Of a DNA stretch of 64,000 nucleotides, positions 1 to 64,000 are shown piece by piece; within the stretch, counting starts at the first letter, position 1; each line of letters opens with the position of its first letter. The translations under genes were made by a program, and so were the position numbers. Location of the stretch: contig OY253678.1 of the NCBI GenBank assembly GCA_958009085.1, positions 620,001-684,000 on the forward strand. The letters run 5' to 3'. The notes under the pieces are model-generated. The model had not been told where the DNA came from, did not search any database, and worked only from the letters and a program-made list of their open reading frames with translations. This stretch comes from Protoeuglena noctilucae. Lineage: Eukaryota.

Positions 1-2962
1 GGCCGTTCGCCAGCAGGCCGACCAGGTGACACTCCTCCCGGGCGCGCTTCGACGCGCCGGCCGTCCTTCGACGCTTGCAAACCTTCCCCGTGTCGTGGCG
101 TGTATTGCAGGGGCGCGTGGAGCTGGGGCGCGCGCTGCAGCGCGTGCTGCACCATCGCCAGGGCCGGGAGGACCCTCCTCTGACCCGGCTGCTCAAGTAC
201 ATGTCGTACATCTACATCCAGAGCTCCTCGAACGCCATGAAAGGCCCCGACGACGGCGAGGTCTACGCCCTGGCGCTGGAGCTCCTGGCGCAGGCACGCG
301 ACCCGCCGACAGGTGATCAGACGCATGCATTCAACGATTTGGGGTGCAAAAGTGGCCTCTCTGGTCCTCGCCCGGTCGGTCCACGCGTCTGCCGCTCGCG
401 CACGCACGCAGTGCCCGAGGTGCTCCCGTTACCCGTCAGCCGTGTCCGCGAGGCGGACGTGATGCACTTGCACCGCCACCTCGGGTCGGACACGGAGGTC
501 GCGCGCGTGGTCCTGGCGGCGTCGAATGGCAACTTGCAGCGCGCGTTCGACTCCGAAGTTCAGCGCATGAAAGTCAAGTGAGACCAAGGGGGGTTTGGGG
601 TGTGGGGTGTGCGGGGTGGGGTGAGTGAGTCCCAGCGTGGTGGTGTGCGTCCCCCACGCCCACCCAGCGACCCGCGCCCCTCTGCCGCAGCTCAAAGCTG
701 CTCAGCAGCCTCGTGTCCGAGTACAGCGTGTACCGCGGCCTGATCGACGAGGAGGAGGCTTCCACGTCAGGCCGCATTGATGGGGGGTCGGGCCAGCCCA
801 GGTGACCGGCGCCCGCGCTGCCCTAGACCAGGCCGCGTGCGCCGCCCCGCAGCTAGTGCTAGTGCCGTGACGAGGGCGGGAGTGAGGCCATGGGCGATGC
901 CACTCTCGCCGCCCTGACCCCATCCGTGAGTTGTGTGGGTGCCAGAGGTTTGCAAGAAGCTCGCACCGCCGCCCGCCCCCCGCAGTAGGCTGCGATGGGC
1001 GGTGAAGGCGGGTGCCGGGCAGGTCGACGTCGACGTGGGGGAGTGGAAGGACTACCGGGACGGAGCCCCTCGGGAGTTGATACGCAAGATCTGGGAGATC
1101 CGTGCGATGTTGGAGGCCAAGGATTTCCGAGGCGAGACGCCTTGCAGCTCTGTAGACGGATGGGAGGCGGAGCGCGCGCGGTGCGGCGGAGAGGGCCGAG
1201 GGACTTCATGCTTGGCGGCCTGCGATGGGGCACAGAGGGGTCGCACGGCGTGCGCCAACTTCCCCAGACTGCTTAGGCGATTCTGTTTCACCGGCCTCGC
1301 AGGGGCTGCCGAGGCCATCGCGAGCCTGGTCAAGGTTTCCGACGCCCAGTCCGACCGCGCCGCTCACGCCGAGCAGGGCTCCGGGCCTCGCACCTCCTGG
1401 CTGCAGCGACGCGGCGCCCTGGCATCAGCGCAGTTCGAGGCGCTGCGTGCGGAGGTCCTGGCGGCCGCGCACGCCGGCGCCGACCCCAGCGACATCCTGG
1501 CCTTGTTGCACGACTGTGTGGCACCCCTGGTCGCCCAGTTCCAGGCGACCCTCCTGCCGCGCATGAAGGAGCTCTCCCTTACGCTCCTCGGCGACCGGGA
1601 CCTCGTGGTAGCCGAGCCCGACCCGTTCGTGCTGTCGGACTTTGTCAGTGCGGCGCTCTCGGGCAGCGTCGAGGTGAGGGCGGAGCCGAGCGATGCCTTG
1701 GGGCCCAGGCGCGATTGTCTGGGCATGGCACGTGCTTGCTGGCCCTGCTCAGTTCTCCAAGCCAGTTGTATACTCATCGCCCTGGCCCACGCAGCTGCGG
1801 ACGCCTCGCCTCGTCTACCTCCTCTCGGCACTGCTCGAGGCCCACAAGGTGCGCAGCGGCAATCCTTGGCGCGGGCATCGGCGATACGTCATGCTCATCT
1901 CGCAGCGCTGCTGGCTTGCCATGGTGACACTGGCGACATCGGCGCTATGGGTGGCGTGAGTGGCACCATCTCTTTGACCCTCGCAGAGCTGGTTCCTGCG
2001 GAAAGAGGACCCCTTTGGAGATGCGCTGCGAGTCAAGGAACTCGTTTTGATGCCCTCGGATGTGCCTGGGGCGGACTGGGCCACCCTGGGGCTCAGCGCG
2101 AGGTATGTTGGGATTTGGTGACGCACGGCATCGCATGAATGCCATGTCGAATGCATACCATGACGAACGCATGCCTTGCTCCCACGGAGGCAGAGAGGAG
2201 CCTCGGGACCGGACCCCACGTCAGCGACACTGCTGGGCGGGCTCCACACTCCGATACTCCGTCACCCGTACCTCACGTCCCCTTCCCCACAGCTCCAGCG
2301 CCAGGCCAGAGCCGCAGGCGGAGGAGGACGCGGAGCCCCGGCATCGATCGGGCGCGCTGTTCACCTTCTTCGCCCCCGAGACGTCGCTGCGGCGCCTGGC
2401 TGGCCTCGAGGCTGGGGCCGACGGCGCGGGGGCGCACGGGGCTGGTGACGGGGAGATTTTGATGTTGGACGACGAGATGGATGAGGAGGATGACGAGGAG
2501 ATGTCAGACGCGGAGCTGCAGGAGGGGGTTGAGAATGAGTTCGGGCTGGTGGGCGTGTATGGGGAAGAGGAGGAGGAGGAGGAGGGCGAGGGCGAGGAAG
2601 GAGACGAGGGGGAGGAGATGGATGAAGACGAGGAGGGTGACGAGGAGGAGGGCGGGGTGGAGACGGTGATTGTGACGGAGGATGCGATCCGGCAGGTCAT
2701 GGAGGTGAGGGAGGCGGTGGCAGTGACGGGTGGGGCCACAAGCGGGTGTATCTTGCCGTTGGGCCACGCAGACTATTTCATGTGGTTACAATTGTCCCGT
2801 TGTCCGGGCAATGTGGACTTAAGCGAACGGACGTAATTTGGTGTTGCCCCCACGCAGATCCTGGCCCTCAACCGGACGCTCGCGCTGGAGCTCCTGGCTC
2901 AGTGCGGGGGCAGCGTGGAGGAGGTGATCAACAGCCAATTCCCGGAGGAGATTCCTTACTGA
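1..2962 (+). CDS. CTLH/CRA- and UBA-like-domain protein resembling the plant At5g66810-type family; multi-exon, 5' end outside window
   Basis: Spliced peptides ARDPP..., GNLQRAFDSEVQRMKVNSKLLSSLVSEYSVYRGLID, PRLVYLLSALLEAHK|SWF and C-terminal EDAIRQVME|ILALNRTLALELLAQCGGSVEEVI follow the recalled family order; acidic tract at ~2470-2655; stop TGA 2960-2962. Confidence 0.7.
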
Positions 2963-3256
2963 CGAGACGCCTGCTCAGATGCTTGTTGCGAGAGCCTCCA
3001 CCGAGATGCTATTGCAACCTGGTTGGTTAGCTCATGCGTCGCCCTCCCCCGCACCAAGCGGCGTTCTCTCAGCAGCGGCGCCCGCCATCTGTGTTGCTTC
3101 CGCGACTCGATTGCACGATTCAAACGCTCTCCGAGGACACGCGCTGCGGTGTGACCCCGGGAGCCAAGCTAGGACAGGTCAGGGGGGGAACGGGGCGGGT
3201 TGCAATGCTCGGCACCAAAACGGGCCCGGAAGGTCTCCGGCCCTGCTTGCCGTCGC

Positions 3257-4335
3257 TCAGTTGTCGTGGACGCGGCACTCGTCGGCGTCGGGCTCCGTCT
3301 TGCAGTACTTCTCCAGGGGGTCCTTTTCCTCCGGGTGCTTCATCGCCTCATGCCCCTGTGCGCGCGGATCGGAAGCAGGCTGAGCGACGCGCGCCGTGCT
3401 TGTCGAAGAACCAATCGCACACAGGCAAAGCGGAGGGCCGCGACCGCGACCGCCACCGCCCGAGCGGAGATGGGTTGGGCGCAACCGCGGCGTGGTCCCA
3501 CCTTCTCCGCGGAGAGCTCCTCGACGACGTCCCACGCGCTGGCGCACGACTTCTTGTCGTCCGTGGCGCACACCTCCTCCGCGTCGTGGATGGCATCCTC
3601 GATGCGCTTCTTCAGCTCATCCTGCGGCGCGAGGGGAGCTCTCGTCATACCGATCCCTGCAGCCCATCAGAGGCCTCGCGCCGCCATGGACGCCACAAAC
3701 GCGCCGTCCTCTATCGGAGCACGGGGCCGGGAGGCGCGGGAGCGCGCACACCGGACGCCTCGGCCGCTGACCAAGGAAACGCCAACGCGGAGGATCGGCG
3801 CAAATACCGCCCCGATCGCCCGCAGCCCGATCCACAAACGCAAGTCGTGACGCGGCCGCGGACCCCAGCTACGGGCGCAGGGAACAGGAGCGGCGAAAGA
3901 GGCGTTCGCGTCCCGGGAGCAGGTCGCCCCGCCCCGTCGAGCGACAGGTGACACGCAAAGATTAAGGAGGCCACTAAAGGCACGACGGGAGGCCCGAGGG
4001 AAGGGCCGGGAGGTCCCGGCCCGGCCGTTTACCGACGCCCGCGTGTCCCGGCCTCGTCGACTCCGCGCAGCGCGCGCGGAGCCGAAAGTGACCAGCTGGC
4101 GCTCGACGCGGGACGTCTCGCGGCGGGAGAGCCGAGGAAACTCCACAACAGATCGTCGCAAGGCTGCCGCGAGTTCTCCGCGCCCGGGCGGCCCAAGAGG
4201 CCGATGCGAGGGCACCACGACGGCAAACTCGCGCCTCACCTGGCGGGGGTTGGCGCGGACGACCACGGCGCGGCGCGACGTCGCGCACGCGGCCCGGGGG
4301 GCCACGGAGGGCTTGGCAACGATCGAGGAGATCAT
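3257..4335 (-). CDS. CP12: Calvin cycle regulatory protein CP12, plastid-targeted, 3 exons
   Basis: Transit-like MISSIVAKPSVAPRAA...VVVRA; N-terminal Cys pair with AWDVVEEL motif; C-terminal DPLEKYCKTEPDADECRVHDN. Confidence 0.95.
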
Positions 4336-4511
4336 CTTGGTCTTCGCACTTCACTGCAACGTTGATTCCTGAGTTCGGTGATGCCGGGGGAGGGCGCCGG
4401 GCCCGGTAGAAGACGACGTGCTGAAACCGGGGAGGGCTCTTACGTACTTTTTTTCACTTCCGCTGCCTTGGTGGCGAGATCGTTGATGGGGACGGCGGCG
4501 TGGGGCGGACC

Positions 4512-5599
4512 ATGGCGCTTTGTAGGCCTCTGGGGTGGGCCACGAGGGTGCGCATGAAAGTGGGGGCGGAGGGGGGCAACGATGAGCCATCAAGCAGCAG
4601 AAACACGGAGCTGGGGGCCACGGTGCGGCGAAAGGTCCGCAGGGTACAGGAACGTGTGGAGAGGATGGGCCCGGAGGGACTGGAGCAGCGGTTGAGGGGG
4701 CCGCCGGTGGCAGCGCCCTATGCCTGGACCAGCACGGTGTCTGCACTTGTTGAAGTGGGGCGGGCTCCTGCTCTGCTGGCAGAGGTGGGGCGGGCGGGCG
4801 CGCAGGAGGGGCCACGGGACGTCGCCCAGCGTGCCTTCGGGCTCATCAAGGCCGGCGCAGATGCCGTCGTGGTCCGCTGCGACGAGGAGGACACCCCAGA
4901 CGGCCTCGCAGACCTCACGGCGACCGTGAGGTGTGGGAGGGTGACTTGTACCTGTGGCCCTGCGCGGGCTCGACCTCATGCCGGCAACCCATCTCACGCG
5001 GTGTGCTCGCAGGGAGGTGCAGAGCCATCCCGAGTTCCGTCGGACGCCCGTGCTGATGAAGGACTGGGTGGTGCACCCCCTTCAGCTCGCTGACGCCGTG
5101 GACTGTGGCGCGGTGGGCGTCATCGGAGCGGTGTGCCAAGTGACGAGCCCCAAGGGCACGCTGACGCTCAGCCAGTACGGCACGTCGCGTGGTCTCGACA
5201 TGCCCATCGAGGTCGTCAATGCAGCGGAGCTCAAGGCCATGGAGCAGGGGGGCGTCACGCTCTATGCCTTCGTGAGCGGAAGGGCAGGGCAGGGTCTGCT
5301 GGCTTCCTAGACCACGCAGAGACGCATCCTCAAAGGCCCCCACTTGCTTGCAGAACACGTCGATCGCAATCACGCTCTCTATGCCCGGATTCCGACAGAG
5401 GCTGACGGAGGGCCTGATCTCGGCCCTCCCCTTCGGCTCGCTGTCCCTGGTCGGAGTGCGCAACGTGGATGAGGCCCGGGACGCGCGGCTCGCGGGGGCC
5501 GACGCCCTCCTCGTAGCGTGGTCGGCGCTGGAGGGCATGTCACAAGAGCAGGCACAAGAACTGTTCTCGGACATTCGATACGCCTGCAGCATGGATTGA
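4512..5599 (+). CDS. Indole-3-glycerol-phosphate-synthase-like TIM-barrel protein with a degenerate active site, 3 exons
   Basis: LAEVGR, AGADAV, TPVLMKDWVVHPLQLADA, PIEV and LAGADALLV motifs lie in IGPS order; GT-AG introns keep the frame. Confidence 0.8.
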
Positions 5600-5786
5600 A
5601 TGACTCCTCGCACCGGTGTGCCGCACCCATCGTCAGTGCCCTGTTTCTTCCTCCAGCCGCATCAGTCGAAGCTCTTGGTTGCAACAGGCAAAAAAAAGGC
5701 CACCAGTCACTGCGTGAACAGCCGCCGCACTGCATCTCGCGAGCAGTGTGGCGAGTTGGGACAATGTAGTGCGCCATTGTTGAGCG

Positions 5787-6730
5787 ATGCCGAGAGACGA
5801 CATCGTCCTGACCTACGGCGACGCATGCTTGAGGAGATCCGATGTGGCGCTTCTCGAGGACGGCTGCTGGGTGCGTCACGCGCGCGCTGGGCACCGCTCA
5901 GGCTCGCAAAGACCGGCCAGCCACGTTACTTGTGCAGAATTAGAGGATCTCTCGACGCACGCACAGATCAACGACGCCGTCCTGGCCTTCATACTCGAAG
6001 TCGTGGCTGCCGGCGTCTCCTCAGCCCACCAAGCATTGACCGCGTTCCTGAACCCGGCCCTCGTTCACCTTTCCAGGCTGGTGCGCACGTGCAAGCCATG
6101 AAACACCCTCAGCGCGCTAGCAGCAGCCCTCGCTCGAGACCACAGGCCAGCTCCACGCGCTCTGCGCCCAGGTCAGCGTCGAGGAGCTCTCGGCGATCCT
6201 GGAGCCGCTGGCGCTGTCGTCGAGGGGCGTCATCGTGTGTCCCATCAACGACAGCGTCCTCGATGAGGCGGGGTCGGGCACCCACTGGTCGCTGGCCGTG
6301 CTGACGCGCGAGGGCGGGGCACGAGAGCTGTGGCTCCTGGACAGCATGGGCGGGTCCAACAGCAGGGCTGCTGCGAGCGTCGCCTCCCGCATCGCCACCG
6401 TGGCCGGCTGGGATGTCCAGGAAGTCCACGAATTGGACGTGCCGCAGGTGGGTGCGGGCGAACAGACGGGGCGGCACGCTGAGGGCATGTCACGGCCTTT
6501 CACTCGCCCCTGAGTGCTCTGCCATGCAGCAAGTGGACGGGTGCGACTGCGGCCTCTACGTCGCCGCCTTTGCCGAGGCTCTGACCCACGTGATGGCGGA
6601 GGGGACGCTGGAGAGGCAGGCCCTGGCGCGGCGCTGCGAGGCGCTCGTCTCGTGTCTCGGCCGCCACCCCGGGCGGGAGATGCGGCGCAGGTGGCGAGCC
6701 GAGATTCGCCGGCTCACAGAGCAGGCATAA
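5787..6730 (+). CDS. SENP8: NEDD8-specific protease 1 (Ulp1/C48 family), 4 exons
   Basis: VLTYGDACLRRSDVALLEDGCW|INDAVLAF; GTHWSLAV; LLDSM; PQ|QVDGCDCGLYV (His-Asp-Cys triad). Confidence 0.9.
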
Positions 6731-6815
6731 TATCCTCAAGTCGCTTGACAACGCTTCACAAAGGTCCCCAGGAAGCTTTCGGCAGTGCCTCTATCGCGGG
6801 GCATTTAGTGCAAGT

Positions 6816-7620
6816 CTACTTCCTGCGCTTGATGTGCGTGCCCTTGGGCGGCACGGGGGACTGCCGCCCCAACTTGCCCTGCACAAAACAGGCGTGGGCA
6901 GAGCATAGTTCAGGCAGTCTTGCATTTGACGTGGGCAGAGGCTGAGCCGCAGGCCTGGCCGGGCGTGGCCCACGCACCTTGGAAGCCCCCACGTCCGACG
7001 TGTTGCGGACCTTGACGAGCGACTCCGGCCACCAGGGAAAGATAATGGGGGTGTCGACGCCTGCCGCCTCATAGACCCTCCTGCGCACGCGCAGCGCCTC
7101 CAGGATGCCGTGATAGCCGAAGACGAGCGTCATGACGAGGTGGCCCGCCACTTGGGGCCCCCTCATGAGACCCTGCCGCAGCAGCGGCTGCATGATGCTA
7201 AAGACAAAGACGAACTCGGCGAAGTGCGCGACCCAGCCGAGGAAGGAGCACACCATCGCGGCCCGACCCAGGCCATACTTGTGCAGCGTGTTGTCAAAAA
7301 GACGAACGACGGGCACGATCCCTGCGACGAGGCGAATGCATGGGCAGCTCGGCAGGGGCGTCGTGGCAAGGCTGAGACTGTCTGTCGCTGCAACCGCGAC
7401 TCACGAGACGCGGGGACCCAGGACGTGAGCGTGATGCCAACGAGTGTCGTGACGAGGATCCAGGGGATGAACGACGTCGGCAGGGATGGCGGGCTGGCTG
7501 CCCGAAGGGCCTCCTGTGGCCACGCGAGGGCAACGCGATGTATGCGCGACGGACGGGGCCGGGTCCCATGGTGATGCGCGCGAGTCATTTGTCCCTTACC
7601 TCCTTCCGAACTCCCGACAT
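6816..7620 (-). CDS. Small multi-pass membrane protein, TMEM254/DUF4499-like
   Basis: Hydrophobic segments with GWVAHFAEF and LVMTLVFGY motifs and a basic C-terminus (HIKRRK*); start ATG 7620 inferred from splice sites. Confidence 0.55.
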
Positions 7621-7928
7621 CGGACGACGTTTCAGGATCGGATCCGGCAACGTGGAACTGGGGGGTATGTGGTGACTCCAGGCACTTTTGCGCGCCAGAG
7701 GAATGTGAGGCGGTTGGAGAAGATGCAAGAAGGAGCGCGTAGACATGCATTATCGAGTTGGTTTTGTTTTTCGAGTGAAAAAACCCTGCCAGTCACAGCG
7801 CTGGAAAGCACGCGGAAACTACACATTCGCCGACGCTGGGAGGCGATGCGGCATCGTGGCGATCTTCTTGGATTCCCCACTGGCACTGTGAGTGATTTCT
7901 TGAGAATTTCGCTTCCCGACATAGACAT

Positions 7929-8723
7929 ATGCTGGCTTTGGGCCGGCGTGCGTTTCTCGGCGTGCTCGTCCCCCTTCCGGGAGTCCCCCGCGAGCAGGCA
8001 ACGCCGTACAGCGCGTGGCAGCTCCGGCAGCTGCCTCTCAGGCCGGATGTCGATAGCGCCGAGGCACTGCGGCAACTGGGCGTCCGAAAGCAGCGCAGCG
8101 AGGTGCGGGTCAAAGCCTGCAGGCAGCGCGCCGCCACGTGGTGTCCTGTTGTCAAACACACGCGTCGTCTTCCTCTCCAGGACCGCCAAGACTCGGTGGC
8201 ATCCCAGGTGGCGGACTTCACGCAGCTGGTGGACGACGCCCGCACCGCAGCGCGCAGCGGCGACCACGCAGGCGCCCTGCGCCTCTACACGGATGCCGCC
8301 GAGCGCCACGCGGACCTGGCGCTGAGCGAGTACGCCAAGTTCGGCCGAGCTCTGGAGCTTTTCCAGGAGGGGGACCGGGTCCAATCGACCCTGGAGCTCT
8401 CGGCGCTCGCGCTGGAGCTGCAGGGGTGGGCCCAGGTGACTGTGGCCGCACGGAAGCACCTGTATCGACTCCGCTCCCCGGCCATGTCACGCGGACCACT
8501 CACTGCAGCTCCCCAGTCCGTTGCCCAGGTGCATGCAGCGCTGGCGTCCGTGTTGTACGTGACGGGGCGGCCCTTCCGAGCCGAGGACGAGTGGCGGCGC
8601 GCGGTGGTGGCCGAGCCCCGCTTCGAGCGCCTCGCGTGGGCCAAGGAGGAGGTCACGGGGTCTCGCGTGCCTTGGCCGCCAAGAGTCGTCGAAGCACTCG
8701 AGGCCTTCCTGACACTTCAATAA
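7929..8723 (+). CDS. TPR protein of the cyanobacterial/plastid WPP-ending type
   Basis: TPR-like helices (GDHAGALRLY, RALELFQEG, VHAALASVLY), C-terminal WPPRVVEALEAFLTLQ*, N-terminal RRAFL; two GT-AG introns; start uncertain. Confidence 0.75.
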   Translation: MLALGRRAFLGVLVPLPGVPREQATPYSAWQLRQLPLRPDVDSAEALRQLGVRKQRSEVRVKACRQRAATWCPVVKHTRRLPLQDRQDSVASQVADFTQLVDDARTAARSGDHAGALRLYTDAAERHADLALSEYAKFGRALELFQEGDRVQSTLELSALALELQGWAQVTVAARKHLYRLRSPAMSRGPLTAAPQSVAQVHAALASVLYVTGRPFRAEDEWRRAVVAEPRFERLAWAKEEVTGSRVPWPPRVVEALEAFLTLQ

Positions 8724-8774
8724 CCCTCCCGCACCTCCTAGACCCTGTGCTTCGATGGCTCTTCGCGCACCTTC

Positions 8775-10093
8775 CTAACCCCTGTGCTTCTTTGCGGCAT
8801 CGATGAGGGACGCGATGCTCACGCAGTAGCCCCTGCCAAAGGTCGACGCCACGAAGCACTGCTGCAGGTACGCCGGCGACATCCCCGGCGCCTTGACCCC
8901 GGGAGGCCGGGCGTTGACCACCGCCGCGACGAAGGCTCCGACGTTGTCCTGGAGCTTCTCCAGCTCCCACGCCGCGCTCCCCACGCCCCCGTGGATGTGG
9001 CCGTGCTTGTCCACCCGGAACTCAATGCGGCCCCGCTTGAGCTCGGCAATCACGGCGGCAGGGTCGGTCGTCACCGTGCCCACCTTGGGGTTGGGCATGA
9101 GGCCCCGCGGTCCCAGCAGGCGCGCGGCCTTCGACACCACCGGCATCTGGTCCGGCGTGGCCACCACCTTGTCGAACGAAATGGCCTTGGTCCCGTCCCG
9201 CTGGAGGGCGTCCACCAGGTCCAGAGAGCCGATGATGTCCGCGCCCGCCCGCCGAACCGCATCCACCAGATCGGGGTTGACAAAGGCGCACACCCGCACG
9301 CTCTTGGCTGCGTGGGGGACATGAGGAGACATCTCAGAGGGCCGCTGGTGCCGCGACCGACCCAGGCTACCGCCCGCGAGGCGCCGCACCCAAGCCATGG
9401 GGCAGCACCGCTGCTCCGCGGATGATCTGGTCGCCCTTGCGTGGGTCCACGCCCATCTTCACGTGGACCTCGACCGTCCCCGCCCTGCGTGCAGACTCGC
9501 CCTGGCGAGAAACCCTGGCCAAGGCCTCGGCGCGGACCATCGCCAGGGCCTCGCTCAGGCTCCGAGGGGTGCGGTACGTCTCCCTCAAGGCTCTGTAGAG
9601 CAGGGGCGCATGCAGGGGAGGTTGCCGCGGCCTGGCCGGCCTGCGCTGAAAGCAGCGGCATTCGCCCTCACGCTTGCGCTTGCATCAACTCGGGTTGGAC
9701 GAAGCGGGGCAAGAGGAGGTCCTCGTAGCCCGGGTCGAGCGTGATGCCCAGCACCTCCAACGCCTTATCCCTGCGCGCCAAGGCCGGAGTGAGTCAGCAA
9801 GTGCGCGACTATTCATCACACACATCGGCGAAGTGCGCGCGAGGCGCGGGAGGCGCTGCGGGGCACCTGACGTCCTTTCTCCCAGCCACGTCGCCCCGGG
9901 GCGGCCGGGGGAGAAATTTCTTGACAGGGATGTGTCGCTCCGTATTCGCCGAACTAGTAGAAGTGACATCCTGGTCCCCGGTCGCGATTCCGCCCGCCCA
10001 TCGCGTCGCTAAGCTGCTCCTGGCCTCCAGACCCAGCGCGGTTCGGCTGCCCGCCGCCAGGCACCGGCGCAGGGCCTGCTGAGCTGCAGCCAT
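8775..10093 (-). CDS. rpl1: Organellar (probably mitochondrial) ribosomal protein uL1
   Basis: [60 protein letters not shown]; Arg/Ala-rich presequence. Confidence 0.92.
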
Positions 10094-10538
10094 CTCTGCC
10101 GACACACGCTACCCTCGAGAACTCATCGCTCAGCGAACGCGTCGCCGATCGACGGCGCGGCTGCTGCTCTACAAAAACTGCGGCCAAAAACTGTCGCTCC
10201 AGCCGGCCTCACGGGGGGAGTCGCCTGGATTTGCGGCGCCCGCAGTCAGTGGATGAAGATGAACTGCTGGTAGCATGCCCCTTTCGCCCCTGTCATGCAC
10301 GCCTCGATCGATTTCCAAGCGGTGCCACTGCCTGCCTGACACGTTTGGAGCCTGGACCATCAGCAGCCGGCGAAGACGATGCGTTTTTGTCTCCATCGCG
10401 ACCCTCATCTTGCCCTGCAGCGCTATTCGCCCGGCAGCTTGTCTGCGCACAACTGCACGGCTAACTGTGACTCTTCCCGTCTCTGGGGCGAGGAAGCACT
10501 GCCGATCTCTTCTCCGTGACGTAGGACGTACGTTGACC

Positions 10539-11991
10539 ATGGCTGAGGCGGAGGAGAACTTGACGCCGGCCGAGATCCGGAGGCGGAAGATCCTTGCCCG
10601 TGGCGCGGACCGGCTGAGCAAGATTACCGGGCAGACGACGGCGGACACCCAGTACGCGGAAGCCAACGCCCCTGCCGCGGACGCTCAGGTGCAGGTTGGC
10701 CTTTCACATGCCCGCGCGGGGGCGCCAGGGCGTGCACGAAACAGCCAAGGCTTTTGCCTGACCACGCAGGAGTCCTTCGTCCTCCAAGTACCGTCGGACA
10801 ACCCTTTGGATGCGTGGATGAACTCGGCTGGCCCAGCTCCCGAGGCGGAGAGGGACGCGGCGGGCGCGGGGGCAGACGCTGGCCCCGGTGCTGCACCCGC
10901 GGGCTCGAGGCCTTCCGCGTCCAAGTCGGGACCATCTCTCCCTCCAAAGCGTGTGGGAGCAGCTGCGGTCGCAGCCAAGAGTGGCGATGACATCGGTGCG
11001 TCGAGGGACGCGCCCATGGACCTCGACACGCGGTGTGCCAAGTGCCTGCAGCTCCCCCAGCGATGCCGCCTGGCCCCCGCGCGACCGCAGATTCGATTCG
11101 CAGCGAGACACGCAAGGCGGGGGCGGGGATGCGCTGGTCCCCCGTGAACGCGGCAGGAAGGGGCCCGATCACGGTGCGGGACGCCCTGGCATACGCGGCG
11201 GCCGTCACGGGCCCTGTGCGCGTCATCACGTGCATCGCGATCGCCACCGCCGCGTCGGCGCACGCCAGGGGCGACCTGACGGTGCTGTTCCCGAGGAGCT
11301 GGGAGGCCCAGGTCATGGCCGCGGTGGGCCTGCCTTACGTCCGGGAGGCGGTGGCGGCTCTCATGACAGCGACGCGGACGATGCACCCCGTGCTCCTCCT
11401 CCTCGCCCTCCAGGCTGCCGTCATCCTCACCACCCTCCTCATGGTGCGTTGCCACACTGGCGCGCTGCACGTTGCGAGCGTTGAGCAAGCGAGGCACGCA
11501 GCACCCACTTCATCGCGCGACTCCGCACGCAGGCTCTTCTGGTGGCGCGGGGGGCGATCCGCGCCGCGGCTGCGAAGAAGCCCGCGCTGCAGGGGATGCT
11601 GGGCGTGGTGGCTGGGATGGTCCCCGGGGTCAGGACGGCCCTTGCCGCCATCGGCGCCGTGACGCTCACCGTCGGGACGCTCGCGTCCGACGTGGCCATC
11701 TTCCTTGTAGCAGGCGAGCGAGCCTTGCGAGAGCAGCTGCACCACCCTGACGCGGCTGCTGGGCGTCACTACCCACAAAAGCCACTGGTGTTGTTCCACG
11801 CAGTGGGTGTGCTGGGTGGCGTCTCGCCTGGTCAGCTCAAAGCGTTGGAGCGGGCACAGGACGGGGAGGCAGCAGCGGCTATTATGGGGGCTGGCAGCGG
11901 CTTGGAAGGCAGCGAGGGCGCGGTGGGACTCGGGGACATGCGTGCCGCCGATGCCCTCAGCCACGCGGACGCTGGAAGGGTGGAGTTCTAA
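10539..11991 (+). CDS. GET2: GET2/CAML-like ER tail-anchored-protein insertase subunit
   Basis: N-terminal EIRRRKILARGADRLSKITG matches the GET2/CAML Get3-binding motif; low-complexity linker then about three hydrophobic segments. Confidence 0.75.
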
Positions 11992-12032
11992 GGCCTGCTT
12001 CAAGGCTGGGCTGGCTTTGAAGAAGAAGTCGC

Positions 12033-12479
12033 TCAAGGGCTATCTAGCCTTTTGCTCAAAATGGCGACAAGAGCGGCCGGCTCCGGCCAGCTGCCCTGGC
12101 TCACGGGGCGGTAGAGGACTTCCCCGGCGGGGTTCGCCACGTCGAACTGCCCCTGCGCTCCCTCCACTGCGACCACACCAGAGCGTTGCATGTCAAGAAC
12201 GGCGAAGGGGTAGTCCCCCCTGCCTCGCGTGCACAAAGGTCGGGAAGCCTGCGCACGCGCAAGGAGGACCCGGCACGCACCTCCCTCGACGATCAGCTGC
12301 GGATACTCGGCCTCAATCGCGTCGGCGCACTCGATGAAGCGGTCGACCTGCTGCGGGTCATAGGTGATGACGAGGCCGGGGCCCTTGATCGCGGACTCGA
12401 CGCCGGGGCAGTCGCAGTGGGTCTGACGAAGCTGAGCAGGGGGCTGCGTGGCTGCCCGGGTCACCGCGCCGCCCAACAT
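12033..12479 (-). CDS. Rdx (SelW/MIEN1-like) thioredoxin-fold protein lacking CxxC/U, 2 coding exons
   Basis: LVITY...RFIECADAIEAEYPQLIVEG|VEGAQGQFDV...GEVLY...GSWPEP resembles the Rdx pattern (G.FEV, G.FP). Confidence 0.5.
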   Translation of the reverse strand: MLGGAVTRAATQPPAQLRQTHCDCPGVESAIKGPGLVITYDPQQVDRFIECADAIEAEYPQLIVEGGACRVLLARAQASRPLCTRGRGDYPFAVLDMQRSGVVAVEGAQGQFDVANPAGEVLYRPVSQGSWPEPAALVAILSKRLDSP

Positions 12480-13085
12480 GGGGGTCGGGAAGAGTCGCAA
12501 GCTCGCGGGACCCCGCGTCCACAGCGACCGCGCCGCCTGAGGGTGGCGAAAGATGCGGACTGTATTTTAACGACCATCCATCGTGTACCTGCTTGGTTTC
12601 GACCCGTTCCACGCGTGGCAGAGAGCGCGACGGGACACAACTTGGGAGAAGCCCAGACAAGGGCGTACGAGCGGCGAGCGACGCCCAAGACAAAGCGAGA
12701 GCGGCGCGTCATAACCTCCGAGACCGGAGCTGCGGCAGCACTACGTCACGCACCCAGGAGGGGGACGGGGCCGCGTTCCTACCACTCCCCGCGACACCAC
12801 ATGAGCTTGCTGGCCCTCCCGCGGCCCGCCACAGCGCCGGCAGACCAGCAAGGTCCCGCGCCCTCCTCCGCAGCAACGCCGACGCCATAGTGTGCACACT
12901 ACGTCGCGTTCCACACCCCGAACGGCCAGAACCTAACTATCTGCTCTTTAGAGCTTCTAGGTGCGAGGCTGTCCCGAGATCCTTGGGAATCCTTTCATAA
13001 GACAGGGTGGTAAGCATGAGGTCGCGAGGGGACAAGGCTCTCTGAATCACGGAGTCACGTGGCACTTCTGGCACCGACAAACGCG

Positions 13086-14312
13086 TCATCGCCCAAAGAG
13101 GACGGGGTGGGGCGGGTGGCTGTACTCATTGACGCAGAGCTCCTTCTTCATGTCCTCCAGCGTCACTTCGCCCTCCTTCCTGGCGCGACTGATGGCCGGC
13201 CGGACCTGCAGGAGTGGCGCACGCGGTGTGGGGTCCCGGACCTGTCGTCACAAGGTGGAGTCCCTGTGATGCCCGCACGCCGCATGCGCCTGGCCCTCAC
13301 CATGGTCGGGCGCGGGTGGAGGATGGTCTGCTCTTGCTTCTCGGCGCAGTAGTCCGCGATGATGTGGACGTTGCCGTCGGGGGCCGGGAGGAAGGTGAGG
13401 TGACGGACGCGGCGGCCCTCTGTACGCTGGAGCGCCATCAATGCCTGGAGCACCGTCGTGCTCGACACGAAGTTCGCGTCCGTAATGGTGGTCCCCGTGG
13501 TGCGCTGGGGCGGAGGGGCAAGAAGAGGGCTTGCCAGACGCACGCTCCTTGGCGGCAATGTGGCCTCTCGACACGCGCGTGGCTCACCATCGTGATGAAG
13601 CGGCAGGTCTCGACGTCGATGCCACCCGTCAGCCTGTGATCATGCAGCAGGTCGATGACGTTCGCCTGCGGGTGGGTAACGCGGCACTGCGTGAGGCGAG
13701 AAGCGAGGTTTACACCTGAGCAGCTGACATGCGCGTGAGGCAGCCCCACCAGGGTCGCGTAGGAAGGCACGTACTCCGTGATCCTCCGCGTGTGGTTGAT
13801 CCTTGCTGCCTGCAAAGCGCAAGTTTCCACGCGCATGTGGGTGATGCCGGAGGGCAGCGCATTCGCATGCCAGCAGCGCGCCGAGGCTCACCAGGAAGAT
13901 GGGCATCTTCTCAGGCACGGAGGCCTGCATATATATCAACGGCTCCCCCGCCAGGTTGTACTCATGGAGGCTGCGGGCGGGCGGACGCAGGGCTGTCGCT
14001 GCGCTCTCTGAACAAGGGGGCACGCAGGCGGACTAGATGCCAACGAACCTGTAGTTGGCGAGCGGGTATCCGTCCAGCAGCTCCTGCCCGGAGTATACGA
14101 GAACGATGTTCTCGGCACCGACGCCCTCCAGGTCCTCCAGCCTGCGCTGGCGGGGTCCCGGGGAGGGATGCGCTGCCGCACGTCGTGAATGGGTGCCGCC
14201 AGGCAGCACTCTGCAGCGTTCCGCACCGTTCTCGCAGCAGAGCGACATCCGTCCCCGATGACAGTTCCAGCGTATGATACTGCCCGCTGATGCCCCGCAC
14301 GGTGACCTTCAT
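13086..14312 (-). CDS. Protein with an N-terminal ubiquitin-like domain and unknown C-terminal region, 7 exons
   Basis: MKVTVRGISGQYHTLEL...VLVYSGQELLDGYPLANYSL is Ubl-like; six consecutive frame-consistent GT-AG introns; stop TGA. Confidence 0.7.
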
Positions 14313-14822
14313 TTCGACCCTGCGATAGCCCACCCGCGGCGCGGCACGGAGCCCCGGGCTCGGCCGGGCGCGGGAAAGCTGCTCGACGCGTACTTCGACT
14401 TCCTTAACGCCGCACGCTTTCCCTGGATTTCATGAACGCGAAGGCGCGCGCAGGCGGTCTACAGAGAAATGGCATGCATGTGAGCCGCTCTTCGAGACAG
14501 CGGAGTTCACATCCAGCCCAAGTTGTACGCGACAACCTCCTGTCATGCAGCGGTGAACTTGCTGGCCATTGAAGACGACGGGCAGGCTCACTAAAAAAAT
14601 CCAGCGCAGGGTCTGGCAGTGTCAACCGGCCTTGCTGGTCCCGTAAACACGTGCCGTTTGCGAGAAATCGTTCTTAGACATTCCATCTTCTCAACTGTGC
14701 CTCGGCGGCCCCCGGCATCGCGCACTTCACTGAAGCGGTCCCTCCTCGCGCCCGACCCGCAGTCCCCGGACCTCTGCAGCCTCTCCCGGCACCAATCCTG
14801 GCGTATCACCGACGTGGGCAAA

Positions 14823-17292
14823 AGTGAGCGCCGGCATCGCGCGTCAGGCGGGCCGACGAGGGCTTGAACGCCGTGGATCGCTCGCCGCGTCGCTCCACGC
14901 CTTTGCGCCAGGGGCGATGCACTGCAGTTGACGTCAATGTGGTGTGGGTGCCGGGTGCGCCCGGCGCGGCCCTGAGTTGTGGGACGGAGTCTGAGCAGCT
15001 GCGTTTGACTGGGCGGCACGTGTTTGGCTCCCGTGCCGGGAGGGCCGCGTCTCCGAGCGCGCTGAGCTCGCTGGCGCGGGAGCATAGATGGAGGACGCGA
15101 GACGCTGCTTCCGCGGGCGGCCCGGCACCTCGGCAGCAGTGGGGCGTGCAGCCCACCCCCCGCGCCCCTGTCTGCCTCGCAGTGGGGCGCAAGAAGATCA
15201 AGATTGAGCGTATAGCGGACGAGAGGAGCAGGCAGGTCACGTTCATGAAGCGCAAGGTGACCCCGGCGAGCCAACCGCGCCGCACAGGCAGGCACCTAGC
15301 GCGTGCACTGCGGGGGTGGGCAGGGGTCCCACTTGCTGCCCTCCCCGGGGGGACGCCGCGTACTGGGCCTCCCCATCCCGTGCGGCACTGCCAGGCTCCG
15401 CCCCTCGCGCGCAGAACGGCCTCATGAAGAAGGCCATGGAGCTGTCCGTCCTGTGTGACTGCGAGATCGCCCTAATCGTGTTCAACCCCCAGGGGAAGCT
15501 CTACCTGTACTGCTCGTCAGGTGCGTGGGTGCATGGGTGCATGGGCTTGTCTGGCCGCGAGCGCTCCATGGGGCGCCCTGCGTCTCCAACGCGGCACCGT
15601 CGACGTGACGCGCGCAGAGATGGACTCCATCCTCACGCGGTTCGCGACGGCGTGCAAGGAGCCGCACGAGGTGCGGTCGAACCAGGACCTGCTCGCGCAG
15701 TACTTTGGGCAGCAGCTCGCCGAGGCCAACGCGCGCAGCGCCAACGCCCGCAACGCCGGGGGCCCCGAGGCTGCAAAGGGCGGTACCCCACCCACCGCCG
15801 CCGGGCCCAACGCGGCCGCCGCCGGCAACGCCGCCAACGCCAACGACGACGATGACGACGGTGAGCGCACGTAGCACGTCACGGGGGGTCCAAGCTGCCT
15901 CGCCAACACTTGGCAGGCATGCGGAGGGCCGTCTCGCTCTTTGCGCCCCGCAGACGATGACGACGACGAGCTGCCCGACGTCCCCCAGCCGGTCCTTCCC
16001 GGCCATGACCCGCAAGTGCTTGCGGACATGGCAGAGGCGGCTCAGGAGATCTTCGGGCCGCTGGGGCTAGACGTGCATCCGAACAAGCACAGGTGCGATG
16101 AGGATGCTGGCCTGGAGCCCTCTGGAAGCACCGCTGGTTACCCTTACGCCGCTAAGTCCGCGGCCTGCTTGGATGCGCCCGGGAGCCTCGGCTGGGCTCC
16201 AAGACCGCACGCCCTCTGCCCCGCAGCGGGTCGCCCAAGACGGAGCGGGCGGTGCATTTCCTGGTCCAGGAGTTCCAGGCGATGGACGAGTGGGCCAAGC
16301 TGCAGCCGCCTCCGCCCCAGATCCCCTCGGCGCAGACGGCGACGCTGTCGGCCCAGTCGGGGGGCGTGGGAGGCGTGGCCGGGGGAGGCCTCAAGGAGCG
16401 GAAGGGCCTCCAGGGAGGGCTGTCCATCGCCATCCCGCAGAACAAGGGGACCACCATCCAGCCCATTACCGCGCTGCCGTCCGTCACGGGCTCGGGTGAG
16501 TCGTTAGCTGACCTGTGTGTGGGCTTGCAGGCGCGGCGCCGGCTGCTCGGCGCGCGAGGGGTGCGCCGACGTGCTTGCAGCGGGTGGCATCTCCCTCTTC
16601 ACGCCGACGAACCCGCCGTCCGTGCCCGGCCTGCTGTCGGTGCGGGGGATGCCCCCGGGCGGGGCGGGTGGTGCGCACCAGGCGGGGACCCGCGGCGGGG
16701 GCGGCGCGGGACCCAGCGGTGCGGGGGAGCGAGGAGCGGGCGAGGCGGGGGCAGCCGGGCAGCACAGCGCCCCGCCGTCCGCCAGCGCCGTGGCCTCTGC
16801 GGGTGAGCGCCCTCACGCGTGCATGGCGCCTGGGCTCACGGCCCTGGCGCGGACTGCGCGTGGACTCGTCGCGCCTGCCCTCCCCGCAGCTGCCGGGCGC
16901 GGCGGCATCTTCGCGGCCGACGCGCATGTCCACCTGTCGGACCTGGCCACCCCGGGCATCGAGGGGCTGCTGCAGTCAGCCAAGGGTTTCGGCGCGATGG
17001 ACTTCCTCCACACGGGGACGCCCGCGGGCCCGGGTCTGATGGCAGCGTGGAACTCCCCGCCGCCGCCCAAGAAGGAGGTGACGAGCAGATCCGCCTGGGC
17101 GCCATGGCACACGTGAGAGGGGGTCCTGGAGTGCGCATGGCAAGTGGGAGCGGCCCCGCTCGCTGCCCGCAGGGTCAAGTGCCGACGGGGCCTGCGGGGC
17201 GCTCCAAGGCAGACGCCAAGACGCCCGGCCCGGCCGGTGATCCCGCGGCGCCACGGTCGGGGGAGCGGAAGCGGAAAGCCGACCACCGCTGA
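14823..17292 (+). CDS. MEF2-type MADS-box transcription factor without a K-box
   Basis: [72 protein letters not shown] formed across intron 14824-15182; C-terminal ERKRK; stop 17290-17292. Confidence 0.93.
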
Positions 17293-17960
17293 GGCAGCCG
17301 GCGCGCAGCGAGCGCAGCCCGTAGCCGCTTCTCTGCCGCTTGGCCCCAAAAGAACGGCGCTGGGGCCTCCCTGTGTGAAAAGGTCCTGACCCGACATGCG
17401 TCAGAAACAAAGCGGGGCAGACCGTCGACTGTGCGGGCCCCGCGGGCGGCAGACCAGTCCGTTATGCGCGACCCGCGCGATGTGCACCTTTGGATCCGGA
17501 AACCAGCGTCGCCACAAAGTTCAGGCGAGGAAATTATGGACCTGTGGACAATGGGCAGCACCGGCGCACACTCTCCCGACGAGATGCCGCGAGTAGGCGG
17601 AGGGCGCTCGCCGCGGGCGCCCTAGAGGCCCCGGCACCGCCCCTCCCGTCGTCACGCCCCGAGCCGCTGGAGTTTCTCGCTCCTGAGACCGCGCCCTCGT
17701 CCTGAATGCTCTTCAATGGCCGTCAATGACTGGCAGCATGCGCGGGATGCGTCGGGCGGGTTCCGGCGGGTTCCGCCGCAGCTCTCTTTTGCTCTTTTCC
17801 CGATGCTATCTCTTGGGGAGCTTGACGGCCCGATACTCGGCCGATACCTCGACCTCGGGGTCGCAGGGGCGACGGTCGTGTGTGGCGGACTGGCCGTGGC
17901 CAGGGAGGGTGCCCGTCCGGAAGCCCTTTTGCTCGCCGTGTCTGAAGGGCGCCATCCATC

Positions 17961-20900
17961 ATGGTCCCCAGCGGCTCGGGCCACCGTGAAGGCGGTGGCC
18001 CACCGCCATGGGGTCAAGCCGCTCCTCGCGACGGTCTGGTCCTCCCGCACCTTTTCTCCGGGACGCTCCGGGCGCCGGGGGAGCAGCCCTTGTTCCCCGC
18101 CCAAGCCTTCATCCCCCGCGGGCCCCCGCTCCCGCTGCTCGCCCCGCCAGCCATCCACAGTCTAGGCTTCAGTGCTCCCGGAGTGCCCTCGGGGGTTCCG
18201 GGACACCCCCTGCCGGCGTTCTCCCACCCCCTCCTGCCACCCCTGCCAGGCGAGACCTACGAGAGCCTCCACATCTGCCACCGTCGCCGCCGCAGCCACG
18301 CCGCTGCCGCTACCCCCGACGCTCCGACACTCACCCTTGCAGGCGCACGCGGGCCCCCCGCCCCCACGAGCAACCCCTTGCCCGACACGGACCTCACCCC
18401 GCACACGGGCCTGGTCAGCAATGACGACACCACCACGGGGCACCCCGTGTCCGCCGGGCACTCCTACGGCGGACAGGCCAAGCGCAAGGTAAGCGCTGGC
18501 TCTGTTTTGCGCTCATCTCACCGGCACCGTGTCTCCGGTACAGTCTTGACCGCCCCGACACGTCCCCTCGGTGTGCAGAAGTGGACGGAGGAGGAGCACG
18601 AGCGCTTCGTGGAGGCCATCAAGAAGTACGGCAGGAGCTGGAAGAAGATCGAGGAGTACGTGGGCACCAAGACGGCCATCCAGATCCGCTCGCACGCCCA
18701 GGTGAGCAGCGGGGCCGAGGCACGCGACCCCCACCGCGTCTCGTGCCGTGGCGCAGCCCGCGATCCCATGCCCCCGCTCGCCATTGACGCCTGCAGAAGT
18801 GGTTCCTCAAGGTTGAGAAGCAGCAGCGGGAGGGCAAGGAGACCAACTTCGTCATCCCGCCTCCTCGGCCCAAGAAGCGGTCCGCGCCCCGGGGGCTGGC
18901 CCAGGGCCGGCGCACCAAGTCGTCCAATCGCGGGGACAACAACCCGGGGGACGACACGTCGGCGATGACGGAGTCGGACGCCGGGCAGGAGGAGGACGAC
19001 GGCGACCTGGTGACGGCCCCGGCGCCCGTGCCGGCCCCGACGCCCTCTGCGCCCTCCGCGCCCTCCGTGGGCGCGTTGCTGGAGGCGACGGGCCTGCACC
19101 CGCTGGTGCTGGCCGCCGCGTCGGCCGCCGCCGCCGCCGCCGCCGCCGCCATTATCGCGACGTACAGCGCCAGCGTCAAGACCGAGACGCTGGAGCTCCG
19201 GGCGGCGCAGCTCGCGCAGGCGGCGGCGGCCGGGGCCCACGACCACCGGGGGCGAGAGGCCGCGCACGGCAAAGCCGACGGCAACGGCAACGGGAGCGGG
19301 GAGGGCAGCAGCTTCCTGGCCCCCCGCGCCGCGCCTGGGGACGCCAAGGGCGACCTCCCGAGCGCCGGGGAGCTCCCCACGTCCAGGGACGGCGACACCC
19401 GCGGCACCACCATCGGGACACAGGTGAGTCGTCGCGGCCAAGCGCGCCACGAGGCGGCGGGGTGCGGCCGTGCACCGGACTACACGGCCCGCCCCGCGCC
19501 GCCGCGCCCGCAGCCAATCAAGAACAGCTCCCCGTCCCGCGGCAACCCCCCGGTGGCGTCGGGGCGCACCTGGGAGCGGCCGGCGCCGGGATCCGAGGTC
19601 GGCGCGTCCGGCCCGCTGCCCAACAACAGCATCCTGGGCATGCTCTCCATCCTGCAGCCCGGCTCCACGCTCGCCGCACAGCTCGCTGCCCTGGGCTCCA
19701 TGGGCGTGCTCTCCGGCCGCCCCCAGCCCTTCAAGGGCATCGAGCACGCGGGCCTGGTCCCGCTCCTCGAGGGCTCGGCGCTCCTGGGCTCCAGTGCGGC
19801 CGTCGCGCCCGGCGCGCTCGGCGGGGACCGCCCCGACGCTGCCGGCGAGGCGAGTAACATTCTACTTGCATCCCGCGCATGAACACCTGTTGCGGGCGGT
19901 GCGCCTCGTCGCTTGCCTCGTCCCTGACCATGCCAGTGAGGTTACGCTCCCGCTCGCTCCTCGCAGGGTGCTCTTCGCGGTATCTACAACCTCCTGGCGC
20001 CTCTCCAGGCCCAGCTGGACCCCCAACAGCTCAGCAGCTTCGCCACCGCCGCCTTTGCCGCCCAGGCCGCCGCCACCGCCATGATCAGCCTCCCCGGGAC
20101 CTCGGGCGGCGCCCACCCGGACGCCTCCCAGGGCCACCACAACGCCAAGCATCACACCTCCAAGGTGCGCCTTTGTAGTCCCCCCGCCCACCCTCGTGCC
20201 CACGGTCACCGCACGCTGTGCCTGGGACACCGGAGCGCCCCGGCATCCCCGCATGTCGCGCCCCTCGAGATGCGCTGGCGCGTGCCGCACACGCAGGGCA
20301 ACCGCCTGCGTTCCAAGCGCCCCGGCGACGTCATGGACTCCACGCACCTCGACTCGGTCCAGTCCGACCTGGACATGGCAGGGGACACGTCGGGGGAGTC
20401 CAGGGACGGCGAGGGGTCGAACGAGCCGGACAACACGGACGGGCGCGGCGCGGACGGCGGCGGGGCCGGGCAGGCTGCCGCGCAGCGCTCCCGGAGACGG
20501 GCGGCCCACGGGGGGTCGGGGGAGGCGGAGAAGGATCCCGGGTCAAACGGGAACGGTTCCGACGAGGGGCTGCTGGCCGCGTCGAGGAACAAGCCGCTGA
20601 ACGGCAACGGCAACGGCAACGGGTCGTCGAACGGCGGCAACGGCAACGGCACGGGTCACATGTCCTCCAACAACAATGGCACGTCGACCGCCCATGGGCT
20701 GCCCCAGGGGAGCGCGGGGCGCGCCGCCCCATCACCCTCGCCCGGCCCCGCCGCCCGCGGCCAGGCCAGCGCCGTCAACGCCAAGCCTCCGTCCGCCGCC
20801 GACGCCACGGCCGGCACCGGCAGCGGATCCGACACCGCCCGCAAGTGAGGGCCAACGCGGGAGGCACTGCCAGCGCGAGAGCCCCGCCAGCCTTGTCCCT

Positions 20901-21088
20901 TATGCCCACCTCGAACCGCGTCTTGCCCTTGGCCCCTTTGCCGCAGTGCCAAGCACGCCACCAAGCAAGAGGCTGGGGGCGACGGGTCCGGGTCGAACGG
21001 CAACGACGCATCCACTGCGTTCCGCGATAACGCCTGGCAGTGCACGCCCGAAGGCCCAGCTCCCCCGGACCACCCGCAAACCCAGTGA
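17961..21088 (+). CDS. Single-MYB SHAQKY-class (CCA1/LHY/RVE-like) transcription factor
   Basis: [49 protein letters not shown]...IPPPRPKK; later [12 protein letters not shown]; Gly/Asn/Ser-rich tail; start and stop are manual predictions. Confidence 0.9.
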
Positions 21089-21100
21089 TTGTGCGACCCC

Positions 21101-21142
21101 TCCCGAGCTGCGACCCATCCATCCCGAGCTGCGACCCATCCA
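21101..21142. repeat. 21-bp perfect tandem duplication, probably in the MYB 3' UTR
   Basis: tcccgagctgcgacccatcca occurs twice back to back. Confidence 0.85.
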
Positions 21143-22029
21143 CCCAGGATTACCACCAATGTCCCGTCGTTTGGGCCTTCCCACGCAAGCCCGCCGAGCG
21201 CGCCCATACCTACCGCGCGGCCGGCGGAGCCACGACCTGCTGCGCGCGCTGCGCCATTCCTGCTAGCGCCCCCACCCTGGCCTCGGGTGGTTCCCAGGCG
21301 CCCGCTTGCACGCGCCACGCGGCGTTCTCGCACCATCCGCTGCTTTCGGCTGCTTTTCTGCCATTCACCGATACCCATGGGTACCGTGCGCGGCCTAGCC
21401 CGCAGCCGTGCCATTACCATCCTTCCCACAGGCGGGCGCCTGCACGCCCCGCCTGCGATTGTGGTTTCTTCGGTTTAGTCGTCGCCCCGGCGGCTGGCAG
21501 TCCCAGGGCGAGAGCGCTGGCTCGTTCGGCTGCTCCCCCGCACCGGGGCATGGCCCCTTTTGGGACTCGCGCTGCGCATTGGCGCACTCGGGCGACGCCT
21601 CGCCATTGTGAGCCGCCCTTTCCTCCGTCGCGTGCGGCGCGCCTTTGGTTCCGAGCGCACTCGCGCATCGCGTAGCACTGCCCGTAGCACAGCCCGACGT
21701 CTCGTTCACATACGTTTCCGTTTCCTAGACATCCCGTGCGGCTGGGTGCCCTCGCCGTGCCGTCCAGTGCCAGGCACGTCGCAGCCGGGCCCAGCAGTCC
21801 CGCGCTGCGCCCCTTTCAGCCGGATTGAATATCCCTCGCGCTTGTCCGAATCATTGTGACTGCACACTGGGCCTGGCATGCCAATCCGGCATCAGGCTTG
21901 CATCAAGCTTACTCGGATCGGACTAACGCTTTGGGGATCGCTAGATACAGTTGGTGATCAGGCGTGCGAAGAGGCATTTCGCGCAGCAAGGAGGAAGCGC
22001 AATCGCCTGGCAAGGTGGCGTGTGGGACG

Positions 22030-23788
22030 ATGGGGCCGCTGGCGCGCCCTTGGGCGCTGCCAGCCCGCGATGGCGCTCGCGCATGTGACATTTCAGTCAG
22101 AAGGATAGGAGGACGGCGAGCTGCTGTCGGTTTCAGTCCGGCGGGGCGCGCGCGAGGTTGGCGTTCGGTCCGTGCGCTGGGAGTGGGCAAGGAACCCGAT
22201 CACGAGCCGACGACGACGGGCCGGGATGCAGCACGGGATGCAGATGTGCCCTCGACGAGCGTCGGGGGGGGCGGGGCCCGGGTCGCGATGACGCCCGACA
22301 AGGCTGCGGCGCTGCGCCTTCGGGTAGGAACGCCAATGCCGTGCGATGGGGCGCAGCGCTGGCGCATCGGGCCATGCCAGTCGCACAAAGGGACTTCTCT
22401 CGTGATGCCCTCAGTCCCTGGTGGCCAACATCGGTGACGGGGAGACGGAGCTCGTGAACCAGGAGCTTCGGGAGCTGGATCCGTCCATCAAAGTCCTCCT
22501 TTGGTGAGCGCGTAGGCATGCCGTGACATCTGCTAGTCCTGCCAGACAAATCGTGTTCGCCTTCCGATCGCTTGCGCTCCCGGGGACCTGCGACACCGCT
22601 GCCTTTCCGCGCCCCTGCAGCATCGTGGCTGGGTCGCTCGTGCTAAGCGGGGCGTCCGTCATCTGCTATCTCGTGGGCGCCTCGCCGCTAGGAGGGGCGA
22701 CGCTCTCGCTGGACAGCCTCGCCGCGGCCGTCACGGGCATCGTGGCGGGGGCGCCCTTTGCTGGGGTACGCAGTGTCATGTGGGGCAAGGAAGTCCGCAC
22801 CAAGGCGAGCGCGCTGCTGGCCTCGCGTCCCTGCCTGTGCCTCCGCACCGCCCATCGCTTGCCGCGCAATGCCTGAGGCAATGACCTACCACCTTCGGGC
22901 CTCTCAGAACTGCCTGCCCCTCCCGCCCCTCGCAGCTTCCAGCCGTCGACTTCCTGCTCATGCAGGAGTTCGATTACTTCGAGCCCATCCTCACCGGCAT
23001 GTCGTCCTGGCAGGTGGCTGTGGTCCTCATGGCAGAGGTGCTGCCTCCGCTCGTGATGGTCCTTCCGACGGCGCAGGCGGGGCTTTCAGAGACCTACGCG
23101 GCCTACGCCTCGGACATCTTCAACGGGGTCCTCGGGCTCAACGTGGACGTCCCGGCCGTGTCCGAGACGCTCGCTTTGCTCACCACAGCAGCCCTGGCCG
23201 CCATCGGCCAGCTGCTGAATGTGAAGGCGAGGGCCGCTGTCACCCGCGCCGCGCAAGCAGCGCAAGTGGCGCAGACTCTTAGCTGGACGAGCAAGGCGCA
23301 CAGCCAAGGATGCTGTCTCTCGTGCCGCAGGTGTCCCGTCGGGAAGTGGACGCGATTCAAGAAGCCATGGTGAATGCGGACCGGTACTACCGGCTGATGG
23401 CGACGGGCCCAGGCTTGGGTCCCACGCAGTGGAGGGACATGAGCCAGGCATTCAAAAACGTGGCGAGGAAGTACTTGGTGAGAGCTGGCAAGGGGTGGGC
23501 TGACCAAGGCATCTGCATGGGTCTCGTCGTGTTGAGCTGAGTTGCAGCGAAGTTCAGGCGTCGTGCCCCCGCGCACGTAATGCCTCGCTCCCCGACCCCG
23601 CGGCGCAGGAAGCCATGGAGAGCGCGGCACAGCTGTCTGGCATGCTGACGGCGGGGGAGGTCATTTACCTGGGTCTGCTCTGGCAGGCCACAGGGGACCT
23701 CTGGGCTCCCTTTGCGGCGTCGATGATGGTCCTGGGAGTGGACATTGCCCAGATGCGCAGGATCATTGCCAAGGACACCTCGCTGTAG
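22030..23788 (+). CDS. Plastid membrane protein related to SCO4/CPBP (CAAX protease II/Abi) family, apparently lacking catalytic motifs
   Basis: Transit-like N-terminus; GMSSWQVAVV...AQAGLSE and IYLGLLWQATGDLWAP resemble recalled SCO4 segments; multiple hydrophobic helices. Confidence 0.6.
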
Positions 23789-23983
23789 CGAACCCCAGCA
23801 CGCGGCCCTTTCCTCAGCTTTCGTTCCCATGGCTCGGCGTCCGCCAACGATGCCCCCTCCCCGTTGTGAGCTACGACAGCGCATGATGATTCAAAAGCAA
23901 TCCATTAGGAACTGGCAGTCAAATGTGCCGTCCCGGCCGGCCCCTTACGACGTGGCCATAACTCCACCCATGCAAGCCCCCAC

Positions 23984-25083
23984 TCACGTGGCGCCAGAGG
24001 ACAGACGCAGGCGCTTGGTAGCCACCGTGATCTCTTGGTCGCTGTCTCGCGGATCCAAAGCCCCGATAGCCCCTGCAGCCCCGACTGTCACCGCCGGCCA
24101 CCCTGGTTGGTCCCATGGCTTCCACCGCCCATTTGCGTCCATGCCAAGACCCTGCGCCCCGGCCGGGCCGGCCTGCGCGCCGACAGTCCCCTCCAACGGC
24201 CCTTCGTGAGCGTTCAGTCTCCTCTTAACCCCCGCGGGCGGCGACCAGTGGGCCATCCACTGGGCGTCTAGAGTGTCCGCCGCCGTGGCTGGCATCTCGA
24301 CGACGCGGCCCTGTGTGAGGTGGAAGACGAACCCATCCAGCAGCGTGGGCCAGGCGCCCATCACGTCATAGTTGGAAAGGTCGGCCTTGACGTTGGTCGC
24401 GAAGTCCAAGACCTGCCGCCACGTGTCGGATGTCACGGCTGGCTGCGGGCAACGGGGGACGTCGTGCCTTTGAAAATCCTTACCCCCTGTCTGCAGCGGC
24501 GATGCACAGCAAAGGCCACAACACACGTACCTGCCCGTGTTGTTCGACGTAGGCGAGAAACCGATCGAGGAGGCGGAAGCGCCCTCGAAGGAGATGGGAC
24601 CAGGCCGCAAGGGCACGGGCTTTGCTCAAGTGGCGATGGCCAGGTTCCCGAGAAGCGAAAAAGGTGAACGAGTACAGGTCCCTGTCGAGGATGCGAGAGT
24701 CAACATCGCAGCGTAAGGTAGCTTGGGGACAGGCGAGCACGCTGCAGCCACCCGCGCTGGCTGGACCCTCACTGGAACGCGTCTGGATCCATGTCTGCCC
24801 TCTTCGGTGCGTCCCACACTATCAATATCTCAAACAGCGCAGCATGGCCGCACAACGACGCGACCTCCGCCGCTTGCCGCAGCTCCTGGAGCGCGCGCTT
24901 CCCGCCGTCCCCATCGCGGTTCGCCGCCGTGAAGGCAGCAAAGAAGTCGGTCTGTGAACACGCAGGGTCCACCGGGCATTGCCTCCTGGTCGGCGTAGGC
25001 CAGCACAGCGCAGTTCTGCAATTCCGCTGCACGTGGCATCGTCACCAGAGCCCGGCGCCTGCATTCATCGCCCGTAGTTGCAT
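23984..25083 (-). CDS. DCN1-like cullin-binding (PONY) domain protein
   Basis: LYSFTFFASREPGHRHLSKARALAAWSHLLRGRFRLLDRF; VTSDTWRQVLDF; DLSNYDVMGAWPTLLDGFV; start approximate. Confidence 0.85.
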
Positions 25084-25292
25084 TTGGCCAACCAGAAGCG
25101 CTTCGTGCAAGCAAACCCGTCATGTGGGGAGAGCCATGATGAGCGTTCTGGCCTCAGCAAGCGGTAGCAAGGCGGTCACGCCCATGCACGCGCCTTGTCG
25201 CGGTAGTGTATCAGCGGACCGGTGAGTTCAAGCGCAGAGGCAGCGGTCAAGCTAACAAATCGTCGGCAGACGCTTTGTGCAGCAGCTGGCAG

Positions 25293-27646
25293 TCAGTCCA
25301 GCAGCCCTGACATCGCTGCTGACCAGGATGCTTGGAATTGCGCAGTCCCGAACCTGGCTGCACGCGCCCTCGCCGCTGCAGCCATCTTTGTGCGCTCCTC
25401 TGGCCTGCGAATGCAGCATTGAGCTTTGTGAGCGGGCCAATCGTCCGCATCATGTTCACCGCCCCCTGTGGCAGCACAACCCCGCCAACCGCAGCCGCAC
25501 CTCATGCTCCATAGTCTCACAAGCGCGTCCGCGTACTCCTGCGCGGAACTGCACAGGAAACCCACGGGCTGGTCCTGGGCCGCACCGGCATGCAACATGC
25601 CACGTGCTCCGCCCTCCCCGTCCTCTTCTGCTGTCCTGCCACGGTGCTCCTCGCTGTCATCGTACTCCCGCAGCGCTGCCGGCACCACGATGTCCTGAAA
25701 GGGACCACCTGACCGATGTGCGATGGGAATGGCACCCGCTGCCATGTACTCCACGACGCTGCAAGAATGGACAGGGTGACGCAGGTCGGCCGCTGTCGCA
25801 AGGTCCAGCGTTGTGTCAGGGAAACGGCCTCGCAAGACTTGCGCGACCAATGCTGCCCTGTCCCCATCGCACCTGATGCCGAAGTGCTCATCGCGCATCG
25901 TGTGCAGGCCAGCTGCCGCTGACCTCAGGACATCCTTCACGTCCGCCCAGGGCAAACCCTCCCTGCAGGCAGACCGACAGTACTTGCGTCGTCCTGTTGA
26001 CTCACACTCTCACAACCCCACCTGCCCCATTCAACCTCTCCCATGGCAGCACCTGATTTCAAAGCATGCCGGCGTCAGCCCCCTTTCCTCCGCCAGCTTC
26101 CGGATGGCTGCCAACGTCGCCCTGTCGCTCGGACGACGGCACGTCCCCACCAGGGTCAACCGAGGCCCCGCCCCTGCATCAGGTCTGGTGTTGGGCTGCG
26201 TTGCCAGCCACCGCTCCCGCGCCAGTGCAAACGCCTCGACCTGCATGGCGTGGTCCTTCTCGGGAGCAAACTGCGACGGCCGGGAGCGAGGGACAATTGC
26301 GCTTACGAAGGCACCCCTGCACCACTGGGTTAATACTGAGCGCAGTACCCAAGGCAGTCATTTTACATGATGTCACACAACGACCATGTAGAGGCGCGAG
26401 AAGCGGTAAGCAAGCGTGTAGCTCGCACCTGCGCGACGGACGCGACGCACAGGCCAGTGTCGCCATGGCGAACGACGGACCCCTTTGCCAAGTCCTCCAC
26501 ATCGCATGGCGGGAACACCAAGTGCGTGGGGCGACCCCATAGGGTCGCGATGCGCTCCCTGGTCCAGGACGAGTTGACCATAACGCTGCAGCCAGCTTGA
26601 AGGTGGCTGGTTTAATGCTTAGTCACCCTACCTCTCTCTCAGTCATCAACCCACCCCAGCCACCAGCCCACCCGACACCAGAAGGGGCAGCGTCAGGGTC
26701 CTCACCAGTCCGCAAAGCGCCCGCACGTCGCATACCACGCCCGGAGGACTCGATAGTATGCTACCTTGGCCCACAAGAGCACGGAGTGGCGCCTGAAGCG
26801 ACTGCGGTTGTTGAAGGAGACGTGGCCCCGCCGCACCCGATCCTCCATGTCCATCGTCACGAGCGGGAAGTGGACGTAGCAAGCCACGCGGCACCCAGCG
26901 ACCCACGCCAAAGGGTACGCGAATGGCCACCCGCTCGTGTCGACAAACGCTCGCGGGACCATCCACGCCAGGGCCTGCAGGTGCACGCCACCCAGCTGCA
27001 AAGCTATCGAATGGGCCGTGTGAACAGACACGGGCGACGTCAAGGCCTGGTGACTCGGCTGCACACGGTGTCGTGGCGGGTGGCCGCCAACGTGGCCGGC
27101 GCAGCCGTGGCCCGCACCTCGGAGACAGCCACGAGGGATGCGATGGCTTGGAACAATACCGTGGCGAAGGGGTATCGGTGAGGCTCCAGGAGGCCCTTGG
27201 AACGCAGGCGGATTACGCGGAACGATCGGGGCAGCGAGACGTTGAAGCGGGTATACGCCAGGTCCCTCAGCTGATCCGCGCTCAGGTCCCCTCCTGAGAC
27301 AGGGCGACAAGAGGACCATGCGCATGCTCGCCAATTGCGTGCTTCTGTACCCAGGTGGCAGCACGCGGCCCCCATCAACGTGCAACCGAGGCTCGCCTGT
27401 GAAGAGGACCACCTCGGCGTCGAGGTGCTCCAACATCGTCGCCCGCATGGCCCACCACAGGACCTTCTCGCCACCGCCACCGCCGTCCGCGGTCGGGTGG
27501 AAGAAGCCGACTGCCCTGGCGTGACGTCGGCCGGGGAGAAGGGCGACCAGAAGACACGCGAGGGCGACCGCGAGCAGCGCCGCCAGGGGAAGCACGACCA
27601 CAACGCCCAGGCATCGGGCCAGAAAAAAGGTCCAGGAGATCAGCAT
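25293..27646 (-). CDS. ALG11: GDP-Man:Man3GlcNAc2-PP-Dol alpha-1,2-mannosyltransferase
   Basis: N-terminal TM; VGFFHPTADGGGGGEKVLW; VACYVHFP; MVNSSWT; SVAQ|FAPEKDH; GLHTMRDEHFGI|SVVEYMAAG...HRSGGP. Confidence 0.95.
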
Positions 27647-28026
27647 TTTCAGAATACTGAGCGGAGCGGCAGTCTTTGGCGTCGCATGGAGCGGCGGGAC
27701 CGCCCTAAGCTCCCGCCCTGCGACAGGGCGCGGCACAAGGGATTCCCAATGGAACTGAATCATGGGTTTGCGCCGGAACGACAGCAAAACGCCAGCGTGA
27801 ATGTTTTCTGACATCTGCCAGAGCGCCGCGTCTTGCACGAGCCTTTGCGCCAGGTGCCATGTGTCCACGCTCAGTTGACCTTTGCTCACGCACACGTTGC
27901 AGCCCTTTCTGCCGTCGCAACCTTCTTTTCTGGCGGCATCCGGGGAAGCGCGAGGCGTTGTTGACACAAGCAGGGTGTGTTGCGAGCCGCCTGGTTTGGC
28001 CACAACACGTCCTGGCGCCTGCGGCG

Positions 28027-30001
28027 ATGAGGCCTTACGAGCCTCGCTACGCCTCCACCTATGGCTTGAGGACCGCGGTGAGGATGGAAATGAGCCCGGC
28101 GGATGTCTCCGCCTTCTAGTCTGTCCGCGGCTTCGGCAAGAGCGATGGCTACCATGACTTCACGTTACCCGGTCACCTGGTACTCTCATCTTGCTTGCCA
28201 AGCAACCGAGCGGTCGATCCGGCGGATCCAGGGCACCATGCTGCACCATGCGAGCGCCTTAGCTGGCCTGTTGCGTCCCCGCGCGCAGCCGGAGACGAAG
28301 AGCAGGGGAAGGAGCGGAAATGGAGCGGACGCGGGGCCCGGCCGGGACGTGCTGAAGGCCGTCTCCCAGCTGCAGCGCGAGTCTGAAGCGGCGCTGGCGC
28401 TGGAGGCCGAGTCGGCGCAGATCAACCAGCAGCTGGCGCTGCAGGTCGCGGCGCTGCAGAGGTGCGCGGGCGCGGGGAAGCCACAGTCGCGCGCTGAGCG
28501 TGAGCGCGAGGACCCCTGCTCGTTTGCTGAAGCCTGGCAGTCACCTGCGTGCACACAGGGGCTTCGCTTCTTTGGCGTACGCTGTCCTAGAGGAGCTGGA
28601 AGCTGTGCGGGACGAATCGCAGCGGTGGCCTGACGAGCGGAGCTCCTGGGTCAACGCGATGGCCAAGCTGAAGGAGGACATGCAGGCGCGTGCGAGCGTG
28701 GCGGCGGCTGTGCCTTGGAGTGAACCCTCGACGTGTGCTATCGGCCGCGGCACCTCGCTCGCCCGCAGAAGAAGGTGGACCATATGGAGGCTAGGCACGA
28801 GGATGCCCAGGTGGCTCTGGACAAGGCATGGCAGGTGGGACGGTGGCTCTGAAACCTGACCCAGCGCTTGCAGCGGGGCTTGCCGTGACGCTTTGCGTGC
28901 CGGAACGCGTTCGGTGAGCTTGCGTATAATGCACTGTCGGCACAGGAGAACCAGCAACTGCGCGCGGAGAATGACATGCTGCACCACCGCCTGTCGGACC
29001 TGGAGGGCAGGTCGAATGAGCTGACGAGGCATTTGGAGCAAGTCAAGCGGGGGCTGTCGACCGTGCAGCAGAGCGGCGGGGACATGAAGGAGGCGCTGGT
29101 GAGGCGCAGCGGTGCTGGTGGACACGAGCGCGTAGAGCGAGAGGGATGACCGAGGAGGGGCGCGTGTGTTGGGATCGCAGACGACGCTGGCGACGAAGGT
29201 GGACGCCCGGGAGGCCATTCAGCGCACGCTGGGGCGGACAATCGCGGACCTGGAGGCGCGGATGCGGGACGAGGTCGGGCGGCTGCGGGACGACACCACC
29301 AACACCTGCCGCGCGCTGCAGGTGACGGGCGTAGCCGACTGCGCACTCGCTGTCAACACAATGTGCAGTCGGTCACCGTTCCTTGGCTGCTGGCCGCAGA
29401 GCGACGCGGAGGCCTTGGCGGGAGACATGGAGTCGCTGCGCACATGGTGCCACCAGCTGGATGCGTCCCACCGCAACCACGTGGCAGACACGACCCAGCG
29501 GCTGGCGCATGTGGAGGCCGGGCCCGACCTTGGCCCGATCCTGGCGGCGGTGCAGCAGATTGAGGACAGGATGGGCAACATGGGCCGAGCACAGGACTCT
29601 GCCACCACACGGCTCGAGGCAGGGCTGGGCCGCCTCAATTCCGACTACGCGGACGTGGCCAGCCGGATTGAGAACGCCGACGCCACGATCCAGGCGCTGC
29701 GGCGCGCTGTGCGGGAGGCGAGTCGGCAGCGGGCGGAGGTGGTTGTCACTTGTGAAAGGGCCGGGCATTGCAAGGTGGCAAGTGGAAGCCAACTAGGCTT
29801 CGTTGCTTCTCGCAGCACCATGAGGCCCTGGTCCGGTCGGCGTCCGTGTTTGCTTCCGCCCTCAACATCTCCTCGCCCGTTTCAGAGGTCTCGTTGGCTG
29901 CGGCGCTGTCCCCAGGGGCGGGGGCACACCACACAGGTGAGGAGCAGCAAGGGAGGCTGATGAGCGGAGCAAGCGAGGCCCGCAAGCAGTGGGTGTGCTG
30001 A
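28027..30001 (+). CDS. Uncharacterised multi-exon coiled-coil protein
   Basis: Series of heptad-like exons (LKAVSQLQRESEAALALEAES; LEELEAVRDE; ENQQLRAENDML; IADLEARMRDEVGRL) separated by short introns; ends uncertain. Confidence 0.55.
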
Positions 30002-30406
30002 CATCAGAGCGCCTCCTTGCTTGCGCAGTGTACAGCGGAGCGCCGTACGGGTCGACGGTGAGGCCGGCGTCGTACCACGTCCCGACGAATGCCACCTGGG
30101 GAGCGCACCCCAGCAGCATCGCGCGTGGTCGTGTGCCCAGGAGCATGTCTCCTGCCAGGTAGACAGGTCTAAGCGAGAAAAGTTTTCCAGATGCAAGGCG
30201 CCGCTGGCACCGCCAGAGGGCGCAGCGGGCGTAGGCTTTCAGCAAGAGGCCTCAGCGGTTAGGGATCAGATGTCGGCAGAAGTCATCGACCGCTCTTTCT
30301 GCGCACGCGCTTCGGCTGTGCACAGAGTTTAACACTCCTTTGTTCACCCCAACGTCACCACCAAGAGAGGGCTGTTGATCCGATCGCGCGGGACCAGAGC
30401 GTGACT

Positions 30407-32327
30407 ATGAGCGCGGGCTGGGGGGCGCAACAGCCCGGCTGGGCCCCCCCGGGCTCGGCGGCACCGGACGTGTACAGTTCGAGCGTCGCGGGGCCGTCTG
30501 GTGCGAGGCAGCGAGATCCGGGCATCATTTGATCGCGCGTGGAATATGCATGCTTTGTCTCGCATCCGCTGCGCTGCGTGCGGGCGACATCGCGAGCGCG
30601 GGGCGGCAGAGTCGCGATGCCGGCGGTCCTCCATGAACAGCTCTGCGCTTCGAATTGACGGCGACCACGGCGTCCGCAGGGATGCACCAGCGCAGCGGTG
30701 CGGGGGCTGGGGTCCCTGGCGGGTTCGTGCCGCAGCCCGGACCTGCTCCGGCGATGGGGCAGGGGTACGGATGGGTGCCGAGTGGCTATCCCGCGCCGAA
30801 CGCCGCCGCGGCTCCCCCAGCCCAGGCGTTCGGTGCACCTCAGCCCATGAAGCCGCAGCCGGTGAGTGCTTTGCCCGGGGAAGCGCGCGCAAGGCTATCG
30901 GCTCGGCATCCCAAGGCACTTAGCTGCCGACATGTCCCCCTCCGCAGGCGGCGTTCCCGGTGACGCCGCCGATCAACGATGCGACACAGCAGATCGCAAC
31001 GGCGATCGGGATGTCTTACGGGGAGAAGATGATGCAGTGGGGACGCAACCGCGTGGGACTTTTGACAGGTGCGACCCGCCATGCCTTGGGATCCCCGCCA
31101 CGTCGCCTTGGAGCCGCTCAGCTCGCCTTCGACCATACACATGCACTCATGTGCCCGCAGGGGACTCGTTCTTCTACCTGTTCCACATCGACCAGGCTTA
31201 CGTCGCCCGCAAGCTCGTGCGCCTCTTCTTTCCATGGACCGTCACCGACTGGGTGCGCAAGGAGGACAGGGGCGGCAGCGGGGAGCACTACCAGGTGCTG
31301 ATGCCCGCTCTGCCGCCGCTGACAGGCCTCTGGGCCACTCCACTCTCAGCTCCTCCCCGCACGGCCTTGCCTTGGCCCTCACGCACTCTCGGGTCGTTGC
31401 ACTGCAGCCCCCCAAGCGCGACCTGAACGCCCCAGACCTGTACATCCCCATGTGTTCACTGGCCCTTCTCGTTACGATCCACGCCGTCCAGCAGGCCCTG
31501 TCCGGTGCCTTCACGCCCGCCACGGTCAACAGCGACGTCAGCTGGCTGGCGCTGGTGTGGGTCGTCCAGGTGTGCGGCTGCATGACCGGCTGCAGTCGCA
31601 GCAGGAGCTTAGAAAGTATGCAAGGAACTCGCGTGGTCCGGCGTGCCAACAGCGACAGACGCTCCCCGAGCTGGCCTGCAGTACGGCCTCTTCTATTCCC
31701 TTCTCCGGCTCGGTGCGCCTGAAGACCACGCACACGGTACGTAGTTCCTCGCAAGCAGGAGTGTGCCCGCGCTGTCGTGCCCGCGCTGTACCACCGGGCT
31801 GCACGGTAAGGGACCCACCGTGACGCTTGCTCGCCTTGCGCAGGTGCGGGGTACTTGCAGGCGGGCAACCAACCCAGGACGGTCCCAGTGCGGCACACGG
31901 AGCTCCTGGCCTACGCCGGGTACTTATTCACCTTTGCCGTGGTGCCGAGCCTGGTGTCGTCCCTGGGATCATGGGTCATGTGGCTTGCCGTCATCACTTA
32001 CTGTTGGGTGGCGCTGGCCAGGTGCGGGAGACGGGCTTTGCCTGAATCAGCGATGACATGCGCACAGTCTCAGCACCTGCGCTTCCCAGGGACATTGCTT
32101 AGCGGCAACCCAAATCACTTCACCTCCACTGCAGGTTCACCCTCAAGGCGCTAGAGGCCCTGAAGATGACTGCACACCAGCAGAACTCGCAGGCGCAGAA
32201 CTACGCCATGTTCGTGGGGCTGCTGGTCGAGTTCGTCGTTCTGTGGTTCGTGGCCACCAAGCCCGTCCTTGCGTGGTCCCACAGCCCGGCGTCCTCCCTG
32301 CGCGCCACCCCGGCCACACGGACCTGA
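30407..32327 (+). CDS. YIF1: YIF1 (Yip1-interacting factor) ER-Golgi membrane protein
   Basis: YLFHIDQAYVARKLVRLFFPW; PPKRDLNAPDLYIPM; ELLAYAGYLF; Pro/Gly-rich N-terminus. Confidence 0.93.
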
Positions 32328-32480
32328 CACGGCGGCATGTAGGATATTGATGCTAGGGAGCTTCGCTGCCGCGACGCGGCACCGTCATCGGTATCGGTAG
32401 CACCACAGGGACCGTTCAAATGGTGTGCATTAGCATCGTGGCAGTCCGCTCGCTGACACGAGCTCCAGCCAACGCCAGGA

Positions 32481-33543
32481 TCAGTCCATCTTGACCTTCG
32501 CCCCGGCCTCCGCGAGCTTCTTCATCAGCTGCTCCGCGTCCGCCTTGGGGAGGTTCTCCTTGACAGTCTTGGGAGCGCCCTCCACCAGCTCCTGCAGGGT
32601 CGGGCAAGAGACGAAACGGTGACCGATGCGCGAGACCCCGAGCCCCGCCGCAAGCATGGCCCGGACCGCAGCGCAGTGTGCAGCACGCGCAGCCCACCTT
32701 GGCCTCCTTCAACCCCAGGCCCGTGGCCGCCCGCACTTCCTTGATCACCCCAATCTTCTTCGCCGCGTCAAAGCCCTCCAGGATCTGCGATGCAACGGCA
32801 CGGCCGCGTCGACAGCGCCGCTAGACCGGCAAGGGCACAGGCGCTGCCGGCGGTGCGGGAAGCCCCTGCCCGCGTGCACTCACCAGCGAAAAGGTCGTCT
32901 TCTCCACCTTCTTCTCCTCCTCCTTGGGCTGCTCCTTTGATGGGGCCGGCATCGCAGCCATCAGACCCATGGGCATGGACATGGCGGGGCCTGAGAGGTA
33001 CGGCGGGAAAGGCGAAATCGATCGTCCCCCCACAGCGGGCCCCGTGGCCAGCGCCGCGCCGCGGACTCACCAGCCTCGATCCTCAGCCGCTTCTTCAAGA
33101 GCTCGTGAAGATCTGCCACCTCCAGGACGGTCATCCCGCAAATTTCGTCGGCGACCTTCTGCACGCGGTCCGACACGGCTGCCTGCGGAGCGTGGCCGGG
33201 AGCGAGGTCCCCGAAACCTCCAGCAATGCAAATCTGCGCATCCACTTATTTCGCAGCTCGGCCGCGACGGGGATCGGAAGAGCGGCCAGTCCGCCGGGTC
33301 TCAGCAAAGGGCCGACCGCCGCCGACACCCATCGCTGCCGATGCTAGGCCGCGATGGCGCCGGCGAGCGCACAGATCGGATGGCATTGGGCAGTATGACG
33401 GAATGGCCGCTCACCGGCTGACCGTCGGCAGCCGCCGACGAGGAGGCCACCATGCGGCCCACAGCCCCCCAGCACCCACTCCCCAGGCCCTCGCCAGGCC
33501 ACCACGCCGCCACGGTGGCAGCCCTCCGTAGCATGCTCGCCAT
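32481..33543 (-). CDS. rpl12: Organellar (probably mitochondrial) ribosomal protein bL12
   Basis: [56 protein letters not shown]; start uncertain. Confidence 0.92.
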
Positions 33544-33910
33544 TAGGCTCGTGATACGATCCAAGTGACTTCGCAAGCGCGCCGCAGCGGTCTGGACAAC
33601 GTCCTGCTGTCGTGGCCAGTGGAGCGGAGCTCAATGTGTGTCAAAGAACCAGCGGATGGCGCGGACATGTGCATCATGTGCGCCATGAGCTGCTCCCTGC
33701 AACTGAAGGGCGCGTCCTCTCGGGGCACGGTCGTTTCAGGCATTTTCCTGCAGCACCAGCAGGTTCCATTACTGAGGAAACCTGCCTTGAGTCCTCACTG
33801 GCAGGACGTTTACACTGAGCGCTTCCCTCTCCTGACTTCGCCCTTGCGTCCTGGAGATCGCTGCGTCAACTCGCTCCGTCCCCTTTACGGTTCGTCTTTT
33901 TTGCACCGAT

Positions 33911-35018
33911 ATGCGTGAGGAATCATTCTACGACCCACCGGAGATACTGTCGTTCGACGAGGCGCAGAGGCTATTGGACCGCGGCGAGTCGCGCATCGTG
34001 GACTTCGGTGGGGCTCTTATTCTGGGCGACCCCGGCTCCGTCCTCATCCTTCGCCGTCGTGGAGTGTGCCTCAAGCGCGGCAACATCGTGGGTTCGGGCG
34101 GTCTTGTAGAGTTCGCGGTGCGTGCCGGGGACGGGGAGGTGCACGAGCAAGTCCGGCACACCGTCTTGCTGGTCGAGGCGGACGACGCCGAGGTCTCGGA
34201 GAGCCTCGTGTGCGGATGCGAGAGGTCAGTGGCACAATTGATTGTTGCGCCTGCTTGGGTGCCCTCAGCGGGTGCGGCTCCAAGCGCAGTGGTGGTGTCC
34301 CGCAGGACCAGCGCAGCACCGTCCTGCACGGTGACTGTCCAAGGGGCCGTGCTTGGGGTGGCTCTGCGGCGATGTACGATCGAGGGCGACGGTGTCGAGG
34401 CGGCGTTCCGAGAGCACTTCGGGTCCTTCGCTGATGCGCAAGACATGTTGTACACGTCCCACGGAGCTCCGTGGGGGTGCGATGGCGTCCACATCATCGG
34501 CAGGGGCACCGAGGCGGACGTGACCGGGTGCAGGTGGGCGCAGCGCGGCGCATGCGAACATTGCTCTTCCAGCTACCACCATGGGGAGGCTGGAGGAACG
34601 CTGCTTGCGCCCCGGCCGCAGCATCTCGCGGCATTCGGGCATCGGGCTGGTAGTGGCCGCGGGCGCGGACGCCAAGGTTCTAGGTTCGGCCGTCAGTCGG
34701 AACGGGCAGCACGGGGTCGCGTGCATTGGGCCTGGGTCCATCGTCGAGCTCGACAGAGTGCAAGTGTCAGGAAACGCGGGCGCAGGGGTTGCCACGGCGC
34801 AGGGGGGGAGCGTCCACGTGTCGACGCAGGCGCCGTGGCTGTGGCTCAACGTGGGCGGGCCCTGGGTGGCCGGCTCGCAGCTGACGGGCCGCACGGGGCT
34901 GCTCCTGCGAGGCACGGCGGTGCTTTACCAGTCGCTTCTGCTGGCCTTGCGGTGGGTCCTGGTTGCCATGGGCATCAGGATGGCCGTGCACGACCAGCTG
35001 TGGGTCCCTGGCTGGTGA
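33911..35018 (+). CDS. Right-handed parallel beta-helix (pectin-lyase-like fold) protein with a hydrophobic C-terminal segment
   Basis: Repeating ISRHSGIGLVV / VSRNGQHGVAC / VSGNAGAGVAT turns; hydrophobic tail LLLALRWVLVAMGI. Confidence 0.7.
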
Positions 35019-35213
35019 CGGTGCCTTGCCCCCATGGCAGATGTTTCACGTGCCAGTAGGCTGTGCCTAGGGTGGGCGTAGCGCTCCAAAAGACCTGGCT
35101 AGCAGTTTCCAACTTCAGAATACGACTGCCATTGTGTCGGCATGTCGTTGTCAACGACCACCGTGGGGACAGCCTGTGCATAGGTAGCGCCGCTAGGGGC
35201 AGAAGGAGCGAAT

Positions 35214-36084
35214 CTAGCTCGTTAGGTCCGCAGTCATGGAGATGTCGATGTCTTTGAAGAACTTCTCGAAGTGCTGCGAGCAATGGCAGCTCCTCGTTTG
35301 CCATCTCATAGCGGCTGCCATGCACGCGAGGCAGCGACATGCACCAGTCACCCCTCACCTCCTTTGTGATCCCGGTACCCTTGTCACCAGTCACCGACTC
35401 GACCACCCGCTCCGCCGCCTCCACCGCCTGCTTCTCCGTCAGGCTGGAGCCCCCGAGCAGCTGCGGGTGTGCGAGCCGGGAGGCACTTGGCACGGGGTTG
35501 GGCGCCCGCGAAGCAGCTGAGGACTGGGGGCACGAGCGGGGCTCGAACCTCGCCTGGATCGAGAGCCGGAGGTCGTCGACGGAGATGACGCCGTCCCCGT
35601 CCATGTCGTGCACCCGGAACATGTACCGGAGCTTCTCCTGCTTGTCTGCCCGGTCGCTGAAGACGGAGATCAAGTCAGCGAAGGAGACGTAGTTGACGCC
35701 CGTGGAGAAGCGCGCCAATCGAGTCGCCAGTGGATTCACAGCCAAGTCAGGGATGCTGGTAAAGTCCGACGCAGAGAGGAAGCCCTTATGGCCCCTGCGC
35801 GCGCGCCGTTCAGGCCACTCGTCGCATGACTTGCCGCGCGCCGTGCGATGTGGGGGTCTGCAGCACGCATCGGACCTGTCCAGCTTCTTGAACCGGTCGT
35901 AAAGGGCCTCCACTTCCGTCTGCGTGAGCCGACCGCCGCAGTACTGCATAATCTCCTCCACATCGTACTGGGTGAGCTCGGACTGCGACTGTAATACAGG
36001 GACTCGGGGAAGCTCAGCGTCAGCGAGGTCATCCAGCAGGAGGACGAGCCCTGAGCTCGCAGCGCCACGCCTCGCCTGCCCCAT
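35214..36084 (-). CDS. Calcineurin-B/CHP-like EF-hand protein, predicted N-myristoylated
   Basis: MGQ|SQSELTQYDVEEI...LYDRFKKLDR; IPDLAVNPLA; EKLRYMFRVHDMDGDGVISVDDL. Confidence 0.9.
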
Positions 36085-36455
36085 GGCGCCCACCGCCCGC
36101 CCAGAGGCGGATCGATGACACTAGCCCGTAGAGCGATATACGGTGAGCTGTATTATGCCGTCCATGAGGAGTGAGCTCGACTACTTTCGCGGGGTGGGCG
36201 TTTTACTGGCAGGGCAGCCCCGCCCGCAGGCACCCGGGTGCCACCGAGTTTTTTTTTTGCATTACTCGCGCACCCCTCCGCTACAGTCTGCCACCCGCTT
36301 GTCTCCCGACCTCTGGCGTGCTCCGGCCCCCGTCCATCGCGCAGAGCAAGGGCCGACCTTGGGCACCGAGCGAGCCCACGTCGGGTTCGCAGGGAGTGGC
36401 CGATGCCGGCGCTGCTCATGACAAGCGGAAATCCATTCAAAAGCCCGCCACGAAG

Positions 36456-39400
36456 ATGGAGCCCGCTTCCCGCAAGAGCGCTCCCCCCTGCGGTGACCCC
36501 ACCAACTGTTTTGCATGGTTGCACCGCGCGCCCTGCGTGGCGTTGTCTCCGGCCACACCCGTACGTTTCAACTTGCATGCTCATCCACCTCATTACGTTC
36601 GCACCGAAACTGCACGCCTATTCCCAACCCAGGACCACGGCGAATGCGGCACACCCGCGAAACACGCTGCGGAGCATCGCGTGGGCAGGTTCCTTGCCGG
36701 AGCCGCCATCGCCGTCCTTATCGGTGCCACAACTCCTCCCGCGCACGCGGCGCGAGATGAGCGCGCGCGCGCGGTGGCCCAGCACATTTCGATGACGCGC
36801 ATCCGCGGGGTCCCCCGGCCGAAGAGTCGCTCCGGGCCCGGTGAGGCCTTGCTCACTCGATATGTCTATCATAGCGGCGCTTTCCAGCAACATCCTGGAC
36901 CCGCAACAGCTCCCCGTGCATCCTCCCGCCCGCAGCGTCGCCGAGCACAGGCCAGCTGCGTGTAATCGACCCTGAGACCTCCACGCCGGCCGACTGGCTC
37001 TACACGGCGGGCCAGTGGACGAGGCATCAGTACAAGGCGGTGTGGGACTGGTACAACCGGATCTGGTTCCTCCGCATCTTCCACACCCCGGCCACCGAGA
37101 TAGAGTCTGTCGTGTACAACACGCCCCAGGACGTCGTGCCCTTGCTGGAGCGCCTGGCGGGCGGGGCCGCCGAAGCGAGGGATGCGACCGCGCGCTCCGC
37201 GAGGTGCGTGGACGGCGTGCAAAGGGTGGCACAGGCGCACAGTGGTGGACGACCTATGCGGTGTGTTGTTAAGCGCGGTTGGCTCCTGCTAGTGCTGGCG
37301 CCGACAGCCGGTACTCGAAAGCACCGCAAGGTTCCTCCCGCACACGCAGGCGAATGGCACAAGAGCCAGCCGCACAGATTGCCGCGGCGGTGCTGGCGAC
37401 GGCCCTGGCTGGCATGGCCCTGGCCGCCATCGTGAGAGCGGCCGACCCTGAGGGCGAGAGGCGACGTCAGGCGCTCGAGGCAGCCCGGGAGTCCCTGCAG
37501 CGAGCGTCCAGAGCGGGCTCCGATGCCTGGCGTGGGCTAGCAGTGTCCCGGGGGGACACTGACCAAGGAGCACTGGCGTCGTCGACTGGCTTAGGGGACC
37601 CTGAGGGCGGCCCTGATGACGGCAACAGGTCAGTTTTACGTTGGGCGGCTGCCTCGGTGGGGCTCGTGACCCGGGACCTCAAACAGACGACGTCAACAGA
37701 CACCGCGGCGGGCTCGGACGCGACGGGCGATGGCGACGACCCTGCGGTCGCCAGGGCAGCGTCGCCAGCAGATGCCTTGCGTGAAGCGCGCGACATGGAC
37801 GGCAAGGTCTTTGAGCTCAAGTGAGCCTTTCACGGTGCACGAGATGGTTCGAAGGCAACTGTTTGGTACAAGCACGGCATCCACTCAACACGCACGTGCC
37901 TGTCCCCTGCAGGAAGCGGCAGGAGGATCGGGAAGACGCAATGGCGGCCATCGAGGCGCGCCTGCAGGAGTCGCGGCAAGCGCAGAAGGGTACAGGTGAG
38001 CCTACCCTGTGGGGTGGGCAGGGCGCGCAGCGACACACACCCATCACATGGCGGGGTGGCCTGGCAGTGGCGCGCGGTGCTTGAGAGGGCCCGGGACCTG
38101 TGCCAATGTCAACGTCGCTCCGCAGAGGCGGGCCGTGCCGAGGCGCGGACGGCAGCGCGAGAGCTCGCGAGGGAGCGGTCGGCGGTGTTAGGGATGCTGG
38201 ACGAGGCGGAGCGGCGGGCGCGGGAGGCGCAGGCGTCGAGCGTGGCCCTGGGCGAGGCGGCGGCGGCCGAGACGGCCGAGCTGCGCGCGCGGCTGGCGGA
38301 GGCGGAGCGCCGCGCGGACGCCCTCGAGGCGCAGCACCTGCGGGACGTGGAGACGATCCGGCTGCTGGAGGAGGCGCTGCGGGAGGCGCGGCGCGCGGCG
38401 CAGGAGGCGGCGGAGGCGGCGCGGAGGGCGCAGGCCGGGCAGGAGGCGGCGGCGCGGCGGGTGGCCGAGGTCGCCCGGGACGCCGAGGCGGCGATGGCGG
38501 CGGCGCTGGCGGAAAAGGAGCGCGCGGCGGCGGAGCTCGAGAGGGCGGCGGAGGGCGACGCGGCGCGGCTGCGGGAGCAGGTGGCCGCCGCGGAGGCGCT
38601 GCGTCGGGAGGCGGAGGCGACGCTGGCGGTGGTGCGGGCGGAGGACGCGCGTCGGCTGCAGGAGGCGGAGGCAGCGCTGGAGGCGGTGCAGGAGCAGGAC
38701 GCCCGGAGGATGCGGGCGATGGAGGAGGACCGCCGGCGCCTCGAGGAGGCGTACGAGGCGTCTCAGAGGGCGGCAGAGGCGGAGGCGGAGGGGCTGAGGA
38801 AGGCGGAGGAGGAGGCGGCAGCTCTCCGGGCCAAGCTGGAGGAAGCGACGCGGCAGGTGGGGAGATGGGGAGTGTATCAGTCTACCTAAGCAGGGCATGG
38901 CAGCGAACGAGCCTCTCGGCAATCGGCTGGGCCACCCACGGCTCGTGCGACACGGCAGGCCGCGTGTGCTGACGTCAGACGGTCGTGCGGCGCGCGTTGC
39001 TGCTGCGTGCAGCGAACCCATCTGTCCTGTCTCGTCGCGCAGAGGGAGGGAGAGGGCCAGAGGCTTGAGGCGGCGGCCGCGGCTCAAGAGGAGGAGGCGG
39101 AGGAGCTGCGGCGGCGGTTGGAGCAGGAGGTCAAAGAGAAGCGAGAGATGGAAGCGCTGCTGAGGAGGATGACGGAGGAGAGGGCGAGCGAGCTACGGCA
39201 GGCGCAGGGGGAGGCGACGCGAGCCAAGGAAGCCTTGCGAGAGGGCGAAGCAGCCGCGGCACAGAGGGAGCAAGACCTGCGAAGGGACATGGAGACAGAG
39301 ATGGCGAGAAGGGTGGAACAGGAGCGCGCGAAGCGAGAGACAGAGGACAGAAAGGAGCAAGCCAGGGCCGAGAAGGAGGCTCGCGAGCAAGAGGCGCGTG

Positions 39401-41771
39401 CCAGGCGCGAGGCGGAGGCGCGGGCAAGAGAGGAGGAGCAGGCGCGGGCAAGAGAGGCGGAGCAAGCACGGCGTGCGGAGCAAGAGCGGGCCAAGCAGGA
39501 GGAGCAGGCGCGCGCCAGGGCCGAGAAGGAGGCTCGCGAGCAAGAGGCGCGTGCCAGGCGCGAGGCGGAGGCGCGGGCAAGAGAGGAGCATGAGCGGGCC
39601 AAGCAGGAGGAGCAGGCGCGCGCCAGGGCCGAGAAGGAGGCTCGCGAGCAAGAGGCGCGTGCCAGGCGCGAGGCGGAGGCGCGGGCAAGAGAGGAGGAGC
39701 AGGCGCGGGCAAGAGAGGTGGAGCAAGCACGGCGTGCGGAGCAAGAGCGGGCCAAGCAGGAGGAGCAGGCGCGCGCCAGGGCCGAGAAGGAGGCTCGCGA
39801 GCAAGAGGCGCGTGCCAGGCGCGAGGCGGAGGCGCGGGCAAGAGAGGAGGAGCAGGCGCGGGCAAGAGAGGTGGAGCAAGCACGGCGTGCGGAGCAAGAG
39901 CGGGCCAAGCAGGAGGAGCAGGCGCGCGCCAGGGCCGAGAAGGAGGCTCGCGAGCACGAGGCGCGTGCCAGGCGCGAGGCCGAGGCGCGGGCAAGAGAGG
40001 AGCATGAGCGGGCTGAGCGGGAGGCGGAGCTGGTGGCTGCATCGCTGAGCGACAACGACGTGGACGACCGCTGGACGCGTCGTGTGGCGGAGATCCGCGC
40101 AGACACCGCCTCGTCGCGGTGGCTGGCACCAAAGGGAGGCGTTCAAACGTGGCTGTCTCAGCTCCTCGCAATGGTCACAATGCCTCCATGGACCGACATC
40201 AAGGACCAGGACGCCAGGCACGGGTTGGCGCTCACGGAATCGCCGGAACCGTCGCCAGCCGAGGGAGACGCTCTGCAGAACGACGGTCTGGCAAACCGAG
40301 CTGGAGAACGTGCGCCCGATCCCGGTGAGCTGCGAAGACATCATCGCCTCTGTCATGCGCGCTCCTGTCTGGTGCAAGCCGTCTCTGTCGGGCAGTTGAC
40401 ACGACAACCGCGCGTGCACCGCAGATCGCAGCCAAGCCTCAGTCCCGGCTGCGGGGACGGGGACGCCGGGCGTCGTCACGGCCGCACCAAACGACGATGC
40501 CCAAGGTGGGGGCGTCGATTCCAACCGATACCGAGAGGAGCCGAACGGCAGTTTCACTGCAGACACTCACACCGACGGTGACGAGCTTCAGCGTCCGTCC
40601 CGGGCCGCTCGCGAGCCCGAGCGACGGGCGAGTGTGGCCACGGCCGGGGCCCTGCAGGCTTCGTCACCTGCCGTGGCAACATCAGCTGCGGCAGGCGTGG
40701 GGCATGCGTCCGCGAGACGCCGTGACGAGGTGGCGTCGGCGGGCCCTGGGTCGCGGCCCATGGCGTCCGTGCCCGCTGAGGCAGGGGCAGGCGCTGCGTG
40801 CGAGGAAGGGGCCGACGAGCGGCGAGTGACGGCCCCAGTTACGACTGCAGGGCTTGCCACGGCAGCGGAGGAGCTTCAGAGAGGGGTTGCGGGGTTGTCA
40901 AGTCATGAGGAGAAGGCGACTCCAGAGGCGCCTGTGGACGTGACACCAGCGGCGCAGGGGCGTCTGGAGGCGACGCCAGTGCCGCAGGGGCCTGTGGAGG
41001 CGACGCCAGCGGCGCAGGGGCCTGTGGAAGCGACACCAGAGGCAAAGGTGGCACCGTGTGAGGTGGGTAGCCAAGAGCGAGGTGGCCGCATCGACGGGGG
41101 TCCGAGGGAGGCCGTGGCAGCGGGCGGACTGGGAACACCAACGGGTGGAGGGAGGGATGAACAAAGGGACCAGCGTGGGGCGGAGGAAGACGGCCGTGGA
41201 GGCGTCCAGCCGCAAGGCAGGCGCGGTCGTCGTCTGGAGGTGTTACGGGTGGCGTCATGTGCACAACCTCGCGAGTCTGGGCCTGCGGGTGCAAGCAAGG
41301 CGGGCGCCTTGCCCAAGGAGACCGGGGAGGTTGCTGCAGAGGCAGCGACAACGGCGGCACCGGCGCAAGCGGTGCGGAGGGGCGGTGGACGAGGCGCGAG
41401 CGAGGAAGGTGACGTGGAGGCCCGCAGCGGGGAGGCGCGGGCATCTGAGGAGCTGAGGGGCGAGGATGCGCCAGGCGTCGCTGCCAAGGGCGGCACTCGG
41501 CTGAACGACGTTCTGCTCACCGCCATCGTCTTGCTGGTGAGCGGCCCGTCGTGATCGCCGAGTTCCTGGCCAGCAGTTCGTGGGCTGCACTGCTGCTATG
41601 ACCACACCACGGCCTTCCTGCTTGCAGCTGGCGTCTGCGCTGCTGGTCGACCTGAACAAGCCGCCTCCGAAGCGCGCGGAGCCACAGGGGCGCTCATGGC
41701 AGCGTCCGAAGCAGCAGCAGGCGAAGACCCGGGCGCCGAGCTCGCAAGCGCCTTCGCTGCATTATTATTAG
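36456..41771 (+). CDS. Large coiled-coil / E-R-A-rich repeat protein with hydrophobic segments near both ends
   Basis: Signal-like FLAGAAIAVLIGATTPPAHA; TM-like IAAAVLATALAGMALAAIV; long E/A/R-rich exons at 38070-38856 and 39043-40174; terminal VLLTAIVLL|LASALLV. The single-gene model is inferred. Confidence 0.55.
39367..40012 (+). repeat. Coding tandem repeat with units of 153/108/153/153 bp plus a partial unit
   Basis: Units begin gccgagaaggaggctcgcgag at 39367, 39520, 39628, 39781 and 39934 and are near-identical at DNA level. Confidence 0.95.
40942..41038 (+). repeat. 30-bp coding minisatellite (about 3.2 copies, TPAAQGPVEA-like)
   Basis: gac(a/g)ccag..cgcaggggc...tggaggc units at 40942, 40972 and 41002. 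Confidence 0.8.
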
Positions 41772-41900
41772 GGTTTCTGCCGTTCGGGGTTGCCCTGCTT
41801 GTTTCGACTTTTTGGCCCCGCTTGACGCGCGATCGGCAGGTCAACATTGCTTTCCGGGACCTGGCGAATCGTTTAAGTGCGTTTGTGAGTGAAGGGAGCA

Positions 41901-43549
41901 ATGGCTTCGGTGGTCTCGCATGCAAGCGCTGGGCATGCGCTTGCAAGGCAGCGTATCCAAGCGCGCGGTGGGATCCGTGGGCCCGCGCTGCCTTCGCCGC
42001 GATCTTCACTACGTTTGCTCGCGAACGCGACGAAGCTCCAGGCGAGACTTGGGCTTTCGAGCCGCAGGGTGCAGTTAGAACTCGGTGCTACCGTTTGGGC
42101 CTCGCGCGACGTGTGTGGGATGCCAATGATCAGGATCTTGAGTTTACGTGTTGTATACATGCGTCTTTTTCTGCCGAAGGGTTTGCAGAGGCGCCGCTAT
42201 CGTGCACAGCGCGGGAGCGGGCCTGCCACCTGCGGCCAAAGTTCTCGCGTCCAACGCCGGCCATTTCTCGTGCGCAGGAGGGAGTGGGCAATGTGTTCAA
42301 GGTAGAAGTCAACGACAACGTATCGCGCCCGCTGTCCAACCGACCCGGTGAGACGTGGGGCCCCGCTGTGGCCATCGCAGATCCTCCGCACTTGCTGTCG
42401 ACAGCAAGCGCTGATCGATCGTGTTCTGCCTTCCAGATGCGACCTTCAGCGACTGGCTCACGGCCAATGGGCCTGACGTGTTCACGCTCATCCAGCTGCC
42501 GATGGGCTGCGCTCTGGTCAAGACGGGGGAGGAGCCCGGCGCGGGCGTGTATGCGATGGGTGAGGAGGGCTTGAGGCATATCTGGCCCGCGCAACACCGG
42601 CTGCAGAGCCACCCGGCGATGGATGCCACTTGTCCCTCCCGCAGACATCAAGCCGATCGAGCTGAGCTTCCCGGGCATCAGCCTCAAGGTCCAGCCGCGG
42701 ATCAGGTGCGGCGTGCTTGAAATACAAGCACAGCGCTGCCCCGTTAATCCCTGCCAACTGTTGGAGACGGCTTGCTGCATGAAATCTCGGGTCTGCCCCT
42801 GCAGCGTGTCGATCGCCACGACCGCCCAGGGTCTCATCCTGGAGAGCAGGGACGCCACCCTCGTAGGCAGCCTGGACTTGACTGGCGAGTGGCGCATGGC
42901 ATGCTCTGCGGGAGACGTGCCACGCTGCACTGGGGGGGGGCACTGGGGGGGGCAAGCTGGCCCAGAGCTACCATGGCCCTCCCTGTGCGCTGGGAGGCGC
43001 GCAGAGCGGGGCACCACTGCGTCACCAATCAGCCGTCGTCTCCCACTCGCAGAGCGCATGGACTTCTTCATCCGGACCATCCTGAAGCCGGTGGCTGGGG
43101 AGGTGAGTGCCTGACCCAGCGTGGGCTGCTCAGCAATGCGGTCAGGCTTGCATGTCGAGGGTGGCGGAGGGACCGAAGTGGGCGTCACAGATCGCCGTTT
43201 GCAACCGTGCACTGGCCTGCGCGCAGGTCCAAAGCACGACGCGCATCCGCATCCTGGCGGACCCCATGGCGCCCCTGAGCCTCATCCCGGGGCCCGTGCT
43301 CGCCACGACGGGGAATTTGGCCACGGGTGCCGCGCTGAAGATCATCCACTCGTTCATGCTCGACTCGATCCTCCGGTACGTGCTGGGGGCGCCCAGCCAT
43401 TGCATGCGGAAGGCGCGTCGGCTTCATCCACGCACGACGGTCTCACCGCTTGCCGCAGGGACTTCAACCAGTGGGCGGCGAGCCCAGAGTTCCGGGCCGG
43501 GCGCGCGCAGGCCCTGCGCAGCGTTGTGACCGTGCCGAGCCGGCTTTGA
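41901..43549 (+). CDS. DUF1997-family plastid protein, multi-exon
   Basis: Transit-like N-terminus; LKVQPRI; APLSLIPGPVLATTGN...SILR|DFNQWA is typical of the DUF1997 C-terminus. Confidence 0.75.
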
Positions 43550-44321
43550 GGCAGGTTGCAATGCGCCTCTGCTCGCGGCTGTTGTGTTCTTTCGACCGGA
43601 CGCTAGCAACACGCTCAGCGCGATTCGTTGCAGTCGACTTGAAACAGGGTAACTCGCAGTTCCTGACGAGGGTTTCTCGAACGTCCGGCGCTCTGATCCG
43701 CTCCTCGCCACGGCTATGCGGCCTCACCGCATCTTCTACCCGTGGCACGGGAGGGGGCTCCGGGCAGCGAGTGGCGTTCGACAAATGGCGCAAACAGCCT
43801 CGTGTCCCATGTGTCCCGTCGACGCCCTGACGAAATAAAAAATTGATTCTTGTAGTGGCCCCGACTGCCCTTTCCGTCGCTGAGGGTCGGCTGGGCGGCC
43901 CACCCCTCAGGTAAGAGCCCCACGAGCCTCCCCGCCCCGCGGTGTGGCACCTGTTTGCCACGCGCACGTGGGAGCTTGGCAACTGCCGCCTCGGGACCCA
44001 GCCCGCGCCAACCACGCGCCAAAATTGCCCGCGTGCGAATGCCCGCACAGCATTTGCCCCGTCAAGGCTCCCGCCGCTCTTTCTTCGCCACAGGGACATC
44101 GGCCTACCTCCGTGGGCAGTAAGGCACTCCGGCATCTCGGAGCGGGCGTGCGGCTCGACACATGGCGGCAGCTTCCCCCGTACGGGCCCCTCGGCCATCT
44201 TTGGTGAGGCCGCTTGGCCGCTTGGCAGCACGCTCGAGCTCCGATCGCCGCGTTCTGCATATACATGTCCAGTTTCTGGCTTGTGACGATCCCAAGAGGG
44301 CGCCTGTTGTTCACGCAGGCC

Positions 44322-48482
<4,161 letters not shown>

Positions 48483-48810
48483 CGGGGCTCGTGTCATGCG
48501 TGTCGCGTGCCCTTTCGTGCTCAGCGTGGTCTCTCCTATTCATTCTCAGCTCCCGTCAGCGATCCATGGCGCAATAGGTCGTGACACTCGGGGTGGGATG
48601 GATCAGAATAAGCCAGAATCGCCGGCGTCGTTGCCCTTTGAAGGACGAGTGCCGCGATGCTGGCAAGAACCGACGGTGTGAAGCACGTGGTTGAGCTTGT
48701 CAGGCCCCCCGTGCCTGCATGCGTCAGAGCTTGGAGGGTGCAGAGTAGACGTCCATTTCCTGAGGCAGGCTACCGCTTTTGAAGCGCAGCAGTGGTGGAT
48801 AACTGCTATT

Positions 48811-49630
48811 ATGCACCTGTCTAAGTCCCTCGCGTTTGCCAAAGGCGGCGTGTCCTCAGGGCTGCGCTCCAGGACGGGGTACGCCAGGGCTTCGCACGTG
48901 CAAGCCATGGCGGCCAAGCGCGCGCTCGTACCCGTCGCAAACGGATCGGAGGAGATGGAGGCTGTCATCATGATTGACGTCTTGCGCAGGTGACCCTCGA
49001 ACCTGCGCCCGCGACCCCACCGTGGGTCCGGAACCGCTGGCACGTCGTCTGCAAATGATCTCCGCCGCAGGGCCGGGACGGAGGTCACCGTGGCGTCCGT
49101 GGAGTCCACGAAGGACGTTACGTGTTCCCGCGGCGTTCGATTGGTTGCAGACCGCCTCCTTGAGGAGGTAAACCAAGAGAGCTTCGACCTCATCGCCTTA
49201 CCAGGCGGGATGCCGGGCGCCGAGCGGCTGGGGCAGAGCACGAAGCTCGTGGAGATGTTGAAAAAGCAGAGGGACGCCGGGAAGCTCTACGCAGCCATCT
49301 GTGCTACCCCAGGTGACGGTCGCAGGCATGTCGGGGACCCCATAGACAGGGAACACGACGATATGCTAAAGACCTGTGTGCGCGCGCGTGGTGCCCGCAG
49401 GCGTGGTCTTCACCCCGGCCGGCCTGCTGGAAGGGAAGAAAGCCACGGCGCACCCTGCGTTCGTGGAGCGCCTGGCGGACCAGTCACGAGCAGAGGACAG
49501 GGTGGTCGTGGATGGGACGTGCACGACGTCGCGCGGACCCGGGACGGCGTTCGAGTTTGCGCTCAGCCTCGTGGGCCAGCTGCACGGCGAGGACAAGGCC
49601 CGCGAGGTGGCCAAGCCCATGGTGCTCTGA
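48811..49630 (+). CDS. DJ-1/PfpI (YajL/ThiJ-type) glyoxalase/deglycase with an organellar presequence
   Basis: ALVPVANGSEEMEAVIMIDVLRRAG; LPGGMPGAERL; AAICATP; TTSRGPGTAFEFAL. Confidence 0.93.
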
Positions 49631-49668
49631 TGTCGTCACCCGTAAGGAACCTGGCCCCCAGGCCCTCC

Positions 49669-50279
49669 TCATCCCTCCCGCCACGTGTGCGTGCACTTAC
49701 AGCACTTGTAGAACACCGTCGCTGGCTCGTCCGCCGATCGAATCTGCACCTCCTTGAAATACGCCTCGTTGTGACCGCACTTCTCGCACGGCGCCGCCTG
49801 CGAAGTCACCGAGGAGGGCCACACTGCGTAGACAGGGTCCTCGCCGAGCGTGCTTGGGACTGAGCCCCATTCAGCTCCACCTCACCGTCGTAGGCACGCC
49901 TTTCCACGCTCCCTCTTCCTGCAAAACCTCCGCCACCTCCTTCTTCTCCAAGTGCAGCCCCGTCGCCACCCTCCTCTCCACCGCGTACTGCGGCGATGGT
50001 GTAGGGGCGCGGTGTAAGAGCGTACGACGGCGATTCGCATCGCGGGTGCGACCGCGGGCACGCAGCGTGCTCGCCTGGTACGAGCAAGACGTGCAAGCGT
50101 AGCGTACCGTCGCGTCGCTGTTGATGCTGCTGTCGGCGCCCTGCTGCTTCACTGCAATTGCGCGAGAAAGTGAGAAGGGTCAGTGAGACTATGCTGGTAG
50201 CTGGGCAGGGAACGCGCGCCGCCTGGGCCTGGGGCTCACGCAGCAGCATGTTGGCGCACGTTGGGCAGAACGCCTGCAT
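49669..50279 (-). CDS. RPC11: RNA polymerase III subunit RPC11 (POLR3K)
   Basis: FCPTCANML; ACTSCSYQ; CEKCGHNEAYFKEVQIRSADEPATVFYKCCKCTHTWRE. Confidence 0.93.
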
Positions 50280-50547
50280 CGGGCGCCCCACCCCTCCCTC
50301 GCGTCCCCCCGGGCGATGCCCAATTGATGCACGAGAAGGGAGCGCGCAGCATCGACGCCTTTGGAGCGCTGCGCCAGATACTTAGGGCATTTGACCTCCC
50401 CAGCCTGATCTCACAGCACGAGCGCCAACGCTCTTCCACCGGATTGCGGAGCGCTTGCAAAGAGCCCTGTATCTCTACCAGTGTCGCGCAAGAACCCAAA
50501 GGACAGCTTCCGACTGCACACCAGCTCTTTCCGACCGCACAAAGTGC

Positions 50548-52065
50548 ATGCTCTCCGCCGGGCGCGCTTGGAGCCTCATCGCCCGCATCCGCCCGCTCAG
50601 GACCCGACGGCGCACTCGTGCGTCGGCCGACGACGCTCCGGTGACGGCAGAGGTCGTCATCGCACCACCCACGCCACCCATGCCTGGCAGCGCCAAGAAG
50701 AAGGCCTCCCGCGCTCGCGTTTATGTTGCGGCGGATCACGACGCTGCCACCAGGTGCATTGCACGTTCAATCGCGGTTCTGCATGCCGCAGCAATGATGA
50801 TTGACCAGGGTCTGAGCAATATCACGTCTATGGTCTCGCAGAGCGAAGGCGTTGAAGATCGCGGAGCAGCTGCGGGCCCTTTACCCGGCGCCGCCCATCC
50901 CACTGGACCATAAGACGCCATTCCAGCTGCTCGTGGCCGTCATACTGTCGGCGCAGACGACGGACAAGAAGGTGAACGAGGTGACGCCCGCACTCTTCGC
51001 GGTGGCGCCCGATGCTCAGGCCATGGCGCGCACGGACGTCAAGGTCATCGAGGAGCACATTCGGTGGGTGGGCCTGGCGCCGACTAAGTCCCGCAACCTC
51101 TCCCGGATGTCACAATTACTCGTGGAGCAGCACGGGGGCGCCGTCCCTGGCACTTTTGAGGAGCTGGAGGCGCTGGTGAGTCCGCGGTCTCAGGGTCAGG
51201 AGCAGCATATGACACGCAGCTTTCCCTGGCACTTTTGAGGAGCTGGAGGCGCTGGTGAGTCCGCGGTCTCAGGGTCAGGAGCAGCATATGACACGCAGCT
51301 TTGCCGGAGTGCCTGGCGCCGCAAACGCTGCCCGCGCCCTGAGCCCGCAGCCCGGAGTGGGCCACAAGACGGCGAGCGTGGTCATGTCCCAGGTCTTTGG
51401 CAAGCCGGCCTTCCCCGTCGACACGCACATTCACCGACTGGCGCAGAGGTGACTGGTTACCAGGGTGCATCGGCTGCACGCTGCGTGGAGTTGACCTCCC
51501 GTGCCTTTCAAGACCTCGCTGCCCTGGGCTCCTGTCCAGGTGGGGCCTCACGAGCGGGGCCAGCGTAGAGCAGACGGAGGCGGATCTTAAAGCACTGTTC
51601 CCGGAGGATAGGTGGAACGACCTGCATCTCCAGATCATCTATTTTGGGAGGGAGCACTGCCCCGCCGCTCACGACCCCAGCGGCTGCCCCATCTGCCAAT
51701 GGGCCGCCGTCCCACCGTACCACAAGACAGGGTACAGCCCTCCCCGCCCGGGCCAGCGCGGCGTCCGGCGCAAGATCGGTACGTGCGCTGCAGATCGGCG
51801 CAGCCGAGCGCAGCCCTTGGCGTTCCAATACATTAAGACCAATTGCAGCTGGTATCGGCTTGGCTGAACCTGTGTCTGCCCTTCTGACGTCGCAGCTCGG
51901 GAGTCGAGCTCGGATGAGGAGTCGGATGGGGGCAGTGAGGACGGCGACTGGGCGCCCTCCGCTGCGGCTGGCAAGGGCAAAAAGGCCACGGGGACCGGGG
52001 AGGAGTCGGGACGGAAGACGAGGGCGAAGAGGAAGCTAAAGCGGACTAGTGAAGGGGACGAGTGA
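50548..52065 (+). CDS. nth: Endonuclease III (HhH-GPD DNA glycosylase), bacterial-like, with N-terminal presequence and basic C-terminal tail
   Basis: [60 protein letters not shown]. Confidence 0.93.
51144..51302. repeat. Perfect 79-bp tandem duplication spanning an exon 3' end and 5' splice site of nth
   Basis: tccctggcacttttgaggagctggaggcgctg|gtgagt...gacacgcagctt starts at both 51144 and 51223. Confidence 0.95.
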
Positions 52066-52214
52066 CGCATGCGCATGCAGCTAGCATGGTCGGCAGAGTT
52101 GATGGCACCAGTGAGCTAGCAGGTCTGTGGACATGTCGATTGCGACCGAGCTCTGCTATGCCATACCCGAGTCCAAGAGCAGCCCTGCGCGAGTCAAGAT
52201 TAAGCGGTGCGTCC

Positions 52215-54520
52215 CTAGGATGTCGAGTTGGACCCCTCCGCCGGCGCTGGCGTGACTTGACTTGCAATCCAGTCTCGGTACTGCGAGAGGGTCCCGCTGG
52301 CGATGGCCTGGCGCAAGTGACTGAAGAACTCGAGGTAGTGGTGCTGCGTGAAGGTGCGTGGAGGAGGGGGTCGAGCAGGGTGACAGTCGGTGCCGCGTAG
52401 GCGACTGCAGCGCTCTGCACCAGGGCGCTGGCGAGGGAAGGGTGCTCACCGTGTTGTGGATTTCCAGGAGGGTGTCCCCCAGCATCTCCCTGTTCGCCAG
52501 AAGGTGGGACACGTACGCACGGGACGCTGTCTGCGGGGCAGGCGACGGATGGCAGATGCTGTCAAGGACCGAGCCCGGACTATGAACGATCGCTGCACAA
52601 CATGGAGCCATCTGCAACCTCCATAGTTCTGTCAGCTCCTCACCCGGCACGCCAGGCACTGGCATTTGCTCGATATGGGTGCGCTGTCATCCGCAGCAAC
52701 CTTTGTCACGTCCAGCGTCCCGCCCCACACATCAGCCGAGCCATCCTGCGAACGAACAAGGCTTGGCGGCCCTCAAGTATCGAGTCGAACCATTCTCGCA
52801 GCAACAACCATAGCGGTCTTAACGCCGGCGTCAGGCATCCTATGTCGAGCCATGGGGTCGCCCGCTGCGACAGCTGCGCAGCACACTACCCATCCTGGTG
52901 CCCGGCTCTCGCCTGGCTGGACGCCCTCACGTCGTCGCGGTCCTGCCCTCCCTCGGCAACCCCTGCCTCTCGCCAAGACTCGGGCATCACGGGGTCAAAG
53001 GTAAAGGCGCGCCCTTGGCTGGTGGCGCGCGTCACGTGTGACAGGTAGAGCAGGTCCGCACCTGCCTCCACCATGCGAATGACCTCCCCCGGGTCGCCCT
53101 GCAAGCAAGGGAGGACAGCCTTCTCGTGGTGAACCAAACAGGATCAATACCAAACAACGGCCCTGGGCTGCTGTACAGGTTCCACCAACCAGGGTTGCAA
53201 AACAGCTGACTTATGTTCGTGGTGCCGCAAAGGACGGCCATCGGCCCACCGCGACCGTCCACCCACCTCGCACGACACCAACCGCAACCCTGCCTCGTCC
53301 CCGACCCCAGCCAGCACGGTCCCCACGCCCCTGTCCCGCGTCGCTCGGTCCCCCTCACTGATCACTGCAAGGGAAACACGTACTCGATGTCACTTGCGTC
53401 ACCATGGACGGCCTGGCGGCCCAAGGCTTGTTGGCCTTGCAGCTGCGCCGCACCCGAGTACCCCAACACGTGCGCCCCCAGGCTTTCCATCTCCGCCTTG
53501 CACTGCGCAGAATGAGAAGTTACACGCGCGTTAGAATAGAGAAGTCGTGACTATAAACAGCAAGCCCCAGCAAGCACATCGCTGACCTTCCGTCCGCCTT
53601 CCAGACACACGCGCTGGCTCTCGGGGTCTTCCGCGCCGCTGAGTGGCATGAGGAACGAGGTCGACACATCCTCCGCCGCCAGCGCCCGCACGCACTCGCT
53701 CGCCATCGCCAGCCCCTCCCTCGTCGCAGCCAAACGCTTGTCTGCTCGCAGCTCTGCCACAAGAGGGAGGGCCCTGGCTTTGGATGCCATGCGCCCGTCG
53801 CACGCGCAAGTCCGCAGCCTCGAGCCGGCCACAGCGCCGGAGCCTCGCCTGGGGAAACGTGCTCGTGGAGGGTGCAGAGGACATCGGGACGAAGCCAGCG
53901 CGCCACGACAGCGTAAACGCTCGCGTCCACGGGCACGGTGCCAGCCACCGTCCCCGCCGTCAGTCCCGCGGATGGCCGGCCCTGGGTATGCCGAGCGGTG
54001 CGGGGTAGCAGGTGCGGAGCCTCAGTGCCCTGCCGTCACGCCGTATGCAGGATGCAGCCCGCGGCTCACCGGGAGCCTCCGCGGCGACGACTCGGGATTG
54101 ATGATGTCGTGGGGGACGACGAATATGAGATCGCGACTGCCGCTGAGACCCAGGAAGGTGCGCCCGTCCTTGCCGACGGCATTGAGGGCCGTCAGGTCCG
54201 CGAGGCCTGGGCTGGCCAGGAAGTGCGTGGCACAGAGGGCTAGAGCACGGTGCCCGGTGGTGCCGACATCCGCAAAGAGATCTGGCGTCGTGTTGGGTAC
54301 GCAGCCCCGGATTGTGTTGACGAGCATCGTCGGCGTAAAGACCGACGCCCCTGCGAGCACGCCACGCGGGCTGTCCTCCACGCTGACCCGCGTTTGGGAC
54401 GCGCCGATTGATGCATCAGCTCCTCGAGAAGGCCGTCTCACCCCCCGACTCGAGCCTTCCGCATCGCGGCCCGCACTCCCGCCCCCGGCCAAGGATGGAC
54501 GTCACGACGAACTTGGCCAT
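52215..54520 (-). CDS. QTRT2: Queuine tRNA-ribosyltransferase accessory subunit
   Basis: TPTMLVNTIRGCVPNTTPDL; GDPGEVIRMVEAGADL; DSAPISSKCQCLACR|TASRAYVSHLLANREMLGDTLLEIHNT|HHYLEFFSHLRQAI. Confidence 0.88.
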
Positions 54521-54869
54521 GCTGCTCCCCGCCACCATCCCCACCCCGCCGTGCCGCGCGGGCTTCTGAGGGCTTCGTTGTTGCCAGCGAGGACGCTGCG
54601 GCGGCATTTGTTGATCCCCGGCACCCTGAAACGCCAGACGGGGTCACATCAAGCTGACGGCTTGCCCAAGGCACGCGTCCTGTCAAGGGAATACAAAAAC
54701 TAAAAGTCGCGTCTGATATCGCATTTGCCGCTCGCCACGCGGATCCACACCCGGTGCAGCCGAGGGCGCTCCTTGCCCCGCTCGCCGCGGGCTCCTCGGC
54801 AAAAGGCCGGGATCGGGGGTACCTCCAAACGCTGACGGCTTTGCTTGGGTCGCGCTTAGGGCCACGGCC

Positions 54870-57800
54870 ATGTCCGAGAGCGCCGCAGCGCCCACGGCTC
54901 AGGGCGACGACCCGGGCCATGGAAACCCCGGCACCAGGCCCGCCCACACCGTCGATGTGAGCCCAGATCGAGCCACCCTTCTCTTACAGTCCCTAAGAGC
55001 GCGTCTTGAGGTTCTGAGGTGATCCGGCTGCCTCCCTACGGTCGCGCCCGTCACATCGGCTCGCTGGCTTCGTCGGAGTCCATGCGCTGCCCCGCCTCCG
55101 CGGTTGCACACCGCAGGAAGGAGAGCGAGAAGCTGGGCCCGGGACCGAGCGGCATGGGCGACGCGTACCGTCTCGCGCGCATGTTCGAGGGCGCGTTCCG
55201 TGAGGCGGTCGCCTCGAAGGACACATCGCCCCACATCCTGGACGCGCTTGAGGAAAAGGGTCTCAAGGGGAGGCTTGACGCCATCAATCTCGACGCCATA
55301 TTCACGCTGGAGAACCTGCGGAGGACGTGCAAGACGGCGGAGGGCTACCAGGGGTGCTTGTCCATTCTGTTAGCTGCGGCATGAGCACAAAGTACCGCAG
55401 TAGCCATCAACCTACTCGCTGCTCGATGCGTCTGGGTCACCGCATGCTAAGGCCGCCCCAATCCCTCACGTGCCGTGCTGCTGATTGCAAGCCATCGCCA
55501 GCTGCATCTCCTCCTCCTCCCCCAGCCGCACCTCGTCTCGCCCGAGAAGGGTTTCTTCCGCATGATCGTGAGCGTCATTGAGTCGTCTCGCGGCCTCATC
55601 AACAGCGCCGTGTCAGACGTGAACGGCATCCTCAAGCAGGCGGTGGCGCAGGCACAGAAGCTCTTTGAAAATCCCAACTACGTCGGCGCAGACGGCACCA
55701 CCCTCACGAGCCTCCCCTCCATGCGCAGCGCCGTGGGAGCCTAAGGTGCGTGCCCCGCAGCCGTCAGCACGGGCCGCGGTCGGGCCGGCGACCATGCGCG
55801 ACGCCTGGGGTCCTCCTGCCTCGCTCGCAGCGCTCGAGACGCTGGACAAGTGGGCGAAGGAGGCCGTGGTGGTCGTCAACAGTTTGGTCGACATGGAAAA
55901 GACGTTCGTGACAGCGGATTTCTTCCGACTCATCCAGGGACGCCGGGTGCAAGCCGCTGCACGCCAGGGCGCCCACCAATCGGTGAGCCGCCTTGCCTGG
56001 GCTTCGATACTCGCTACGAGTGCCGATCGGCATGCCGGGGAACGACAGGGCAGCTCGCACGGTCTAAGCATTGCATTGCATGCGCTGGCGGCTACACCTT
56101 TCCAGGCCAATCAACGCCGCCACGAGTGCCGGGGGCTTAGTCAGGCAAGCACCGTCGCCTCTCGACGCAGGCTGGCGGGCCGCCGGGCCGGGGGCGCGGC
56201 CCCGTGACTCCCCGGGCAGGCCAGCAGGACCGCCTGCCCTGCCCCTCCATGACGGGTCACGAGAGCGACGACTCGTCTGCAGGGGAGAGCACGACGCCGA
56301 CCATCGCCCAGCGCCTGTCCCCCCGGTGAGCTGCAGGCTTACGCTTGTATATACTCGTCCTTGCGAGAGATTGGGCTCGGACATTGCACGCCTGGCATGA
56401 TTTGGGGGGCAAGCAGATGCGTTCCCTTGGATTGCCACCATGTCATGAGCTTATTCGTGAGTACCATGGACAACGGTGCTCATTGCCAGGTTCATTTCGA
56501 CAATCCACCTCGGCATGCCTTGCATCAACGCAGCGCGGCCGTGCCGGAGCTCATGAGGCTGAAGGAGGACGTGGATCGCAACAGCGGCACCAACTTCATG
56601 GTGGGGTTCCTGGACAAGAAGGCGAAGCCCGAAAGGGGCGAGGCTTACCACTGGCAGAGGAGGTGAGCGCGTGCGGCACGCGACGGGGTCTGTGTGCCTC
56701 TGGACAGCGCATGCGGTGCTACACGCCCCCACTCGCCCACTGCATCGCTCACGTACAGGTGGTTCGTGTGCTCCACGGAGAGCCGGATGCTCTACTACAT
56801 GCCCAGCCCGTCGTCGCTGCCCAAGCCCCGCGTATCCATCGTCCTGACAGACGTCATTGTCGAGGACGTCACCGTCAACATGATCCACGTAAGTTTATAT
56901 GTCCGGCATCAACATAAGTAGGAGAAACTCCCCACTACCGCAGGGCCACCCGCCAACCACCCACGGGGCTGGGATGCGCCAGCAGCAGCTGCATCTTCAC
57001 TCTGAACGCATGCTTGGCCGTGCGCCGTCCCTGCAGGAGCTGGCCGAGTCCCTCCAGAAGGGCATGACGGACGCGGCAGGGCAGTCCTTGGTCTTCCGCC
57101 TCCGCTCCATCGAACAAAACCGGCCGGTGGTGAAGGGTCACACCCAGCTCATCCTCCGTGCGTCGACCTTGGTCGAGAAAGAGAATTGGCTGACGCGGTG
57201 AGTGAGCTTTAGCAAGCCTGGTCGGGGAGACTCGGTTGCCGCCACGTGCCGTGGCGTAGCGACCCTCCTGCTCGAGCCCCATCGCGCTCCACACGCTGGA
57301 GCTGAGCGTTGCTGACGTTGGCTTGCGGTCTCGTCCCTGCCTGCCCAGGCTGAGGCAGGTGCAGACGATGGACGCCGTGCGGTCCCTGGCACGAGAGAGC
57401 TCCGTCCCGAGGTGATGATGAGGCAATCATGCAGATCGACTTGATCACCTTTCCAAGCACTTAATCGTGAACGTCATGCACAGTCAGGGCTGCATCTCTC
57501 GCACAGAAACTGGACATCTTTCTTAGACTCTGCGATCGGTTGACGGGGTTAAGAATTCCGTGGGATTAGTGGGGAACGTGCTCTGGCGTTGCGGCCTTCG
57601 CAGGCGCGGCGACCGGCCACCATCCCCGCCCCGCATCAACGACCTGAAGATTCGCGGCTTTGGAGGACTGCACCTCGAGGGACGGACGCGGACGGGGCAG
57701 ATCGCCGGGGTCGGGGCCATGAACGGGTCCACTCACCCCCGTGAGAATGCCTGAAGACACTGCATGCAGACACGGGCGCCCATGCATCGACCCGAGCAGC

Positions 57801-59100
57801 ACAACGCATTTGTTACAATCATCACTTGTTGTGTGCGCTCCCTCGACCCCGTGGCCACCCTGCTGACCCACGCGGTGACTCGCGAAACCTCTTCACGCCT
57901 TCTCCGTCGCAGGGCGCGTCGCCAGCGAGGGCTCGCTGGACCAGCTTCAGGGACAACTCCCTCACATCAAAAAAGAGACGGAGAAGCCGCCCTTCCCCAG
58001 CAACCCCGCCCTCCCCCCGCACCTGGGAGGTGAGTGCCGCAACTCCCTGCACCAGGCCACCCCGCGCTGTGCCTTCCGGTGATGGGACCACTCTGCGTCA
58101 TCCACGCCCACGCTCGGCCCTCGCACCGCGTTGCAGGGAACGGCTGGCGCGGGGGTTTCGGGCCCGACAACACCTCCTTCCTGAGCCAAATGGCGGCGGA
58201 CGGGCGTGCCTATTGCCGGGTGGTGCTGGACACCCTGGCAAGCAGCGTCTCCAAAGCAGTCATCCACATCATGGTCATGAAGGCGGAGGGCCACCTGCAG
58301 GACTCGCTGTACGGCCGCATCGCGGAGCTGGCGCCAGAAGAGCAGAAGCGCCTGACTCAGGAGGACCCCAGCGTCGTGCAGAGGCGCGCGGCGTTGGCAC
58401 TCGCGGTGGACGACGTGGTCGGGGCGATCAGGTGAAGTAGCCGGGCTGCGTTTGGTTGGCTGCAGCCTGGCAGGGGGCGCTAGGGGGCAAGGAGCATACC
58501 CACCCTGGATGGGGGTCTGGCGCAACTCGAATTCCGTCATGAGGCAGTGGTAGCCGGGACGGATTCCCCGTTCCTGGCGAAAGTGGCAGCTGTCTGGAGA
58601 AGTGCCGAGTGTCGGGGCTTGCACCCCACGCAGGCTGTTGCGGACGGCGGAGGACGAGTACAGCAAGCAGCCGCGGGAGGTCCGGGGCGCCACCATCCAC
58701 GTCCCACGCGCCGCCGAGATCGCCGGGCAAGGGCCCGACCTTATCAACCGCCTGCGGCCCCACGGCGTGCAGCTGGCCAGGCTGCCAGAGCCTGAGGACT
58801 TCGCGGAGCGAGCCCCGGACCAGCCCCGGCCCGCAGCCCACCCGCAGGCGCACCACCGCAGGGAAGACGGATCAAGTGAGTGATAGACTGCATGATGTAA
58901 CATGGTGGCTTCCATTGAGCCCGCACAGCCATGCAGCTCCTATGGCCCAGCCTGCAAGGCCCGCATTTGGGCGGGCGTGCTGTCGTACCTGCTAACTGCT
59001 GCTAGCAATCGCTAACCAAATCACATGAATATGTCTACGCTGCGACGCAGGCGTGTCCGTGCGCCCCCGGCGTCCGGCCCCGACCCCTGTGCCGCACTGA
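54870..59100 (+). CDS. DRP2-type dynamin-related protein (stalk-PH-GED-PRD) lacking the GTPase domain; contains an in-frame TAA, so possibly a pseudogene or sequence error
   Basis: AEGYQ|PHLVSPEKG; LVDMEKTFV; PH domain GFLDKK...WQRR|WFV...EKENWLTRL; SEGSLD; GED AYCRVVLDTLASSVSKAV...EDPSVVQRR; terminal RPRRPAPTP. Confidence 0.8.
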
Positions 59101-59103
59101 AAC

Positions 59104-60038
59104 TCAAGAGTCCCCGTCCTCGACCACAACAGCCCCGAAAGCCGCGTCTGGCGGCCGCTGCCTGGCCTCCTGGACGCGCTGCTCGTGCTGCGAGGTGCTA
59201 GAGAGCATCACGGAGCCCCCCAACACGACACGGACCCACTTGTCTGCGGCGGCGATGAGACAGGGCGGTGTTTTAAAGCGCGCTGCTTTCGAGCTAGCGT
59301 GTTGGCAGTCGCTGCAAGCCCGCCTTGCCTTTAAGACGCTGTGCCACGTCCCGAACGGTCGACGACGCATCGCTCTTGGCCATCCGAGCCACGACCTTGC
59401 CTGGCGAGGGGCAGACAGCTGAGATGCCTGGGTGAGGGCTTGTGTAAACACTGCGTTCGGCACTGCGCTGCGCACCCAGGCTCTCACCAATGCTCGTGTG
59501 CCTGAGCCGGTCGAGCGTCACGGACATCGAGTCCAGCGTGCGCAGCGTGCGCAGCTTGTCCGCCTCACTGCAAACACCGAGGTGCGAGGACGCAGCTGAT
59601 ACCATCAATATGCTGCAGCGTCGTAAGCCGCAGGGAGCCACAGCAGGCCTCACCTCTTCGCATCGGCCAACTCTCCCATCAGCTTCGACAGGTCCGCATT
59701 TGCAAAGGCGAAGGCACTGTGGTTCAGCTTGACAACGCCCTTGAGCCGGTCGAGCGTCAGCTGGGTGCAGAAGGCGATGCGGGAGACGCCGTCGCAGCTA
59801 GCCAACAACGCTAGTCGTCTGCACTCGCGACGACGAGCCCTGCACCTGCTTGCGCACGCCTGCGGGTCTCGAGCTTGACGAACAGCTCCTCCCCGCGAGC
59901 TCTTGCTGCCGGGTGAACGCGCTCGTGATGGACGCCTGTCTCTGCGCGCGATGCGAGCCCATCGGCCCTGTCGCGCCACGGGCGGCCTATCGGGTCAGTC
60001 AGAACCCGACTCCCACCGTTGATGATGCGAGCTTGCAT
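59104..60038 (-). CDS. Protein with a TFIIS N-terminal (LW/Med26-like) domain
   Basis: LRTLRTLDSMSVTLDRLRHTSIG|KVVARMAK...VRDVAQRLK|DKWVRVV; start uncertain. Confidence 0.7.
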
Positions 60039-60800
60039 TCGGATTGCAACGCAGCGAAGGCAGCCACAGGTGTTTTGCGAAACGCCAGTTTGCATGCAGA
60101 AGCTCGAGGCGAAGGAGTCAGCCGCATCGAATCCCGAGCATCATCAGCGAAGACTGTCGTAGCGGGAGGTCGCTAGGCCATCAGACGAGCAGGCGGGAGG
60201 TGAGGAGTCGCTCCATCGACGCAGGACCCGCTGCCGCATTTGCCGAGGGCCGGGAACGGGCAACGCGGACTAATTTGTGCTGTATCGAGACGCTCGAAGC
60301 GTGCTCGGCATCCCCGTCGCCCTCGGTGACGCGGTCTCTCGCCTTGCGTGCTTCTCCCCTCCCGAGCAACACCGGAGGCGCAGCACATTGGCTCCGCAAC
60401 CCCAATTACACGTCTCTGCGCTTCGACGGAGTGGGCGGGGGCACAGGCCTCCCGCCTACCCGCCCATCGCGGTCCCCAAGGCTCACTCTCTGCACGCCCA
60501 CGCACCGACCGCAGGCGACCTCGCAGGCGCGCGCGGGATGTCTCCGTCGCCTCTGCCGTCACTCCTTGCGCGTCCGTGGACTCCGTCGCACCTGCCCGAC
60601 GCTCCCGCACTCTCCCCGCGGCGCGTGGGACGGCCCACAGCCTCGTGACCTTGCCCTGTTGCCTCGTTCCGCGCGCCTTCGGTGAGCCGCAGCAGTGATC
60701 GCCGCACGCATCGATCGCTTTAGCGGACTGCAGATCCGTCGTCCCGGCCCCCCGACGGATTCCGACGCGCAGCGCGTCTCCCCGCCCACAGGGAGCGGCC

Positions 60801-63540
60801 ATGACCCTCGCCATCCCGAGCGTGCCGCTGCCACACGACCATGTCGAGACCGACCGCGCGTATAGCCACACGAGCGCGGGCCCCGGCCATCTCGGCATCA
60901 GCTCCGCCGCGGAGCTGTTCCAAGGGTCGGTGGTGGTCAAGGGCCAGCTCACCGAGGCGGTCCTGTGGGAGACCGGGCTGAGCCTCCAGTCGCAGCCGCT
61001 GGGCTGCCAGCGGTGGTTCTTCTCCCGCACGAACCCCGTCCACGTCTTCATCCCCGCGGCGGAGGTCGTCGCCGCGCAAGTGCACGCCCCCATCGACGGC
61101 CCGCCCGAGGTGCGCGTCTATCACCTGACGTCGGGCAAGAAGGACGTGAACCTCTGGACGTGCTCGTTCATCGCCTTCAGCTGCGCCACCGAGGGAGAGG
61201 CCAGCACTTGGAAGGCCCAGCTCGACGCGTGCATCGCGCGGCAGCCCGACCGCCCTAAGCGCCTCTTGGTCTTCGTCAACCCGTTCAGCGGCCGCCGCAT
61301 GGCCATGAGCGTGTGGGAAACCAAGTGCCTCCCGCTGCTGGAGCTCGCCGGGATCGAGAGCAAGGTTGTCGTCACCAAGGCGTCAAAGCACGCGCAGGTG
61401 TGACGTGATGCGCAGCTCTGGCTGGGTGCAAGCGATGCAACGAGCGCGAGCTGCGAATTGGACGAACGCCAACTTGTTTGCTACCCACCCGCGGACCAAC
61501 ACGCTCATGCCCGTGCCTGGCTCACGTCACGCTCGCCTCGTGCGCCGCGCAGTTGCATGTGGAGACGATGTCGCTGGAGGATGCGTCGTCCATCGACGGC
61601 ATCCTGGTCGTGGGTGGCGACGGGCTTTTCCAGGAAGTCCTCACGGGCCTCCTCAACATGCGGTGCCGGTCGTCGCGGCTCGATGCGGCGGGGCGGCGGC
61701 TGCGCATGGGGCACATCCCCGGCGGCAGCACGGACGGCACGGCCTACTCCATGTACGGGTGCCGCAGCGCCGAGGCCGCGACGCTGCACGCCGTGCTGGG
61801 GGATCGCATGTGGCTCGACGTGGTACGCGTAACGTCCGAGAGCCCGTCCGGGCGCGTCCGGCAGCAGTACTGCATCAACCAGCTCAGCTACGGGTTCCTG
61901 GGCGACGTCATGCAGTTCTCTGAGATGATGCGCTGCTTCGGGCCCGCGCGTTACGACCTCGCCGGCTGCATCAAGTTCGTACAGTCGGCCAACTACCAGG
62001 CCAGGTGCGCCTGGGGCCGTTGCGGCTGGCGTGCATGTCACCACGGGTCTCCCCCGTGTCGCTGCCCACCAGGGCGATGCCTTGGTATGCTTTCTCTGGA
62101 CTCGCTGCGGCATTCAGACCCGCCTTGCCCTCCCCGCCCCCAGGATCGCCTTCCGCACCCCGGAGAAGCCGTCCGGCGAGCACAAGTGCTCGACCGACTG
62201 CCCCATCTGCAAGGCCGCCGTGCCCCGCGCGACCGTGCCCCACCAGGCCCCCTCTCGCTCCGTTTTCAGCTTCTTCCGGCGCGCCGCCCAGGGCGCAGCA
62301 CACGCCTTTGTCCCGGGGCCGAGCGCGGCCTCGCAGGCGGCCAAGAACGCGGCGCTGTCCTTCACGATGCTGGAGGCGCCGGAGCGGGCGTCGAGCACGC
62401 CGGGCTCCCGCGGTCGCATCTCGGACGCGAGCAGCCCCGTGAGTCCTGCCAAGGAGGCGCTGGCGGGGCGGGCCGACGTGAGGCGCCGCGGCTTCCTGAG
62501 CCCCGGCAAGCACGGCTTCGAGCGGCAGCGCGACCGACACGCGCCCGCGGTGGCCGAGAGCATGTCCGGGGTCAAGGTGGTCCAGGGCCGCTTCAAGAGC
62601 ATCCTCGTCGCCAACATGCCGCTCCGCACCGACAAATCCAAGAAGGGCCTCCTGCCCTCGGCGCACCTGTCGGACGGCTGCGTCAAGGTGCTCTTAATCC
62701 GGGACGTCAACACCATCGAGCATCTGTGCTACATGGCGCGGATGTCCTCCAAGGTGCGCGCGGAACGTGCCATGCGAGACGTGCTGTGGGCATCGTGCGC
62801 GCCGTGCGACGATGACTGCGCCTCGCTGCGATGCTCCGACTTGCGTACCTCACTGGTGGCAAGTGCTTGTCCCTGTTGCGGAATTGGGGCGCAGCAACAG
62901 GAAGCACCGTTGGCAGGCCGGGCACGGTCTCGATGCAGCCTCGCCGCCGCTGTCCCCGCGCAGGGTTTGACGCGTCCCATGCGCCGGCTGGAGTTGGTGG
63001 ACGCGACGGAGGTGGAGGTCGAGCACGTGGGGGAAGGGGCCATGAGCGCGTGGAACGTCGACGGGGAGATTGTGACGGCAACACGCGTGCGGGCCGAGGT
63101 CCTCAGCGGGCTCGTGCAGGTCTTCGCCAGGGGCCTCGACTGCGGTGAGCAGCGGCGCGGCGCTGGGGATGGCGTGGACCATCGGTGCGGCTGGCTGGTT
63201 CTAACTTCAACGCTTGGGCGGCTGTCATGGCGCGTTTGACCACGGTTTCAATCACACTCTTTTCTCTTATCATGCGTCGTGAGCGTCAAGAGGCTGAGAT
63301 ACGCTCCTTGCGCGCAGGTTCGATGATATCCAGGTCGGTCGTATCAGTGTCTGGGCCGGAGGGAGGGGTGCGGAGGCCGGCCAGGCGATATCAGGCCCCG
63401 CCACAGTACTATCCGCAGAAGGTGAGGGCGCTGGCAAGGCAGCCGCTTGAAATGCCCTGCCAGTGCCTGGGGGGGCGATGGGAATGCAGGCGTTTGACCT
63501 TGGCGCCCCCTGCCTTTGTGAAATGCAGTACGATGCCTGA
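60801..63540 (+). CDS. CERK: Ceramide kinase (DAGK-cat family, ACD5/CERK-like)
   Basis: RPKRLLVFVNPFSG; VGGDGLFQEV; IPGGSTD; YGFLGDV; GPARYD; CSTDCPIC (CxxxCxxC, typical of CERK); WNVDGE; VFARG; last exons tentative. Confidence 0.88.
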
Positions 63541-64000
63541 GGGGAGGCGTGGTTTTGGCGGATGCGTTTGCACAGCATGCTGGAGTACGTTGGAACATGA
63601 GAGGCTGCTAGAGGTGCTTTCGTTCGGCACACTTGCAGAGGGGTGCAGCCAGGCACAGGCCCTGCCCTCTCTCTGGCGCCAGATTGTGTTTCAAAGAACT
63701 TGCGCTGCATTTGGAGACGCTGAACACAACTCCTGACATGGAACGGATGGGCACGGAAGAGCTAAGTGATGACCTGAAACCCCACGCTTCAGCTATCAGC
63801 CAGCAGCCCACCTTGAGTGGGCCAAGCGGCAGAGTTTAGGGGCGCACTGCTCTTAGTTGGCCGGGCGTCTCGTCGACGCTGCACGAGCCAAGGCAGAGCG
63901 CACCGCAGACGACGCGGAGCAGGCGGCACATGCATCAGCAGTAAGCTACAGCATGGAGCAGAACTGTTGTGCAGAGTCGGTCGCTAGAGGCAAGAGGGGG

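Follow-up and report, generated by a model that had tools for sequence, protein, structure and literature searches.

Proteins of the dynamin superfamily are defined by their GTPase domain, which can be recognized from sequence patterns such as the P-loop (G1) and the DxPG motif (G3). Land-plant DRP2 is a plant dynamin that carries a pleckstrin homology (PH) domain together with a proline-rich domain (PRD), and it acts as a partner of DRP1 in clathrin-mediated endocytosis. As described for DRP2A and DRP2B of Arabidopsis (PMC11789081, PMC5717801), the G domain is followed by the stalk, the PH domain, the GED and a Pro-rich tail. The GTPase domain of DRP2 is described as divergent and is proposed to have been gained by recombination, and trees built from GTPase domains led the same survey to list DRP2 as ‘absent in green algae’ (PMC11789081). 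Natural truncation of green-lineage dynamin-superfamily genes is also represented by the short forms of plant DRP4A, which keep the GTPase domain and have lost the stalk (PMC11789081).

Chlorophyte genes under the DRP2 name have likewise been reported. The Chlamydomonas gene Cre02.g079550 is listed as singlet-oxygen-induced, alongside DRP1 (PMC4067076), and both a cartoon and an author reply give it all five dynamin domains, including the GTPase domain (PMC10092651). A tree of PH domains sets the Chlamydomonas and Volvox proteins apart from those of Arabidopsis (PMC12430284).

Here we describe a DRP2-like gene in a 64-kb stretch of DNA from Protoeuglena noctilucae, which we call the window. 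Its product consists of a stalk, a PH domain, a GED and a Pro-rich tail, the order seen after the G domain of land-plant DRP2, but it has no GTPase domain. This arrangement is the opposite of that in the DRP4A short forms, and the domain that defines the superfamily is absent both from the window gene and from every relative found.

Gene model and domain make-up

The DRP2-like gene occupies positions 54870-59100 of the + strand, and its spliced model comprises 14 exons with a CDS of 2214 nt encoding 737 aa. The start ATG at 54870 is the first in-frame ATG past a stop at 54714-54716, the frame is kept open across all 14 exons, and 12 of the 13 introns have GT..AG borders. No tandem repeats were found between 52 and 60 kb.

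Exon 1 (54870..55018) opens with Met and a short leader rich in Ala, Gly and Pro, after which come the conserved motif VDVSPDRATL and the beginning of the helix LLLQSLRARLEVL(R), which is the counterpart of the dynamin helix directly after the G domain. Both the V-x-V-[SP] motif and this helix are kept in an alignment with 10 relatives, and residues 8-15 of relatives are matched by 27-34 of the model. A reading made earlier from the sequence alone (hereafter the sequence-only reading) had placed the beginning of the gene at the post-G-domain helix, and alignment with relatives and with dynamin confirms this. Its count of about 37 leading low-complexity residues stands only in part, as residues ~27-36 (VDVSPDRATL) form a motif common to relatives.

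The stalk is encoded by the exons that follow. Exon 2 (55117..55351) specifies the first stalk helices and ends in the family-invariant ..AEGYQ, and its non-canonical GG donor was chosen because this donor keeps that motif. A GT alternative for intron 2 (donor 55354, acceptor 55492) was rejected, since it creates a 12-residue insert that none of 10 relatives has. Exon 3 (55526..55732) carries the motif PHLVSPEKG.., which in the family profile aligns to the A-T-G-x-R..LF.PE loop of the solved dynamin 6fgz_A, and then the next stalk helix. Exon 4 (55839..55982) adds a stalk helix with VDMEKTFVTADFFR, a block in which W, V, E, T, A, F, F and R are invariant (alignment A1). The borders of the preceding intron 3 are uncertain; a 28-nt mini-intron was rejected at this place because it leaves a 26-residue insert found in no relative. 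Exon 5 (56171..56325) encodes an acidic/Ser low-complexity linker from the stalk to the PH domain, located where relatives have a variable linker.

Exons 6-9 (56534-56662, 56759-56888, 57037-57197 and 57349-57411) encode the PH domain (GFLDKK..HWQRRWFV..LYYM..VKGH..LRAS..ENWLTRL), and exons 10-11 (57604-57740 and 57913-58029) encode a PH-to-GED linker that contains the string SEGSLD. Exon 12 (58137..58431) supplies the GED, or last stalk helix (..SVSKAVIHIMVMKAEGHLQDSLY..), and an identical database protein of 81 aa (P0001) is on record. Exon 13 (58634..58875) completes the GED helix, carries a conserved I-H-V-P..EIAG motif and opens the Pro-rich tail; in a relative's model, this motif is predicted to form a strand and a short helix. 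Exon 14 (59051..59100) encodes the C-terminal RPRRPAPTPVPH and the stop, and includes the family-terminal R-R-R-P-P-P-x-P-P motif.

Exon 12 alone matches PF02212 (E 2.1e-9, 37.9 bits, cut-off 21.4), whereas the other 10 of 11 single-exon translations gave no significant match in a Pfam scan, exons 6-9 because each is too short. The stalk and PH domain of the window protein therefore rest on collinearity with relatives. Model residues 27-443 are collinear with relatives that bear Dynamin_M (PF01031), matching residues 8-437 of one of them (P0003), and residues 34-442 match 15-444 of the Volvox protein. Exons 6-9 align to the PF00169 region of relatives, which lies between stalk and GED, and all family motifs are present in the spliced model when it is aligned with 10 members. 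The ordered stalk, PH domain, SEGSLD motif, GED and Pro-rich tail of the sequence-only reading are thus upheld by the spliced model, the collinear relatives and PF02212. Among the profiles it had named, GED was matched directly, Dynamin_M and PH were matched in relatives by collinearity, and Dynamin_N (PF00350) was absent.

Transcripts and the upstream neighbourhood

The gene is expressed, as shown for its 3' half. Introns 57741-57912, 58030-58136 and 58432-58633, which include both introns flanking GED exon 12, are spliced in marine metatranscriptome contigs (X2) whose sequence equals that of the window, and the silent locus that the sequence-only reading had reckoned with is contradicted by this covered and spliced 3' half. 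Contigs of another set (X1) are unspliced over introns 2, 3, 7, 10, 12 and 13; for example, one at 58624-59189 runs through intron 13. This set was put aside as splicing evidence because unspliced contigs may be DNA or pre-mRNA. Over the 5' end with exon 1 (54547-55209), sets X1-X3 hold no RNA contig, an observation of a kind that cannot prove absence.

The bare 5' end leaves room for a different account, in which a GTPase domain was missed (because it lies far upstream, on another contig or is trans-spliced) or the locus is misassembled, so that a full DRP2 would be its true product. The same account can draw on cttctcttacag at 54988-54999, which reads L-L-L-Q yet resembles a 3' splice site, and on the GTPase domain drawn for the Chlamydomonas orthologue (PMC10092651). 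However, the sequence ahead of the putative acceptor encodes the conserved N-terminal motif of the family. Furthermore, the + strand of the whole window has no Walker-A match, dynamin G1 or G3 patterns do not occur in any of its six frames, and Dynamin_N matches none of the 120 + strand ORFs of at least 50 aa between 35.9 and 55.0 kb. These scans agree with the statement in the sequence-only reading that no P-loop or G-domain exons occur upstream on the same strand.

Four unrelated genes, encoding a PI4-kinase, DJ-1, an HhH-GPD protein and, on the minus strand, a TGT-family protein, take up the 19 kb upstream and intervene before any more distant exon. The immediate neighbour is the TGT-family gene (queuine tRNA-ribosyltransferase; 52159..54520, minus strand), in which a wider scan found four collinear PF01702 pieces at 52159-53143 after a first Pfam scan of minus-strand ORFs adjoining the DRP2-like gene had given no match at E<=0.01. 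Five joints of this gene are spliced with GT/GC..AG borders on the minus strand (X2 and X3 RNA contigs), and its spliced RNA contigs extend to 54344. Immediately adjacent upstream exons of the DRP2-like gene are therefore blocked. The candidate ATG of the TGT-family gene at 54520 lies 350 nt from 54870, in agreement with the distance of about 350 bp given earlier for a divergent QTRT2 ATG, although the identity of this gene holds to the level of the TGT family and not to QTRT2. The short, divergent intergenic region between the two genes (54521..54869) is presumed to be a two-way promoter, and none of its ORFs matches a family.

Misassembly near 54600-54900, which had been named earlier as a possible weakness, is opposed by a 23.5-kb contig (X5) that spans the locus with 0 differences. 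This contig is not taken as independent support because it is possibly the source of the window itself.

Relatives in chlorophytes

Searches among related algae, which the sequence-only reading had suggested, recovered the same truncation and not one relative with Dynamin_N. In three scans this domain was missing from 37 of 37, 30 of 30 and 10 of 10 relatives, each of which has some or all of Dynamin_M, PH and GED; PF00350 was found in neither the 37 profile matches nor the 30 matches to the Volvox protein. These relatives include Chlamydomonas reinhardtii DRP2, Volvox, Coccomyxa, Trebouxia, Raphidocelis and a Chloropicon transcript. When 10 of them, among which is C. reinhardtii XP_001701673.1, were re-scanned at E<=0.1, all had Dynamin_M (beginning at profile position 78-137), PH (PF00169 in 10 of 10) and GED only. 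The PF01031 match in relatives begins at profile position 76-140. Searched exhaustively, the GED exon yielded 33 matches, and 10 of the 14 that were scanned have PH and GED, none of these 10 with Dynamin_N. A conventional fragment (P0027) shows Dynamin_N in the same scan, which is therefore able to detect this domain. When longer proteins were sought with this exon by word index, 625 candidates were scored and none was significant. The top cluster in a protein atlas is chlorophyte and has 112 members with PH, GED and Dynamin_M, but the atlas shows three families per cluster and is silent on Dynamin_N.

Proteins labelled ‘DRP2’ or ‘dynamin-related GTPase’ in chlorophytes, such as Cre02.g079550 (XP_001701673.1), Volvox carteri XP_002954904.1 and the ‘Dynamin-2B’ of Coccomyxa sp. 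Obi, belong to the same family as the window protein. They share its Dynamin_M(partial)-PH-GED make-up without Dynamin_N and are collinear with it all the way between the first helix and the terminal motif of 13 residues, although the window protein has a longer leader and a shorter stalk loop ahead of W. In searches with the window model (phmmer), E was 2.5e-90 for the nearest relative (P0002) and 6e-49 for Volvox, and the domain E was 9.7e-39 for C. reinhardtii. The five-domain drawing of Cre02.g079550, for which the Phytozome model has 868 aa, is not borne out by the 813-aa NCBI model when this is scanned with Pfam. Papers in the open-access literature that was searched refer to the chlorophyte proteins as GTPases without remark on the absent domain, and no description of a GTPase-less dynamin was found there.

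Members of the family are defined by a Met near the post-G-domain helix and by the motifs V-x-V-[SP], ADG[FY]QPHLVSPE, VDME..[IV]TA.FFR, W.WQ.R.F, VPKA.VH and terminal RRRPPPxPP. The stalk assembly loop ADG[FY]QPHLVSPE is nearly invariant across the family, as is the GED helix, and the terminal R-R-R-P-P-P-x-P-P motif is kept at 90% or more in 42 members. In relatives the N-terminal Met stands a few residues ahead of the same post-G-domain helix. Single ORFs from Met with Dynamin_M, PH and GED are seen at two loci without introns (L011, 708 aa; L018, 678 aa); an in-frame stop lies upstream of each, and the upstream in-frame stretch matches nothing. ORFs marked ‘complete’ in transcriptomes are also without the GTPase domain. 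Across 61 related loci, each taken with as much as 6 kb of flank upstream, no dynamin G1 or G3 motif was found, nor did Walker A and DxPG occur jointly on the same strand as the gene. The earlier suggestion that the gene is one half of a split gene gains no support from these 61 loci or from the intronless relatives that are complete from Met. With so many relatives lacking the domain, whether in intronless ORFs or in complete transcripts, we judge it very improbable that a GTPase domain was simply missed in the window.

Structural comparison delimits what is absent. The best structural matches to the family model are the animal classical dynamins 1-3, which have the order stalk-PH-GED-PRD in common with it (Foldseek E 9e-12 and VIA Z 18-19.6 against dynamin-1 residues 291-748 and a dynamin-3 tetramer). 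For the Chloropicon member, an AlphaFold model (mean pLDDT 75.5; 348 residues reach 90 or more) matches Drp1 residues 295-710 with Z 19.9 and rmsd 5.5 over 300 aligned residues, and dynamin-1 residues 293-743 with Z 19.6 and rmsd 23.8 over 374, as well as dynamin-1 residues 291-748. The stalks of Drp1, dynamin and MxA superpose on the model of this relative with Z 16-20, PH-domain structures match it with Z 13-15 and rmsd 1.9-3.6, and position 11 of the family profile aligns with residue 326 of 6fgz_A. Family members correspond to dynamin from residue ~291 to the end, with no GTPase domain. Animal dynamin residues 1-290, which comprise the first BSE helix and the G domain, have no counterpart in the family, and sequence identity is 13-19%. 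In the relative's model, the N-terminal V-x-V-[SP] and C-terminal V-x-V-P..LALAG motifs are predicted to form strands (24-28 and 597-601), and these two terminal strand motifs would be family-specific additions.

In a quick tree, 31 family rows form one clade against three ordinary DRP fragments (SH-aLRT 100), with Chlorophyceae and a Trebouxiophyceae-containing group as separate clades. The window protein falls inside the family clade on a deep branch of its own with P0002, its nearest relative (39% identity over 579 columns), and this branch groups with Chloropicon (SH-aLRT 85). Codon comparisons between relatives gave dN/dS values of 0.157 (656 codons, L011 versus L018) and 0.064 (232 codons, L001 versus L008), which indicate that the family is under purifying selection. 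Neutral evolution, also named as a reservation in the sequence-only reading, is at odds with the value of 0.157.

These results also bear on whether the gene is a functionless, 5'-truncated duplicate of a full-length dynamin gene that is now decaying. Apart from the truncation itself, only the odd donor of intron 2 speaks for such decay. By contrast, the frame is open through 14 exons, spliced transcripts exist, dN/dS is 0.06-0.16 in relatives, the Chlorophyceae and Trebouxiophyceae-containing clades are separate in the family tree, and in named members from three chlorophyte classes the truncation takes the same form. The chance that the gene is such a relic seems negligible. More generally, a split gene or decaying copy is unlikely, and the breadth of the sequence matches indicates that the truncation is conserved across the chlorophyte family and is not peculiar to this genome.

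Possible roles and wider meaning

We conclude that the locus holds a genuine, expressed member of a conserved GTPase-less chlorophyte family, and that its product is most likely a non-catalytic dynamin subunit. The most plausible function is that of a co-polymerising or lipid-targeting subunit. Dimerisation and oligomerisation would occur via the stalk (loop ADG[FY]QPHLVSPE), the PH domain would direct the protein to membranes with acidic phosphoinositides, and proline-binding partners, putatively of the SH3 type, may be engaged by the terminal RRRPPPPPP motif. A protein of this kind would be without GTP hydrolysis when alone, and we therefore propose that it co-polymerises with a DRP that has a GTPase domain but no PH domain, for example DRP1, to which it would add membrane and partner targeting, or that it modulates such polymers.

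Experimental dynamin without the N-terminal GTP-binding region causes dominant inhibition of endocytosis. This effect is in keeping with a second role, in which the protein would be a stand-alone regulator or scaffold that binds membranes and proline-recognising partners, or caps or poisons DRP polymers as a brake, and would not be a stoichiometric targeting subunit. The two terminal strands, as possible family-specific additions, could also serve such a role, and the architecture is identical under both readings, which it does not distinguish. However, the near-invariant stalk assembly loop and GED helix fit assembly as well as they fit capping, and we consider a purely regulatory role somewhat unlikely.

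The co-polymerising subunit can be extended to a ‘two-gene dynamin’ of green algae, an extension that we offer tentatively and regard as unlikely in its full form. Here, the GTPase-less PH/PRD DRP2-like protein would co-polymerise via its stalk with the motor-bearing DRP1, the motor-less form would be ancestral to the DRP2 lineage, and land-plant DRP2 would be a fusion with a foreign, divergent GTPase domain. If true, this arrangement would explain both the conflicting trees obtained from the GTPase domain and from the stalk/GED of DRP2, and the apparent absence of DRP2 from green algae in GTPase-based surveys (PMC11789081).

The family represents a natural ‘pseudo-dynamin’, in which the GTPase domain is lost and yet the remainder is conserved under purifying selection in three chlorophyte classes. 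The finding also concerns annotation, as these chlorophyte genes carry the label of dynamin GTPases and a five-domain drawing exists of the one from Chlamydomonas (PMC10092651), and it bears on the distribution of DRP2, given the GTPase-based survey that lists green algae without it (PMC11789081). The proposed recombination origin of the DRP2 GTPase domain (PMC11789081) becomes directly testable with a relative in the sister lineage that lacks this domain. Because mutant collections exist for Chlamydomonas, the motor-less stalk-PH-PRD module is genetically tractable.

Gene model and dynamin homology

In a region that is intron-rich and has a GC content of 0.62-0.69, the dynamin-like gene is best modelled on the plus strand as 14 exons with a coding sequence of 2214 nt (737 aa). 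Its start codon at 54870 is the first in-frame ATG downstream of a stop at 54714-54716, and its stop codon lies at 59098-59100. GT..AG borders delimit all but one of the 13 introns. The exception, intron 2 (55352-55525), needs a GG donor (GG..AG) to retain the motif ..GYQ/PHLVSPE..; the sole GT..AG alternative, which adds 12 residues found in none of ten relatives, was rejected. The exact borders of intron 3 (55733-55838) are uncertain, and as modelled it shortens the stalk loop by 6-7 residues compared with relatives. RNA contigs do not cover the donor site of either intron. Exon 14 was placed by its sole support, the conserved terminal motif of the family.

When exon translations were scanned singly, exon 12 alone reached Pfam (GED, E 2.1e-9, bit score 37.9 with the cut-off at 21.4), and the other 10 of 11 gave no significant match; collinearity with relatives is therefore the basis for assigning stalk and PH domain in the window. 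The spliced model matches its nearest relative, the database protein P0002, end to end (E 2.5e-90), and its residues 27-443 and 34-442 align with residues 8-437 of a second protein (P0003) and 15-444 of the Volvox protein XP_002954904.1, respectively. The match to a conventional dynamin fragment (P0027) begins at residue 145 of that fragment, well within its Dynamin_M region. Because exon 1 holds the N-terminal motif of the family (VDVSPDRATL, compared with, for example, VTVSPKDLQD in P0003), the stretch cttctcttacag at 54988-54999 is read as coding (L-L-L-Q), which argues against its use as an acceptor for unseen upstream exons.

The family corresponds to the part of dynamin that follows the G domain. 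Position 11 of the family profile aligns with residue 326 of the solved dynamin 6fgz_A, and the alignment runs onward from there through the assembly loop (AdGfqphLvsPE versus ATGHRSPLFVPE) and the GED helix. The Chloropicon member was modelled with AlphaFold from an alignment of 42 family members; mean pLDDT is 75.5, and 348 residues score at least 90. In Foldseek the best matches of this model, with E values of 9e-12 to 3e-8, are a dynamin-3 tetramer and polymers of dynamin-1. VIA-align superimposed model residues 26-590 on Drp1 295-710 (Z 19.9, rmsd 5.5, 300 aligned), 32-582 on dynamin-1 293-743 (Z 19.6, rmsd 23.8, 374 aligned) and 30-587 on a dynamin-1 polymer 291-748 (Z 18.0, rmsd 17.4, 390 aligned), where the large rmsd values arise because domain orientations differ. 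Model residues 282-412 match PH-domain structures with Z of 13-15. The model of the relative P0038 also contains two conserved elements, V-x-V-[SP] near the N terminus (24-28) and V-x-V-P..LALAG near the C terminus (597-608), both predicted to form short strands. Their window counterparts lie at 54945-54975 and in exon 13. Both elements are specific to the family and lack a counterpart in the part of dynamin that aligns.

Parts of this stretch are present in four marine metatranscriptome runs from one study. Contigs from three of these runs are all at least 99% alike to the window, which shows that P. noctilucae, or a strain almost identical to it, lives and is transcribed in sea water. The sequence-only reading had held that a lack of expression together with neutral dN/dS would count against it. 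In contigs of run X2, introns 57741-57912, 58030-58136 and 58432-58633 are spliced out exactly as modelled, and RNA contig cover leaves a gap at 54547-55209 that includes the start of the gene. Contigs of run X1 are unspliced across several introns and may represent carried-over DNA or pre-mRNA. Two of eight minus-strand splice joints in the RNA contigs (53753-53849 and 59243-59329) read CT..GC on the plus strand, corresponding to GC..AG introns, which suggests that this alga uses GC donors fairly often. The convergent minus-strand neighbour (58931-59600) is covered much more deeply, with a contig depth of 48 in X2. Its spliced contig extends to 58931, beyond the last coding exon of the dynamin-like gene (59051-59100), which may reflect either an overlap between the two genes at their 3ʹ ends or a fusion of two transcripts during assembly.

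Absence of a GTPase domain at the locus

No Walker A match was found on the plus strand of the whole 64-kb window, and no dynamin-type G1 or G3 match in any of its frames. Likewise, none of 120 plus-strand ORFs (at least 50 aa, 35.9-55.0 kb) carries Dynamin_N. The plus-strand genes upstream instead encode a PI4-kinase (44287-47971; PIK accessory domain, E 1e-6; PI3_PI4_kinase, E 3.4e-20), a DJ-1/PfpI protein (48994-49860, E 4e-22) and an HhH-GPD base-excision repair protein (50816-51449, E 9e-13). That a PI4-kinase gene lies within 7-10 kb of a gene for a dynamin-like protein with a PH domain is probably fortuitous. Directly upstream, a minus-strand TGT-family gene is marked by four collinear PF01702 pieces (Pfam, 52159-53143); its spliced RNA contigs extend to 54344, and its candidate ATG at 54520 is 350 nt from 54870.

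A misassembly at 54600-54900 could also have removed a GTPase domain, as the sequence-only reading recognized. There is no sign of a misjoin, since a 23.5-kb contig of run X5 covers 53000-59600 with no differences, X5 being possibly the window's own source and hence not independent of it.

A GTPase-less family in green algae

An exhaustive search that used the GED exon as query, without a profile, yielded 33 proteins (E<=1e-3). Among 14 scanned with Pfam, ten have PH and GED and none of these ten has Dynamin_N; six of them also match Dynamin_M, always from profile position 76-140 and within their first 44 residues. The scan is able to see Dynamin_N, because the end of this domain was detected in P0027. 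PF00350 was equally absent from all 37 proteins found with a ten-member profile (E<=1e-10) and from all 30 found with the Volvox protein as query (E<=1e-5). Re-scanning ten members at E<=0.1, including C. reinhardtii XP_001701673.1, C. incerta, C. schloesseri, Raphidocelis, Coccomyxa sp. Obi, Trebouxia and a Chloropicon transcript, gave only Dynamin_M, PH and GED in every case. The proposed stalk-PH-GED-PRD architecture is thus correct and more general than claimed, as the same truncation occurs in named members of Chlorophyceae, Trebouxiophyceae and Chloropicophyceae.

Judged from their sequences, the N terminus is complete in relatives. Their Met lies 2-32 residues ahead of the same post-G-domain helix, and two transcriptome ORFs were labelled 'complete' by the assembler. 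Several lineages are intronless: the metagenome loci L011 (708 aa) and L018 (678 aa) are single ORFs that start M-L-D-R-L-R.. at the helix and match Dynamin_M, PH and GED, and their upstream in-frame stretches match nothing. A third locus, L001, has an in-frame stop 54 nt upstream of its Met. Dynamin G1 and G3 motifs are absent from all 61 related metagenome loci, each taken with up to 6 kb of flank, and no locus combines Walker A and DxPG on the gene's strand. The only plus-strand Walker A type, in L015 and L016, is part of another upstream gene.

Decay of a duplicate, which would predict neutral evolution, is excluded for practical purposes by dN/dS and by the clade pattern. The dN/dS value is 0.157 over 656 codons for L011 and L018 (dS 0.52) and 0.064 over 232 codons for L001 and L008 (dS 1.1), more distant pairs being saturated. 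In a quick maximum-likelihood tree of 34 rows with SH-aLRT support only, the 31 family rows fall into a single clade that excludes three ordinary DRP fragments (100). This clade includes a 17-row Chlorophyceae clade (100) and an 11-row clade containing Trebouxiophyceae (93). The window gene groups with P0002 (100) and the pair then joins Chloropicon (85); in this tree the branch leading to Chloropicon is long, and the composition of P0002 and P0021 is unusual. Such a topology is consistent with vertical descent since an early stage of chlorophyte evolution.

Proposed function and place among known dynamins

A protein that lacks a G domain would not hydrolyse GTP, and the parts kept would be those for dynamin assembly and placement. 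The stalk assembly loop is nearly invariant, GED and the terminal proline-rich motif are retained, and the PH domain starts with a basic K..K/R..W-Q-[KR]-R pattern. From these retained parts we favour a non-catalytic subunit that would assemble through its stalk. It could co-polymerize with a DRP that has the GTPase but no PH domain, such as DRP1, providing membrane and partner targeting, or it could modulate or cap such polymers, and present evidence prefers neither version.

Published passages describe Chlamydomonas DRP2 (Cre02.g079550) as induced by singlet oxygen beside DRP1 (PMC4067076) and as a 'Dynamin GTPase' of 868 aa with a PH domain, grouping with Volvox and apart from Arabidopsis (PMC12430284). 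It has also been drawn with all five dynamin domains, GTPase included (PMC10092651, main text and supplement), whereas the text of PMC11789081 calls DRP2 'absent in green algae' and states that C. reinhardtii 'encodes only DRP1'. The 813-aa NCBI model agrees with neither account as given there, since a Pfam scan of it gives Dynamin_M, PH and GED only, with no GTPase domain; the 55 extra residues of the 868-aa model are too few to hold one. The open-access full texts searched contain no description of a GTPase-less dynamin family in green algae. According to its text, PMC11789081 built trees from GTPase domains, with incomplete sequences removed beforehand, and the algal family would be invisible to them. 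If DRP2 has a GTPase-less relative, this family is the obvious candidate. The observation on the window gene is confirmed, and the gene adds a member to a family that is annotated but mis-described, a GTPase-less variant of the dynamin architecture.
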